Of a stretch of DNA of 64,000 nt, positions 1 to 64,000 are shown piece by piece. The translations under genes and the position numbers were made by a program. A model generated the notes under the pieces. The model saw nothing but the letters and a program-made list of their open reading frames with translations. It ran no database searches and was not told the DNA's origin. The stretch's first letter is position 1. Each line of letters begins with the position of its first letter. The stretch covers positions 320,001-384,000 of the forward strand of contig CAWFQL010000012.1 of assembly GCA_963817915.1 (NCBI GenBank), written 5' to 3'. This DNA is from an uncultured candidate division Zixibacteria bacterium. Its GTDB lineage: Bacteria > Zixibacteria > MSB-5A5 > UBA10806.

Positions 1-159
1 GTTAAGCAATGTGGTCTTGCCCGAACCGGATGGCCCCATAAGGGCAAGAAATTCCCCTTCGGGGACTGATAAGTTAATATTCTGCAAAACCGGAATTTGA
101 AGGCTATCACGGCGATAGGTTTTGCTGGCAAGATCGACTTTAACGATCGGTTCAGTCAT
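1..159 (-). CDS. ABC transporter ATP-binding protein (MacB/LolD-like), N-terminal part, runs off the window
   Basis: Manual translation from ATG at 159: [53 protein letters not shown] with Walker [17 protein letters not shown] upstream; follows a MacA-like gene. Confidence 0.9.
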
Positions 160-184
160 ATAAACTCCTTATATAGAATCTTCC

Positions 185-1381
185 TTAAAGGGATAAATTT
201 ACTTTATCCTTGGATTTTAGGTTTGAAGGCGGCGAAAGAATTACTTTTTGTCCGGCAACAATACCTCTCAGAATTTCAATCTGATCGCCTAATTGCCGTC
301 CAATAGTGATTTCAACCAATTCAGCATGATTTTCTGCCATGATAAATACGACTTTTCTGTCATTGCGCATGACAACCGCCGAACTTGGCACCATTACTGA
401 ATTTGATATCACCGGATCACTTTGGGTAGAGTCCGATTCCATAAAATTAACTCGGGCGCTCATTTCGGGCAATACCCTGCTATCTTTATCTGTAAAACCA
501 ATTTTTGTAACAACAGTTGCGCGAGATCGATCAGCGGTTGGCACAATTTTTTTCACGAAACCCTGATAACGATTATCAGGATAAGCATCGAGAATAATTT
601 CGCATTTTTGCCCAAGCAATACCCGCTGGATATTGGATTCAGCCACATCCGCCTCGACCTCAAGGGAATTCATGTCGGCTAATGATACGACTGATCCTTT
701 GGAGCTTGCAGATGACGACATCGGGGCTACTATTTCGCCGACATCCGCGTATTTATTTAATACGGTGCCGTCGAATGGCGCGCGAATGAACGTATTTTCC
801 AGATCTACTTCCGCCAATTTAACAGAAGCAATCGCGGATTTCACCTGTGCCAGCGATCCTTTATATCGTGCTTCGCTTATCTCGAAATCGGATTTTGTAA
901 CAGCGCCGCTGGCCGAAAGCTGTCTCTGCCGGTTATAGTTGATTGAAGCCTCGGTGCTATCGGCCCGAGCTTGCTCCAGCATCGCCTGGGCATTGTCCAA
1001 AGCGGCCTGCATGTCACCATTCTCAACGCGGGCAATTACTTGCCCAGTTTTAACCGCATCACCTTCTTCGACGCCAAGAAATTCAAGCCGCCCGGTAGCC
1101 TTGGAAGCCACCTGAGCTTTGCGTGATGCAACAACATAACCCGTGGCGCTCAAAACCGATTGCGCCTGGCTCTGATTTAGCGCGGTTGCCGTGGCAGTGC
1201 GGACTTCAAGTACGGGCGATAGCCCTTTTAGAATTATCCATCCTATTACAATGCACGCAATTGGGATTATGACCCAGAGTGCAAGTTTAATAATCTTGCC
1301 CGTATTTACCGGGTCATTGCTGGACTGTCGATTAATCCGAAGATTTGAAAGATCGAGATTGTCGCTTTTCTGTTCCATCAT
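185..1381 (-). CDS. Efflux periplasmic adaptor (MacA/HlyD family MFP)
   Basis: N-terminal TM, lipoyl/barrel motifs (VEEGDAVKTGQVIA, IRAPFDGTV, VEADVAESNI), upstream of the ABC ATPase. Confidence 0.9.
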   Translation of the reverse strand: MMEQKSDNLDLSNLRINRQSSNDPVNTGKIIKLALWVIIPIACIVIGWIILKGLSPVLEVRTATATALNQSQAQSVLSATGYVVASRKAQVASKATGRLEFLGVEEGDAVKTGQVIARVENGDMQAALDNAQAMLEQARADSTEASINYNRQRQLSASGAVTKSDFEISEARYKGSLAQVKSAIASVKLAEVDLENTFIRAPFDGTVLNKYADVGEIVAPMSSSASSKGSVVSLADMNSLEVEADVAESNIQRVLLGQKCEIILDAYPDNRYQGFVKKIVPTADRSRATVVTKIGFTDKDSRVLPEMSARVNFMESDSTQSDPVISNSVMVPSSAVVMRNDRKVVFIMAENHAELVEITIGRQLGDQIEILRGIVAGQKVILSPPSNLKSKDKVNLSL

Positions 1382-1393
1382 AATGTTGTAGTA

Positions 1394-1420
1394 TACATCG
1401 TTTTTCCGAAAATGGTTTCA
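1394..1420 (-). promoter_or_regulatory. Possible ECF-sigma promoter (TGAAAC-N17-TGTA)
   Basis: Minus strand TGAAAC cattttcggaaaaacga TGTA just upstream of the adaptor gene; resembles sigmaW-type consensus. Confidence 0.35.
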
Positions 1421-1421
1421 C

Positions 1422-3158
1422 TTATTTCTTAAATTTCCTTTTTAACGATATGGCTGTTGTTTTCCTGTAAATTTGCTTTTCGATGATGATCGATTTTTGA
1501 ATTTCTTTTTGTTTCGTCTTTTTCTCCACGAATATCTTATTTCCTGTGAATGGATCTTTTTCGGTATAGTACATTAATGCGGAGTATGTCGACGGTAGCG
1601 GAATAAATATCTGCACCTGTTCGGGATTTGTTTTCAATCGTTCCGATGTAAATGATTTCAGTTTTGTCATATCAAGTGCCGTGCATCCGGGATGCGCCGC
1701 TATCAGATAATATGTCAGAAATTGATTTTTGCCAGCTGTTTTCGAATATTTATAAAAAAGGTCATTGAATTTTAATAATGAATCATTTTTCGGTTTTCGC
1801 ATTAAGCGCAATATTTTTTCTTCAGTATGTTCCGGGGCTATTTTCATTTGGCCCGAGACATGATGTTCAGTCAGTTCCCTCAAATATTTTTCGCCGAAGT
1901 TTGAGTCATCAAGTACCATGTCATATCTGATTCCGGATGCGACAAATACTTTTTTGATTCCCGGGAGCTTTCTTATACTTTGTAAGAGCTGGATTTGCGG
2001 GTTATGATTGATATCTAATTTTGAGCAAACATCGGGGTACAGACATTGCTTATCCTTACAGGCCCCATATTTTGTTTTAATGTGGCATTCAAAACCGTAC
2101 ATGTTGGCAGTCGGTCCGCCAACATCAAGGATATACCCTTTGAAACCAGGCTTTTTTATGATTTTTTTTACTTCATCTATAATGGATTTTTGCGACCTCC
2201 AGACCACAGTTCGTCCCTGATGAACCGCGATCGAGCAAAAATTACATTCTCCATAACATCCTCGATGTGTGGTAATCGAGTTTTTGATCGTCTCCATAGC
2301 CTTGACCTGGCCCTGTTTTTTAAAGGCAGGGTGAACATCTCTTTCGAATTCCAAATAGTAAATTTCATCCAATTGAGTCATCGATATATTTGGGGTTGGC
2401 GGATTTTGGACAAGGTATCTGGTATCCTGCTTTTGGACCAGCCCCTTTGCGGTGATAGGGTCATTGTTTTGATAAAAGAGATCGAACATTTCAATGAACC
2501 GATTTTTGTCAATGGAGACTTGTTCAAAGGAGGGAAGCTCGATATACTCATCGGGCTTGACTGGCGAAATATAGCAGATACCTCGAAGATCATTGACAGG
2601 CAAATTGGATTTGAGCCGCTGTGCCAAATTTACAATTGACTCTTCGCCCATGCCGTAAATCAGGAAATCGGCTTTGGAATCGAACAAAATCGATTTGCGA
2701 ATTTTGTCCGACCAGTAATCGTAATGAGCAATACGCCTTAGACTGGCTTCAATCCCGCCGAGCACAATCGGTTTTGTGTTCTTGAAATATTTTCTAATCA
2801 GGTTGCTATAGGAGATTACCGCCCGATCAGGCCTGCGATTGTTGACTCCGCCGGGTGTCAGGTCATCATCATTGCGCCATTTCTTTGTCGCGGTATAGTT
2901 GGCCACCATTGAATCAATAGAACCGCCGGTTACCCCCCAAAACAACTTCGGCTCGCCGAATTTGCTGATATCGTCACGGGAGGCGCCATCTGGCTGGGCA
3001 ATAATCGCTACCTTAAAACCAGCATGAATTAGTATTTTTCCTATAATTGAAATCCCTATAAACGGGCTGTCAATATAGGCATCGCCTGTAATAAGGATAA
3101 CATCGGGCTTTTGCCATCCTAATTTATTAAGCTCTTCTTTTGTCGCCGGAATAAACAT
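1422..3158 (-). CDS. ygiQ: YgiQ family (UPF0313) radical SAM protein
   Basis: GDAYIDSP, GGIEASLRR, CYGECNFC (CxxxCxxC), GGPTANMY, SGIRYD, APEH motifs. Confidence 0.92.
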   Translation of the reverse strand: MFIPATKEELNKLGWQKPDVILITGDAYIDSPFIGISIIGKILIHAGFKVAIIAQPDGASRDDISKFGEPKLFWGVTGGSIDSMVANYTATKKWRNDDDLTPGGVNNRRPDRAVISYSNLIRKYFKNTKPIVLGGIEASLRRIAHYDYWSDKIRKSILFDSKADFLIYGMGEESIVNLAQRLKSNLPVNDLRGICYISPVKPDEYIELPSFEQVSIDKNRFIEMFDLFYQNNDPITAKGLVQKQDTRYLVQNPPTPNISMTQLDEIYYLEFERDVHPAFKKQGQVKAMETIKNSITTHRGCYGECNFCSIAVHQGRTVVWRSQKSIIDEVKKIIKKPGFKGYILDVGGPTANMYGFECHIKTKYGACKDKQCLYPDVCSKLDINHNPQIQLLQSIRKLPGIKKVFVASGIRYDMVLDDSNFGEKYLRELTEHHVSGQMKIAPEHTEEKILRLMRKPKNDSLLKFNDLFYKYSKTAGKNQFLTYYLIAAHPGCTALDMTKLKSFTSERLKTNPEQVQIFIPLPSTYSALMYYTEKDPFTGNKIFVEKKTKQKEIQKSIIIEKQIYRKTTAISLKRKFKK

Positions 3159-3379
3159 CTTTTAACTTACATACTCCAATAAAATACAATATCTACTTAA
3201 CTCCCTCATAGCTATGCGGAGTAATATAGCTAAAGGCGTCAGATATTACATAAGGAAATTGTCATTAATGATGAATAGTTCCCGCTGTTTCATAATGCAA
3301 CACCGGTTATCATTTTGTGATTCATATGCTTGCAAAATATCCGACATAATTACTAAGGCACTTTAACAAGGAGCGGATC

Positions 3380-4573
3380 ATGTTTGGAAGTTATAATGTT
3401 TTTAGCATTTTCAGTCAGATAAGAATTCGCAGCAATTATTTCATTAACGATAACTATTCTAATCCCGATACATCCAATTCACTTGCCGCTGCAAATACGC
3501 CTGCCGCTCCAGATAATTCTGTCGCGACAAATACTCAGCCCGCACCTGAAACCGCCCCAACAGATACAATTCAGCTTTCGAATACTAATCCTACTTTGCC
3601 TAAGACTACAACACCTGTTACCTATACGCCTACTCCCGAAGCAGTAAAATCCGCGACAACCGAACCCGTGCCCGCCGATAAAGATCAGCCCGTGGAAGAG
3701 CCCAAGCCCGAAAATCAGTTGGTTGACATGAAATCGATGGCCAAGATAAATCTCAAATTGTCATTTAATCTTAGCGATTTTCAAAGCCTGATCACCGCGG
3801 TCGCCGATGATGCCCAGGACGGTAAACTCGACGATATGTCATATACCAATTTGAATCTCGGTCTTCGCGCCAAACTCGACGCTAAGGCATCAATTAAAGA
3901 GACATATAAAGTCGCAGAGGGGCAAGAGGGTGTTGACGAATCTTCCACTGTAAAAGAAAAGACAAGATACAACAATCTCGAAGCTTCAATGGTAAAAAGC
4001 CGAGATTTTGAAGCCGCAACATTGTACCGCGAAAGCCTAAAGACAAGCTCCAAAATCAAGCAGACGTACCGCGATGGCTTCCTTCAAGTCGCCCGCAAAT
4101 TGAATATGCGATACAGCCAGGATTTCGGCCTTAATATGCGAACACTGAAGCAATTTAACGGTCAAGCGGAAGCCCTGGATCAGACCGGACAACTCCAGCC
4201 TTATCTCGGCACAACCGAAGCCCTTGTTGATTCTCCTCAGGCTTCAGGGGATTTGATAAATCAATTCTTCGATACCGTTGGGTCGTATCTTGATGGCGCT
4301 GAAGAAAAGCTTATTGAGAAGATTAACAGCTTTATCGATAGTCTGGCATCAGGGATGGGAGTCGATTCCAGCCTTCTGAATAGCGCTAAAGAATCAATGG
4401 TCTCCAGTATTACCAATTTCTTTGATAATGTCGACCAGGTGATCGGCGCCGTGAAGGCCAGCTATATTCCACTACAGCCTCAACCCGAAGTGATTGAACC
4501 TCCACAAAATACTGAACCGATTGCGACGACGCCTGAACTGGTTGGGACATCGGAAGCCGTGGCGACAGCATAA
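3380..4573 (+). CDS. Hypothetical protein with Pro/Thr/Ala-rich N-terminal region
   Basis: 397-aa ORF with SD AAGGAG; no signal peptide; helical C-terminal half. Confidence 0.8.
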   Translation: MFGSYNVFSIFSQIRIRSNYFINDNYSNPDTSNSLAAANTPAAPDNSVATNTQPAPETAPTDTIQLSNTNPTLPKTTTPVTYTPTPEAVKSATTEPVPADKDQPVEEPKPENQLVDMKSMAKINLKLSFNLSDFQSLITAVADDAQDGKLDDMSYTNLNLGLRAKLDAKASIKETYKVAEGQEGVDESSTVKEKTRYNNLEASMVKSRDFEAATLYRESLKTSSKIKQTYRDGFLQVARKLNMRYSQDFGLNMRTLKQFNGQAEALDQTGQLQPYLGTTEALVDSPQASGDLINQFFDTVGSYLDGAEEKLIEKINSFIDSLASGMGVDSSLLNSAKESMVSSITNFFDNVDQVIGAVKASYIPLQPQPEVIEPPQNTEPIATTPELVGTSEAVATA

Positions 4574-4634
4574 TACTTCGGCCATAGCTAAAATTAACTA
4601 TATCGTTTTGTATCTTAAATGCGGATATATTTTA

Positions 4635-5538
4635 TTATACCAATAATAGTATAGTGACGCCTAAAATTGCGATTAACGCTCCCAGGACAGCCCCTAGTGT
4701 AATTTTCTCCTTAAAAACCATATGCGCGATCGGAATTAGAAATATGGGTGTTAACGACATTAGCGTGGTCGCGATTCCGAGCTTGGAATATTTAATCGAT
4801 ATTAGCGACAGCCAAACCCCAGCGAAGGGCCCAAAGAACGCTCCAGCAGATAGCATCAACACTGCTTTTTTGTCGGTATAGCTTTTTAACGCCCCTTTAA
4901 GATTATTGCTGAAGATTGTAATCAATAAAATCAGCAACGCCGCGCATAATACCCTGATTACATTGCCGGATAATGCGCGGGAATCCACCTTCGAGTCCTT
5001 TCTTTGAAAGAGCCAGGCCTATTGTCTGGCCAAGCGCGCCCCCAAACGCAAATCCCAATCCCGCCGATAATCTCTTTTTATCTTTTGTATCCCCATTCTC
5101 TTTTCTTTTATCTGAGACTACCCATGCTATTCCTGCGATCGTAATAATTATGGCCGCGATTTCCAGGGACTTCAATGATTCACCGAGAAATATCCATCCC
5201 AAAAGCGCGCTCAAAATCGGAACCAGAGCCATTATCAGCATTGAAAGACGCGGCCCGATGAGCACGAACGCCTCGAACAACATGCCATCCCCCGCGACAA
5301 AGCCGATGATTCCTGAAAGTCCAAGCCATCCCCATTGTTGGGGCGATGCGTCCAACGGCAATAGATTCCCGTATATGAAAAAATGCGCGACGGTGAGAAG
5401 TATCAGGGCTACAATCAGACGCGCTCGATTGACATTGGCCGATCCAATGCGCGAGCCGCTCAACGTAAAAAATACCGATCCAAATGACCAGCAAAGAGCA
5501 GTCGTTAAGGCGGCTATCTCGCCATAAAAAGAGTTCAC
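4635..5538 (-). pseudogene. DMT/EamA family transporter split by a 1-nt insertion (probably assembly error)
   Basis: ORFs 4903-5538 and 4635-4988 join as ...LEGGFP/ALSGNVIRV... if one base near 4975-4981 is removed (903 nt, 301 codons); two EamA repeats. Confidence 0.85.
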
Positions 5539-5660
5539 TTTTGGCCTACAATTATTTTTCGAATTGCTGAACGAACTTGGCGCACTCTAATCATTCGCGC
5601 AAGATAGGCAAACGCCATAATATTGCCAAATTGAAAATACGAGCGAATAATCACTAACGA

Positions 5661-7332
5661 TTATTTAAACAGCGGTGGATGCTCCTTATGAAAATCTGTC
5701 GCATCCTGATATTTTTTTGCCACTGCCAGCACCATCGCCTCCTGATACAATCGCCCGATGAATGTAATACTGGTAGGATCTCCTGTCTTGTCGAAACCGG
5801 TGGGCAATACCACGCAAGGGTGGCCGCTGAGATTGGTCAATAGAAGATTATCTCCCTCGAACGACGGTGAAATATAGACATCGACAGTATTCATCAAGGA
5901 ATCCATCTTATCGATTAAAATTGTTCGGAGTCGATTCGCCTGGATATACTCTACCGCAGGAATAAATCGTGATGCCCGGAATACATTGGGCCAGGCGTCC
6001 TTTACTTGCCGAACCATCAAATCGTCACGTCCTGATCGTGTCAGTTCGTCAAAAGCCGCGCCGGCTTCAGCCGAAAGTATTATTTGCATCGGATTGATTG
6101 GGAGTTTTGGCAATTCAATTTCAATTAAATTCGCTCCCAACTCCCGCATTTTCGCCAACGCGGCGTTATTTTGTTCTTTAAACGAGGTATCTGATTCAAA
6201 ATCCTTTTTGAGATACCCGATTCTGATCGTCGAAAGATCGATATCAGGCTTGTAGTTGAATGACGCATTAACCAGGGTCTTGTCCAGACCATCGATGCCG
6301 CGAATAGCATCGAATACGATCGCGCAATCCTCTACAGTTCGGCATATCGGTCCGATTTTGTCCATCGACCAACTCAATGCCATCGCGCCCGTACGGCTGA
6401 CCCGACCGTAGGTAGGGCGAAGGCCTGTGTCGCCGCATCGAGTGGATGGTGAAACTATAGAACCCCAGGTCTCTGTACCTATAGCGAATGCCACCAGGCC
6501 AGCTGATACTGCCGCAGCCGGGCCCGCCGATGAACCGCTCGACCCTTCCTTGGGATTCCATGGATTCCGAGTGGTATCCATAGTCCAGACATCGCCCCAG
6601 GCGAGCTCACCAAGCGAAAGCTTGGCGACAAGAACAGCCCCAGCCTCATTAAGCTTTTTGAATACCGTTGCGTCCTGATCGATTATTTGGTCTTTATAAG
6701 GCGGCGAGCCCCAGGTTGTTTTGTATCCTTTGACTGCCAGAAGGTCCTTGACACCATATGGAATGCCATGAAGAGGCCCGCGATATCTACCGGATGCTAT
6801 CTCGCTATCAGCCTTAACCGCCTGCCTTAGTGCCAGGTCTTCTGTCAACGTTACTACGCAGTGGAGCTTTGGGTCATACTTTTTAAGACGGTCCAAAAAT
6901 AGTTTTGTTAGTTTGGTCGATGTAATCTTTTTTGTTCGAATTAACTCAGCGAGATCCCCAACAGAATAGTACGCCAATTCTTGTAGATTCTTTGGAAGAG
7001 TCACATTGCCCGGTTTGCTGTAAATGATTGGATGCTGAAGCGTATCGAGCTTCATGCCCAAGGGGAATAGGATTAAATTGTAGTGCGGGCGGAATCCAAT
7101 TTTCGATATTTACGGTTCTCAATTCTCGATATAATTTCAGCTGATCCGTTAGCCCATCGAGCATGGAATCTTTTTCGGAATTCGAGAAATCCAATCCGAT
7201 CAGCTTCTCAGCATTGCTGACATTCTCGATTTTAGCTTTAGCGCTATCCAGTTGGGCATTCGTCGCAATACTCAAAAAAAGAACGCAAAGAAAAGCCAAC
7301 ATTACTTTTCTAATAAGCTTCATTCTTGACAT
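5661..7332 (-). pseudogene. Secreted amidase-signature (GatA-like) amidase split by a 1-nt insertion
   Basis: Signal-peptide ORF 6946-7332 joins ORF 5661-7061 at the G-run 7062-7065 (FNPIP/LGMKL); motifs GPLHGIPYGVKD, GSSGSSAG, GTETWGSIVSPS. Confidence 0.87.
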
Positions 7333-7536
7333 GATTGTCCTCCTATGGAAATTCGAAATCTCTCAGGGCCGCAACTATTAATGTTCAATATCGCCATGCA
7401 AATTCCATGATGTTTAACCATTCGGCCATGATAATTAAAGATATATCGGCCAATCTGTTTCTGTCAATCAAATAGCTATCATAGTTAGGGGAATTCAGCA
7501 TTATACTATCATTTTAATGGAAATAAAAGGAACAAT

Positions 7537-7555
7537 GATAATGATAATCATAGTT
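7537..7555. promoter_or_regulatory. Fur-family box
   Basis: GATAATGATAATCATAGTT matches the Fur consensus GATAATGATAATCATTATC at 16 of 19 positions; lies between the divergent amidase and cupredoxin genes. Confidence 0.55.
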
Positions 7556-7662
7556 AAAATTGATGAAGGGTGGTTATTTGGAAATCTAAATTAATTTTAA
7601 CAGACTTGATTTTACGATGAATACGATAAACCGCAGCAAAATCAATCAAAAGGAGAAACGCT

Positions 7663-8289
7663 ATGAAAAAGCGCGAAAGGATGACCTGGATCGTTGCCAT
7701 TACCTCATGTCTCGTAATGTTTTTATCATCAATGGCATATTCATTCGAGTTCGAGGTGGAGATGGACAACTTTGTTTTTCTGCCCCATGGAACTAGAATT
7801 CATATCGGCGACATGATCACCTGGAGAAATCGGGATGTCGCGCAGCACAGCGCTACCAGCGATAGCGGTGTCTGGGATTCGGGGCTTCTTGCCAGGGGAC
7901 AGACATTCTCGTACACATTTACTACTTCTGGCGCTTATCCTTATCATTGCTCGCTGCATACTTCGATGAAAGACACGATTTTCGTAGCGACGCCTACGGG
8001 TGTCGATGAATCTAATCTAACGCCCGCTAAATTTGAGTTAGCTCAAAATTACCCCAACCCATTTAACGCCCAAACCACAATTCAATACAATGTGCCTATA
8101 GGGTCTCATGTCTCATTGGAAATCTATAATATCCTCGGACAAAATGTCGCGAGCCTCGTTGATGATTTTCGCTCAGCCGGCCGTTATCAGACAATCTGGA
8201 ACGCATCCAACGTCCCATCGGGGATATATTTCTATAGGATTCACGCCGGAGCTTTGACCGAGACGAAGAAAATGTCATTCCTAAAATAG
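7663..8289 (+). CDS. Cupredoxin (plastocyanin/amicyanin-like) domain protein with T9SS C-terminal sorting domain
   Basis: Signal peptide; type-1 Cu ligands QH...YHCSLHTSM; C-terminal LAQNYPNPFN...GIYFYRI...KKMSFLK. Confidence 0.88.
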   Translation: MKKRERMTWIVAITSCLVMFLSSMAYSFEFEVEMDNFVFLPHGTRIHIGDMITWRNRDVAQHSATSDSGVWDSGLLARGQTFSYTFTTSGAYPYHCSLHTSMKDTIFVATPTGVDESNLTPAKFELAQNYPNPFNAQTTIQYNVPIGSHVSLEIYNILGQNVASLVDDFRSAGRYQTIWNASNVPSGIYFYRIHAGALTETKKMSFLK

Positions 8290-8300
8290 CGAATGGTTTA

Positions 8301-8352
8301 CCTGCGGAGGGAAGTGTGATGAAATTCACGCTATTCCCTTCGCAGGCTTTTT
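8301..8352 (+). terminator. Intrinsic terminator-like hairpin
   Basis: CCTGCGGAGGGA...TCCCTTCGCAGG stem followed by CTTTTT. Confidence 0.6.
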
Positions 8353-8400
8353 ATCTATGTATTTTAAAGCGAAAAATACAGATGATTAAGGAGATTAATT

Positions 8401-11040
8401 ATGAATATTCATAAAAAGATTCCAATCTTGCTAATTATGATAATCGGGATATCTTTTCTTGTCTCGATATCAAGCACCGACGCCTTGCCGCTGCTTTTTG
8501 ACAGCACTTGGGTTGGTTACAATTTGGGAAATTACGACAATGCGCGCTATCCCTGGGATGCCGTTGTGGCCGATTTCAATGGTGATGGGTTTCCTGATGT
8601 GGCGGCCGTTCAGGAGATATTTACGTCGGGCTTTTCTCTTGTCCTGAATGATGGGCATGGCGGCTTTGGCCCCGCAATACATTACTCATCAATTTTGCCA
8701 TCTCTTGGAATTGCCGCTGCGGATTTTAACGGCGATGGATTCAAAGATGTCGCGGTGTCTAACACCGGGCAGAATTTTGAAGGCAATTCGATTTCTGTTT
8801 TTTTCAATGAGGGAAATGGCACCTTTGGAACAGGACATCGCTATACCACTGGTTTGGGTCCGGTCGGTCTGGCCACCGCCGATTTTGATAATGATGGTGA
8901 TATGGATTTGGCGGTCGCGGACTACGGCTTTATTGCCAATGGCGATTCAATTTCCCTGCTTCTCAATAATGGGAATGGAACATTCGCTACTCGGCATAAT
9001 TATCGAGTTGGAGTCGCTCCTTATAGAATGGCGGCCGCTGACATTAATTCAGATGGGTTCATCGACCTTGCCGTGGGCCGGGAACAGCAAAAGCTTTCAA
9101 TTCTTATCAATAACGGTACCGGGGGATTTAATCAGCCGACGATTTATAATGTCCTTCGAGGTGGAGGTGGGGATTTTTATCCAGATGTATGCGTAGCTGA
9201 TATGGACAATGACGGCGACCAGGATGTGCTTTATGTCAGCACGAGAACCTGGATCAATGATGACACAGGAGTAATTGCCCTTTTTCGAAATAATGGTAAC
9301 GGAACATTGGCGGCGGTTCAGTATATCCCGCTTATCTGGTTTACCGCTGGTCCTGTAGATGTCAATACCGGCGATTTGAATAACGATGGCTGGCTTGATA
9401 TTGTGGCTGCTCACCACGACGGAAGAGCCGGCGATGGCGTTGAGGTAGTCTTGAGCAATGGACATGGGGGGTTTCAGTCCGCTATTCGATACCCAGCCGG
9501 GCAGACAACATCAGCCGCTTTGGTGTCGGATGTCGATTCCGATGGTGATCTCGATATAATTTCGATAGATAATTATTCATTGGAAATGACAGTTCATTTC
9601 AATTCGGGAAATGGCCATTTCCCCATTCCACGATTATTCAATGTGGAACCGTATTCGACATTTCTCGATGCCGGTGATATCGATGGCGACGGCGACCTCG
9701 ATATAGTTACATCATCGAGCGGAGTTGCGGTCGGGACGCCTGTTTCCATATTAAAGAATCACGGAAACGGCGTCTTTGATCCGCATATCGCACTGTCGTT
9801 AGCCGGTGGCGGCGCCTGCGCCAAGTTGCGCGATCTCGATAGCGATGGAGATCTCGATTTGCTTGTAATGTCGCCTAACACGGCGCCTCCTTATGACTTT
9901 TTCACCGCCATGAATAATGGAAGCGGTACTTTCGGCTCGTTTACAAGATGGCCGGTAGGTGGATGCGGCTGGGGAGACATAGATGCAGTTGACCTCGACA
10001 ATGATGGCGACCTTGATGTAATTGTCACTGAATATGAAGCTTGCATCAATGATCCCAATTCAGGTCGTCGTGTTTATATCAGCTTGAACAATGGCAATGG
10101 CACTTTTGCCCCAGCATACTTTATTCCAACGAGCGGAAATCCGTACGCAATTACTATCGGTGACTACAACCATGACGGAATTATCGATGTCGTAACTGAC
10201 CACTATGGAAGCTATGGGGCCAATAACTGGATAGAAGTCCATCTCGGCAACGGGCATGGCGGATTTCTTTCCAATACTGTTTATGAAGTAGGGCAGGGGC
10301 CGTATGATATTGTTTCTGCGGACTTCAATAGAGACGGTAATCTTGATCTGGCAACAGGGAACGCGGGGGCAGGCGATATCGGGATAGAGACAATGTCGGT
10401 GCTGCTCGGCAATGGCAACGGTACATTTCGTCCCGCCGTGACTTATGATGGCTCATACTCGCCTGATCTTCTCGGCGTCACCGGGATCACTTCAGGCGAT
10501 ATAGATCATGACGGTGATATCGATCTTCTAGTCAGCAACACGGGGTCGAATGATCTTTCCGTGTACCTGAATGATGGCCTAGGTAATTTCAATTTCGCCA
10601 TGAGATACGGTGTTAATTCTGACGCGTTCTCTCCTCTTTATGCTGATTTTAACGGTGATGGCATCGGCGACGTAGCCTCGTTGGCTCTTCTTCCTCCGGA
10701 TGGTGGCGGGGGCGTGGTAGCTATCCTTCCGGGCCGGGCGACACCTACGAGCGTAGAAGATAATATTCCAATTCCACAACAATTTCTTTTATCTCAAAAT
10801 TACCCGAACCCATTTAACTCGTCCACGAATATCAAGTATCATTTACCCAAAGCGAGCCGTGTCGGTCTTGATATATACAATTTGCTCGGACAGCACATTA
10901 AGTCATTGGTTGACGATTATCAAAATGCCGGAAATCATGAAGTAAATTGGAACGCGTCAACTTCGGCCTCAGGTGTCTATTTTGTCAAGCTCTCCATTGA
11001 TAATCATAGTGAATCTCGGAAAATGCTGCTTTTAAAATAA
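8401..11040 (+). CDS. FG-GAP/VCBS repeat beta-propeller protein with T9SS sorting domain
   Basis: Many ADFNGDGxxD/DxDGDLD repeats; signal peptide; LSQNYPNPFN...RKMLLLK. Confidence 0.92.
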   Translation: MNIHKKIPILLIMIIGISFLVSISSTDALPLLFDSTWVGYNLGNYDNARYPWDAVVADFNGDGFPDVAAVQEIFTSGFSLVLNDGHGGFGPAIHYSSILPSLGIAAADFNGDGFKDVAVSNTGQNFEGNSISVFFNEGNGTFGTGHRYTTGLGPVGLATADFDNDGDMDLAVADYGFIANGDSISLLLNNGNGTFATRHNYRVGVAPYRMAAADINSDGFIDLAVGREQQKLSILINNGTGGFNQPTIYNVLRGGGGDFYPDVCVADMDNDGDQDVLYVSTRTWINDDTGVIALFRNNGNGTLAAVQYIPLIWFTAGPVDVNTGDLNNDGWLDIVAAHHDGRAGDGVEVVLSNGHGGFQSAIRYPAGQTTSAALVSDVDSDGDLDIISIDNYSLEMTVHFNSGNGHFPIPRLFNVEPYSTFLDAGDIDGDGDLDIVTSSSGVAVGTPVSILKNHGNGVFDPHIALSLAGGGACAKLRDLDSDGDLDLLVMSPNTAPPYDFFTAMNNGSGTFGSFTRWPVGGCGWGDIDAVDLDNDGDLDVIVTEYEACINDPNSGRRVYISLNNGNGTFAPAYFIPTSGNPYAITIGDYNHDGIIDVVTDHYGSYGANNWIEVHLGNGHGGFLSNTVYEVGQGPYDIVSADFNRDGNLDLATGNAGAGDIGIETMSVLLGNGNGTFRPAVTYDGSYSPDLLGVTGITSGDIDHDGDIDLLVSNTGSNDLSVYLNDGLGNFNFAMRYGVNSDAFSPLYADFNGDGIGDVASLALLPPDGGGGVVAILPGRATPTSVEDNIPIPQQFLLSQNYPNPFNSSTNIKYHLPKASRVGLDIYNLLGQHIKSLVDDYQNAGNHEVNWNASTSASGVYFVKLSIDNHSESRKMLLLK

Positions 11041-11130
11041 TATGATTTCATCAAATTAATGCAGGCTATCCTATGGAATCTGACAATTAGGATTTGACAA
11101 GAAAGCGCTTATTGAGCTAATAATATCGTC

Positions 11131-12372
11131 ATGAACGATATTACTCTGCCGATTCAATTACGATTTTTCATAGCGCTGGGGCTTTCCTTTTTAGTCGGGC
11201 TGGAAAGAGAAAGCTCTGGTTTTGCCACCAAGGGCCGAGTATTTGCGGGAGTCAGGACTTATTCGCTTATAGGTGTTTATGGATTCAGTTGCGGATGGTT
11301 AGCAAGTATTAACCAGCCGCTGGCATTGCCGATTGGTATGTTGTCATTGACCGCCATCGCGATTGTTGGATACCTGGCTAAACTTAAGAGCGATTTTGTC
11401 GGCTGGACCAGCGAGGTTGCCGCCTTACTCACATTCGTAATGGGTGCGTTATGCCTTTTGACCGATATCTGGGTACCTTTGGCGCTTGGAATTGTAGGGA
11501 CTTTCCTGCTCTCCGAAAAGGCGATGATCGAAAAATATGTCGAAAGCCTCGATAATGCCGAATTCCTCGCTGTAGTCAAATTCCTGCTGATATCCCTGAT
11601 TATATTGCCCGTGCTTCCCAACCAGGAATATACGCAATTCAAATTGAATCCGAGCAAGATTTGGCAAATCGTAGTATTGGTCTCGACAGTAGGATTTGCA
11701 GGATATTTTCTAACTAAGAAATTTGGGAGCAAGGCCGGATTATGGCTTTCAGGATTATTGGGTGGAATTGTATCAAGTACGGCCGTCAGTATTGCGGCTG
11801 GCAGGATCGCGCAGAAATCATCGGATAGAAGCGTAAACGCCCTACAGGCAACCATACTGGCCAGTTCAATCATGTATATCAGGATTCTGGCCCTGATTTG
11901 GTTTATAAATCCCGGATTCGTGAAATATTTCTGGCTGAAACTGGTAGCGCTCGCGATAATTGGATTAGCGCTTTCAATTCATAAAGAGGGTAAAATACCG
12001 GTATCCGAAAAAATTCCGGTTCGCCCTCCAACCAACCCGTTCGAGATCAGGCCCGCTCTCGTATTTGCCACGCTTTTCGTTATTCTCTCGGTATTAACGG
12101 TTCTCGTCGAGCGGTTATATGGTGATGCCGGTATAATAACATTGGCTGGAATTGTGGGCGTTACGGATATTGACCCATTTATTCTCTCGGTTGTCAATCA
12201 AGCTTCGTTGATTCAGCAATTGGCAGTTTCCGCGATAATTATTTCAATGATGAGCAATACGATTATTAAGGGCATCTATTTCGGATTTTTAGCCAAAGAG
12301 GTTCGGAAATCCACTGCCTGGCGGTTTGGTATTTGGGCGATATTACATATACCGGTTTTATTCCTTTTATAA
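11131..12372 (+). CDS. MgtC/SapB family membrane protein with DUF4010 domain
   Basis: VGLERE, FAGVRTY, GWTSEVA, GGIVSSTAV, NPFEIRPAL motifs; multi-TM. Confidence 0.88.
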   Translation: MNDITLPIQLRFFIALGLSFLVGLERESSGFATKGRVFAGVRTYSLIGVYGFSCGWLASINQPLALPIGMLSLTAIAIVGYLAKLKSDFVGWTSEVAALLTFVMGALCLLTDIWVPLALGIVGTFLLSEKAMIEKYVESLDNAEFLAVVKFLLISLIILPVLPNQEYTQFKLNPSKIWQIVVLVSTVGFAGYFLTKKFGSKAGLWLSGLLGGIVSSTAVSIAAGRIAQKSSDRSVNALQATILASSIMYIRILALIWFINPGFVKYFWLKLVALAIIGLALSIHKEGKIPVSEKIPVRPPTNPFEIRPALVFATLFVILSVLTVLVERLYGDAGIITLAGIVGVTDIDPFILSVVNQASLIQQLAVSAIIISMMSNTIIKGIYFGFLAKEVRKSTAWRFGIWAILHIPVLFLL

Positions 12373-12422
12373 TAAATAGTAATAGTCTAATAATAATATC
12401 ACTGACGCAATTTTATCTTTTT

Positions 12423-13781
12423 TCAAGATCGCTTGCCCACAATTAGAGCAGTAGGGCCTGGTAGCGCGATCTTTCTGATATCCGTGAATCCGGCCGATAA
12501 TAACCATTCCCGATATTCATCCTCGCTATAGGTAGAACCTGAACGTGTCGCCACCAGCATATTGATCGCGAACATAGCCCCGCTTAATGGTGAAGTCTTA
12601 TCGGAACTCATAATAAAATCCTGCATCACTACCTGTCCGCCAGAAGTCATCGCCTTATATATTTTTCGAAATAACCGCATATTTTCATCAGGGCTGAACA
12701 TATGGCAAATCGCTGAAATTAATGCCAGATCATACCCTTGGCCCAAATCATCTGTAAGCATGTTGCCTCCGCGAGTTGTTATTCTATCCTCAAGGCCCGA
12801 GTCGCGGATATATTTTTGTGTCAACAGCAGTACTTCCGGAAGGTCGAAAATATCGGCATGAATATTTGAATTGGCGCGCGCGAGCGCAATCGAATAAGCA
12901 CCTGAGCCGCCTCCAATATCCAGGACTCGCTTGGTCCGGCTTAAATCAAAAGCCTTTACAACTATCGGCGCGCGGAAATTTGCATTCTTATGCATCGCGG
13001 CTATAAATGCTTCCGTGTTTTGCGCTGATCTTTTTCGTCTTTTAGCTGGCGTTGATTTACCATTGGATACACAATCGGTCAATTTCGACCAACTGTCCCA
13101 GAGATTCACGGTATGCATCAGGCTCATCCTGGAATCATCTTTACTCCCCCCAACGAAATACCGTTTGACCATATGCGAATTGCGATAAATGCCATCCTGC
13201 TTTTCGAGTAAATTCAATGCAGCAAGTGAATTCAGCAACGCTTCTGTTCCTCTCTGGTCAAGATTGAGTTTCGCTGACAATTCTTTCACGCTTGAACCAT
13301 CTTTAATTGCGCTGAAAATATCCAATTCGACAGCAGTAAGAATAATTCGACTTGAGCGAAAGCCCTGAATGATTTGCATTAGATCATCGGGTATTACACC
13401 TGCTTCATCCTGAGCCCTTAATGCGGCCAGCATTTTGGCCTTATTGAATTCGATTTCGATTTTCAAGGCGGATGAGTCGCTATTTGCCAGATGTTCGACC
13501 GTTCGGCCCGATTTAAAATGCTCGTCAATAATTTCGATTATGTTTTCAGGTGTCAGCCCGGAGTACCAAATACCATCAGGATAAACAACCATATTCGGTC
13601 CGCGCTCGCATAAGCCGAGCGAACCGCAGGCTGTAATTTGGACATCATTTCCTAATCCACGGCTTATTATCTCCTTTCTCAGCACTTCAATAACCCTTGC
13701 TGATCCTCTCGCCGAACAACACGGGGCGCCTTCCGGCTTCTTTTGATCGCAGATATATACATGGTAACGGAAAGCTTCCAT
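12423..13781 (-). CDS. Thioredoxin-like [2Fe-2S] ferredoxin fused to a class I O-methyltransferase (dimerisation + SAM domains)
   Basis: N-terminal HVYIC...PCC...CGSLGLCERGPNMVVYPDGIWY; C-terminal VLDIGGGSG, FDLP, SAICH. Confidence 0.88.
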   Translation of the reverse strand: MEAFRYHVYICDQKKPEGAPCCSARGSARVIEVLRKEIISRGLGNDVQITACGSLGLCERGPNMVVYPDGIWYSGLTPENIIEIIDEHFKSGRTVEHLANSDSSALKIEIEFNKAKMLAALRAQDEAGVIPDDLMQIIQGFRSSRIILTAVELDIFSAIKDGSSVKELSAKLNLDQRGTEALLNSLAALNLLEKQDGIYRNSHMVKRYFVGGSKDDSRMSLMHTVNLWDSWSKLTDCVSNGKSTPAKRRKRSAQNTEAFIAAMHKNANFRAPIVVKAFDLSRTKRVLDIGGGSGAYSIALARANSNIHADIFDLPEVLLLTQKYIRDSGLEDRITTRGGNMLTDDLGQGYDLALISAICHMFSPDENMRLFRKIYKAMTSGGQVVMQDFIMSSDKTSPLSGAMFAINMLVATRSGSTYSEDEYREWLLSAGFTDIRKIALPGPTALIVGKRS

Positions 13782-14106
13782 CTGGCTTCTCCTATGAAAT
13801 TTGGTTATTGTTCATGACATAATACCAATCCTGCATGCCTTGAGGAAATTTATCCCGAGCATTATTTATGCGCAAGTGAATTGCGATATTCGCGGACTAA
13901 AATATCGGGAACAGCCTTCTAAACTGCGATGTTTAGAAGTAGTCGTAGAGGCAATTTGAATTCTAAAAATTAAAAAAAGATGTGGAGAAAATAACGCGGA
14001 TAAAATATCATCCTTTAATGATATTCCTGGCGCCCTATTTTGCGAGAATATTAAAGCGCTAAGTTTTGAATATCTCAAGAGTAATATAATTTAGAATGAG
14101 GGATTG

Positions 14107-16131
14107 ATGAATAAGACATGGAACGATGAACTAATTATCAATACGATACGCACGTTGTCAATGGACGCTGTTCAGAAAGCCAATTCCGGCCATCCGGGTA
14201 CTCCAATGGCATTAGCGCCGGTAGCTTACACAATCTGGAATAAATTCATGAAATTCAATCCATCCAACCCTGATTGGCCGAATCGTGATCGATTTATATT
14301 ATCGGCGGGACACGCCTCGATGCTTATTTACAGCGTCTTATATTTGATGGGATATAAAATCACGCTTGAAGACATCAAGAATTTCCGTCAGATGGATAGT
14401 AAGACTCCGGGACATCCGGAATATGGTATCGTCCCTGGAATTGAAATGACTACAGGGCCGTTGGGCCAGGGCGTCGGTACGAGCGTGGGAATGGCAATCG
14501 CGGAAAAATGGCTGAAAACATATTTTAATCGACCAGGACAAAATATTATTGATTATCATATTTATACTTTGGCCAGCGATGGCGATATGATGGAGGGTTT
14601 ATCTCATGAAGCGGCGTCGCTTGCCGGCCATTTGGGCCTCGGCAATCTGATCTGGCTATATGATAGCAATTCCATCACAATCGAAGGCAGCACGTCATTG
14701 ACATTTACTGAAGATGTTGCTGCCCGTTTTACTGCGTATGGCTGGCATATTCAAACCGTCGATGATGCCAACGATACTGATAAATTATCCGGAGCAATGA
14801 AAGAAGCAATAGCAGAAAAAGAAAAGCCATCATTGATAATTATCAAAAGCCATATCGCCTATGGAGCGCCTAATAAGCAGGATACGGCGGGCGCGCATGG
14901 CGAGCCCTTGGGAGAGGACGAAATTCGCGGCGCCAAGACATCGTACGGCTGGCCACCGGATAAAAACTTCTATGTGCCTGATGAAATTGAATCATTCACC
15001 GAGCATCAAATTCAAAAAGGGAAAGAGCAGGAAATCATATGGCAAAATTGCTTTGCCGAATATGAGAAAAAATTTCCGCTTTTAGCCCGACAGTTTATAC
15101 AGATTCAAAATGGGAACCTGCCCGATAACTGGGAAACTGCGCTTCAGAAATTCCAGCCGGATACCAAGGGGATGGCCACGAGAATATCAAACAGCAAGAT
15201 TCTCAATTCTTTATCTGAAACGATTCCCTGGCTTCTGGGCGGCTCAGCCGATCTTATGCCATCGACAAAAACCAAAATCTCATCATCGGGGGATTTCGAA
15301 AAAAACAATTATGCCGGACGAAATTTCCATTTCGGGATTCGCGAGCATGCCATGGGCGCTATTGTCAATGGTATGGCGTTAAGCAAGCTTCGGCCATTCG
15401 GGGCAACGTTCTTTGTATTCAGCGATTATATGCGACCCGCGATTCGCCTGGCGGCATTAATGAAGATACCATCGATTTTTATCTTCACACATGACAGCAT
15501 CGGGCTCGGCGAGGATGGTCCGACTCATCAACCGATTGAGCATCTTGCGTCGCTCCGGGCTATGCCCGACCTTGACATAATACGTCCTGCCGATGCCAAC
15601 GAATTGAGCGCACTTTGGAAATATATTTTGGAGACTAATGATCGTCCGGCGGCCTTAGTTTTGAGCCGTCAGGACCTTCCGACAATTGACCGTGATAAAT
15701 ATGCATCGTACGGGGATCCTGCCAGGGGAGCATATATACTGGCGGATTCCAAAGGAACACCAGACATAATTCTTCTCTCCACTGGATCCGAAATTTCGCT
15801 TTGTCTCGAAGCCTTTGAAATATTGAAAAAAGACGGCCATAATCCCCGCGTGGTGAGTATGCCATGTTGGAGCTTGTTCGAACGGCAGACTTCAAAATAT
15901 CGAAATATGATATTGCCGAAAGAAGTTAAAGCCAGAGTTGCTATTGAGGCCGCATCGCAGTTGGGGTGGGAGAGATATTCTGGCGATAACGGCGCAATAA
16001 TTGCCTTAAATCATTTCGGGGCATCCGCGCCATATAAAAAACTATATCAGAAATTCGGGCTAACCATAGAAAATATAGTCGAAAAATCCAAGTCAGTAAT
16101 AAACCAAATAAAAGATAATAATCTAAAGTGA
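14107..16131 (+). CDS. tkt: Transketolase
   Basis: SGHPG, TPGHPE, TTGPLGQG, SDGDMMEG, GEDGPTHQP motifs. Confidence 0.97.
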   Translation: MNKTWNDELIINTIRTLSMDAVQKANSGHPGTPMALAPVAYTIWNKFMKFNPSNPDWPNRDRFILSAGHASMLIYSVLYLMGYKITLEDIKNFRQMDSKTPGHPEYGIVPGIEMTTGPLGQGVGTSVGMAIAEKWLKTYFNRPGQNIIDYHIYTLASDGDMMEGLSHEAASLAGHLGLGNLIWLYDSNSITIEGSTSLTFTEDVAARFTAYGWHIQTVDDANDTDKLSGAMKEAIAEKEKPSLIIIKSHIAYGAPNKQDTAGAHGEPLGEDEIRGAKTSYGWPPDKNFYVPDEIESFTEHQIQKGKEQEIIWQNCFAEYEKKFPLLARQFIQIQNGNLPDNWETALQKFQPDTKGMATRISNSKILNSLSETIPWLLGGSADLMPSTKTKISSSGDFEKNNYAGRNFHFGIREHAMGAIVNGMALSKLRPFGATFFVFSDYMRPAIRLAALMKIPSIFIFTHDSIGLGEDGPTHQPIEHLASLRAMPDLDIIRPADANELSALWKYILETNDRPAALVLSRQDLPTIDRDKYASYGDPARGAYILADSKGTPDIILLSTGSEISLCLEAFEILKKDGHNPRVVSMPCWSLFERQTSKYRNMILPKEVKARVAIEAASQLGWERYSGDNGAIIALNHFGASAPYKKLYQKFGLTIENIVEKSKSVINQIKDNNLK

Positions 16132-16173
16132 CTAAAATCGAAAAAATAATTTCTAATATTAAGGAGTAAAAAG

Positions 16174-17076
16174 ATGGAATTAGCCATCATTGGTCTGGGC
16201 AAGATGGGCGGCAATATGATGAGGCGGCTCATAAAAGGCGGACATAAAGTGGTAGCATTTAGCAGAAGCGTCGAAAGCGTAAAATCCGCTGAAAAGGATG
16301 GAGCCATTCCAGCATATTCTCTCGATGAAATTAAAACCAAGCTTCGAGCCCCTCGCATAATATGGGTGATGGTGCCATCGGGCGATGCCACAGAGACGAC
16401 ACTTAAAAGCTTGTCTTCCCTCATGAGCCCGAAAGATATTATAATCGATGGCGGCAACAGCAATTACAAAGATACTATGACTCGGGCCGGCTGGCTAAAG
16501 GAAAAAAGATTTCAATTCGTTGATGTCGGGACAAGCGGTGGCATTTGGGGATTGCGCGAGGGATACAGCATGATGATCGGCGGCTCGAAAGAATCTGTCG
16601 ATTATCTTCGACCGATTTTCGAGACATTGGCGCCATCGCCAACCGAGGGCTGGGGGCATGTCGGTCCGAATGGCGCCGGGCACTTCGTCAAAATGATACA
16701 TAATGGAATAGAATATGGTATGATGCAGGCCTACGCCGAGGGTTTTGAAATTCTCGAAAAAAAGAAGGAATTTAATGTCGATCTTTTCAAGGTCGGTCAA
16801 ATCTGGCAAAAGGGAAGCGTAGTTCGTTCATGGCTGCTTGATTTGACTGTTGCTGCGTTGGAAAAAGATCAAAAGCTGCAGAATATCAAACCCTGGGTCG
16901 CGGATAGCGGCGAGGGACGATGGACTGTCAAAGAGGCAATCGATCTCGATGTACCGGCTCCAGTAATTACCCATTCACTTATGATGAGATTCATTAGCAG
17001 AGATGAGGAAAATTTCGCGGCCCGGCTTTTATCTGCATTGAGAAATCAATTCGGCGGCCATGAGATAAAGAAATAA
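16174..17076 (+). CDS. gnd: 6-phosphogluconate dehydrogenase, short decarboxylating type
   Basis: GLGKMG, DGGNS, GTSGGIWG, GHFVKMIHNGIEYG, DSGEGRWT, RNQFGGH. Confidence 0.95.
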   Translation: MELAIIGLGKMGGNMMRRLIKGGHKVVAFSRSVESVKSAEKDGAIPAYSLDEIKTKLRAPRIIWVMVPSGDATETTLKSLSSLMSPKDIIIDGGNSNYKDTMTRAGWLKEKRFQFVDVGTSGGIWGLREGYSMMIGGSKESVDYLRPIFETLAPSPTEGWGHVGPNGAGHFVKMIHNGIEYGMMQAYAEGFEILEKKKEFNVDLFKVGQIWQKGSVVRSWLLDLTVAALEKDQKLQNIKPWVADSGEGRWTVKEAIDLDVPAPVITHSLMMRFISRDEENFAARLLSALRNQFGGHEIKK

Positions 17077-17088
17077 GAAGGGCCCAAT

Positions 17089-18625
17089 ATGCAGTTACCT
17101 GAAAACCATATCATAGTCATATTCGGAGCCTCCGGAGATCTGACCAAACGAAAAATAATGCCGTCATTATTCAATCTTTTTTGCTCCGATCGTCTCCCCA
17201 AAAATTTTGCAGTTTTAGGTCTCGGAACTACCAAATATACAGACGAATTATTCCGCGAAAAAATGACGGAATGCATTCAAACATTCGCCAAAAGCAATTC
17301 TTTGAATAAAGAAAAACTGTCTGAATTCCTGGGGCATCTCTATTACGATTCTCTCGATTTTACGATTCCTGATAAATATTTGGAACTCAAGAAACTGCTT
17401 CTCTCTCTTGATAATAAAATCGGCGGCAATTCGAATGTCATCTATTATCTGGCTACAGCGCCTCAATTATTCGAGCCAATCGCCAGAAATCTGGGTCGGC
17501 AAGGGTTAAGCCATCAGGATGGTAATTTCGGTTGGAAACGGATTGTTATTGAAAAGCCGTTTGGATTTGATCTCGATTCTGCCAAAAAGCTAAACCAAGC
17601 TTTGCAGGAGATATTCGGCGAGGAACAAATCTATCGTATAGATCATTATCTGGGCAAAGAGACAGTTCAGAATATCCTGGCGTTTAGATTCGCCAATGGA
17701 ATATTCGAGCCATTATGGAATCGAAATTATATCGACCATATCGAAATAACCGCCACAGAAACCATCGGAATCGAAAACCGCGGCAAGTATTATGATAACG
17801 CCGGCGCGCTGACGAGATATGGTTCAAAACCATCTTTTACAATTGGTAGCCACCATGGCAATGGAACCGCCGTCACGATTCGAATCCAATGAAATTCGAA
17901 ATGAAAAGGCCAAGATATTCCATTCGATAAAGCCCATAAGGCTTGAGAATATTGATAAGCAGGTTGTGCGCGGCCAATATCTCGCATCAACAATTAAAGG
18001 AGAAAACGTTGTCGGTTATCGAAACGAAAGCAACGTGGCCCCTGATTCGAAAACCGAGACATTTATCGCGATAAAGCTTTTTGTAGATAATTGGCGTTGG
18101 GGCGGAGTGCCGTTTTATATCAGAACAGGGAAGAGGCTTCCAACTCGAGTAACCGAAGCTGTAATTCATTTTAAGAGAACGCCTCATTATATGTTTACAC
18201 AGCACGGCTCCTCTGAAGGAGTTGAAAATCAATTGGTTATACGTATTCAACCCGACGAGGGAGTTTTGCTCAAGTTCGGCATGAAATTGCCCGGTGTTGG
18301 CTATGATATCAAGACAGTGAATATGGATTTTCATTATTCGGATTTAGGCGAATTTAACCTGCCCGATGCCTACGAAAGACTTCTCTTGGATTGCATGTTG
18401 GGCGATTCAACTCTCTATGCCAGAGCTGACGCTGTCGAGGCGTGCTGGGCATTCCTGACTCCGATTTTGGATGCGTGGGAAAATAATCCTGACCTCAAAC
18501 TTTACGGCTATCCGTCGGGAACATGGGGGCCGATGGAAGCTATAAAGCTATTCGGCGGCGCCGGACAAGATTGGCGTTACCCCTGCAAAAACCTTAGCAA
18601 CGATGGGGAATATTGCGAGCTTTAG
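17089..18625 (+). pseudogene. zwf: Glucose-6-phosphate 1-dehydrogenase split by a 1-nt insertion
   Basis: GASGDL, EKPFG, RIDHYLGKE in the first ORF; removing one base at about 17812 restores GALRDMVQNH and gives 512 codons. Confidence 0.92.
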
Positions 18626-19356
18626 ACCCAAATATCCGAATCTTCGAAACGCCCGATAAGCTATCATTGACATTAGCGGGGGAACTCAGGAATTATCTTG
18701 AAGAAGCAAATAGGAAAAATGGCAATTTTAGTATCGCCTTATCAGGCGGATCCACTCCTGAAAATCTTTACAAGCAGCTTGCCGCGGAGCCATTCAGAAG
18801 TGAATTAGCTTGGAATCATGTCCAGATTTTCTGGGGTGATGAACGATGTGTGCCTCCTGATCATCAGGACAGCAACTACGGAATGGTGAATAATATTTTG
18901 TTAACCCATATTTCAATTCCTCGAACGAATATTCATCGAATACAGGGAGAAGCCAATCCTGAAAAAGAGGCGGCCAGATATTCCGAAGAGATTAAAAAAT
19001 TCGTATCATCGACAAAAGATAAAATACCGGTATTCGATTGGGTTTTATTGGGATTAGGCTCTGATGGTCATACCGCGTCGCTATTTCCGGGGGATGAGAA
19101 TAATTGGGGCAAAGATGAATTTTGTATTGTGACGGTCGATCGAAAAAAACCCCAAAAAAGAATTTCAATCACTCTGCCGGTTATAAATAATGCCAGGAGA
19201 GTAACCTTTATGGTTACAGGCGCAGGCAAGAAGGAAATTGTTAAACTTATATTTGATGAAAGGAGCAACAGCAAACATCTTCCCGCAATGATGGTTCGCC
19301 CCCACGATTGTATTGTTGATTGGTACATTGATAAAGAAGCGGCGAGATTATTATAG
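18613..19356 (+). CDS. pgl: 6-phosphogluconolactonase
   Basis: LSGGSTP, GDERCVP, DSNY, LGLGSDGHTASLFP; follows zwf. Confidence 0.93.
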   Translation: MRALDPNIRIFETPDKLSLTLAGELRNYLEEANRKNGNFSIALSGGSTPENLYKQLAAEPFRSELAWNHVQIFWGDERCVPPDHQDSNYGMVNNILLTHISIPRTNIHRIQGEANPEKEAARYSEEIKKFVSSTKDKIPVFDWVLLGLGSDGHTASLFPGDENNWGKDEFCIVTVDRKKPQKRISITLPVINNARRVTFMVTGAGKKEIVKLIFDERSNSKHLPAMMVRPHDCIVDWYIDKEAARLL

Positions 19357-19376
19357 GAAGTGTATGTCAAAAGCAT

Positions 19377-19823
19377 ATGAAAACTTTAAATTCAACTAAA
19401 TCGAAATCGATTGTTATGGCAATTATTTTTGGTTCGGCAATGCTAGTAATGTTACTTTTAGTAATGAACGTTGCTTGTGGAGGCGGCAAGAAGCAATTGT
19501 TAGATATCACGACATCTCAGGCCGACAGCGTCATAACTTCAAATCTGCAAAATCCGCAGTTTAAGATACTTGATGTCCGCACGCCCGCTGAATTTGAAAC
19601 AGGCCATCTGTCAGGCTCAATTAATATAGATTTCCGTTCCGCGGATTTTGAATCGAAGATCGGCTCCCTTCAGAAAGACGGCAAATACCTTGTCTATTGC
19701 AGGACAGGCCATCGCAGCGCTAGTGCTATGAGCGTGATGAAAAGCAAGAATTTTATCGAGGTCTACAATATGTTAGGTGGAATTACCAAATGGAATGAAG
19801 AAAAGCGAGCTACGGTTCAATAA
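19377..19823 (+). CDS. Rhodanese-like domain lipoprotein
   Basis: Hydrophobic N-terminus with NVAC lipobox-like site; LDVRTPAEF, YCRTGHRS, GGITKW. Confidence 0.87.
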   Translation: MKTLNSTKSKSIVMAIIFGSAMLVMLLLVMNVACGGGKKQLLDITTSQADSVITSNLQNPQFKILDVRTPAEFETGHLSGSINIDFRSADFESKIGSLQKDGKYLVYCRTGHRSASAMSVMKSKNFIEVYNMLGGITKWNEEKRATVQ

Positions 19824-19990
19824 TTATTCCAGTGAAATTGCATAGTGCCGCCGCAATTTTATTTATTTGACGCGAGTTCCGCGCCGTATAGCCTTGCATA
19901 ATTTAATAAAAGTAATTATCATTAAATGTATGATATTTTTCCGAGCCCTGGCTCAAGCTGTTTCAAAAACTGAAAAGCAGAGATAATAAA

Positions 19991-21427
19991 ATGAAAAATA
20001 AGATATCCTTATTATCAAAAATTGCGGCTTTGATATTTGGTATTATAGTCACTGCTTATGCGGCGATTTCGTTTTCATCTTCGGGAAGAAATGAAAAAGA
20101 GCCCAATATCATAAATCAGCCCTTGACCGGAATATTCAGAAAGGGTCCATATTTGATATATCCGGGTCATACTGATCAAATGAAAGTACTCTGGCAGTTA
20201 ACCGCTAATGATACCTGTACAATACAATGGGGACCAGATACAACCTATTCATCTGGCAATTCCACTACATTTGAGTATGGCAGCGATCATCAGCACTCAT
20301 ATAATATCGGTAATTTGGCATCCGGACAGATTTATTATTATAAGGTCAGCTGCGATGAACAAACCAAATCGGGATTCTTTCGCGCAGCGCCCGATTCCAA
20401 TTCTAATGCGGTTAAATTCATAGCGTACGGAGATACTCGATCCAATCCCGCGGCTCACGACCAGGTAGCATCGAGGATAATAAATACTTATACCAATGAT
20501 CCCGCCTATCAGACAATATTAATATCTGTAGGTGATCTGGTTAATAATGGAGATGTGGAAACCGATTGGGATAGTCAATTCTTCAACCAATCCTATCCCA
20601 ATATTCAGACAATGCTTGCCAATTACCCTTACGCCTCCGCAATGGGCAACCATGAGGATACAGGCTTGCTTTTTAATAAATACTTCCCATACCCATATGT
20701 CAGTAATCGCTATTGGTCGTTTGATTATGGTCCGGCTCATTTCGCTGTAATCGATCAATACTCCGCTTATGGCAGCGGATCATCTCAATTGCTCTGGCTT
20801 GCAAACGACCTGGCTTTGACCAGCAAGCCCTGGAAATTTATCGTTTTCCATGAGCCCGGCTGGTCTGCTGGAAATCACTCGAATAATGTGAATGTACAGA
20901 ATCTGATTCAACCATTATGTCTCCAATATGGCGTCTCAATCGTATTCGGCGGCCATAATCATAATTACGCGCGCGCTATGGTCAATGGAATACAGCATAT
21001 TACTACAGGCGGTGGCGGGGCGCCATTGTACCAGCCCAATCCAAGCAATCCTTATATCGTGGCATCGAGCATGTCTTATCATTTCTGCAAGGTGGAAATA
21101 GTCGGCAATCATTTATACTTCGCGGCTATTAATTCCAGTGGCGCCACTATCGACTCGTTCGCAATTGGACCGCGGTGCTCTTATGCTCTCGGCGACGTGA
21201 GCGGCAATGGCCTTTTCAACGGACTCGATGTTACTTACAGCGTGAATTATTTTAGAGGTACAGGTGGTCCGCCCCCATATTCCTGCGAATGCACGCCCGG
21301 TCATACCTGGTATGTCGCAGGCGATGTCAACAATTCATGCAGTTTCAACGGGTTGGATATTACTTATATGGTAAATTATCTGAAAGGCGGAGAAGCTCAG
21401 GCTCCTTGCCACGATTGCCCGCCGTAA
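19991..21427 (+). CDS. Purple acid phosphatase-like metallophosphoesterase with FN3-like N-domain and C-terminal dockerin-like repeats
   Basis: YGDTR, GDLV, GNHE, FHEP, GHNHNY motifs; two GDVxxxxxFNGLD(V/I)TY(S/M)VNY repeats. Confidence 0.88.
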   Translation: MKNKISLLSKIAALIFGIIVTAYAAISFSSSGRNEKEPNIINQPLTGIFRKGPYLIYPGHTDQMKVLWQLTANDTCTIQWGPDTTYSSGNSTTFEYGSDHQHSYNIGNLASGQIYYYKVSCDEQTKSGFFRAAPDSNSNAVKFIAYGDTRSNPAAHDQVASRIINTYTNDPAYQTILISVGDLVNNGDVETDWDSQFFNQSYPNIQTMLANYPYASAMGNHEDTGLLFNKYFPYPYVSNRYWSFDYGPAHFAVIDQYSAYGSGSSQLLWLANDLALTSKPWKFIVFHEPGWSAGNHSNNVNVQNLIQPLCLQYGVSIVFGGHNHNYARAMVNGIQHITTGGGGAPLYQPNPSNPYIVASSMSYHFCKVEIVGNHLYFAAINSSGATIDSFAIGPRCSYALGDVSGNGLFNGLDVTYSVNYFRGTGGPPPYSCECTPGHTWYVAGDVNNSCSFNGLDITYMVNYLKGGEAQAPCHDCPP

Positions 21428-21489
21428 AATTGGCCCATAATAGTTTTTATGCTATCGATTGCCTGAAAAATAATCCGGGGTAGATTAAA

Positions 21490-22655
21490 TCACTTTTTAA
21501 TATTCGCGAAGGCTTGATCCAAATCATTGATCAAGTCTTTAACATCCTCTATTCCCACTGAAATTCTTATAAATCCATCGGTAATTCCGAGTTTCTTACG
21601 GTTTTCTGGCGGAACCGAAGCGTGAGTCATGATGGCCGGATGTTCGATAAGCGATTCCACTCCTCCGAGTGATTCTGCCAGAGTGAATAACTCCAAACCT
21701 GACAAAAACGCCTTCGCATTTTCGAGACTGCCGACATCGAATGATATAATTGCTCCTGAGCCGCAAGACTGCTTCTTATGAATATCATGCCCGGGATGAT
21801 TGATATCGCCCGGGTAATAGATTTTCCGCACATGTTTTCTGCGCTTTCAAATATTCGAATATCTTGTCGGCATTGCTTTGGTGACGTTCCATACGCACAT
21901 GCAATGTCTTAATTCCTCGCAGAGTCAGAAAACAATCCATAGGGCCGGGCACGGCCCCGGCGGCATTTTGAATAAAATGAAGCTTGTTTGCGAGTTCGGC
22001 GTTGTTGGTGACAATCGCGCCGCCCACAATATCAGAATGCCCGGCAATATATTTTGTTGTCGAGTAGACTGATAAATCCGCTCCATGAGCCAATGGGCTT
22101 TGCAGATATGGAGACATAAAAGTATTATCAACCACAAGCAGTGCGCCGATTGATTTGGCAATACTCGAAACCGCCGCATATATCCGTAATTTTTAAAGTC
22201 GGATTTGTAGGTGTTTCTATCCAAAGCATTCTGGTTTCAGGCTTAAGCGCGGATTTAATTTTCGATACATCTGAAGTATCGACGAAATCAAATTTAAGTC
22301 CGAAATTTTTATAGATTTTATCGAAAATCCTGAATGTTCCTCCATAGACATCATCGGAACATACGACATGATCGCCCGATTTGAGCATTTGCAGTATAGA
22401 TGAAATTGCCGCCATCCCCGATGAGAATGATATGCCGTAAGATGCCCGTTCAAGAGACGCCATCGATTTTTCAAGAGCCCTTCGAGTGGGATTGTCTGTT
22501 CTTGAATAATCGTAACCTTTATGAACCCCCGGCGAGGTTTGAGCATATGTCGATGTTTGGTAAATCGGAGTCATGATCGCCCCGGTCGATGGATCGGGTT
22601 CCTGACCTCCATGTATTGCCAGAGTGCCAATTTCTAATTTTTTACTATCCTTCAA
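21490..22655 (-). pseudogene. Cystathionine gamma-lyase/gamma-synthase family PLP enzyme split by two 1-nt insertions
   Basis: PIYQTSTY, YSRTDNPT, ETPTNP, DNTF, STTKYIAGHSD, AESLGGVESL; removing single bases near 22180 and 21836 gives 388 codons. Confidence 0.9.
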
Positions 22656-24024
22656 GTTCGGCTCCTTGCCAGAAATGAAATAAGGTCAATTTGTGTGAGT
22701 ATCCCGATAAGTTCATTGTTCTTTAATACAACCACGGCATTTTTAGTTTCGGTAAATATTTCGGCTAATTTCGAAATCGAATCATCGGGGCTGATTTGCG
22801 AATATTTCCTTTGAGTCACTTCGCCTACGGGATCATCAGGCCCCTCCGGATTTGGTCGCCAACGCTCTCAAGAGATCGAGCTCAGTTGACCATCCCGACT
22901 ATTTTATTATTGTCCATGACCGGTAACTGCGAGATATCATATTTTTTCATCAAGGATATCGCGTCTTTTATCGGACTGAGAGCCTTGATTGTCACAGGTT
23001 TGATACGCGCAGAATCCAAAAGCTCCGATACTTGTCCGGGTATGGATTCAAGCATTGTAAAACCATTGTCCGACATCCAGCCGTCATTATAAAATTTCGA
23101 GAGGTATCTTGTACCCGAATCCGGAAGAATCACAACTATCACGTCGCTTGGTTTCGCATTTTGGGCCACCTGTAACGCGCCGAACACTGCGCCGCCGGAT
23201 GACCCGCCGGCAAATAGGCCTTCTCTACGCGCCAAATTTCTGGCCGTGATAAAGCAATCCTTATCCGTAATCTGAATTATATCGTCAAGGACCGAAAAAT
23301 CCATCGCGCCCGTAATCATATCCTCGCCGATGCCCTCAACTTTATATACATGCGGCTCTATCATTTTTTTATATTTATAATAGTCATGGAAAACTGATCC
23401 GATTGGATCAACCGCAACAACCTTGATTCCCGGCACTTTCTCCTTGAGAAAACGACCCGCCCCGGATACGGTTCCGCCCGTGCCTATCCCGCCTACCAGG
23501 TAATTGATTTTGCCCTCAGTCTGCTTCAGGATTTCAGGGCCGGTTAATCGATAGTGGGCTTCAATATTCTCCGGATTATGATACTGATTTAGATAAAATG
23601 AATTGGGCGTCTCCCGAGCGATTCTCTTGGCGGTTTCGTAGTAGCTCAATGGTGAATCCGCCGGTACATTGGTCGGCGTGACTATTACCCGTGCGCCGAG
23701 GGCCTTTAGCAAATCAATTTTCTCGTTGGACATTTTATCGGGCATTGTGAAAATTGCTTTGTACCCCTTGACTGCCGCTACGATCGCCACGCCCATGCCG
23801 GTGTTGCCCGATGTATTCTCGACAATTGTCCCGCCCGGTTTTAGAAGCCCTTCTTTTTCAGCTTTTTCGATTATATACCAGGCCATGCGATCTTTGATTG
23901 ATCCACCCGGATTAAGAAACTCCGCTTTCGCTAAAATGGTTGGCCCATTTGCGGGCGACATTTTATTCAGTTTGACCAGCGGAGTCTCTCCGATAGCCTG
24001 CAAGATATTTTCAATATATTTCAT
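22652..24024 (-). pseudogene. Cystathionine beta-synthase with C-terminal CBS pair; C-terminus disrupted by two 1-nt insertions
   Basis: NPGGSIKDR, TSGNTG, GTGGT, EGIGED; removing bases near 22885 and 22842 restores ...LIGILTQIDLISFLARSRT* (457 codons) whose TGA overlaps the TTG of the lyase gene. Confidence 0.9.
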
Positions 24025-24181
24025 AAAAATGGCTCATTGTTCCTTGTTCGATTTAACTTACAATTATTACTGTTAGTTCCAGATCGAATACACTGCGACA
24101 ACTCTTAATTTATCGGCCAAAGTATGACCTGAATTGATAATGGTTTCTAATTAGGGCTTCTGTTCCAAAGTGCTGTTTATT

Positions 24182-25096
24182 TTAGTGTTTTTTGCCTTTG
24201 ATAAATGTGCCGTTATTGAATTCTTCAAATGCGATTCGCAATTCTTCCTGCGTATTCATGACTATAGGTCCATACCAGGCAACAGGTTCCTTGATTGGTT
24301 TTCCCGAAATCAGTAGAAGGCGAACTAAATCGTCCCGGGTAGAAATAACGATTTGCCCGCCATCATCAAATAAAATCAGGCTCTCATTTTCTATCAAAGG
24401 ATTTCTTTTGAAATCGAAATAATTGCTTCCTTCAATCTCGTAATCATACGGATTCTTTTCATTGCAGAATAACGCCTTTCCTTCAATAATATAGGCGAAA
24501 ACGGTATGTCCCTGAATAGTAGGATGGATATACTCCGAATTTCCTGGAATAGTGATATCGAGATATTCAGGCTCGATTACGATATCTCGTGCGGGCCCTT
24601 CTTTGCCCTGCAGTTTGCCGCAAATTATTTTAATAGTTACCCCGTTATCCAAAATCACTTCAGGGATCGTATCGCTTCGAATATCACGATAGCGAGGATC
24701 CATCATCTTGTGGGTCGATGGTAAATTAGCCCATAACTGGAATCCGCCCATTTGACCGTTTTTGTCACCCTTTGGCATTTCCTGATGAATAATTCCGCTG
24801 CCCGCAGTCATCCACTGGACATCTTCGGGACCGATTATTCCTTTATTCCCCATGCTGTCGCCATGCTCGACATTTCCGGTCAACATATAGGTTATGGTTT
24901 CTATCCCTCGGTGAGGATGCCAGGGAAATCCATTGATGTAGTATCGAGGGTCTCTGGAGCGAAAATCATCGAGAAGCAAAAACGGATCGAATAGTGGCAC
25001 TTCGCTGTATCCAAATGCCCTTTTAAGATAGACCCCAGCGCCTTCCACAGTCGGCTTGCTTTTAAATATCTTTTTAATTTTCCTGGTTTTGCCCAT
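24182..25096 (-). CDS. Pirin family protein
   Basis: DPFLLLD, GFPWHPHRGIET, WMTAGSGIIHQE, FQLWANLP, YGPIVMN; ATG 25096 has a GGAGG SD. Confidence 0.94.
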   Translation of the reverse strand: MGKTRKIKKIFKSKPTVEGAGVYLKRAFGYSEVPLFDPFLLLDDFRSRDPRYYINGFPWHPHRGIETITYMLTGNVEHGDSMGNKGIIGPEDVQWMTAGSGIIHQEMPKGDKNGQMGGFQLWANLPSTHKMMDPRYRDIRSDTIPEVILDNGVTIKIICGKLQGKEGPARDIVIEPEYLDITIPGNSEYIHPTIQGHTVFAYIIEGKALFCNEKNPYDYEIEGSNYFDFKRNPLIENESLILFDDGGQIVISTRDDLVRLLLISGKPIKEPVAWYGPIVMNTQEELRIAFEEFNNGTFIKGKKH

Positions 25097-25303
25097 AACG
25101 ACCTCCATTTGTCATTATAAACCTAATCGATACTCGAATTCGATAATAGCTATTTTTGCGCCGGGGTCAATGAAATTTATTGGGAATTTTCGCAATGAAA
25201 CATAGCAGGCAAATCTAAGGTTAATTAACGATGGCTAATTGATCCAAACCAGGTTTGGAATTATTTTGGTTTTTGTATCTGTTATTAAGGGAGGAAATGG
25301 AAA

Positions 25304-27013
25304 ATGATTAATTATACGAAATACTGGTTTTTGCTATTAGCGGCAGTGGCCATGACCTTTGACTCCAATGCTAATTCCACCGTGTTAACTTCTGCACTCG
25401 TTGCCTCCGGTTTGAACGAGCCAGTATATGTCGCTTCGCCGCCGGGAACCCCGGGGACTCTATTCATCCTCGAACAACACACCGGGCTTATCAAAATTTT
25501 GAGAAATGGCCAGATTTTATCGCGCCCATTTCTAAATATTCACGATAGGGTCATCAATACAGGATCGGAACAGGGACTACTCGGCCTGGCATTTCATCCG
25601 AACTACGTTTCTAACGGATATTTCTATGTCAATTATATCGATTATTCCGGCAATACTCATATTTCGCGCTTTCAAGTTTCGTCGGATCCCGATTCATCAT
25701 CGCCCGGCAGCGAATATAATCTGATGATTGTCTTGCAGCCGTACACTAACCATAATGGAGGCATGTTGGCCTTCGGGCCGAATGATGGTTATTTATATAT
25801 TGGTCTTGGCGACGGTGGCTCAGGCGGTGATCCCGGCAATCGTGCTCAAAATGATAGCCTGCTTCTCGGCAAAATGCTTCGAATCGATGTTAACAATGGT
25901 CAGCCTTACGGAATCCCACCGGGCAATCCATTTGCGGGTATCGCCGGGGCTCGTCCTGAAATCTGGGCCAAAGGCCTCCGTAACCCCTGGCGCTACAGCT
26001 TCGATTCTCTAAATGGCAATTTGTATATTGGCGATGTCGGCCAGGATCTTTGGGAAGAAATAGACTATCAACCTGCATCAAGTGCAGGCGGTGAGAATTA
26101 CGGATGGAGATTGATGGAGGGTTTTCATTGCTATAATCCCCCTACGAATTGCGATCCCGGAGGCTTGACTATGCCAATAGATGAATACGGCCATAATCTG
26201 GGATGCGCCATTGTGGGCGGCTATGTGTATCGGGGCGGGATAATTCAACAGCTCGATGGCACATACTTCTATGGCGATTATTGTTCTGCTCGAATTTGGT
26301 CATTCCGCTACAATGGAATATCGATAAGTGATTCAACGGAACGCACCGCTGAGCTCGCTCCCGGTAATGGCCATTCCATCAACGGCATTTCATCATTCGG
26401 GCTCGATGGATATAATGAACTATTCATAGTCGATTACACTGACGGCGAGATTTATAAAATCATTCCTCGAAATCCGGGCGCGATTCAGGGCAGAGTAATC
26501 GATTCCAATAGACAACCGCTTTCCAGCGTTATTGTAAATTTACGATTAACCGGTGTTGGGGATACCACCGACAATAATGGCAATTATTTCCTTGGCGGAT
26601 TGGGAGATGGCACATTTGCTGTAAGTTTTTCGCGGCAAGGACAACGAGACTCTACCATTATGGGAATCACTGTTATCGCGAACGATACGACGACTTTCAA
26701 TCTTACCATGGAAGGTGCACTCGGCATATCGGGCGAAAATATTCTGCCGGGAAACTTTGCGCTGCATCAGAATTATCCCAATCCCTTCAACGCAGAAACC
26801 AAAATTCAATATGAACTCCCGAAAGCCAGCGATGTGACAATCGAAATATATGACATACTCGGGCAAATTATTAAAACATTTCGAGAAGGCTCAAAAGAAG
26901 CGGGTCAACATGAGATTACCTGGGATGCTTCCAATATTCAATCGGGGATATATTTCTATAGAATAACAGCAGGCGATTATACCGAAACCAAGAAGATGGT
27001 TTTATTGAAATAG
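25304..27013 (+). CDS. PQQ-dependent sugar dehydrogenase (GSDH/Asd-like) with carboxypeptidase-regulatory-like and T9SS sorting domains
   Basis: EQGLLGLAFHP, NHNGGMLAFGP, GDGGSGGDP, GLRNPWR, NYGW; LHQNYPNPFN C-terminal domain. Confidence 0.92.
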   Translation: MINYTKYWFLLLAAVAMTFDSNANSTVLTSALVASGLNEPVYVASPPGTPGTLFILEQHTGLIKILRNGQILSRPFLNIHDRVINTGSEQGLLGLAFHPNYVSNGYFYVNYIDYSGNTHISRFQVSSDPDSSSPGSEYNLMIVLQPYTNHNGGMLAFGPNDGYLYIGLGDGGSGGDPGNRAQNDSLLLGKMLRIDVNNGQPYGIPPGNPFAGIAGARPEIWAKGLRNPWRYSFDSLNGNLYIGDVGQDLWEEIDYQPASSAGGENYGWRLMEGFHCYNPPTNCDPGGLTMPIDEYGHNLGCAIVGGYVYRGGIIQQLDGTYFYGDYCSARIWSFRYNGISISDSTERTAELAPGNGHSINGISSFGLDGYNELFIVDYTDGEIYKIIPRNPGAIQGRVIDSNRQPLSSVIVNLRLTGVGDTTDNNGNYFLGGLGDGTFAVSFSRQGQRDSTIMGITVIANDTTTFNLTMEGALGISGENILPGNFALHQNYPNPFNAETKIQYELPKASDVTIEIYDILGQIIKTFREGSKEAGQHEITWDASNIQSGIYFYRITAGDYTETKKMVLLK

Positions 27014-27036
27014 TTATTTTTTGAATTAGGAATATT

Positions 27037-28188
27037 TTAGCCGAGTGTCAGCGAAGAAGAGGTCTTTGATGCTTCTTCAAATTCGGCAACTAAGGTTGCC
27101 ATTAATTCTTTGACCGAGATTATTTCATCGATCCTGTAAGCATTGGCCCCCGCGAATGCAAATCCGTTCTTGAATATGCCTTTTTGGGCGCTCATGAGTG
27201 CATGCGCAATACAATAGGGCGTATTTTTGTAATCACAGGTAATTATGCAATGATATGGGCATTTATGGGGCTTTTTTATACCGGATGAAACATCATCTAT
27301 GTATTTGTTGCGTATGGCTCGACCCGGCATTCCTACAGGGCTATTGATGATCACTATATCTTCAATTTTGGAATCTACATATAATTTCTTGAATGAAATA
27401 TCGGCGTCGCATTCATGGGTAGCTACAAATCTCGTTCCCATTTGGACCCCATCGGCTCCCATATCCAAATATGTTTTGATATCTTTGCCTGTATAGATTC
27501 CGCCTGCCGCAATTACTTTGATTTTCTTGCCGTATCGTACAGAATATTGGCCCGCTTCTTCAATCACTGAAGGGATTAATTTTTCTAAGGAATATTGAGG
27601 ATCGAATATTTGCGCCTTGGAAAAGCCAAGATGTCCGCCAGCTTTTGGACCTTCGACCACGAATGCGTCAGGCAGATAATCATATTTATTAAGCCATTGC
27701 TTGCAGATCAATCCGGCGGCCCTTCCGGAAGATACGATTGGTACAAGCGAAGTATGTGAATCGCTTAGCAGATATTTCGGAAGATTTAATGGTAATCCGG
27801 CGCCGGAGAATATAATATCAATCTCTTCTTCAATTGCCGTGGCGGCCAAATCTCCATAATTGGAGAATGCTACCATTATATTAAGGCCGATAATCCCCGC
27901 AGTTAAAGCTCGCGCTTTGCGGATTTCACGACGGAGAGCACGGATGTTCGATTGAATATAATTGGTGTAAAAGTCGGGCTCATTCATGCCCACACCGGCG
28001 GCTGCAATAACACCGATACCGCCCTCGTTGGCGACCGCGGCGGCCAACCCTGAAAGCGAGATGCCAACCCCCATGCCACCCTGTATTATCGGGATGGAAG
28101 CGGTTTTATTGCCTATGCTTAATGATTTCAGCGCGGAAGACAACACGGGAAGCCCATACCCTTCCCGAATTGCGGTATTAAGAGGCAA
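27037..28188 (-). CDS. Nitronate monooxygenase/FabK-like flavin oxidoreductase
   Basis: PIIQGGMGVGIS, SGAGLP, EGPKAGGHLG, AAGGI, GVQMGTRF, SPVGMPGRAI; start uncertain. Confidence 0.9.
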   Translation of the reverse strand: MPLNTAIREGYGLPVLSSALKSLSIGNKTASIPIIQGGMGVGISLSGLAAAVANEGGIGVIAAAGVGMNEPDFYTNYIQSNIRALRREIRKARALTAGIIGLNIMVAFSNYGDLAATAIEEEIDIIFSGAGLPLNLPKYLLSDSHTSLVPIVSSGRAAGLICKQWLNKYDYLPDAFVVEGPKAGGHLGFSKAQIFDPQYSLEKLIPSVIEEAGQYSVRYGKKIKVIAAGGIYTGKDIKTYLDMGADGVQMGTRFVATHECDADISFKKLYVDSKIEDIVIINSPVGMPGRAIRNKYIDDVSSGIKKPHKCPYHCIITCDYKNTPYCIAHALMSAQKGIFKNGFAFAGANAYRIDEIISVKELMATLVAEFEEASKTSSSLTLG

Positions 28189-28554
28189 TGATTTTCGATA
28201 AGAAAAACCTTCAGATTACTTTCCTTTATTTCCAAATCGTAGGTAATCGATACCCCGATTGCCATATTATACGCATTTTTCAGGGACTTGGCAAGTACTA
28301 TCGGCCATAAAAAATCATAATAGACAAGGATAAAGAATAACCTCATATTTGCGATAAATGTTCCATAATTACGATAATAAAAATGACATTCAATTTCAAA
28401 ATAGTCTTGACATGGGCTAATGCGAATCTATTTTTCCTACTGGTCGGATGAATGAAGGGAGGTCCGATCATCGAAATTAAGGTATTGTTATTCGCGGGAG
28501 TCAAAGAGCTATTAAAGAAGCGAAATATGATTTCGCGCATCAAGGAGCAATGTC

Positions 28555-28956
28555 ATGACTAAGCAGCAAGTCTATGAAGAGATGAAGGAAATGCTGGGAT
28601 TGGTACCGACGTTTTTCAAATCCATCCCGGATTCATCGGTAGAACTCGAATGGAATTTAATGAAACAGGTGCAGATGGAAGAGGGGCCGATACCAAATAA
28701 ATATCGGGAATTAATCGGGGTAGCAGTGGCCTCTGTAATGAGATGTAAATACTGCGCGTTTTTCCATACTGAGATGGCGAAGCTTAACGGCGCAACAAAG
28801 GAAGAGATCGAGGACGCGGTTCATTTCGCAAAATCAAGCGCCGGCTGGAGCACCTACCTCAATGGGCTGCAATTTGATTACGACCAGTTCAAGCGCGAAA
28901 TACTTCAGGTCAGCGAATACGTTCGTTCAATGAATAAAGAAAAGGTCCACGCGTAA
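28555..28956 (+). CDS. Carboxymuconolactone decarboxylase/AhpD-like protein
   Basis: KYRELIGVAVA, CKYCAFFH, GATKEEI; SD AAGGAG. Confidence 0.9.
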   Translation: MTKQQVYEEMKEMLGLVPTFFKSIPDSSVELEWNLMKQVQMEEGPIPNKYRELIGVAVASVMRCKYCAFFHTEMAKLNGATKEEIEDAVHFAKSSAGWSTYLNGLQFDYDQFKREILQVSEYVRSMNKEKVHA

Positions 28957-28969
28957 ATAGAGGTGAATT

Positions 28970-29290
28970 GTGATCTTAGTCAGAGACATCTTTCAGCTCA
29001 AATTCGGGAAAGCCCGCGAGGCGTTAGCCTTGTGGAAAGAGGGATATCCGATTTTAAAAAAGAGCGGATATGTTCCCGATCGACTTTTAACAGACTTGAC
29101 CGGGCCGTACTATACGCTGGTCTTGGAAGGCAAATTCAAGAATCTCACGGACTACGAAAAAATGCAAAGCAGTGAAAGTCATTCTGATGAATGGCGTTCA
29201 TGGTATGCTAAATTCGTGCAGAATGTCGAATCCGGACGGCGGGAGATATTCAATATAGTTGACACAGGCAACGGCTCAGGTCCCAATTGA
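28970..29290 (+). CDS. Small dimeric alpha-beta barrel (NIPSNAP-like) protein
   Basis: MILVRDIFQLKFGKAREA...RLLTDLTGPYYTLVLE...GRREIF; SD GAGGTG. Confidence 0.7.
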   Translation: MILVRDIFQLKFGKAREALALWKEGYPILKKSGYVPDRLLTDLTGPYYTLVLEGKFKNLTDYEKMQSSESHSDEWRSWYAKFVQNVESGRREIFNIVDTGNGSGPN

Positions 29291-29302
29291 TAATCAAAAA
29301 AG

Positions 29303-29344
29303 CTTAAGCTTCATGGATAGTAATTTGCTATCCGTGAAGCTTTT
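29303..29344. terminator. Intrinsic terminator between convergent genes
   Basis: GCTTCATGGATAG-loop-CTATCCGTGAAGC stem followed by TTTT. Confidence 0.75.
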
Positions 29345-29375
29345 GCATTTCTAAAATGCTAAATTATCAATTATC

Positions 29376-30389
29376 CTAATATTTACGTAAAGCCATTATC
29401 GTGAGATCATCGGCAAGGGCGGTATCCGATGTGAAGGCGTAGATTTCCTTCATCAATTTCTCGATCGTTTCGCGTATTTGAGATTGGGAGCAATATTTTT
29501 TCAAAGTATCCAGCAACCTCTCTTCTCCAAACATAAGTTCTTCCCCGTTCTGGGCATCAGTCACGCCATCAGTAAAGAGATACAACGAATCGCCTTTAGA
29601 TAATTCCAATTGCATTTCGCTATATGCAAATCCTTCATGTACTCCAAGCACACCACCGGTCGGATCAAGCCTCTCAATTCGGTTATCATTTCTAATTAAA
29701 ATCGGCGGGCAATGACCCGCATTGACATAGGTAATTCTCGACGTGCCATCCGATTCAGGCTTCACTGCGATACAAACCATTGAAATAAATTTGGTTATCG
29801 GCAGATTATGGCAGAGCCAACGATTAAGCCGTGATATCAACTTCGAGGGGGAATCTATATCCTCTGCGAGGATGCGCAACGCCCCCTGAATATTTGACAT
29901 CATAAGCCCGGCAGGCAACCCTTTTCCCATTACATCAGCAACTATGACCTTGATCGTATCGCCATCACTACCCGGAAGAAAATCGTAATAGTCGCCCCCA
30001 ACTGTTCTTGCCGCTAATGATTTAACGCCGACTTCGAAGCCGTCGATTCTTTCGATAGCCTGCGGCAGGAGAGCTCTATGAATTTTGCCTGCCAGTGTCA
30101 ATTCCTCTTCGAGATTTGTGCGCTCCGCGGCGCTGATACATTCGAGGCATATTTGAGCAACCGGCTGAATTTCAAGCCTGTCAATTTCGACTGTGCCTTT
30201 GCACACTTCACATGTGCCATATGTGCCATTTTCGATGCGCTTTAAAGCGTCTTTAATCTCATCTACGAGCACTTGTACTTTATCTGCATCATTCGAATTT
30301 ACTCCGATTGGAGATTTCAATAAAGTCGCGACATTTGCCTCTCTCTGAAGCAATAGCTCTTTGAAATGTTCGAGATCGTTAATTGTCAT
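29376..30389 (-). CDS. SpoIIE/RsbU-type PP2C phosphatase with N-terminal DksA/TraR C4 zinc finger
   Basis: ALKRIENGTYGTCEVC...RLEIQPVAQICLEC; VGGDYYDF, ADVMGKG, NAGH, FTDGVTD, DDLT. Confidence 0.9.
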   Translation of the reverse strand: MTINDLEHFKELLLQREANVATLLKSPIGVNSNDADKVQVLVDEIKDALKRIENGTYGTCEVCKGTVEIDRLEIQPVAQICLECISAAERTNLEEELTLAGKIHRALLPQAIERIDGFEVGVKSLAARTVGGDYYDFLPGSDGDTIKVIVADVMGKGLPAGLMMSNIQGALRILAEDIDSPSKLISRLNRWLCHNLPITKFISMVCIAVKPESDGTSRITYVNAGHCPPILIRNDNRIERLDPTGGVLGVHEGFAYSEMQLELSKGDSLYLFTDGVTDAQNGEELMFGEERLLDTLKKYCSQSQIRETIEKLMKEIYAFTSDTALADDLTIMALRKY

Positions 30390-30503
30390 ATTGCATCCTT
30401 TCTCTGCCTCCTAAATATACGAAATATTTCAAAGAAGGTTGATATTCTTGTTATTTATCCAAACTATTTCTATTTAATAATTTTCATCTATCGTATCAAA
30501 AAT

Positions 30504-30531
30504 GGAACAAAGACTGCAAAATTTAAGTCTA
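30504..30531 (+). promoter_or_regulatory. Possible ECF-sigma promoter (GGAAC-N18-GTCTA)
   Basis: Upstream of msrBA; resembles RpoE/AlgU-type consensus. Confidence 0.4.
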
Positions 30532-30620
30532 TAATTAACTACTCTCGGGGCGTCCGATTGAAGTTTTTTTGAGTGATCTTGATGAGGGTAGCAAGCAGCT
30601 TTAAACAGGAAATGCAGAAC

Positions 30621-31472
30621 ATGAAATACAACAAACTAACGCCAAATGAGGAGTATGTGATAATCGGCAAGGGCACTGAGCCTCCTTTTAGCGGTAAATA
30701 TTATAATTTCGACGAATCCGGGACGTATGTCTGTCGCAGATGTAATACGCCGCTATTTCGATCAGCTGATAAATTTGATTCCGGTTGCGGATGGCCAAGT
30801 TTCGATGATGAAATTCCCGGAGCGATAATCAAATCGACTGATGCTGACGGATTTCGTACCGAAATTTCCTGCTCCGTCTGCGGAGCTCATCTGGGACATA
30901 TGTTCGAAGGGGAAGGTTTTACCGAGAAAGATATCAGGCATTGTGCAAATTCAATTTCGCTCGATTTTATCGCAAATGAAAAAGCAATAAAGACCGAAAA
31001 GTCTTATTTTGCGGGCGGCTGTTTTTGGGGAACGGAACATCTTCTAAAAAAGCTCGAAGGTGTCGTCTCTACACGAGTTGGATATATGGGCGGGCATAAG
31101 GAGAAGCCTACCTATCATCAGGTTTGCGATGGCAATACCGGCCACGCGGAAACTGTCGAAATTGAATTTGATACGGCCCAAACCGATTTCGAAAAAATAG
31201 CTCGGATGTTTTTTGAGATTCATGACCCTACTCAGATCGACCGTCAGGGTCCTGATATTGGCGAACAATATCGATCTGCTATTTTCTATACAAATGAGGA
31301 TCAAAAACAGGTGGCCGAAAAGCTCATTAGTTTTCTCAAAGAAAAAGGATATCGAGTAGTCACAGAAATTGTCAAAGCTGAGAAATTTTGGGAAGCGGAG
31401 GATTATCATCAGGATTACTATGGACTTAATGGCCATAAGCCTTATTGCCATTTTTATACAAAGCGATTTTAG
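30621..31472 (+). CDS. msrAB: Bifunctional methionine sulfoxide reductase MsrB-MsrA
   Basis: GTEPPFSG, CRRC, GCGWPSF, RHCANS (MsrB); FAGGCFWG, GHAETV, HDPTQ, AEDYHQDY (MsrA); start could be as early as 30573. Confidence 0.95.
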   Translation: MKYNKLTPNEEYVIIGKGTEPPFSGKYYNFDESGTYVCRRCNTPLFRSADKFDSGCGWPSFDDEIPGAIIKSTDADGFRTEISCSVCGAHLGHMFEGEGFTEKDIRHCANSISLDFIANEKAIKTEKSYFAGGCFWGTEHLLKKLEGVVSTRVGYMGGHKEKPTYHQVCDGNTGHAETVEIEFDTAQTDFEKIARMFFEIHDPTQIDRQGPDIGEQYRSAIFYTNEDQKQVAEKLISFLKEKGYRVVTEIVKAEKFWEAEDYHQDYYGLNGHKPYCHFYTKRF

Positions 31473-31496
31473 GAAATGGATAAATAGGAGAAAAAT

Positions 31497-32144
31497 ATGA
31501 AAATAGGAATAATCGGCTCTGGAATGGTGGCTCAACAGTTGGCTCTAGGATTTATGAAATCGGGCCATGAGGTCATGATGGGCTCTCGAAACCCCTCGAA
31601 ATTAGATAAGTGGACGCAAGAAGCGGGAGCAAAAGCCCAAGTAAGCAGCTTCGAGGATGCCGCTAAATTCGGCGAAATGATTGTTTTGGCTACCAAGTGG
31701 GACAAAAAAGCCACCGAGAATGCGATTGATCTTGCGGGCAAGAAAAATTTCGCGAATAAAATTGTTATCGATGTCACCAATCCGTTGACTTCCCCAGGCG
31801 ATGGTCAGCCACTTACACTTGCTGTGGGATTTCCTCAATCGGCGGGATTACTTATTCAGAAATGGCTGCCGGATTCCAAGGTAGTCAAAGCATTCAATAT
31901 TGTGACTGCCTATTATATGGCTAATCCTAATCTCAAAGAGGGAACCCCTGACATGTTTATTGCTGGTAATGATATATCGGCAAAGAAAATTGTCTTTGAT
32001 ATAGCATCAAATTGGGGCTGGGAAGTTCATGATATAGGTAATATCGAGCAGGCGTATATGCTTGAATCGCTGGCCATGCTCTGGATTACTTATGGCGCAT
32101 TAAATAACCATTGGAATCACGCATTCAAATTATTGAAAAAATGA
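31497..32144 (+). CDS. F420-dependent NADP oxidoreductase-like (Rossmann) protein
   Basis: IGIIGSGMV, GSRNP, IDVTNPL, VVKAFN, AGND motifs. Confidence 0.87.
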   Translation: MKIGIIGSGMVAQQLALGFMKSGHEVMMGSRNPSKLDKWTQEAGAKAQVSSFEDAAKFGEMIVLATKWDKKATENAIDLAGKKNFANKIVIDVTNPLTSPGDGQPLTLAVGFPQSAGLLIQKWLPDSKVVKAFNIVTAYYMANPNLKEGTPDMFIAGNDISAKKIVFDIASNWGWEVHDIGNIEQAYMLESLAMLWITYGALNNHWNHAFKLLKK

Positions 32145-32175
32145 CGCGGCGCACCTGCCCGATTTATCTCGATGA

Positions 32176-33132
32176 TTAAAACAGCGAAATTTTGACATAC
32201 TTTTTCGGGTTTTTCTTGATATCCAGGATTAACGCGTTAAGGGCATCCAAAGTGCTATTCATCTTTTGATATAAATCGGTATTGCTCATGACCTGTCCCA
32301 TAGTGCCTTCGCCTTTGTTGATTCGCGCCAGAGTGGAATTTAGTGATGTCAACAGGCTGTCGGCATGATCATATATTTCGTTGCTCTTTGCCAGCTTGCC
32401 AAGGCTTCCTTCACCTTTATTGACAGTCGCGAGAAATTCCGAAATTTCCTTCAATGAACTTGTAAGATTAGTATAAAGCTCCCCGTCGTTTACTAACATC
32501 GCCAGTGTGCCTTGACCCTTATTGATCTTATCCGTGATATTTGACCACATAATTAGTAGTGAATCGAGACTAATATATAGTCGCGGATCATTGATAATCT
32601 GTGCCAGGCTGCCGGTGCCATGATTGATCTTCCATGATATTTCTTTTGCGTTTTGCGCGGTTATTTTAACATCGGTCAGGACATCGCCGCTTTCGGAGAT
32701 AATCTCATTCAGCTGTGTAGTCTCGATAGCGCCGATGGTCTCGCCTTGAGTAACAGGTTCGGATGTCGGTGTTCCCAACGAGATATCAATAGTTCGGTCG
32801 CCCAAAAGCCCCTGACTGCCTAACCGCGCCTGGGAGTCTTTTTTGATTCTGAAAAAGGCCGACGATGATACCAGCATATCCACAACAATAACCCGTTCGT
32901 TGCCATCATGGGAAAAATCGATTCTCTCGACTGTACCGACCTTAACTCCGCCAAGGCGCACGGGCGCGCCAACTGTCAAACCTTCCACATTTCCGAATTT
33001 CGCCCTTAGATCATATCGTTTAACAAAAAGCCCCTCTTGCTTGCCGATTATAAAGAAAGCCCCGAATATTATCAAAAATCCAAGGGCAATCAGCCCCCCG
33101 ACTCTTATCTCTCTTGAAGCATCATTTTTCAT
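32176..33132 (-). CDS. mlaD: MlaD/MCE family protein
   Basis: N-terminal TM, GLTVGAPVRLGGVKVG, GLLGD, repeated GxGSLG/GTL helical units. Confidence 0.9.
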   Translation of the reverse strand: MKNDASREIRVGGLIALGFLIIFGAFFIIGKQEGLFVKRYDLRAKFGNVEGLTVGAPVRLGGVKVGTVERIDFSHDGNERVIVVDMLVSSSAFFRIKKDSQARLGSQGLLGDRTIDISLGTPTSEPVTQGETIGAIETTQLNEIISESGDVLTDVKITAQNAKEISWKINHGTGSLAQIINDPRLYISLDSLLIMWSNITDKINKGQGTLAMLVNDGELYTNLTSSLKEISEFLATVNKGEGSLGKLAKSNEIYDHADSLLTSLNSTLARINKGEGTMGQVMSNTDLYQKMNSTLDALNALILDIKKNPKKYVKISLF

Positions 33133-33136
33133 ATTG

Positions 33137-33868
33137 TTAAACTCCCTTCCCGCCTGTTCTGAATGATTTCACGAATTCTATTTCGCTCTGGGAAAATTCC
33201 TGCGGCGTGCCTTCGAATAACGCTTCGCCGTCCTTAAGCAAAATCGTTTTTTGGGCAACAAATGCCGCGCTTTCCAGATCGTGGGTTACCACGATCACAG
33301 TGGTCCCCATCTGAACCTGAACTTTCTTTATTAACTCATTTATTGTCTGCGCAGTTATCGGGTCTAAGCCCGTAGTCGGCTCATCGAAGAAAATGTAATC
33401 AGGATTATTGGCCATGGCTCTGGCGAGCGCGATACGTTTCTGCATACCGCCCGAAAGCTCTGAAGGCATCAAAGACTCAGTGCCTTCCATTTCGACGAAA
33501 CTCAGCTTTTCCTCAACCCGTTGTTTAATCTCAAATTCCATCATCCTAGTATGTTCGCGAAGAGTAAATGCTACATTTTCGTAGACCGTCATTGAGTCGA
33601 AAAGCGCCGACCCCTGAAATAACATTCCCATCTTTTTGCGGACATCCATCATTTCCTGCTCTGAAAAATCTGTAGTATCGATATTATCGATAAATATGCT
33701 TCCCGAGTCAAACGGCATCAGCCGCAAGAGCACTCTCAAGAGCACGCTTTTGCCGGTCCCGGAACGGCCCAATACCACAGTGGTCTTGCCGCTTTCAAAT
33801 TCCAGACTAAGGTTCTTTAAGACTACCTTGTCGCCGAAATTTTTGCACAGTCCCGCGATTTTTATCAT
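33137..33868 (-). CDS. mlaF: MlaF-like ABC ATPase
   Basis: GRSGTGKS, LFQGSALFDS, ELSGGMQKR, FDEPTTGLDP. Confidence 0.92.
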   Translation of the reverse strand: MIKIAGLCKNFGDKVVLKNLSLEFESGKTTVVLGRSGTGKSVLLRVLLRLMPFDSGSIFIDNIDTTDFSEQEMMDVRKKMGMLFQGSALFDSMTVYENVAFTLREHTRMMEFEIKQRVEEKLSFVEMEGTESLMPSELSGGMQKRIALARAMANNPDYIFFDEPTTGLDPITAQTINELIKKVQVQMGTTVIVVTHDLESAAFVAQKTILLKDGEALFEGTPQEFSQSEIEFVKSFRTGGKGV

Positions 33869-34653
33869 ATTGGCCTTCCAACCAGAAAAAACAATTTCGT
33901 CATCAGAAAATCGAGCACGAATATGAAAATCGACGATACCACCACCGATATGGTTGTCGCGCTGCCAACCCCTTTAGTGCCTCCCGACGTATTCATTCCG
34001 AGATAGCACCCAAGTGTGCTTATTAAAATCGCGAAGACAAACGGTTTGACGAGACCCGAAACCAAATCCTCGATTAATACTGCATTGGTTACTGTCGTTT
34101 TGTACAATTCAAACCCTACATTCAAATTCGTGGTAGCGATTATCAATCCGCCGATCAGGCCGACAGCATCCGCCACAGCCACTAATAAGGGCATCATTAA
34201 GAAAAGCGCTATTATTCTGGTGACCACTAATTTTTTATATGGATCAGTCGCCATAGCTCTCATGGCGTCAATTTGATCCGTAACCTTCATTGATCCCAAT
34301 TCGGCAGTTATCCCCGCGCCTACTCTCCCGGCAACTACCAGAGCTGTAAGGACCGGCCCTAATTCCCTTACGATGGAAAGCGCCACCACGCTTCCGATAT
34401 AGGCCTTGGCACCGAATCTTCCCATCTCATTACCTGTCTGAAATGCCATGACCATGCCGGTAAATAGCCCCGTTAGCGAGACAATGGATAGCGATCTATA
34501 CCCGATCTGGTACATCTGCTCCAGAATTTCCCTGAAATAATAAGGCCGTCTAAAAAGAGCCTTAAATGATGTCCAGAGAAATACAAAGTATCTGTACGTA
34601 TGGGACAAAAAATTGCCCAATCCTGTATTGTAAAACAAATTCAATATTGCCAT
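33865..34653 (-). CDS. mlaE: MlaE-like ABC permease
   Basis: RELGPVLTALVVAGRVGA, AELGSMKVTDQIDAM, GGTKGVGSATT. Confidence 0.93.
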   Translation of the reverse strand: MAILNLFYNTGLGNFLSHTYRYFVFLWTSFKALFRRPYYFREILEQMYQIGYRSLSIVSLTGLFTGMVMAFQTGNEMGRFGAKAYIGSVVALSIVRELGPVLTALVVAGRVGAGITAELGSMKVTDQIDAMRAMATDPYKKLVVTRIIALFLMMPLLVAVADAVGLIGGLIIATTNLNVGFELYKTTVTNAVLIEDLVSGLVKPFVFAILISTLGCYLGMNTSGGTKGVGSATTISVVVSSIFIFVLDFLMTKLFFLVGRPI

Positions 34654-34962
34654 CAAATGCCAATCCTCATCACTCGCATCATAGGATACGATGCGTGATG
34701 ATTTCCATAATTATTTTCCATATCATTATATATCGACAAGAAAGTCAGCTTTACTTCGCACTGAAACCATTTTTTTCACTTCAACTCCAGCCATTAGTTG
34801 CATTAAAACGATTTTTTTGATTTGAAATAGCATACCGACTAAATACGCTAATAATTTTCGAATAGTTTCTTTATATTTTGCATTAAAACGGCCGCAAGTT
34901 ACAAAGCCCTCTAAAGACAAAAGGTCCAATGTCGTAAAAATCATAATCCAATAAAATATAGT

Positions 34963-34991
34963 TTGCGGCCATAACCGGTAATGGTTATTAT
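34963..34991 (+). promoter_or_regulatory. Sigma70-like promoter with an internal inverted repeat
   Basis: TTGCGG-N17-TATTAT; ATAACC (34971-34976) and GGTTAT (34983-34988) form an inverted repeat overlapping the -10. Confidence 0.45.
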
Positions 34992-35004
34992 TAAGTCGTG
35001 AGGT

Positions 35005-35112
35005 ATGCTTTACAAAGATCGGAGATATTCAAATCAATTCCGAAATTTTATGGCATATTCAAATTCCGCAGTAATCCTCCATATACCTGACAATAATTCA
35101 TATTGTCCGTGA
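35005..35112 (+). CDS. Putative leader peptide (uORF), 35 aa, ending Cys-Pro-UGA
   Basis: MLYKDRRYSNQFRNFMAYSNSAVILHIPDNNSYCP*; begins just after the predicted promoter; second in-frame ATG at 35050. Confidence 0.4.
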   Translation: MLYKDRRYSNQFRNFMAYSNSAVILHIPDNNSYCP

Positions 35113-35205
35113 GGCAATTTACCCAGAGCCAACGCCATTTAGCGGCGAATTAATTTTTTGCTCAAAATCTTTATCGAGCAGAAATGGCTATCACGGTAAA
35201 TCTGG
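35107..35205 (+). ncRNA. Putative structured cis-regulatory RNA with alternative pairings
   Basis: Nested stems ATTTACC/GGTAAAT, GCCATTT/AAATGGC, TGCTC/GAGCA; competing CCGTGA/TCACGG. Confidence 0.45.
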
Positions 35206-35253
35206 CTTATAGCTTTCGTCAGTTTTAGCAAAAATAGAAATTTGGAGGAATAC

Positions 35254-36537
35254 ATGTCTGATTATCAGCAAATGTGGCAGGAGCTCGGACTTGACCTGGG
35301 GATGCACGACGCATTGCTTGGAGGGCTTGGGCAGGCCTATCAAAACATATACTTAACTCAGAAAAATCGACCTGAAGGCATGAAATATTTTGATTTCGTG
35401 GTGAGCGAAGTGCATGGATTAAGAGTGAAAGAATTGAGAGATGCCCAAAAGCAGGGACGCAAGATAATTGGCTCATTTTGTACATTCGTACCCGAAGAGC
35501 TTGTATTGGCAGTCGATGGTATTTCGGTCGGTCTTTGTACTGGCGCCGAGTTCGGCTTCGAAGAGGCAGAAAAATATCTACCGAAAAATACCTGCGCCCT
35601 GATCAAGGCAACATTCGGTTTCAAGCTCTCCAAAGTCTGCCCCTATATAGAGACAGTGGACATGCTTGTGGGTGAGAATACGTGTGACGGCAAGAAGAAA
35701 TCCTACGAAATTCTGAATACTCTCGTGAAAAATCTATATGTAATGGATCTTCCTCAGATGAAATCAGTCGAGGGTTTGGCGTTGCTAAAAGCAGAATATA
35801 AGAAGTTTATGAGAAAACTCGAACAGATTTCCGGAAAGGCTATTGACTTTGCTGGCCTCAAGAAAGGAATTGAGATTGCCAATAATAAACGGAAGGCGAT
35901 GCACAGGCTCGCGCGGCTCCGCTCAGCGGATCCGGCGCCGATAAGCGGTCTCGATGCTCTTTTGATCAATCAAGTGTTTTTCTACGACGATCCAGCTCGC
36001 TTCACTCAATCCGTAAACAACATATGCGATGAAATCGAGAATAGAATTAAATCAGGGCAGGGCGTTTTCCCCTCGAACACACCCCGGATTCTCTTGTCAG
36101 GCTGTCCGATGGCCGTGCCCAATTGGAAAGTCCCTTATATCATTGAAAATACTGGAGCGGTTGTTGTGGGCGAGGAATCCTGTGTCGGCGAGCGAGGCAC
36201 GCGCAATCTTGTTTCCAATTCCGGCAATACAATCGATGAGCTCCTCGATAACATAGTGAGTCGATATTTTGAAATCGATTGCGCCATATTCACTCCCAAC
36301 GCTTCCAGGCAAGATCATATTAGAGAAATGGCAAAAAATTATGGCGCCGACGGCGTTATTCATTATTGCCTTCAATTCTGCCAGCCCTACCAAATCGAAA
36401 GCGGTATTGTAGAGAAATCGTTGGAGAAGGATAAAATTCCCGTGCTGCGCCTGGAAACCGATTATAGTCAGGAAGATGCAGGGCAGATCAAGACTCGAGT
36501 CGAAGCCTTCGTAGAAAGAATCGGAAGCAGAAAATGA
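35254..36537 (+). CDS. Double-cubane [8Fe-9S] cluster reductase (DCCP; HgdB/YjiM-like family)
   Basis: NRPEGMKYFD, HGLRVKEL; six Cys motifs FCTF, NTCAL, TCDGKKK, ESCVGER, DCAIFTPN, QFCQPY; ends QIKTRVEAFVE; GGAGG SD before ATG 35254. Confidence 0.9.
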   Translation: MSDYQQMWQELGLDLGMHDALLGGLGQAYQNIYLTQKNRPEGMKYFDFVVSEVHGLRVKELRDAQKQGRKIIGSFCTFVPEELVLAVDGISVGLCTGAEFGFEEAEKYLPKNTCALIKATFGFKLSKVCPYIETVDMLVGENTCDGKKKSYEILNTLVKNLYVMDLPQMKSVEGLALLKAEYKKFMRKLEQISGKAIDFAGLKKGIEIANNKRKAMHRLARLRSADPAPISGLDALLINQVFFYDDPARFTQSVNNICDEIENRIKSGQGVFPSNTPRILLSGCPMAVPNWKVPYIIENTGAVVVGEESCVGERGTRNLVSNSGNTIDELLDNIVSRYFEIDCAIFTPNASRQDHIREMAKNYGADGVIHYCLQFCQPYQIESGIVEKSLEKDKIPVLRLETDYSQEDAGQIKTRVEAFVERIGSRK

Positions 36538-37283
36538 TTTCTGTGGGAGTCGATATAGGTTCAAGAACTGTGAAACTGGCCGTTATAGACAACGGCCAGT
36601 TGACCATTGCATCGAAACGAGAAAATACATTCGATCCTATGGCGGTTTGCCGCGAAATGCTTGATGGCGTTGATTATGATATAATTACGGCAACCGGCTA
36701 TGGACGGCATCTATTCGCGGGCCAATTTGCATGCAAAGTCATCAGCGAAATAAAAGCGTTCAGCCTGGGAGCAATAGCCGGAATCCCCACATGCAGAACA
36801 ATCCTCGATATCGGCGGACAGGATATGAAGGTGATTTCGCTTGATGATCGCAGCAACGTTGTCAAATTCGAAATGAACGACAAATGCTCCGCCGGCACCG
36901 GCCGTTTCCTGGAGATAATGGCGATGATTTTAGGTTGCGATCTGAATCATTTTGGGGCTGTTGCTCTTTCCGCGGCCAAAGCTGAAAAAATTAATAGTAC
37001 CTGTACTGTCTTCGCGGAATCGGAAGTAGTATCAATGTTGTCGCGGGGGGCGAGCCGGGAAGATATCGCCTTGGGTATTCATAATTCGATAGTTGGCCGC
37101 GCCAGATCTATGCTGGGAAGAGTAGCTCTGGAAGATGATTTGGTTTTCGTGGGCGGAGTTGCCTTGAATCTATGCGTATCTCAGCTTCTCGGTGATTCGC
37201 TAAAAAGAAAAATAATCACGCCCGATGCTCCCCAGCTTATTGGAGCCTATGGATGTGCTTTATACGGTGTTGAAGATAAATAA
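36534..37283 (+). CDS. ASKHA-type ATP-dependent [4Fe-4S] activator (DCCP-R/HgdC-like)
   Basis: GVDIGSRTVK, ATGYGR, DIGGQD, MNDKCSAGTGRF, CTVFAESE; ATGA overlap with DCCP. Confidence 0.93.
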   Translation: MISVGVDIGSRTVKLAVIDNGQLTIASKRENTFDPMAVCREMLDGVDYDIITATGYGRHLFAGQFACKVISEIKAFSLGAIAGIPTCRTILDIGGQDMKVISLDDRSNVVKFEMNDKCSAGTGRFLEIMAMILGCDLNHFGAVALSAAKAEKINSTCTVFAESEVVSMLSRGASREDIALGIHNSIVGRARSMLGRVALEDDLVFVGGVALNLCVSQLLGDSLKRKIITPDAPQLIGAYGCALYGVEDK

Positions 37284-37382
37284 ACAGGCGGTGAAATAAA
37301 CGCCCGATTATTTTGGCCATATTTTTCATAAGAATGCGCTCTTATATCGCTCTCATATTTAAGTTGCAATTGTGATTTTTCC

Positions 37383-37409
37383 TGTAACAAATCAAATCCG
37401 ACTTTCGTA
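37383..37409 (+). promoter_or_regulatory. Possible ECF-sigma promoter (TGTAAC-N17-CGTA)
   Basis: About 135 nt upstream of the DUF5916-like gene. Confidence 0.35.
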
Positions 37410-37543
37410 GATAAAGTCGGCTCTATAGAGTTTCGAACGACGGTTCGAGGCAATAAATTTTCGGGCCAGGAATAATTGCTGACAAGCTTTTATATGGCTG
37501 TATCAATAGAATTTATCCTTAAGCGCAGGAAAGGAAATCAGCG

Positions 37544-39826
37544 ATGTTTATAAAAGATAATCAGGCAATCATTAGAAAGACTTTCATAATCTGCATATTC
37601 TTTGCCTGCGTTTTTTCATCGATCATTGCTCTAGCCGAAGATGATTTCAAACCGTTATTCAAGCCATCATTAACTATTACAAAAGCAACCGGGCCAATCA
37701 CAATAGACGGATATCTGGACGATCCCGGATGGAAGGATGCGGCCCGAATTGATAATTTTGTAGAGCGCTTTCCTGGCGACAATACAAAGCCCGAAGTGAC
37801 AACCACAATGATGATCACTTATGATGAAAATAATTTATATGTAGCGTTCAATTGCCTGGATGATCCGAAAAAACTAAGAGCGACCCTATGCCAGCGCGAC
37901 CAGTATTCTGGAGATGATTGGGTCGGACTTTTAATTGATACATATGGAGAAGGCTCCTGGGCTTACGAATTTAGGGCAAATCCTTACGGGATTCAGAACG
38001 ATGTACTCTGGACAAAAATCGGCGGCGAAAACGAAGGCTTCGATCTTGTCTGGGAATCAATTGGAAAAATTACTGCCACCGGCTACCAAGTGGAATTTGC
38101 GATACCATTTTCAAGCATGCGTTTCCCCAATAAAGAAATTCAAACGTGGCGCATGGATTTCTGGCGAACCCGTCCCCGTGAAAGCTATATCCAATATTCC
38201 TGGGCGGCCAATGATCGCAATGAACAATGCTGGCCCTGCCAATGGGGAACAGTTGCGGGCATTAGGGGAGTTCGTCCCGGTCAGGGAATCGAAATATTAC
38301 CTTCATTAGTCGGTTCGCAATCCGGAAGTCTCATTTCCGATACAACCGGTTTGCATTTTAAAAACAATAAATCCAAAACCGATTTGTCGATCGGCGCGAA
38401 ATATTCAATATCATCAGATGTTACCGCCGAAGCTTCTTATAATCCCGATTTTAGTCAGGTTGAATCTGATGCCGCGCAGATCGATGTAAATACAACATTT
38501 GCATTAATGTACCCTGAAAAACGTCCCTTTTTCCAGGAAGGCGCGGATCTCTTCAGGACATTATTCAATTCTTTTTATACTCGCACGATCAATGATCCAA
38601 GGTACGCTGCCAAACTAACTGCGAGAAGAGATGGAATGAATCTCGCGTTTCTTTCTGCCTATGATGAAAAGACACCCTATATAATTCCTCGCGAAGAAAG
38701 CAGCATTCTCTTCAATTCCGGGAAAAGCCTGGTTAATGTCTTGAGAGGCTTGAAAACTTACGGCAACAATTCCCAGATTGGATTCATCTTGAATGACAGG
38801 CGGTTCGAGCAAGATGGCTCCAATACTGTTTTCGCGCTCGATCACGATATCCGTTTGACAAATAACTATAGCATAGATGGTCAATATATCGTAACACACA
38901 CCCGCGAAGGTAAAACCTCTTCAAGGAATCCGGATTTCGAAGGGATAATCTTTGGCAATGGCAAACATTCCGCAATATTCAATGGCGAATCATTTTGGGG
39001 CAGCGCGTCGGTAACAGAGCTAAAGCGAAATTCTCGGCATTCATCTTTCAGGGTGGGATATACTCAAGTTTCTCCGGCCTATAGAACTGAAACAGGATAT
39101 GATCCTCTAATTAATTATAGAGACCTTTATTCTTACTATGGATATGCCATTTACCCTAAGGCAGGCCTTTTCACTCAATTTACTCCGGAATTGAACGGGG
39201 AAATGAGATGGACCTACAATGGCGACAAAACCCGCGAATATGGTGTTGTGGGATTTGAAAGCAACCTGCGGTTGTTACAGACTTATTGGTCGGTAAATTA
39301 TAAATATGGCTCCGAGGTATGGAACAGAATTAAATTTGACCATTTATGGACCGTAGAAAATAGATTAAATAGCAGTATCAGCAATCAGATTGGTTATTAT
39401 TTTAATATCGATTACGGTGACGATTTCGCCCGCTATCAACTTGTCAAAATGCGGTATCTATCAATCAATGCCGGCTTGACCTTAAAGCCTATCAATAGTC
39501 TGGTTATCGAGCCAGATTATAGTTACTACGGTGGCAGAGAGCTTGTTACCAGGGCCCGCTTATTTGATGGCTATATCGTCAGGGTGAGAACCCAATTCCA
39601 AATTGCCCGCGAGCTTTCATTGCGGCTGGTAGTCCAATATAATAAATTCTCGAAAGATTGGCAGGTAGACCCGCTAATAACCTATCGACTCAGTTCCTTC
39701 TCGCTGTTCTACATCGGCTCGTCTCATAATTATATCGATATGCCCAACAGCATCAATAATCAGAATGAATGGAAACTCAATCAGAGGCAGTTTTTCCTGA
39801 AGCTCCAATATTTATTCCAGATATAG
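37544..39826 (+). CDS. CBM9-like domain plus DUF5916-like outer-membrane beta-barrel protein
   Basis: Signal peptide, ITIDGYLDDPGW, YDENNLYVAF, VEFAIPFSSMRF, NPDFSQVESD, PEKRPFFQEG, C-terminal KLQYLFQI. Confidence 0.85.
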   Translation: MFIKDNQAIIRKTFIICIFFACVFSSIIALAEDDFKPLFKPSLTITKATGPITIDGYLDDPGWKDAARIDNFVERFPGDNTKPEVTTTMMITYDENNLYVAFNCLDDPKKLRATLCQRDQYSGDDWVGLLIDTYGEGSWAYEFRANPYGIQNDVLWTKIGGENEGFDLVWESIGKITATGYQVEFAIPFSSMRFPNKEIQTWRMDFWRTRPRESYIQYSWAANDRNEQCWPCQWGTVAGIRGVRPGQGIEILPSLVGSQSGSLISDTTGLHFKNNKSKTDLSIGAKYSISSDVTAEASYNPDFSQVESDAAQIDVNTTFALMYPEKRPFFQEGADLFRTLFNSFYTRTINDPRYAAKLTARRDGMNLAFLSAYDEKTPYIIPREESSILFNSGKSLVNVLRGLKTYGNNSQIGFILNDRRFEQDGSNTVFALDHDIRLTNNYSIDGQYIVTHTREGKTSSRNPDFEGIIFGNGKHSAIFNGESFWGSASVTELKRNSRHSSFRVGYTQVSPAYRTETGYDPLINYRDLYSYYGYAIYPKAGLFTQFTPELNGEMRWTYNGDKTREYGVVGFESNLRLLQTYWSVNYKYGSEVWNRIKFDHLWTVENRLNSSISNQIGYYFNIDYGDDFARYQLVKMRYLSINAGLTLKPINSLVIEPDYSYYGGRELVTRARLFDGYIVRVRTQFQIARELSLRLVVQYNKFSKDWQVDPLITYRLSSFSLFYIGSSHNYIDMPNSINNQNEWKLNQRQFFLKLQYLFQI

Positions 39827-39856
39827 GATACTAAGGAATATTTTGAAAAATATAAA

Positions 39857-41077
39857 TTACTCGTAGCGTAGCGCTTCGATTGGATCGAGCAGCGAGGCTT
39901 TACGAGCAGGATATATTCCGAAAAATATCCCGACCGCGAATGAAAAAATAAACGAAACAGCCACTGCGCTCGGAGCTATGAATGTATTCCATCCGAAGAA
40001 TTCTGTCATTCCATATGATCCACCGATTCCTACCAGGATACCGATGAGGCCACCAAGCAACGCCAGCGTGACAGATTCCATTACAAACTGCATCATTATA
40101 TCCCGTCTTCTTGCCCCGACCGCCATTCGTACGCCTATCTCACGTGTTCTTTCTGTCACAGAAACAAGCATGATATTCATGATTCCTATTCCGCCCACAA
40201 TCAATGACACCAGCGCCACACCAGCTAATAAATATGTCATTGTCTCAGTGGTCTGCTGACGGGCCGCGGCAAAATCCGATTGTGATTGTAGCGAGAAATC
40301 ATTGTCCTGATCCGGTCTTAGTCTATGGGATTTTCGCAGTATTCTTTCCAGTTCCACATATACCGATGGTAGGGGAGTATCGCTTTTCATCTTGGCTACC
40401 AATCGATTTAAGTGATCAACCCCGAATAATCGTTTCATCGCCGTTGTGTAGGGTATCAACACTATATCATCGAAATCGAGCCATCCGCCCGAAGCTCCTT
40501 TGGATGCTGTCACACCAATGACTTCGAATTGCAATCGTCCGATTCTGATTGTCTGACCGATAGGGTTAATTCCGCCGAAAAGATTCTTCACAACTGTCGG
40601 TCCGATTATCGCCACTCGATCTACGGCATTAATTTCGCGTTCGCCAAAATTGGCGCCATCAGCAATTTTAAAATCCCGCATTTCAAGATATTCTGGTCCC
40701 GAACCGATCACTGTCGAATTCCAATTCTGATTTCCATAGATCAGCTGGAATGGCCTTTGCATTTCAGGTATTACATGCTCGATCGTGGTATTTTCGGTTT
40801 TTAGCCTTCTCAAATCCTTGTCATCAAATCCGCGAGCGGAGCCCACTGCCGAATGCACTCCGCCATGGCCATGTTCCGCTCCGCTATTGATGTATATTAA
40901 ATCTGTCCCAAGTGCTGCCAAACGATCCGCCACCGCTTTGCGCGCTCCCTGCCCTAATGAAATCATCGTAATTACCGCGCCGACTCCGATTATAATGCCG
41001 AGCATTGTCAATAAGGCTCGGATCTTATTGGCTAAAAGCGCAGTAACGCTGACGTTGAAGAACTCACCCCACTTCAT
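39857..41077 (-). CDS. MacB/FtsX-like ABC permease without ATPase domain
   Basis: LTMLGIIIGV, VGGIGIMNIMLVSVTERTREIG, PARKASLLDPIEALRYE; ATG 41077 overlaps the upstream TGA. Confidence 0.93.
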   Translation of the reverse strand: MKWGEFFNVSVTALLANKIRALLTMLGIIIGVGAVITMISLGQGARKAVADRLAALGTDLIYINSGAEHGHGGVHSAVGSARGFDDKDLRRLKTENTTIEHVIPEMQRPFQLIYGNQNWNSTVIGSGPEYLEMRDFKIADGANFGEREINAVDRVAIIGPTVVKNLFGGINPIGQTIRIGRLQFEVIGVTASKGASGGWLDFDDIVLIPYTTAMKRLFGVDHLNRLVAKMKSDTPLPSVYVELERILRKSHRLRPDQDNDFSLQSQSDFAAARQQTTETMTYLLAGVALVSLIVGGIGIMNIMLVSVTERTREIGVRMAVGARRRDIMMQFVMESVTLALLGGLIGILVGIGGSYGMTEFFGWNTFIAPSAVAVSFIFSFAVGIFFGIYPARKASLLDPIEALRYE

Positions 41078-42381
41078 CGACCCTGCCTCTGCATCCCGGG
41101 TATCTGACTCCAATTCTTCATTTGATTCAGCATATCTTCTCGCTGCAAAAGGGCTTTAGATGTCACTGTCGTCAGCACCGTATCGCCTTCATTCAATCCC
41201 GACAGTATTTCTGCCTGCTCGAAATTAGCCAGGCCTAATTCAATTTGCTTGGGCTCCTGTTTGCCATTATTAACGACTATTACTACTTTGGAGGGCGCCT
41301 TGGCCATTCCTGATGAATCGGAAGTATTGCCGCCATGGAATCCGCCGGGACCGCCTTCTCTCTGTCTATTGCCTTGGCCTTCCCTTTGATCATTTGAATC
41401 TCTCCGTCCCGAAGGAGGCCCGCCGCCATTACTTCCGATTAATCTGACTATGCTTCTCGCATCGGTAAGGGCCGAACGAGGTACCAAGAGAACATCTCTC
41501 CTCGAACCAGCTATTATTTCGACATTGGCATTCATTCCCGCCATCAGCAAGTCTTCAGAATTATCCACCTCGGTCGTGACATTGAATGTAGTGACATTCT
41601 GCGATACCTCTGCTAATGGGTGAATGCGCAATACCCGACCCGCGAATTCTTTGTCGGGATAGCTTTCCGCAATAACAGTAGCCTCCTGACCGATTTGAAT
41701 CTGCCCGATATCGACTTCATCCACCGATGTGCTGATATAAGCCTTCGATAAATCCGCCAATGTCGCCAACGTTGTCCCGCCTGAAACTGTCGAAATTCCC
41801 GACGCGATTATCTGTCCTTTGGTTACATATTTTTTTAATACGATACCGTCAATGGGTGATTTGACTATAGTATCTCTAAAACGTTCTGCCGCGTTTTCCA
41901 GGGTTGTTTTGGCTCTGACTAAATTTGAATTGGCCTGTTCTTTGGTAAGTAATGCATTTTCGTAATCAAGTTCTGAAATAAGCTTTTGCTCGAAAAGCTG
42001 TCGTTGCCGCTCAGCTTCTTTGGTTGATTGCGACAACGCTTTTTCGGCTACTTTCAAATCTGCCGCCGCCTGATCGTAATCATTTTTGGTGGTAGTCGTA
42101 TCCAATCGAGCAATAAGCTGACCTTTGAAGACTTTGTCCCCCTCTTCAACCGAGATATCAATAATTTCGCCGGATGCTTTGGATTTAAGCTCGACAGTCA
42201 ATATCGGCTCAACCACGCCGGTCGAATTAACCGTTATAGTCAAATTTCCCTTTTTGACAACCGCGGTAGATATCTTCGTCGCGTCACTTTCGGCAGGTTT
42301 ATTTTTACCAAATGGTTTTAAAATTAATATTAAGATCCCAATAACTATGACTATCCCAGACACCAATAATATTTTCTTCAT
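41074..42381 (-). CDS. Efflux periplasmic adaptor (MacA-like)
   Basis: N-terminal TM, VELKSKASGEI, VKSPIDGIV, VDEVDIGQI, GMNANVEI; Gly-rich insert. Confidence 0.9.
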   Translation of the reverse strand: MKKILLVSGIVIVIGILILILKPFGKNKPAESDATKISTAVVKKGNLTITVNSTGVVEPILTVELKSKASGEIIDISVEEGDKVFKGQLIARLDTTTTKNDYDQAAADLKVAEKALSQSTKEAERQRQLFEQKLISELDYENALLTKEQANSNLVRAKTTLENAAERFRDTIVKSPIDGIVLKKYVTKGQIIASGISTVSGGTTLATLADLSKAYISTSVDEVDIGQIQIGQEATVIAESYPDKEFAGRVLRIHPLAEVSQNVTTFNVTTEVDNSEDLLMAGMNANVEIIAGSRRDVLLVPRSALTDARSIVRLIGSNGGGPPSGRRDSNDQREGQGNRQREGGPGGFHGGNTSDSSGMAKAPSKVVIVVNNGKQEPKQIELGLANFEQAEILSGLNEGDTVLTTVTSKALLQREDMLNQMKNWSQIPGMQRQGR

Positions 42382-42419
42382 CGATTTCTCCTCAAAATAT
42401 TAAACATCCACCATCTTTA

Positions 42420-42447
42420 TTAGACCCATTAGGTGAGAAAATGTTCA
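42420..42447 (-). promoter_or_regulatory. Possible RpoE-type ECF promoter (TGAAC-N17-GTCTAA)
   Basis: Minus strand tgaac attttctcacctaatgg gtctaa, about 40 nt upstream of the adaptor ATG. Confidence 0.5.
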
Positions 42448-42464
42448 TATCAAATCCACAAATA

Positions 42465-43235
42465 TTATTCTTCATCCTTGAGCCGTTTTTCTATAAAAAA
42501 GTCCGGTATGCGAGAACACCCGCCTACAAGACAAAATGGGTCGATAATCTTCAAGGGTTCGCCGATTGCATACCCAAGGCCGTATTGTACTCCTACCTGA
42601 CCCCCGAAGCTTCGAGCTATCGATTCCAATGCCCATAAATAATCGCGATCCTTTTCAGGATTCAAAAATTGCGAACGGTGTGCCGATAATGCCTTTATCC
42701 ATTCGGCAAATTCCTCCGTGATATCAACTATGAATGTCGGAGTGATTTCGGGCGGTAGAAAATAATGGAATAAGCCATTAATGCGATGTATTGGCTCATC
42801 TAATGGAAGCTTTTTGAACGTGGCGTAATTGGCGGCATTGACTACGATTTGGCCGCATGCCACATGATCCGCGTGCGATTGACGTTTCCCGTGACCGCCA
42901 GTTGGCCACGGAGCTAATACCATAGTTGGCTTATGACGACGGATATATTTTGCCGCTTCCAGGCGAGTTTGATAATTATCCTCGAGCCTGCAATCCCCCA
43001 TATCGAGATGTGCCAGTACTTTCGTGCCCATAATTTTCGCGGCATCTTCAACTTCCTTGCGGCGAATTTCAGCGTTGCCGCCGGTTCCCATTTCACCCTG
43101 GGTAAAAATTACTATGCCTGTTTTATATCCCCGTTTATTCAATTTTATCAGCAGTCCGCCGCAACCCACTTCAACATCATCTGGATGCGCCCCAAATGCC
43201 AATAAATCTACATGCTCGAATTTGTTTTCTGCCAT
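42465..43235 (-). CDS. bshB1: PIG-L family deacetylase, bacillithiol biosynthesis BshB1-like
   Basis: AFGAHPDDVE, GEMGTGG, RRKEVEDAA, HADH, FIVDIT, AHRSQF. Confidence 0.8.
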   Translation of the reverse strand: MAENKFEHVDLLAFGAHPDDVEVGCGGLLIKLNKRGYKTGIVIFTQGEMGTGGNAEIRRKEVEDAAKIMGTKVLAHLDMGDCRLEDNYQTRLEAAKYIRRHKPTMVLAPWPTGGHGKRQSHADHVACGQIVVNAANYATFKKLPLDEPIHRINGLFHYFLPPEITPTFIVDITEEFAEWIKALSAHRSQFLNPEKDRDYLWALESIARSFGGQVGVQYGLGYAIGEPLKIIDPFCLVGGCSRIPDFFIEKRLKDEE

Positions 43236-43353
43236 AGGTTAATCTCCGCTAACCCGGGTAGGTAAATAATTGTCCATATCTATGATACAATATTGCGAAA
43301 AAAGAGAGCCCACGCAAGGGCAATTCACGATAGTCGATTAGTCGGGGAAAGTT

Positions 43354-44457
43354 TTAATGTGCGGTCATGAGAGAGTAAAGTGAATCCTGGCCAAAAGCCT
43401 TTTCTATATCGAGCATTTTTCTTAGCCCCTCGCTATACACAGAATTCCCATCAGTCATGATTTGCGCGAATTGGCTATAACCGAATGAATTCAAGGTTTT
43501 ATACGATATCCATTGGGCGAAACCTTCGGAGTCTTCTTTGGAAAGAGGCATTTTGCAATTCTCTGATTGCCACGCGTGCGTAATCTCATGAGATAAGACT
43601 TCCACAAAATCATTTTCCCTCAACCCATAGAGCGTATAAACAAACAAGCTGTCATCCTTGCGATAGAAAAGCCCCTTCAGGTCCTGGTCGGAATTCTTGG
43701 CTTTTTGTTTCAAAAAATCCTCACCCTGAAGCGAGTATTCGATTTTGTGATCCACCTTGATATTCAATGAACTCGATAAAAATCTAAGCACTTTATTTTT
43801 TATAGGCGTGACGTACCCGGGTTCGAATAAGGCCATCTTGCGGCAATCAGGGCAAAGATAACGGCCATCATTCAGCCGCGTACCATACGGTCCTGAAGGC
43901 GCGCCGCAATCGTCACAATGAGGATATCGAGCGACGCATTCCGCGCAATATTTTCTATCACGATTGTTTTCGAAAAACGTAAAATCGCCTGCCAGAGGAT
44001 TCCCGCAGGATCGACATTTTTCCCCTCTTGTAGAGCAATTTTGACAAAGATGCGTATTCCCAATTGTAATAAGATTGTTGGATGGTACTCCGCACTTATC
44101 ACAATGCGGCTTCGTCTTCATGCAGTTGTCGCAAACAGTCAGATTAAGTTCCGAGAAGACAACATACTTTCCTGTAATTATTTTATTGCACAACCCGCAT
44201 CGGGCCATTTTCCGATAACAATCCTGGCAGACAGGTCGATCTTCGACTATCAAAGTCGTTTTAGATAATTTGCCGCATATCGCGCAAAGCTTATATTTTC
44301 CCCAGCAATCGGCGCAATAGTTTCTGCCGTCCGGCGAACGAAAATAATTATCCGAAACTTCCTTTCCGCACAAATCACAATGGATAACCGCTGAATACAC
44401 CGCCGGCAGAGTCAGAAGCAGGATTGCGAAAATATAAAATACGACTCGTTTTGACAT
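43354..44457 (-). CDS. Secreted protein with tandem LIM-like Cys4 zinc fingers and a DA1-like zinc metallopeptidase domain
   Basis: Signal peptide; 12 CxxC motifs; VLSHEITHAW (HExxH) and SEGFAQWISY. Confidence 0.8.
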   Translation of the reverse strand: MSKRVVFYIFAILLLTLPAVYSAVIHCDLCGKEVSDNYFRSPDGRNYCADCWGKYKLCAICGKLSKTTLIVEDRPVCQDCYRKMARCGLCNKIITGKYVVFSELNLTVCDNCMKTKPHCDKCGVPSNNLITIGNTHLCQNCSTRGEKCRSCGNPLAGDFTFFENNRDRKYCAECVARYPHCDDCGAPSGPYGTRLNDGRYLCPDCRKMALFEPGYVTPIKNKVLRFLSSSLNIKVDHKIEYSLQGEDFLKQKAKNSDQDLKGLFYRKDDSLFVYTLYGLRENDFVEVLSHEITHAWQSENCKMPLSKEDSEGFAQWISYKTLNSFGYSQFAQIMTDGNSVYSEGLRKMLDIEKAFGQDSLYSLMTAH

Positions 44458-44464
44458 AATGGCT

Positions 44465-45313
44465 TTATTTTGTCTTATTGGTCAATTGCATGTTTTCGAG
44501 ATATTCCAAAGACATCAATAATTCACTTTCGGGGAATATTTCAAGAATAATATCGACACCGAGAGTATTGAAAATTTCAAGATATGTACCAACATCGACC
44601 TTATTATTCCCTATGGCCTTATGCCCGCCGCCGTCACGGTAGTCATGTAAATGCCCCATCTTGATATATTTCAGATTGTCGCGATAATATCGAATTATGC
44701 TTTCTCGTTTTGATGGTGAGCTATTTTCGGTATGGCCTGCATCCCAGACCAGGTATAATCCATGATTAGCGGTCAGATCGTTCAAAGCTTCGAGAAATAA
44801 TGGGGCGATAAAATTCGTATTCTCAAGACAAATTTTTATTCTGTCGCCGCTATATTCTAAAATTCGCTTAAGTGATTCCGAGAAGAGAAGCGAGACTTCT
44901 TTCGGAAATCTGTTTTCGATGAAAAACATTTTCTTCGTCGTAATCGAATAGAAGGCCTGCCGACCGGGGTGAAATATGAAATACTCGCTGCCCATATCTA
45001 TAGCCATATCGATCATTTCATACAGTCTTTCCAGTCCGGCATTACGAATCTTCTCATGACGATTCATCAACGGTATGTCTGTCGGCCCGTGAAAGCATAG
45101 AGAAATACCATCCTGCATTAAATCCTCTGATATCTTCTTTCGCGATTCTTTATTAAACCGCTCGGGGAAATACAGATGATTATCGAAATTGACCTGGACT
45201 AATTGAAATTGATGCTGTTTGGCGAAACTATGCAATTGATCGATATTGCCATTGCCATAGATATCAGCAAATCCAAGACGGCCTTTAATGTTTTTGCCTA
45301 TTTTGGAACTCAG
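44465..45313 (-). CDS. Sugar phosphate isomerase/epimerase (AP endonuclease 2) TIM-barrel protein
   Basis: FHGP, FIFHPG, CLENT, WDAGH, HLHD, ILEIF motifs; frame is open upstream of TTG 45235 to a CTG at 45313. Confidence 0.8.
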   Translation of the reverse strand: MSSKIGKNIKGRLGFADIYGNGNIDQLHSFAKQHQFQLVQVNFDNHLYFPERFNKESRKKISEDLMQDGISLCFHGPTDIPLMNRHEKIRNAGLERLYEMIDMAIDMGSEYFIFHPGRQAFYSITTKKMFFIENRFPKEVSLLFSESLKRILEYSGDRIKICLENTNFIAPLFLEALNDLTANHGLYLVWDAGHTENSSPSKRESIIRYYRDNLKYIKMGHLHDYRDGGGHKAIGNNKVDVGTYLEIFNTLGVDIILEIFPESELLMSLEYLENMQLTNKTK

Positions 45314-46578
45314 GTTTTTCTCTCTTTCTTTTTGGCGGCAGGGAAGAGCACGTTGTTGAGTATCAAACGATATCCTGGCGAATTCTTATGCAATTTCAGA
45401 TCAGTGGGTGGATCGCCAACCATATGCTGATAATCCTCAGGGTCGTGGCCTCCCAGGAATGTGAATGTTCCTTTCCCAAAATCACCATGAATATATTTAG
45501 CCTCATTTTTGCCGGGTGTCTCAGCCAAAATAATTACATGCTTCTTAATAGTATTTTTATTGAAACCTGTTGTTTGTCCCCAGAAGCCATTGATATTGTT
45601 GGTATGATCCTGCACGAGCATTGTCGGTACAGGATCCCATTTAGCGGAAAAATCGAATAGCGTAAAATAATCCGTCTGGGCATTAAGTCCGACGCTTCCT
45701 CGAGTAGGCGAGGTGTCTATATTTGAATGCTCATAAATCAGCGGATTAGTGACTACCTCGAAATTCTCGAATGCCATCGTGCGGTTGAAATCGAGCTTCT
45801 TCTGGCAATTGGCGTCGATCGCGTCGCCATCGGATTCAGCCGGGACTATATCAGTATTGTGAGCGGCAAGAGCTATATCGTAAGTGTCGGTTGCTGAACA
45901 CATGGCGAATAAAAATCCGCCTTCCCTGATATAATTTGTCATGGCATCTACAACCGCAAGTTTCAGTTTTGAGACTTTGGCGAATCCCAATTCCCTTGCC
46001 GTCTTTTCATTAAAAGCCTTATCCTGTTTATACCATAAGGTATTTCTATACGCGGCATAAAATTTTCCATATTGCCCGGTGAAATCCTCATGATGCAAGT
46101 GCACCCAGTCATATTGCGAAAGCTTCCCGGCCAAAACATCAGGATCCCAGATTAAATCGAATGGTATTTCAGCGTAGGTCAACGCCAGATTAACAGCGTC
46201 GTCCCACGGAAGATTTTTCCTGGTTGGCGGAGCGTATATAGCCACTTTTGGAGCCTTTTCCAAAAGGACTGATTCCATATTGTTTTCTTCAATTGTCTTT
46301 TTTATCTGGGCCTCATCCGCGCCCGAAATTTGCTCGAATGATACGCCTCTTAGCCTGCATAATTCCAAAATTTGCGGCAGATCATCCGAGAGGAAGGAAC
46401 CACCTCTGTAATTCAGCAACCATTCTACCTTGACTCCATATTTCAGACACCAATACGCTACTCCATAGGCTTTAAGATGATCGGTCTGACCGATATCCAT
46501 TGGTATCAGGATTTTGGAGGCAAATGCCGGCGAGACGCTAATTAGCGCCATCAAAAATATGCTTATGATTTTCTTCAC
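45310..46578 (-). CDS. Conserved secreted FCB-group protein (family often labelled 'asparagine synthetase B'), function unknown
   Basis: Signal peptide; LIPMD, HLKAYG, WLLNYRGGSF, PWDDAV, LHHEDFTGQYGKF, GGHDPEDY, YRLILNNVLFP. Confidence 0.8.
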   Translation of the reverse strand: MKKIISIFLMALISVSPAFASKILIPMDIGQTDHLKAYGVAYWCLKYGVKVEWLLNYRGGSFLSDDLPQILELCRLRGVSFEQISGADEAQIKKTIEENNMESVLLEKAPKVAIYAPPTRKNLPWDDAVNLALTYAEIPFDLIWDPDVLAGKLSQYDWVHLHHEDFTGQYGKFYAAYRNTLWYKQDKAFNEKTARELGFAKVSKLKLAVVDAMTNYIREGGFLFAMCSATDTYDIALAAHNTDIVPAESDGDAIDANCQKKLDFNRTMAFENFEVVTNPLIYEHSNIDTSPTRGSVGLNAQTDYFTLFDFSAKWDPVPTMLVQDHTNNINGFWGQTTGFNKNTIKKHVIILAETPGKNEAKYIHGDFGKGTFTFLGGHDPEDYQHMVGDPPTDLKLHKNSPGYRLILNNVLFPAAKKKERKT

Positions 46579-46715
46579 TTTAATTTTCCCCTATTAACAT
46601 ATCGTCAAAATACAAACAGATTTAAGACGCTAACCGTTCCTATTCCCAGGATCGATTTCTGTTCCATATTGTGATGATAAGAATCAATGATAATCAAAAC
46701 AATTCTTATTTTGTG

Positions 46716-46744
46716 GGAACCACACCGCAATCATAGTCGTTCTA
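46716..46744 (+). promoter_or_regulatory. Possible ECF-sigma promoter (GGAAC-N17-CGTTCTA)
   Basis: About 40 nt upstream of the 46787 ATG. Confidence 0.45.
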
Positions 46745-46786
46745 TGCCGTAATTAGCTGAAATTGAAACACTAAAAGGAGAATCAT

Positions 46787-47185
46787 ATGAAGAAACTAAA
46801 TACATTGATAATAGCCTTGGCCGTAATTATCAGTGCGGGAGTAGCAATCGCGCAGGAAGCGCAGAAATCAGCCACTGAGGCAGCAGCTCCAAAACAATCA
46901 ACCATAACCGGAGAAGTGGTCGAATTGACCTGCTATTCCACGATGGGCGCCAAAGGTGAAGCTCATAAAAGCTGTGCTATCACTTGCGCCAAAAATGGCC
47001 ACGATCTCGGGCTCTTAGAAGATGGTACTAATAAGCTTTATACGGTTATTGCAGCAATGGAAAAGAATCCCCAGAAGATGCTCCTGGATCATGTCGCGGA
47101 ACATGTTACGGTAAAAGGAACAATTCTCGATAAGGGCGGCATGGCAATAATCAATATGGAATCGATCGAGAAAGTAAAAAACTAA
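46787..47185 (+). CDS. Small secreted protein with CY...HxxCxxxC motif
   Basis: Signal peptide; TITGEVVELTCY...AHKSCAITCAKNG...VTVKG; SD AAGGAG. Confidence 0.8.
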   Translation: MKKLNTLIIALAVIISAGVAIAQEAQKSATEAAAPKQSTITGEVVELTCYSTMGAKGEAHKSCAITCAKNGHDLGLLEDGTNKLYTVIAAMEKNPQKMLLDHVAEHVTVKGTILDKGGMAIINMESIEKVKN

Positions 47186-47297
47186 TCTCATGGGCCTTAA
47201 CGACTATTGCGCGTTCGGCCTTGAATATGAGTGAATCAACAGGGAAACATCAGCGTAACAGCGATAAATTGACATCAGAATAACAACAGCGTTTCTT

Positions 47298-47326
47298 CAA
47301 AAAAAGGCGGGCAAAACCCGCCTTTT
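47298..47326. terminator. Bidirectional intrinsic terminator
   Basis: A-run + GGCGGG-CAAAA-CCCGCC + TTTT between convergent genes. Confidence 0.85.
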
Positions 47327-47349
47327 ATTATTACTTGAATTGAGCAGCC

Positions 47350-48351
47350 CTATTTCCTTAAAGTGACCTCGCCAGCCGAAATGATTTGAATGCCATTTTT
47401 AGTATTCAATCTTAAAGCTCCATTCTGATCGATTCCCGTGACAACCCCTATGGTCTTTTTGCTGCCAATTTTGACCTCGACCTCCTTGCCAAGGATCGCC
47501 GACCTTTTTGCCAGTTCAGGTCCAATAAAACGTAGTCCGTATCTAACGAAATTATGGTACGATTTCTCAAATTCGAAAAGCATCTTTCTCAGAAATGCGG
47601 CTCTGTCGATATGAATTCCTTTTTCTATCGCAAGTGATGTCGCTTTTGAACGAAGATTTGTTGGGAAATCACTTTTTGCCGTATTGACATTAATGCCTAC
47701 TCCCATAACGGCGTAGCTTACTTGATCCAATTCAGCAGTAAGCTCAACCAGTATACCCGCCACCTTTTTGCCGTTGATAAGGCAATCATTGGGCCATTTT
47801 AACGATGCTGTCAGCCCGGTGAAGCCGTCAATCGCGCGGCAGACAGCTAATCCGGCGACCAACGGAAGAGCCGGTAGTCGTTCGAACGTTAATTTAGGGC
47901 GAAGTATTATCGAAAAATATAGACCCTTGCCCGATGGTGAGTGCCAGGTTCGCCCAAGTCGGCCCCGCCCCTTGGTCTGCTTTTCGGAGATAACCAATGT
48001 TCCCTCAGGGAAATCGGCTTCCGCCATCCTTTTTGCCACTTCGTTTGTCGAACCGATAGACTTGAAGCTATGAATATTGGCTCCCATGATACGGCATTTC
48101 AGTCCCGCGTGCAGTATCGCCGGCAAAATGATATCTGGAATATTGTTTAGCTGACAGCCCTTGGTATCCTCGATAGTAATATCAATTCCAGATTCCTGTA
48201 GCTGCAAAATTGCATGCTTGATTATGCCTTTTTCCAGTCCCGAAATAGAAGACAATTCATTATATGGGAAAAATCTTCCGGGCGAGTCCTGCAAAATTTT
48301 CAAGACCGTCGCCTGAGTTTTGGCGGATATATCTTTTTTTACTTCTTCCAA
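47350..48351 (-). CDS. birA: Biotin--[acetyl-CoA carboxylase] ligase with N-terminal HTH
   Basis: GSTNEVA, QTKGRGRLGRTW, LKWPND, KKVAGILVE, GVGINVN. Confidence 0.95.
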   Translation of the reverse strand: MEEVKKDISAKTQATVLKILQDSPGRFFPYNELSSISGLEKGIIKHAILQLQESGIDITIEDTKGCQLNNIPDIILPAILHAGLKCRIMGANIHSFKSIGSTNEVAKRMAEADFPEGTLVISEKQTKGRGRLGRTWHSPSGKGLYFSIILRPKLTFERLPALPLVAGLAVCRAIDGFTGLTASLKWPNDCLINGKKVAGILVELTAELDQVSYAVMGVGINVNTAKSDFPTNLRSKATSLAIEKGIHIDRAAFLRKMLFEFEKSYHNFVRYGLRFIGPELAKRSAILGKEVEVKIGSKKTIGVVTGIDQNGALRLNTKNGIQIISAGEVTLRK

Positions 48352-49193
48352 CTAAGCACCTGGAATGATAAATCAAGGGCTGGCGCCGAATGAGTCAATT
48401 TTCCAATCGAAATTCTATCGACACCGGTGGCGGCTATTTTTCTGATATTATCCATACTTACATTGCCGGAAGATTCCAGAATTATATCAGGATTCATTCG
48501 CTTTGCCAGCGACACCGCTTTTTTAAGCAGGCTTACGGGAAAATTATCGAGCAGAATATAATCGGGATTTAACTTGATTGCCCTCTTGAGTTCAAGCAGA
48601 TTCCTTACTTCGATCTCGATTTTGGCTTTTGTTTGCTTTCGATGTTGAATAGTCAATTCCAGAGCTTCTTCCAGGCCTCCGGCAGCGGCGATATGATTCT
48701 CCTTTATCAGATACATATCGTATAGCCCGATTCTATGATTAATGCCACCTCCATCTTTAACAGCCTTTTTTTCAAGTAGCCTCATGCCTGGAGTGGTTTT
48801 TCTGGTGTCGAGGATTTTCGACTTATAGTCCGCGATTTCATTCACGTATTTTCTTGTCAATGACGCTATTCCGGATAGATGGCAAAGGAAATTCATCGAT
48901 GTTCTCTCGCCTATCAAAAGCAGATCAATCGGTCCGCTGATCTCAATTATCTTATCTCCCTTAATAACTTTGGAACCATCCTTTTTAAAAACCCTATAAG
49001 AAAATGAGGGAGACAATTGCTTGAATACCTGTCTAAATACATCGAGGCCCGAAATTACACCGGAAGCCTTGGCGATTACTCTGGCCCGGCCCTTTTCCCG
49101 TCTCAATCCGATAGCTTTAGTGGTGATATCCCCGGGGCCGATATCTTCCGAAAGCGCCAGGCGTATCAACTGATTGTGGAATCTATTTTTCAT
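48339..49193 (-). CDS. nadC: Nicotinate-nucleotide diphosphorylase (carboxylating)
   Basis: EDIGPGDITT, DTRKTTPGMR, NHRIGLYD, IKENHI, LLDNF, GKLTHSA. Confidence 0.96.
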   Translation of the reverse strand: MKNRFHNQLIRLALSEDIGPGDITTKAIGLRREKGRARVIAKASGVISGLDVFRQVFKQLSPSFSYRVFKKDGSKVIKGDKIIEISGPIDLLLIGERTSMNFLCHLSGIASLTRKYVNEIADYKSKILDTRKTTPGMRLLEKKAVKDGGGINHRIGLYDMYLIKENHIAAAGGLEEALELTIQHRKQTKAKIEIEVRNLLELKRAIKLNPDYILLDNFPVSLLKKAVSLAKRMNPDIILESSGNVSMDNIRKIAATGVDRISIGKLTHSAPALDLSFQVLSWKK

Positions 49194-49281
49194 AATGATA
49201 ATTTATCGCAGTCTCACATTAAGTCAAATGGAAATCTGTTGACATCGAAATCTGTATATGGTTATTATTAATGGAGACAAA

Positions 49282-50898
49282 ATGAACTATCCAAGGATCA
49301 TACCATGCGTCATGGAAAAACAGGGCGGTAAGACGTGCTGGCTCGACGCTGTCGAAAATAATAATACGCAGGCACTGATGCAGGACGATATTTTGATCTG
49401 CAAGGAATGCTCGACCTTTAAAGATATTATCAGCCGAGGTTTCGGAAGACGTACGGCCGACCAAACATTGGGCTCGACCATCGCCAAGCTGCTTCATGTG
49501 GTTGCGGATAGAAGCGCTCGTCTTAATCAAGCCAGGGAAGAGCTTGAAATTAAGGTCGAGGAATTGGCGCTAATGAAAATAATAACCGATGCCGTCGTCA
49601 AGACAAACGATATGCCCAAGGCATTAAGGATAATTCTCACCGGCGTAACTTCCGGTGGGGCGTTTGGATTCAATCGAGCAGGCATTTTTCTTGTCGATCA
49701 AAGAAACGAATTCCTTGTTGGACGGCAGGCCGTAGGGCCAGACAATAGCGAGCAGGCTGAGCGAATCTGGAGCCAGCTTCAGCTTCTCACATTCGAACAG
49801 CAGATTAATAATATCCTCGAGTATCCCGATATCGAACGAGATAAAATTCATGAATTAATAGAGCAGATTAAGATATCGCTGACCGATTCCAATAATATTT
49901 TCATACAAGCACTCATGGCAGAACGACCTACATTCTTCAAAAAACACGACCTGGCGCCCGAGATGATCGAAAAGATTCAAAAATACTTTGATTTCAATGA
50001 GTTCGTGGCTGTGCCACTTCGAGCTGAGGGCCAGATTATGGGTCTGATGATAGCCGATAATTATTATACCCACAAGCCCATAACGGATTCATCGATTGTC
50101 GCTCTTGAGACGCTCGCCAATACCTGTACTAGTGTCCTTGAAAAAACAATTCTTCATGAGCAGCTTTCGGAACGATTTAAAGAATTAGAGCATGTCAACA
50201 AGCTACTGAGGGAAAATCAAAATTATCTGATTCAAACAGAAAGGCTTGCCGATATCGGCAAGCTCGCCACAACAGTCGCCCATGAATTCAAGACTCCTCT
50301 GGTCACGATCGGTGGCTATACCAGAAGAGCCCTTAGAAACGTTGGAACCAGTAAATTCAATAAGAGAGATCTCGAGATAATATCATCCGAGGTGAAACGG
50401 CTTGAAATTATTACCGCGGAAATACTGGAATATTCAAGACAATCGAAACTAAAAACAGAACCGCACAGTATAAATAAATTGGTTAGAGACGCGTTGTCTA
50501 TTCTGAAAGATAAATTTTCAACTCGCGGTATTAAATTGAAAATGGTTTTTGATGGTCAAAATCCTCGGGCATCGCTTGACGAAAGACGTTTCGTACAGGT
50601 GATTTACAATTTAGTGGACAATGCTTTTGATGCCATGAAACCCGGAATGACTCTTCGGATCGCTACTCGAGCAGACAGCGAATTTGTGATTTTGGAAATT
50701 CAGGATAACGGTTCCGGAATTGCCGACGAATATCATGACAAGCTCTACACGCCATTTTTTACGACAAAATCCAAAGGATCGGGGCTGGGGCTGGCTGTTT
50801 CCAAAAAAATAATCGATGATCACGGAGGGCGCATCGAATTTGAAACTGCGATGGGAAAAGGGACTAAATTTTCGATCCTTTTCCCGAAGATCGACTGA
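49282..50898 (+). CDS. Cytoplasmic sensor histidine kinase (Cys-rich N-terminus, GAF, HisKA, HATPase)
   Basis: FGFNRAGIFL GAF region, AHEFKTPL, NLVDNA, DNGSGI, FFTTKSKGSGLGL; ATG 49282 has a GGAGA SD. Confidence 0.92.
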   Translation: MNYPRIIPCVMEKQGGKTCWLDAVENNNTQALMQDDILICKECSTFKDIISRGFGRRTADQTLGSTIAKLLHVVADRSARLNQAREELEIKVEELALMKIITDAVVKTNDMPKALRIILTGVTSGGAFGFNRAGIFLVDQRNEFLVGRQAVGPDNSEQAERIWSQLQLLTFEQQINNILEYPDIERDKIHELIEQIKISLTDSNNIFIQALMAERPTFFKKHDLAPEMIEKIQKYFDFNEFVAVPLRAEGQIMGLMIADNYYTHKPITDSSIVALETLANTCTSVLEKTILHEQLSERFKELEHVNKLLRENQNYLIQTERLADIGKLATTVAHEFKTPLVTIGGYTRRALRNVGTSKFNKRDLEIISSEVKRLEIITAEILEYSRQSKLKTEPHSINKLVRDALSILKDKFSTRGIKLKMVFDGQNPRASLDERRFVQVIYNLVDNAFDAMKPGMTLRIATRADSEFVILEIQDNGSGIADEYHDKLYTPFFTTKSKGSGLGLAVSKKIIDDHGGRIEFETAMGKGTKFSILFPKID

Positions 50899-50987
50899 TT
50901 TTGCTTTATTTTATTTGTTTTATGTAGTACACGGCTACATGAATTGTGAATTAACTTGAAAATATAACATCAGTTCTGGGGGATATA

Positions 50988-51383
50988 ATGAAACCTATAA
51001 TGGTCGTTGAAGATGAGGTCTTTCTTCTTGATCTCTACAAAGACGAACTCGAAGAGGCCGGTTTCACGGTCAGGCCTATTTCAACTGGACGAGAAGCAAT
51101 TGAATGGGTCAAAAAAGAACGGCCCCATGTAGTGGTTCTTGATATCAAGCTCGATGACATGGAAGGCCTTAAGGTGTTAGAAGAGATCAAAGGGATCGAC
51201 CGCACAATACCAGTCATTCTAAATTCCGCTTATTCGGTCTACAAGGCTGATTTCGCCAGTTGGATGGCAGACGATTATATCGTCAAATCATCCGATACTG
51301 CCGAGCTGGTCGGAAAAGTCAGAAAATTCGCAGATAAACATGTCGCCAAAAATGAAATCGAACGGCCCGGTGCAAGTGTTTAG
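50988..51383 (+). CDS. Single-domain response regulator
   Basis: VVEDE, VVLDIKL, PVILNSAY, DDYIVKS. Confidence 0.93.
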   Translation: MKPIMVVEDEVFLLDLYKDELEEAGFTVRPISTGREAIEWVKKERPHVVVLDIKLDDMEGLKVLEEIKGIDRTIPVILNSAYSVYKADFASWMADDYIVKSSDTAELVGKVRKFADKHVAKNEIERPGASV

Positions 51384-51442
51384 CAAGTATATTGACCTGC
51401 CAATCTGCGATTTTCAAGCGCGGAATTCCACATCCGGCAAAT

Positions 51443-51473
51443 AAAAACGCCGGCAGTCAATTTTACTACCGGC
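51443..51473 (-). terminator. Intrinsic terminator
   Basis: Minus strand GCCGGTAGT-loop-ACTGCCGGC followed by GTTTTT. Confidence 0.65.
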
Positions 51474-51505
51474 ATTTAGTGCTACTTCTATCCCGATAAA
51501 AAAAC

Positions 51506-53374
51506 TTATTTAATCAACACCATTTTTCTAGTGGATGAAAATTGGCCTGATTTCATGCTATAGAAATATATTCCGCTTTTTACTTCGTTGCCGCTCGAGT
51601 TTTTGCCATCCCAGATTATTCTGTTTGTGCCATTATTTGAATTTGACTCTATCGAATAACTTCTGACCTTGCTACCTCGAATATCATAAATCACAAGCTC
51701 GCCGTTGGAATTGAACGGCAAATCAACTTCTATTGCGGTCTGCATATTGAATGGATTCGGATAATTTTGCTTTAATGAGAAACTCGTAGGTCTTGTATTG
51801 TCATCATTCACCGATGTTATCTGGTGAATTCTGAATGAACGGATTTCCGAATACGGACCCCAGCCATATGAGTTGCCACCCTTGGCTCGCCATGTAAAAC
51901 TGCTGTCGGTTGTTAATATTGTATCCAGCTGAACACTGTCTGAGCTTATCAGGGAATCAATATACACCGGGCTCGAAAAATCATTACTTCGATAAATCTC
52001 GAAAAGATAATACGAAGCATATGGTGAAGGATTCCAATCGAACATTACAGTCTCTGAATTAAGCGTAGTATCGGCTGGAGGGTAGACAAGAACCGGCGCC
52101 GGTGGACGAGGATTCAGTGGGCGAAGCAGCTTATCGACAACTGTTGGACGGCTGCTTCCAACCGCGACATTGCTGACAGTACGCGTATAATAGCCGCTCT
52201 TTATAAATCTCAATGTAAAAGTTCCGGGTTCGAGAACTCTACGATATCTGCCATTATCAGGTCTTGAACGGCGTGGATTGATATCGGCGTTAATTCGCTC
52301 AACAACCTGAACCTCAGCTTCAATCGGCTCCAATGTTACCGAATCGCGGATAACTCCCGTAATTCCCGGACCAAGAGCCCTGCCAAGTAGATAATACTGG
52401 CCGGGAAGATGTCTGCGGCAGATTCCATCGACCAATGAAGTGTCCTGTATGGTGGTATCGGAAATCTCACATGAAAAAGCCGCTGTGCCGAAATTCCCGT
52501 AGAAATAGGTTTTGAAATCACCCTTATCTACCAATGCTCTTCTGGCCTCGTAGGTGGAATCGCCCCTATCGTCTACAATCCGTGAACAAAAACTGGTGCA
52601 GATGTTCATCATCAAAGCTTCGTCCGGCCCAAATCCGTGCCCGCCAACATTTGGATACCAGTACCAGGGATAATAGGCGACTTCGGAACGGCCGTATGTG
52701 GGAGAATGATAATCAATCGCTACCAACGGCCGGTATTTCTGCGCGAATGCCGCCATGGCGATATTCTCGCTCTGAGTAAATGGAGCGGTCCCCTTATATT
52801 CCAGCGATTCCGGTACGATCGCGCTTGGCGACGAATCAATAGACCACCCGAAATCGTAATTGCGGTTATTGTCAACTCCGTCATGAATATCAAATACGCC
52901 GTTAAAGTCGTTATCGTATTTGTTTTTGCGCCAATCGGTATCGCCGCCTTCAACCACGATATGGCCCTCGGGGTTTATGAACGGAACGCAGTAGATTTCG
53001 ATATTATTGACAAATCTTGCCGCCAATGTATCTCCGCTATTATAGCGGCTCACTATATTTTGAATGAATGACATTACGACTTCGACTCCCAAAACCTCAT
53101 CGGCATGGACTCCGCCGCAGAAGAATACCGCTGGTTCGTCCTCATCAATCTGCACATTATCAGAGATCTTGAATCTCAGCATTGCCACCGAATCCCGGCT
53201 CGAATATCCCATCGTATCAAGCTTGCAAATCGACGGATTATTTGCGGCGAGATCGGAAAGTATCTGCAATGCCTGGCTGTATCTCGTATATCGCTCCGGG
53301 AGTTGAGCGTAGAGATTAGCAGAAAATATAAAAAATATCAGCGATGCCCAAATTATTCTGCAATTTAGTCTCAA
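51506..53374 (-). CDS. M14 zinc carboxypeptidase with accessory Ig/FN3-like and T9SS sorting domains
   Basis: GVHADE, INPEG, WRKN, GVDNNRNY, DYHS; LKQNYPNPFN; TTG 53374 has a GGAGG SD. Confidence 0.9.
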   Translation of the reverse strand: MRLNCRIIWASLIFFIFSANLYAQLPERYTRYSQALQILSDLAANNPSICKLDTMGYSSRDSVAMLRFKISDNVQIDEDEPAVFFCGGVHADEVLGVEVVMSFIQNIVSRYNSGDTLAARFVNNIEIYCVPFINPEGHIVVEGGDTDWRKNKYDNDFNGVFDIHDGVDNNRNYDFGWSIDSSPSAIVPESLEYKGTAPFTQSENIAMAAFAQKYRPLVAIDYHSPTYGRSEVAYYPWYWYPNVGGHGFGPDEALMMNICTSFCSRIVDDRGDSTYEARRALVDKGDFKTYFYGNFGTAAFSCEISDTTIQDTSLVDGICRRHLPGQYYLLGRALGPGITGVIRDSVTLEPIEAEVQVVERINADINPRRSRPDNGRYRRVLEPGTFTLRFIKSGYYTRTVSNVAVGSSRPTVVDKLLRPLNPRPPAPVLVYPPADTTLNSETVMFDWNPSPYASYYLFEIYRSNDFSSPVYIDSLISSDSVQLDTILTTDSSFTWRAKGGNSYGWGPYSEIRSFRIHQITSVNDDNTRPTSFSLKQNYPNPFNMQTAIEVDLPFNSNGELVIYDIRGSKVRSYSIESNSNNGTNRIIWDGKNSSGNEVKSGIYFYSMKSGQFSSTRKMVLIK

Positions 53375-53444
53375 ACTATCCTCCAAATATGTTTTAATGC
53401 ACCTATAGAACTGCCTAATTTCAAATCTCATAGAATAGCACTGC

Positions 53445-56400
53445 CTATTTCAAAAGCGTCATGCGCTTGGTCTCAGTTTTCGATTCTGCATTCAGTCTAT
53501 AGAAATAAAGCCCCGAAGGCTGCCCGGAGGCGTCCCATTCGACCGAATGATTGCCGGCACTCAGCTTGGCATTGAGTAACGTAGCTACCTTTTGCCCAAG
53601 AATATTAAATATTTCGAGCTTGGCATTCTGGGCCGATGGCAATGAAAAATTAATCGAGGTCGTCGGATTAAATGGATTGGGGTAATTCTGAGATAGCGAA
53701 AAATGATCCGGTAGCTCGCCGTTGTCATCCATTCCCGTAATGTATCGTGAGCCGGTAGTAAATTTGATAGCTCTTCCATTCGCCAGATTCGCGGCCCCGG
53801 GGCTGTAAGTGCCGTTGAAGAGATAACCGATGCCGTCTCGTCGATCTGGAGAACAGATACCCACAGAATTCGTGGTGGGACTTTGAACTAGATTGTATTG
53901 AAATATAATATCATTGTCGCCAGTAAGAGTCGGCCATACCGGCTCATCCAGAAAGATAATTTCGAATGTCTGCAAACGTAAATTATCCTGATCCATTGCA
54001 TTTTTCCATCCAATTATAAATCTGCTATTGGGCTCATCGTAATGATAATAGACCCTCAAGTTATTTCCTTCAAAATCATCCCAGTAAGGCGCGATCATCG
54101 CCTGGGCATTTTGAGGGGCGGGAATAGGACAATTATAGAAGCTTGACCACCATGAGTTACCCAATGCTACAAAACCATTATCACAGATCGAAATATTGCT
54201 ATATGAGCGGCCGTAATACATCACATCGAATGGCAGAGAAATAGTCTCCGAATAGTCGTCCTGCAACGTGACATAATTCCAGGTTAAATTGTCAATAGGC
54301 ACCCAGCTATAATCTGGATGATATGAATACGATGAATCACTATTGTCAAAGCAGTAGTAACCATAATTATCAGGTCCCATGGGATCGCTTCTGCTGATCA
54401 ATCCAACGGTTGCTTCAAATGAGGCAAGAACTGTCTGCGGGCCGATACCGTTGATTTCAAGCACAAAGTTGATTACATGGCCAACATAAATATCTTGTGA
54501 CACTGATACCGTAAATCGATCTTCAGTATTTGTGACTCTGCTGCCCGGACTGCAATCGGAATAATTCGCAACAGAATCTATAATATTAACCTGCCTGTCG
54601 TTCGTTCTCAAAATCGCCTGCGGGCTGAGTATCGCCTGGCCGCCCGTATTACGTAATCCAACGATTAAGTCAAATGTTTCATTGGGATCAATTCGTCCAT
54701 TGCCGTTATCGATAACAAAGATCGAATCTGCCGTCAATGCGGCTGCGACGATTGGAAATCTGAATTGTCCGCTCCAGTGATTACCGGAAGCATCGGAAAT
54801 ATTCATCAATACAGGAACGTTAATTCCATTGGGAGCATCAGGTCGTATATTGATAATATAGGGTTCGCTCGATACCCCTGTCTGGCCAGGCGCGATATTG
54901 GAATATTGCGCGCTTGAACGGGTGATTTCGACAAATGGCGATTCGCTCGCGATGGTGGCGGCCACATTATAGGCAGTGTCCGAAATTCCATAATTTTGTA
55001 GTGTGACTGGCAATTCGATTGTCTCCGACGGATTGGCTATCCCGTCATTATTACCACGGGAATTCCCGGTCGAATCATCATCTATTGCATGCGATTGGTA
55101 ACTGACAGTTACGGAATTATTGACGCATATCACGGAATCCAAAATTGGAATATATCCCTGTGCAGTGACCGTAAATTTCATCGTCCCCGCTGTTGACGGA
55201 GATATTCCGATTACGCAATTGCCATCGGTTCCGGTGAAATCGCCAGCGAATGTTTCAGTGCCCTTCCACGCGCAGACATATGCGCCTCTCAATGGCTGGC
55301 CATTACTATCTAAGACCTGGGCTGAAATTGCGTTTTGTCCTATCTGGATCGTATCCGGGCGGACTGCAGTCATTCTCTTTGGAACCGCCGTCCAACAATT
55401 GATTTCTGGATCGCCCAAATCATTGTAGCTGTTAAAATATAATTCTATGTATCCGCCGGGAGCCCTATCGCCGGGAAAAACATTATACATATTCATTTTT
55501 CCCATAAGCTCTGATTGAGCCAATGTCACCACGTGCTCGTAAAAAAGACCCCAGTAGATACCTACATCAATTGCGTTGGTCCACGTGACATAGGCATAGT
55601 GATTGCTATTGCCGATAAAGCCTGCTCCTCCTCGATTGGCCTGGCGAATCCAGGCTTCACCCATGCAAATATCGATAATATCCTGGTAATCACCTGTTGC
55701 GCATACAATAGATGTCATTATTGGAAACTTGGGGCCATTGCTAAGAGCCATTATTTCATTCACTCCATAGTTTGGAGGTGTCCAGCTGTCCGCGTACCCA
55801 TAGCCGCGGTAATTCACGAATGATACACCGTCATTTATCGTAGCGCTTATTTCCGCCGGATCAATATACCATGACGTGAAAAACGTATCGACCTGGGTGT
55901 AACCGGATTGAAGCATAACATCGCGGCACCATAGCTTCGTAAATCGAGGGCTTATGAATGAACCACCATCGCTCCCAGCCACAACTGTCGCACGCTTATA
56001 CCAACTGGTATCGGACATATAAGGCGTTCTTTCGTAAGTAAACAACTTGGAAACATAGTTGCCCAATTCCGTAATATTGTCGATAGATATTCGCCCGATA
56101 AAGGCATCCGGGAAATAATCATTGCCCAATAAAAATGTGTAGTAATTGTCTGATTCAATATCGCTGCCTTGCGGTCCATAAGGATTTGCATACTCCTTAG
56201 TCGCGATCCCCCTGCTATTTGGAGCCGAAACATCCGATGTTATTACAATATAATCGGGCTTTATAGAGCAGGTGTCAAAACGTGTTTGAATATAAGATTT
56301 AACCACGGAATATGGCGGATTCGAGCCTATAGCGCTTTTAGGAATAAATTCAATGGGAAATCCTTTCGATTTTTTCCAATTGGCGAATTCCTGCAAATAG

Positions 56401-57116
56401 CTCAAATACTCATCAGGGTAGATAATCCAATATGCTCCACGTGTCATGTGAATTGGATCGAATACGGCTGGATTATCCAGAACCGCCCTATAAATCGGCA
56501 TAAAGGCTTCCGAGATCTGATTGCCATCGTACGTTATTCTGGAGCCGGCATGATCAACTTCTATCTCGATATCATCATAGACTCGCACAACCGATCTCTC
56601 GGCGTCATATTGCACCGGTGCGATAGTAATGGCATAAATTCGCACATCTCTCATCTGCCCGGCAATAGACCCGATAACAATCTGCTGTTCCAATATTGAA
56701 TTAATGGATTTATCGCTATATTGAAATGATCCGGCTTCTTCCGAATCCGCCTCTGCCAGCGAAATGTCGTTCAATTCAACATAATTCGCTTTTGTAATCC
56801 TGAGCGTAGGATCAGAATCAAACGGCACCGCTATCAGCCTGGTAATTGTAGGCAAAACAGAGTTTCCGGGCCCCGTGAATGCTCCGACTGATTGACCAAA
56901 TTCCACCGGAAGGGATATTCTGTATTTGAAAGCTCCGTCAACCGCGGTTCTCTTATAATCCAGGCTCGAAATTGCTATATTTAAATCTGTCTTGCTTATC
57001 GATTGCAGGCGAACATTTGTTCCTGAAGTATTATCACCGACGGGTAAACTGCCCGTTTCCGCATAACCTACTATTGGCGAAAATAGCATTAGGAAAATCA
57101 TTAAAAATCGAATCAT
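53445..57116 (-). CDS. C25 (gingipain-like) cysteine peptidase with T9SS sorting domain
   Basis: Propeptide MRDVRI...PVQYD, WKKSKGF, SDNYY, DAFIGRIS, VNYRG, SIVCATG, LGDPE; LSQNYPNPFN; ATG 57116 has a GGAGG SD. Confidence 0.92.
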   Translation of the reverse strand: MIRFLMIFLMLFSPIVGYAETGSLPVGDNTSGTNVRLQSISKTDLNIAISSLDYKRTAVDGAFKYRISLPVEFGQSVGAFTGPGNSVLPTITRLIAVPFDSDPTLRITKANYVELNDISLAEADSEEAGSFQYSDKSINSILEQQIVIGSIAGQMRDVRIYAITIAPVQYDAERSVVRVYDDIEIEVDHAGSRITYDGNQISEAFMPIYRAVLDNPAVFDPIHMTRGAYWIIYPDEYLSYLQEFANWKKSKGFPIEFIPKSAIGSNPPYSVVKSYIQTRFDTCSIKPDYIVITSDVSAPNSRGIATKEYANPYGPQGSDIESDNYYTFLLGNDYFPDAFIGRISIDNITELGNYVSKLFTYERTPYMSDTSWYKRATVVAGSDGGSFISPRFTKLWCRDVMLQSGYTQVDTFFTSWYIDPAEISATINDGVSFVNYRGYGYADSWTPPNYGVNEIMALSNGPKFPIMTSIVCATGDYQDIIDICMGEAWIRQANRGGAGFIGNSNHYAYVTWTNAIDVGIYWGLFYEHVVTLAQSELMGKMNMYNVFPGDRAPGGYIELYFNSYNDLGDPEINCWTAVPKRMTAVRPDTIQIGQNAISAQVLDSNGQPLRGAYVCAWKGTETFAGDFTGTDGNCVIGISPSTAGTMKFTVTAQGYIPILDSVICVNNSVTVSYQSHAIDDDSTGNSRGNNDGIANPSETIELPVTLQNYGISDTAYNVAATIASESPFVEITRSSAQYSNIAPGQTGVSSEPYIINIRPDAPNGINVPVLMNISDASGNHWSGQFRFPIVAAALTADSIFVIDNGNGRIDPNETFDLIVGLRNTGGQAILSPQAILRTNDRQVNIIDSVANYSDCSPGSRVTNTEDRFTVSVSQDIYVGHVINFVLEINGIGPQTVLASFEATVGLISRSDPMGPDNYGYYCFDNSDSSYSYHPDYSWVPIDNLTWNYVTLQDDYSETISLPFDVMYYGRSYSNISICDNGFVALGNSWWSSFYNCPIPAPQNAQAMIAPYWDDFEGNNLRVYYHYDEPNSRFIIGWKNAMDQDNLRLQTFEIIFLDEPVWPTLTGDNDIIFQYNLVQSPTTNSVGICSPDRRDGIGYLFNGTYSPGAANLANGRAIKFTTGSRYITGMDDNGELPDHFSLSQNYPNPFNPTTSINFSLPSAQNAKLEIFNILGQKVATLLNAKLSAGNHSVEWDASGQPSGLYFYRLNAESKTETKRMTLLK

Positions 57117-57439
57117 TGTGAAATTCCTCCTGAAGCCTATAAATAATAAATGGTATAAATTCCTGCATAATAAAACAAACATCTTTCGCAATGCCATCGT
57201 TCCCTTTTTTTGCCCCGCTAACTAAGGTATTCTCAATTCACACGACTTCGGACAATATAATACATTATGCTCGTTTTTCGACAAAATATTTTTGACCATA
57301 AAATGCTCATGGTCAATGAATTATGGAGAGGATAGGATATGGCGACCCCGGCTTACACCTTACTACCATTAAAATCGCGAATCCATTTTAGGCGATTAAG
57401 ATGCTAATCAAAAGCCGATACGGTCTTATTTTGATAAAA

Positions 57440-58972
57440 CTATTCTATTTTACTAATTCTCTTCTCAATCTTGCTATCAATAGTTTTGGCCTTCTCGACA
57501 GCCTCCATGACAATATCTGTAAATTGAAGCTCGGTCGGTTTAATATTCTGTGGGGAGAAACCGAGATATCTATCCGAATTGCTGGTGGCCACATAATCAA
57601 TTGTCGCAACCGTATATTTGCCATTAGGATCGATAGCTTTTCCTCCGATCATTACGTCCACGACCTTTGGCTGGTCATTCTCTTCCTTCCAGGTATAGCA
57701 TAATCCTGATATCTGCAGCGAGCCCTGGGAGCCGCCCTTTTCCGCCCCAATATTTTTTTCAGCGGTGCGAATTAGATCGGCGCCTGTACATTCGAAAGTC
57801 ACGACCTTATTATCAAATGGCAGCATTTCCTTGATGTCCATTTTTGTCACCGGCCCGGCCTCGATATCTTTTCTGATGCCGCCGGAATTGATAAATGCCA
57901 CATCGGTCTGCATTTTCTGTCGCAACGCTTCCGAAAGCCAGTCTCCGACATTCGATTCGGAACGATACTCCGACTTCCAGGTATCATTCAATTGAGCGAT
58001 TTTGATATTATAATCTTTGTCTACTTCGGCCTTGAATTCGCTTACCATTTTAGTGATTTCCGGATTTGGTTTGATATCCTTGGAATACATCGGGATCAAC
58101 TTCCCTCGAAACATCATTATGGTATCGCCGGCGACTGTCATATCAACACGCCCTAAATTCCGGCAATTTGACCCGGTTTGGACAATAACGACTCCATTCA
58201 CTACTTCCGGTGTTTCGATTCGTGTATGGCTATGGCCACCAACGATTAAATCAATTCCTTTAACGTTTTGTGCCAGTTCTCTGTCGTTTTCTATTCCCAA
58301 GTGAGAAAGAACGATTATCAAGTCAGTAAGGGAATCAATTTTGGACACGCAATCTTTAACTACCGGTATCGGATCCAGCGAATAAAATCCATCAAGATTA
58401 TTCTTGGATGCCATACCCACCATTTGATGATAGGTAAGGCCAATTACTCCGACTTTCAAGCCGTCTACATTGTAAATATGATAACCCTCTTTGGTAAATA
58501 GCTGTCCATCCTTGACAAGATTCGCGCAAAACACCGGGAATTTGGCTATTTTAATTAGGGCTCTTAGGTTTGACGCGCTCTTGTCGAATTCGTGGTTTCC
58601 CATCACCCAGCCGTCGTAGCCGATCATATTCATCATGGCGACCAATCCACCGCCATAAGCCCCTTCATAGGGAATATCGCAAATCAAAGTTCCGGTCATA
58701 AGATCGCCCGCGTCGAGTAAGAGACTTCTCTGAGCGGAGGCCCGTTCCTGGTGAACATAATAGTCTAGAGCTTCGAATCCGCCAATCATCGGTTTTGATG
58801 ATTCCCAGGTAGCGACCGTTGGCAAGTATGCCGCGTGCATATCATTCGTATGGAAAATCGTAATATTTGTAGGGGTTTGTTGTGCCGCTATGCTTCCGCA
58901 AATAACAAAAACGCATAGAATCGCTATTTTAATATTGTTTTTAAGAAACGATCCGGCTTTGTGAGACATCAT
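57440..58972 (-). CDS. Bifunctional metallophosphatase/5'-nucleotidase
   Basis: Signal peptide; HTNDMH, LLDAGD, GNHEFD, LSHLG, GGHSH, NSGGIR, LPFDN. Confidence 0.93.
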   Translation of the reverse strand: MMSHKAGSFLKNNIKIAILCVFVICGSIAAQQTPTNITIFHTNDMHAAYLPTVATWESSKPMIGGFEALDYYVHQERASAQRSLLLDAGDLMTGTLICDIPYEGAYGGGLVAMMNMIGYDGWVMGNHEFDKSASNLRALIKIAKFPVFCANLVKDGQLFTKEGYHIYNVDGLKVGVIGLTYHQMVGMASKNNLDGFYSLDPIPVVKDCVSKIDSLTDLIIVLSHLGIENDRELAQNVKGIDLIVGGHSHTRIETPEVVNGVVIVQTGSNCRNLGRVDMTVAGDTIMMFRGKLIPMYSKDIKPNPEITKMVSEFKAEVDKDYNIKIAQLNDTWKSEYRSESNVGDWLSEALRQKMQTDVAFINSGGIRKDIEAGPVTKMDIKEMLPFDNKVVTFECTGADLIRTAEKNIGAEKGGSQGSLQISGLCYTWKEENDQPKVVDVMIGGKAIDPNGKYTVATIDYVATSNSDRYLGFSPQNIKPTELQFTDIVMEAVEKAKTIDSKIEKRISKIE

Positions 58973-59105
58973 GACCGCCTTTGTTTTTTATCAGCCCTAT
59001 TGCTGATTATTCAGTCGAATATTTTTCATTATGCAAAAAAATAAGGATTTCTTAATCAATTGTCTATAGGATAATCTTAGTTGTTCGATGTCCTCGATTT
59101 TTCGA

Positions 59106-60443
59106 TTAGTCCGCTTCGGATTCATTCAGAGGTCTGATAAATTTCCTGCAATCAGTAATAGCGGCTTCATGCTTCTTTTGAATATTATTGATAATAGCCA
59201 GGGGACAGCGATATTTTATTATGCCTGTTGGTACAGAATTATTGAGCGAATAATGCTTATTATATTCCCTGTCCCTGACAGCGTATGTCCAATAATCTCC
59301 GGGCTCGATTGACATCTTTTTTGACGATGAGTTGAAAATCGCTTTTACGCCACCGCCGAGGTCATTCACGGTTTTAAGATTCAATGGGGAAATATAACCT
59401 GCCCATCTCCTTATTCTGGGGGCGAAATCAATTTTCCCGGATGATTTGACGCCGGATTTAAGCCTGATAAGTATTGGATGGATTGGTGTATCAGTCTTTA
59501 TGACTAAGCCTTCGTTTGAATGCTCGAGGCCGGCAATTTTGGCCATTTGGCTGCCCTGGCGATGCAGCTCGGTGACAGCATTTGCGATCTCGATCCAATC
59601 TCCATTTTTGAATGATTCGCCGCTGATTACCTCGGATTCTTCAACGCTCAGGGTTGATTGATCAATCGCTTTTATAATACGGGCGACAACCGAGGCATTC
59701 TCATCCGACCATTTAAAACCCTCTTCAAATCCGCCAGCTGCCGATACCCCGCGATGAAGCTCAATCCTATAATGAAGATTTCCAGGAATGAGTCCTCCAC
59801 CCATATCAATTTCGCCGAAGCTAATGGGGATTTGATGCCCCGACTGATCTATTTTTAATGTCAAAGAGATATCATTTCGGGGGAAATAATGATCGAGAAA
59901 CTCCTTGGCGGCCTTCGGATTGGCTATTTCGTCCACATATAATGCTTTGATTTGACCAACCAATTTCAGCCGCAGACAAGTATCCGGCCCGCCCAACGCT
60001 GGTTCTCTTATTATGTCATCATCAATGTAATTTGCTGTCTTTTGCCACGCTTCTAAATAGACGAGAATATTGCCAGAATTCCCGATAATCTCAGGTTCTG
60101 GGTAGTCAAATTGAGTGCGAAAAGTGCAATCTTTTTCTATTTTGAGAGGGAAGCCGCCTATGTAGACTATTCCTTTTTTGATTTCGAAATCGATCGTGTC
60201 GCCCGGGCCCAATGAGAAATTTTCGATCTTAAGGGCCTTGGAATTATCTGAAGTGATCTCATTCGATCCTTTTGGCACAGCAAAATCGCCCATAATGCTG
60301 CAGGCAAGCTGCCGGAAATGCTCGCTCCATATCAATGATTGTTCGTTCCAGTCGGAGTCTAATTCAACTCGGCCCTGCTGTTTTAATACTCCCAGATAAT
60401 TATTAAGGTAATGATAGGAGAGCCTGGAAAAATCACCCTTCAT
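59106..60443 (-). CDS. DUF6519-like domain protein
   Basis: MKGDFSR...QQGRVELDSDWNEQ, LVYLEAW, EPALGGPDT, YRIELH, FKWSDENAS, PGDYWT, DCRKF. Confidence 0.8.
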   Translation of the reverse strand: MKGDFSRLSYHYLNNYLGVLKQQGRVELDSDWNEQSLIWSEHFRQLACSIMGDFAVPKGSNEITSDNSKALKIENFSLGPGDTIDFEIKKGIVYIGGFPLKIEKDCTFRTQFDYPEPEIIGNSGNILVYLEAWQKTANYIDDDIIREPALGGPDTCLRLKLVGQIKALYVDEIANPKAAKEFLDHYFPRNDISLTLKIDQSGHQIPISFGEIDMGGGLIPGNLHYRIELHRGVSAAGGFEEGFKWSDENASVVARIIKAIDQSTLSVEESEVISGESFKNGDWIEIANAVTELHRQGSQMAKIAGLEHSNEGLVIKTDTPIHPILIRLKSGVKSSGKIDFAPRIRRWAGYISPLNLKTVNDLGGGVKAIFNSSSKKMSIEPGDYWTYAVRDREYNKHYSLNNSVPTGIIKYRCPLAIINNIQKKHEAAITDCRKFIRPLNESEAD

Positions 60444-60811
60444 CGTATATCCTCTATATAGTTTGGCCGGTATACGTCCCGCTTGATCTGGAAACTAATG
60501 CTATTTAGCTGGCGATTCACGAAATCTCTTATATGACATATTGAAAAGCCCGTCAAGCTGATATTCCGATTCATTAAAAAGGGCAAATTTGCTTGAAAAA
60601 TGCTGTTCTAATTTGGAATTTAATTCGTTTCAAAGTTCTTTATTGAACGATTTACCATAGGAGAAATTGAATTATATTTGATCAATTTGGAGCAAATATC
60701 ATCGGAATATTGTAGGCGAACTCCCATTATTTCCCAGTAATAATCTGAAATTCAACAGGTTAATTATCGCCCGAAAATACAATCTCCAATAAACATCGTT
60801 TTCAAAGCCTA

Positions 60812-60838
60812 TAGAGAATGCGATTGAATTGCCGAATA
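60812..60838 (+). promoter_or_regulatory. Possible sigma28 (FliA/SigD) promoter
   Basis: TAGA-N15-GCCGAATA versus consensus TAAA-N15-GCCGATAA. Confidence 0.35.
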
Positions 60839-60928
60839 AAGAGGCGGCAACGTGATTGTTCTGATAGTATTCGATATTTATGATTTTATTGAATGGTTCG
60901 CAATCACTCCATTAGAGAAGGAGAGAAA

Positions 60929-61354
60929 ATGAGAATCACAAAGGAAGTCATAATAGCGGCAAATAAAGACGAAATTTGGCCTTGGCTGACTGAACAAGAT
61001 AAACTTGGCGTTATTATAGGAACCATAATTGATCTCAAAATGAAGAAAAATGGGCAGGTCGAATTTAACGGTGGCGAATGCTGGAAAATGTTAAATCCCG
61101 AGCCGCCCGAAAAGCTCTCTTTCCGAATCGGAATCATGGGAATGCATTTGACAACAACTTTAGAATTAACATCTAAAGGAAAGAGAACAAATCTGCGTGT
61201 AAATATTACCGGTTGGGAGGATATTGACATTGAAAAGGCGCGAATCGAAATGCCGAAAGTTTCTCTCAATTGGGAAAAACGATTAAATAGGATTAAAAAA
61301 GTAATCGAATCATTGCCGAAAAGACATTCAGCCAATTCGAGATCAAAAGTATGA
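60929..61354 (+). CDS. SRPBCC/AHSA1-like domain protein
   Basis: ITKEVIIAANKDEIWPWLT, EPPEKLSF, C-terminal W..RLNRIKKVIE helix; SD AAGGAG. Confidence 0.75.
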   Translation: MRITKEVIIAANKDEIWPWLTEQDKLGVIIGTIIDLKMKKNGQVEFNGGECWKMLNPEPPEKLSFRIGIMGMHLTTTLELTSKGKRTNLRVNITGWEDIDIEKARIEMPKVSLNWEKRLNRIKKVIESLPKRHSANSRSKV

Positions 61355-61772
61355 TATGATAATAATGAGATTTATGGGTAGACGCATTTTATTGCAGAGT
61401 TCTTCAATAATATAGATATTTATCCGTTTTCACTCTCTTAATTTACTCGTTTTATTTAAGCTTATTAGACTTGGCTTAAAATTAGATATTTTGAAGTATT
61501 CATCCAAAACCACTTACTGCCAAAAGAGTTAATATAGGCATTTAATGGAACTTGAGTTCGTATCAAATCGGTTTATGCATTGATGGTGGATTGTTGTTTA
61601 AACTTGACTGGAAAGAAGAATCATCTATATTGAATTCGATTTTCGTATGAAAAAGCTTTTTTGTTTTCGGGCTACATGCGAAAAATTTAAAAGTTAAAAA
61701 AAAGGGGATCTAAAGCTCTTCACCAAGTGAGTAGGTCCCCAATTCCTTAAATAACCCTTTTGGAGGATATTA

Positions 61773-63134
61773 ATGTTAACTGGGAAGCAATTAAAAATTA
61801 GAGCAGGACTGAATTTGTCCAGGCCGGTAATTCTGATCATGTCAATTGTCGCAGGCATTATCGTGTACGGTTGTGGAAAAGATAAAATAATAACGCGGGA
61901 ATATATCCATGGTCCGAGTCCGGTATCACTTATTACTCCGGCTCCGGATTCATTTGTAACGGTTGATAATCCCACATTTACGTGGCATAAATCTTCAACT
62001 GGCGTTCGCTATCAACTCCAGGTTTCTAGAACTACGGATTTTTTGATAAGATCTATAAATGTTCAAATTGCCGAAACCACTTATACGACTATTTCGCCTC
62101 TTTCCAACGCGACCCATTATTGGAGAGTGCGAGCTCAGGACCAGGATAGCTTGTGGGGTGATTGGTCGGATGCCGAAATCAGAACAATTTTTAAGAGCAA
62201 TTATGTAAATTATGTTAGACCAACTTCCCAAATTCAGACCCGAGGCATTGCACAAGACGTATACCTCAGAAATGATACTGCCTATGTTGCCGACGGCCAA
62301 TCCGAGCTGACACTGGTTAACGTCATGGATCCTTATAATCCATATATAATTCGAAATATTGATACGCGCGCCGACGATTTTGCCCAGGGAGTTTATGTTT
62401 CTCCTACCGATACATTCCCTTACGCGTATGTGGCTGATATGGATGGCAAAGTTCAGGTTATCAATATACCCGATACCACTGGAATTCTGGATTCGATTAT
62501 TGGCGGCGATCAAAATTTAGAGGACCTCACCGGCAAAATGATCAATGATACTTTATGGATAATAACTGTTCATTCAGGCATGGGCCATTGCCGAGTTAGC
62601 TTCTATCAGGTGGTTTATAGTCCGTTGCCCGGACAGTTGTTCTTCAATTATATAGACCTGCCTGCCGATGGTATGGGAGTTGCGGTCGATTCCCAATACG
62701 CATACGTCGCCTGCGGGGAGGCCGGGCTGAAAATTGTAGATATTACGGATATTTATAATGCCAGCCTCGTTTCCGGTCTGGACCTGCCCGGTACTTCGTT
62801 ATCAGTCTATGTCAATGGCAATTATGCTTATGTGGCCGCAGATAGAGCGGGGCTTTTCGTAATAGATATCACCGATCGTCATAATCCAGTCTTAAAGGCC
62901 CAGGTTACCACGACCGGACGATCAAAGGATGTTCAAGTTGTTGGCAATTACGCATTCGTGGCGGATGCTGATGGCGGTTTGAAAGTTGCCGATGTAAGTA
63001 TCCCCGATTCGGCGCATTTCGTGACTAACTACGTTACTCCATACGCGTATGGAATATACGCAAATTCCAATTATGTTTATCTCTGTGACAGAGACCTGGG
63101 ATTGTTGATTTTTGAAAATGTAGCATTTAAATAA
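61773..63134 (+). CDS. Lipoprotein with FN3-like domain and LVIVD repeat beta-propeller
   Basis: VYGC lipobox, PTFTW, YWRVRA, repeated YAYVA(D/C)GxxGLxIVDI units. Confidence 0.85.
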   Translation: MLTGKQLKIRAGLNLSRPVILIMSIVAGIIVYGCGKDKIITREYIHGPSPVSLITPAPDSFVTVDNPTFTWHKSSTGVRYQLQVSRTTDFLIRSINVQIAETTYTTISPLSNATHYWRVRAQDQDSLWGDWSDAEIRTIFKSNYVNYVRPTSQIQTRGIAQDVYLRNDTAYVADGQSELTLVNVMDPYNPYIIRNIDTRADDFAQGVYVSPTDTFPYAYVADMDGKVQVINIPDTTGILDSIIGGDQNLEDLTGKMINDTLWIITVHSGMGHCRVSFYQVVYSPLPGQLFFNYIDLPADGMGVAVDSQYAYVACGEAGLKIVDITDIYNASLVSGLDLPGTSLSVYVNGNYAYVAADRAGLFVIDITDRHNPVLKAQVTTTGRSKDVQVVGNYAFVADADGGLKVADVSIPDSAHFVTNYVTPYAYGIYANSNYVYLCDRDLGLLIFENVAFK

Positions 63135-63183
63135 ATCCCTGGAGATTTTTTTAGGTTCATTCAATGAACCAATCGGAGGAAGT

Positions 63184-64000
63184 ATGCTTTTCAAGCTAAG
63201 GGCGACAACTGTAGTGCTGGTGATATTTTTGGCGACTTCAGTGCTTTCGATGGGGGCGGAATCTGTTAATATCATTTCCGATCTTGGCCAGGAAACGACC
63301 GGAATCAATGTAGTGCAGAATAATTCATCAGATGCCAATGTAAGCATCAATGTGCGAACTGCCTCAGTCACTCCGGTAAATCTCAACGGCAAAGAATATA
63401 AAGAAATCAAACTACCGGAAGGCGATCACCTTTTCGCCAGCGAAACCACCGAAGAGGGAAAACCCTCAATTCCCGCCCTGACCACACTATTGGCAATTGC
63501 CGATCAGGCTGGCGTACAACTCTCTGTTAGCTATTCAGGCTACGATATTATTGACAATATCGAATTAGCCCCGGTTCAGCCTTCTCCGTCCGATTCCGAT
63601 CCAGCACCGGTACCTTTTACAAAAGACGAATCTTTCTACAATACCGACACTTTTTATCCAGGCGACCTGGCGAAAGCTGATGATCCTGTCATAATGCGCG
63701 ATATCAGGATGGTTTCGATTACTATGTATCCCGTGCAATATAATCCGTTGCGCAAACAGCTAAGAATTTATCGCGATCTTTCTGTGAGTGTTACCGATGG
63801 CGGAGAAGTCATTAATCCCAAGACTACCCACAACAGATATCTTTCAGACGGTTTTTATCCTATTTATAAATCAATGATCGCCAATTTCGATCAGGTTTTT
63901 TCAAGCGAGGAATCACAGCGCGGCGGATATTTGATAATTACCAAGCCGGTTTTCGCGGATTCATTGAAAAATCTGGCTTTGTGGAAACGGAAAAAAGGAT
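63184..64000 (+). CDS. C25 (gingipain-like) peptidase, N-terminal part, runs off the window
   Basis: Manual translation MLFKLRATTVVLVIFLA...GKPSIP...FYPG...IMRDIRMV...YPVQYNP...GGYLIIT...LALWKRKKG; GGAGG SD; not in the supplied ORF track. Confidence 0.88.
   Translation, partial: MLFKLRATTVVLVIFLATSVLSMGAESVNIISDLGQETTGINVVQNNSSDANVSINVRTASVTPVNLNGKEYKEIKLPEGDHLFASETTEEGKPSIPALTTLLAIADQAGVQLSVSYSGYDIIDNIELAPVQPSPSDSDPAPVPFTKDESFYNTDTFYPGDLAKADDPVIMRDIRMVSITMYPVQYNPLRKQLRIYRDLSVSVTDGGEVINPKTTHNRYLSDGFYPIYKSMIANFDQVFSSEESQRGGYLIITKPVFADSLKNLALWKRKKG

Follow-up and report, generated by a model that had tools for sequence, protein, structure and literature searches.

The DNA analysed is a 64,000-nt stretch of contig CAWFQL010000012.1 (hereafter the window), from an uncultured Zixibacteria bacterium whose genome is referred to below as G000. 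On its forward strand lies a gene for a double-cubane cluster reductase (DCCP) of 427 aa (positions 35254–36537), which scored 470.8 bits with NF040772 (cut-off 350). It is followed on the same strand by a gene for an ATP-dependent activase (36534–37283; TIGR00241, 224 bits, cut-off 125.4), the start of which overlaps the DCCP stop by 4 nt. The reductase has seven cysteines (residues 76, 95, 114, 144, 310, 343 and 376), whose spacing is near the published one, although inexact, and no UGA is present in frame within its gene. The Shine-Dalgarno sequence TGGAGGA and the ATG of the reductase occupy positions 35243–35256 of the forward strand. A divergent operon of the mlaE type begins at 34656, and no tRNA was found when the window was scanned.

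A sigma70-type promoter (TTGCGG-17-TATTAT, 34963–34991, forward strand) is predicted from the sequence upstream of the reductase. The strings on which the original prediction was built, namely this promoter, a 35-aa ORF ending in Cys-Pro-stop and ten stem halves, are all present where it placed them. The promoter was not flagged by a consensus scan (8 of 12 matches), but it gained support from conservation, since a TT(G/T)NNN-16/18-TANNNT box was found 5–7 nt 5' of the upstream ORF (uORF) start in 11 of the 12 members of the family described below, the twelfth being masked by N. No Rfam family matched at its gathering score anywhere in the window, and the matches obtained between 34600 and 35400 were at chance level (E 4.5–9.9); the original prediction, too, had not recognised the element as a named riboswitch.

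The intergenic region was compared by blastn with 160 DCCP loci (80 genomic and 80 metagenomic, in each case the top 80 out of over 550). One shared block was obtained, spanning positions 35073–35118, in loci L102, L172 and L057. The spacer between CCTGAC and TTGTCCGTGAGG differs in length among these loci, and therefore the 35-aa Cys-Pro frame (35005–35112, forward strand) is broken in the homologs. The frame that survives reads AAT CCT CCA TAT ACC TGA, that is, NPPYT followed by a stop. In the window this frame belongs to a uORF located at 34998–35096 of the forward strand (VRYALQRSEIFKSIPKFYGIFKFRSNPPYT-U-Q*), which begins with a GTG only 6 nt past the -10 box and is probably leaderless; the 11 homologs start at the same place, all of them with ATG. 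Thirty codons are followed by UGA (35088–35090, forward strand; the predicted selenocysteine codon), CAA and the exit stop TAA (35094–35096, forward strand). The predicted product is a 32-residue peptide that ends two codons past the UGA and has neither a Cys homolog nor an evident enzyme function.

The pattern PYT-UGA-N10-20-GTCCGTG was then run on 285 genomes of the phylum, where it gave 10 sites in 9 genomes, as compared with 2 for the reversed control. Six of the 10 sites precede a DCCP gene and four a short YedF-like gene, with no other gene represented. A family of 12 distinct members was assembled, including the window, L102 and L172 (L057 is the same as L210, and L167 the same as L205, each pair being counted once); the divergent L070 and L022 were excluded. 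Eight members lie upstream of DCCP genes and four upstream of short YedF-like genes, three of which were scanned and scored above the TIGR03527 cut-off (3/3). Several of the shared features fall outside the search pattern. Codon -5 encodes Asn or Asp and codon -4 Pro in all 12 members, the latter with all four Pro codons in use, and the base after the UGA is invariably C (12/12; the UGA itself, unlike this C, was part of the pattern), the next residue being Arg in ten members, Gln in one and His in one. The exit stop is TAA in every member and never lies more than 5 codons past the UGA (+2 in 9/12, +5 in 3/12), while the leaders are all 26–30 codons long. The C-terminal (N/D)PPYT next to the UGA is kept at the protein level, with varying third codon positions. 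Neither blastn nor nhmmer gave a second copy of the intergenic region in G000; one match (C9:144758) sits inside unrelated sequence and was rejected. A scan of the same genome for promoter, uORF and hairpin returned 10 candidates over the three stop codons, and the family features were present in the window leader only.

The UGA is followed by a SECIS-type hairpin (ATTGTC-CGTGA-GGCAAT, 35102–35118, forward strand), which begins 11 nt past it. As in the SECIS of E. coli fdhF, which has the same 11-nt spacing, there is an in-frame UGA and a G within the first two loop positions; here, unlike fdhF, a peptide of only 32 residues is encoded, with its stop two codons past the Sec position. The loop starts 17–22 nt past the UGA in 12/12 members, a gap of 10–20 nt having been part of the search pattern. 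In the alignment of the family, 91% of the stem cells are paired, with 7 one-sided and 0 two-sided changes; column shuffles were not exceeded, and L211 is out of register. The hairpin is missing from most minimum-free-energy folds of the free RNA. The requirements for Sec decoding by bacterial SECIS elements within genes are treated in PMC9312934.

Evidence for Sec decoding in this organism was sought in the rest of the genome. The genes selC, selD, selA and selB are clustered at G000:C6:198041-202492, all above cut-off. A motif scan of G000 gave 11 read-through candidates; two of them were checked against Pfam and corresponded to a thioredoxin (W-U-G-A-C) and to Rdx (C-G-L-U), both with the UGA at the position of an active-site Cys. 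In these two genes the hairpin loop starts 17–21 nt past the UGA. The loop of the thioredoxin gene (G000:C6:121118, minus strand) is CGUGA, identical to that of the leader, and the one of Rdx is GGTCA, as in many leaders of the wider class described below. The selD gene also contains an in-frame UGA, with a hairpin loop unlike that of the leader. An earlier read-through scan of G000, with 473 candidates, was set aside as too noisy. In-frame stops were looked for in the FlpD/MvhD and Fdh-alpha-like matches of G000 and none was found, nor was YedF detected in this genome by TIGR03527. Across the phylum selA is present in 264 of 285 genomes, and it scored above cut-off in 73 of 80 DCCP genomes. 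Because selA is almost universal, its co-occurrence with the leader element (17 of the 18 element-bearing genomes) carries little information. In one element-bearing genome (L100/G363) neither selA nor selC was found.

Comparison of the sequences establishes the reading frame with its UGA, the hairpin behind it and the UAA at which it exits, and also that the NPP codons are complementary to the Shine-Dalgarno/AUG of the reductase. It is highly probable (about 85%) that the conserved mini-gene upstream of the double-cubane reductase operon is a selenocysteine-decoding regulatory leader. The original prediction had favoured a different signal, cysteine, read at the penultimate codon of the 35-aa ORF. 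That ORF exists, and TGT CCG TGA is present at the nucleotide level in 11/12 members, but these nine bases are stem and loop of the hairpin, and GTCCGTG also formed part of the search pattern. In the homologs the Cys-Pro frame takes all three offsets (0, 1 and 2) relative to the conserved one, it lacks an in-frame ATG or GTG in 9/12 members, one of the three remaining starts lies only 3 codons before the Cys, and L211 has no stop after Cys-Pro. As the Cys codon arises merely from the sequence that forms the hairpin, in a frame that is not conserved, cysteine sensing is left without support; the 35-aa ORF is judged incidental and the model can be considered largely refuted. The selenocysteine alternative that accompanied it fared better as regards the signal, although the UGA then proposed (35110–35112) belongs to the hairpin loop and the conserved one, at 35088–35090, is in another frame.

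The presence of similar elements upstream of other reductases was analysed with the same DCCP loci. A start was identified in 158 of the 160 loci; 149 offered 200 nt or more of upstream sequence, and removing near-duplicates left 129. In 34 of these 129 upstream regions (drawn, as above, from the top 80 out of over 550, twice) a G-loop hairpin stands 15–21 nt downstream of a uORF that ends in TGA. The corresponding counts were 1 with TAA and 0 with TAG, the opposite strand gave 3, and 30 shuffles averaged 2.8 with a maximum of 7; about 3 of the 34 are thus expected by chance. Locus L172, with its loop at 22 nt, was missed by this criterion. Most of the other leaders of this wider class encode unrelated short peptides and continue for 17–24 more codons after the UGA. 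When DCCP loci of the phylum were chosen by protein alone, uORF, UGA and hairpin were found in 12 of 13 among the matches listed (14 had been picked); 11 of these were flagged by the script and L226 in the survey of 129 regions, whereas in L222 the UGA and hairpin are present and an ATG or GTG start is absent. The TGA apparently inside the DCCP match in G114 proved to be the ordinary stop codon.

One may ask whether the purpose of the small ORF lies in the peptide itself, a short selenopeptide ending in PPYT-U-R that would serve DCCP or YedF as a carrier or store of selenium, and not in regulation. That the five residues preceding Sec are conserved at the protein level would suit such a role, and small proteins with a near-terminal Sec are encoded beside DCCP genes, as reported for SaoC in 10.1101/2022.07.06.499078. 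Against it, the first 20–24 residues are unrelated between members, and the leaders before other DCCP genes are unrelated sequences of 7–17 codons that have only the UGA and the hairpin geometry in common. We consider this explanation highly improbable. The NPPYT leader, conserved, probably regulatory and probably leaderless, with its short exit, would represent a distinct subtype of leader-peptide control with a Sec codon.

To analyse how such a leader might act on the reductase gene, RNA folding was modelled. The codons R-S-N-P-P of the uORF contain a predicted anti-Shine-Dalgarno/anti-AUG (anti-SD; 35068–35081, forward strand; core TCCTCCA, 35075–35081), which in the free RNA forms 13 predicted pairs with 35243–35257 (duplex energy -14.9 kcal/mol). 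A competing hairpin (GACAATA/TATTGTC, 35089–35107, forward strand), predicted in minimum-free-energy folds, would mask the SECIS 5' arm as long as the UGA is not occupied by a ribosome. Downstream, the nested fold described in the original prediction (35109–35210, forward strand) is predicted to bring the anti-SD and the Shine-Dalgarno/AUG of the reductase side by side in the free RNA. The fold of 35100–35215 has -33 kcal/mol with a z of -2.98, and none of 200 shuffles was as good; its inner stems (GCCATTT/AAATGGC, TGCTC/GAGCA and ATTTACC/GGTAAAT), however, showed no meaningful similarity when compared across the 160 DCCP loci. The nested fold includes the anti-SECIS motif TCACGG (35191–35196). 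The pairing of TCACGG with CCGTGA, likewise part of the earlier proposal, has a counterpart in half of the family, where a C[AG][CT]GG complement lies downstream (6/12 members), but the duplex reached p<0.05 against shuffles in 3/12 only, with p 0.19 in the window. The nested fold is thus likely to serve as scaffold and, at the same time, to compete with the SECIS.

The energy required to open the reductase start was calculated with and without a ribosome on the leader. In the model it amounts to 12.2 kcal/mol in the free RNA; placing a ribosome at the UGA lowers it to 5.3–6.2 kcal/mol, and one on the exit UAA opens the start equally well (6.1). When a 30-nt footprint was slid along the window leader, a gain of 6.4–7.5 kcal/mol was obtained only with the A site between -21 and +6, and of 1.5 kcal/mol at most elsewhere. 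Across the family a single footprint gave a gain above 2 kcal/mol in just 4–5 of 12 members, and blocking the whole uORF gave at least 2.7 kcal/mol in 9/12. Cognate anti-SD duplexes exceeded permuted ones with p 0.037, a value obtained among related sequences. When 25 leaders with a long read-through, out of the 34 in the wider class, were folded at equilibrium, no consistent direction emerged (14 vs 11). The output of the leader is probably the anti-SD at 35068–35081, which the original prediction had overlooked. Translational leader-peptide attenuation is known from systems of the ermC/cat type. The earlier proposal of ribosome-mediated attenuation was right in kind, with a translated leader and a switchable RNA, and wrong in its parts, both the frame and the Cys codon.

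Two other forms of output have to be weighed against these data. In the first, transcription would be the regulated step: the place of the ribosome, or the binding of SelB, would choose between SECIS and anti-SECIS and so determine Rho-dependent or intrinsic termination, the anti-SD being incidental to CC-rich proline codons. The occurrence of the anti-SECIS motif in 6/12 members, the strong hairpins that L202, L172 and L206 carry ahead of T-rich runs, and the weakness of the anti-SD in about half of the family would all fit this explanation, and PMC3892789 describes selenium-coupled premature termination within fdhF of Treponema primitia. In the window leader, by contrast, no terminator-like site was found, as the original prediction had already remarked of a classic U-tract terminator, and in the models the 13-pair helix over the Shine-Dalgarno/AUG is opened only by a ribosome near the UGA. 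A transcriptional output is considered unlikely. In the second, the hairpin would be only an operator bound by SelB, with no need for translation, as in the 5' UTR of E. coli selAB. The precedent is described in PMC13449736: the complex of SelB, GTP and Sec-tRNA represses selAB. There the hairpin lies 3 nt from the Shine-Dalgarno sequence, as compared with about 125 nt here, and in the model the reductase start stays closed when the SECIS is imposed on ribosome-free RNA (12.4 vs 12.2 kcal/mol). In addition, the in-frame start, the coding-type conservation and a UGA at decoding distance have all been kept. An operator that dispenses with translation thus appears very unlikely, although the proposed leader would share with selAB a hairpin that reports the supply of Sec-tRNA through SelB; the selAB operator acts by steric repression, whereas the NPPYT leader has a conserved ORF with an in-frame UGA, and its hairpin lies at a great distance from the Shine-Dalgarno sequence.

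For the preferred reading, a Sec-decoding leader with a translational output, the following mechanism is proposed. Transcription would begin near 34998 and a ribosome would initiate at the 5' end of the RNA. On arriving at the UGA it would melt the competing hairpin, leaving the SECIS free to form. With selenium present, SelB-GTP-Sec-tRNA would decode the UGA and the ribosome would exit two codons on, at the UAA, after which the anti-SD would close on the reductase start (OFF). With selenium absent, termination by RF2 would be slowed by the nascent (N/D)PPYT and by the C that follows the UGA, and the stalled ribosome would dwell over the anti-SD, keeping the reductase start open (ON). Since a ribosome on the UGA and one on the UAA both cover the anti-SD, the switch must rest wholly on dwell time. 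We lean, by a small margin of confidence, towards this complete chain, in which the operon is ON when Sec-tRNA is scarce, polarity included.

The stall model requires slow RF2 action at the leader UGA. In E. coli, according to PMC4513850, RF2 terminates efficiently at a UGA-SECIS without Sec-tRNA, and Sec decoding involves a long pause. The strongest objection to the proposed polarity is that, with efficient RF2 and slow recoding as in E. coli, the dwell could run in the opposite direction unless the peptide blocks RF2. Such a block would be supplied by (N/D)PPYT, by the C after the UGA and by a fixed length near that of the ribosome exit tunnel, which holds about 30 residues. If it were not, the same Sec leader would work with opposite kinetics: RF2 would release quickly where Sec-tRNA is lacking, slow SelB decoding would hold the ribosome on the anti-SD, and the operon would be ON when selenium is plentiful. 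Besides the E. coli kinetics, the role in selenium redox or detoxification suggested for YedF (PMC5322559) speaks for this inversion, and folding cannot separate the two polarities. It leaves unexplained, however, the conserved (N/D)PPYT, the C after the UGA, the length of 26–30 codons and the strong UAA right behind the UGA. This inverted polarity seems to us unlikely. The targets fit selenium control and leave the sign of the response unfixed: DCCP is tied to SelD, with 955 of 970 high-scoring DCCPs in assemblies that contain SelD (10.1101/2022.07.06.499078), and YedF is described as SelD-linked in PMC5322559.

A precedent for a peptide that blocks RF2 at UGA is PepNL of E. coli, in which read-through relieves the block (PMC11890864). 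PepNL is likewise a small ORF ending in UGA, and the relief of its arrest by aminoacyl-tRNA read-through is what the stall model requires; it differs in being 14 aa long and in being read through by Trp-tRNA without a SECIS, and the likeness is one of described mechanism, the NPPYT arrest being putative. As a tentative extension, which we hold with less confidence than the stall chain itself, (N/D)PPYT may be a new arrest peptide that blocks RF2 at UGA and yet admits SelB-delivered Sec-tRNA; it would define a selenium-starvation regulon of DCCP-activase and yedF, in which the DCCPs would win selenium from reduced or bound sources.

The proposed leader resembles trpL-type attenuation, as outlined in PMC3892789, in having a short upstream ORF, a ribosome position predicted to set RNA pairing and a charged tRNA as the sensed signal. 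It differs in sensing one UGA that needs SelB and a SECIS instead of a run of sense codons, in appearing leaderless, in the lack of a terminator in the window and in its output, a predicted anti-SD inside the leader. In the fdhF(Sec) polarity of T. primitia (same source), an undecoded UGA-SECIS also alters downstream expression through ribosome coupling; that case lies inside a selenoprotein gene and expression is lowered at low selenium, whereas here a dedicated leader precedes a Sec-free gene. No description of a UGA-SECIS leader ORF gating downstream genes was found in a full-text literature search limited largely to openly accessible papers.

The selenium regulatory network of bacteria is called unclear in PMC5322559, and the double-cubane reductases are described as having no known physiological substrate and as being almost all in SelD genomes (10.1101/2022.07.06.499078). 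A Sec-codon leader, if true, would constitute an RNA-level selenium sensor that needs no transcription factor. Its gating by selenium would predict when double-cubane reductases are expressed, and would open to experiment a possible role of these enzymes in supplying selenium. As a candidate arrest peptide that would discriminate RF2 from Sec-tRNA, the NPPYT subtype would be relevant to the mechanism of termination and to the engineering of Sec insertion. As regards gene context in the wider class, 33 of the 34 regions with the element are free of any long same-strand ORF ending within 120 nt, as compared with 68 of the remaining 95, as would be anticipated if element-bearing genes head operons.

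The genome to which the window belongs (G000) carries a selC-selD-selA-selB cluster on the minus strand of contig C6 (G000:C6:198041-202492; locus L183), in which selC lies immediately upstream of selD and selD itself contains an in-frame UGA within the motif CAG-U-ASK. Two selenoprotein candidates were located in the same genome. One, of 394 aa (G000:C6:121118, minus strand; L215:291-1472), consists of a hydrophobic N-terminal stretch followed by a thioredoxin domain with W-U-G-A-C and by TPR-like repeats, and its hairpin loop is identical to that of the NPPYT leader (CGTGA). The other is a 73-aa Rdx-family candidate with C-G-L-U (G000:C17:553848, plus strand; L216:219-437), the hairpin of which has a GGTCA loop. 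MvhD/FlpD and Fdh-alpha-like proteins belong to families that often contain selenocysteine. The matches to these families in G000 (C12:295557-295925 and C9:127449-129137, respectively) showed no in-frame UGA and both are therefore selenium-free in this genome.

The NPPYT leader was also present at the head of genes for stand-alone proteins of ~115 aa (L206, L208, L209 and L211), whose match to YedF is confined to the DsrE-like C-terminal half. In genome G149 the leader occurs twice, once 5' of DCCP and once 5' of a ~115-aa YedF-like gene. A second leader subfamily, ending in IF(V/I)PL(D/G)-UGA, precedes DCCP in L044, L048, L083, L136, L145, L148, L177 and L181, with a 20-codon read-through, then a strong hairpin plus T-run, and an anti-SD with the sequence GCCTCC. 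L222, which covers the region also represented by L022, contains a UGA, a hairpin with a CGTGCC loop and a short exit stop, without any ATG or GTG in frame with the UGA; this leader may start at TTG or may be decaying. Ten other DCCP upstream regions (L027, L030, L034, L038, L041, L112, L114, L117, L118 and L132) lack a leader and show a gene-proximal promoter, downstream of which a spaced, ATCG-N-CGAT-like motif recurs; this motif, recognized by eye, may be a transcription-factor site in place of the leader.

Inside the spacer of the window promoter, the near-perfect palindrome CCATAACCGGTAATGG (window 34971-34984) is a possible repressor site; its blastn matches elsewhere fell within coding sequence.

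Leader-like elements were found in L100 (genome G363) and L068 (genome G331), and selA was detected in neither genome; the assemblies may be incomplete, or the elements may be leftovers. A tRNA-Sec is present in G331, and none was found in G363. In L025, ARAGORN identified a tRNA-Sec gene directly 5' of DCCP (L025:2843-2935). Loci L077, L129 and L143 contain a tRNA-Sec-like sequence just upstream of DCCP, not called by ARAGORN, which may be either a remnant or a leader shaped like a tRNA.
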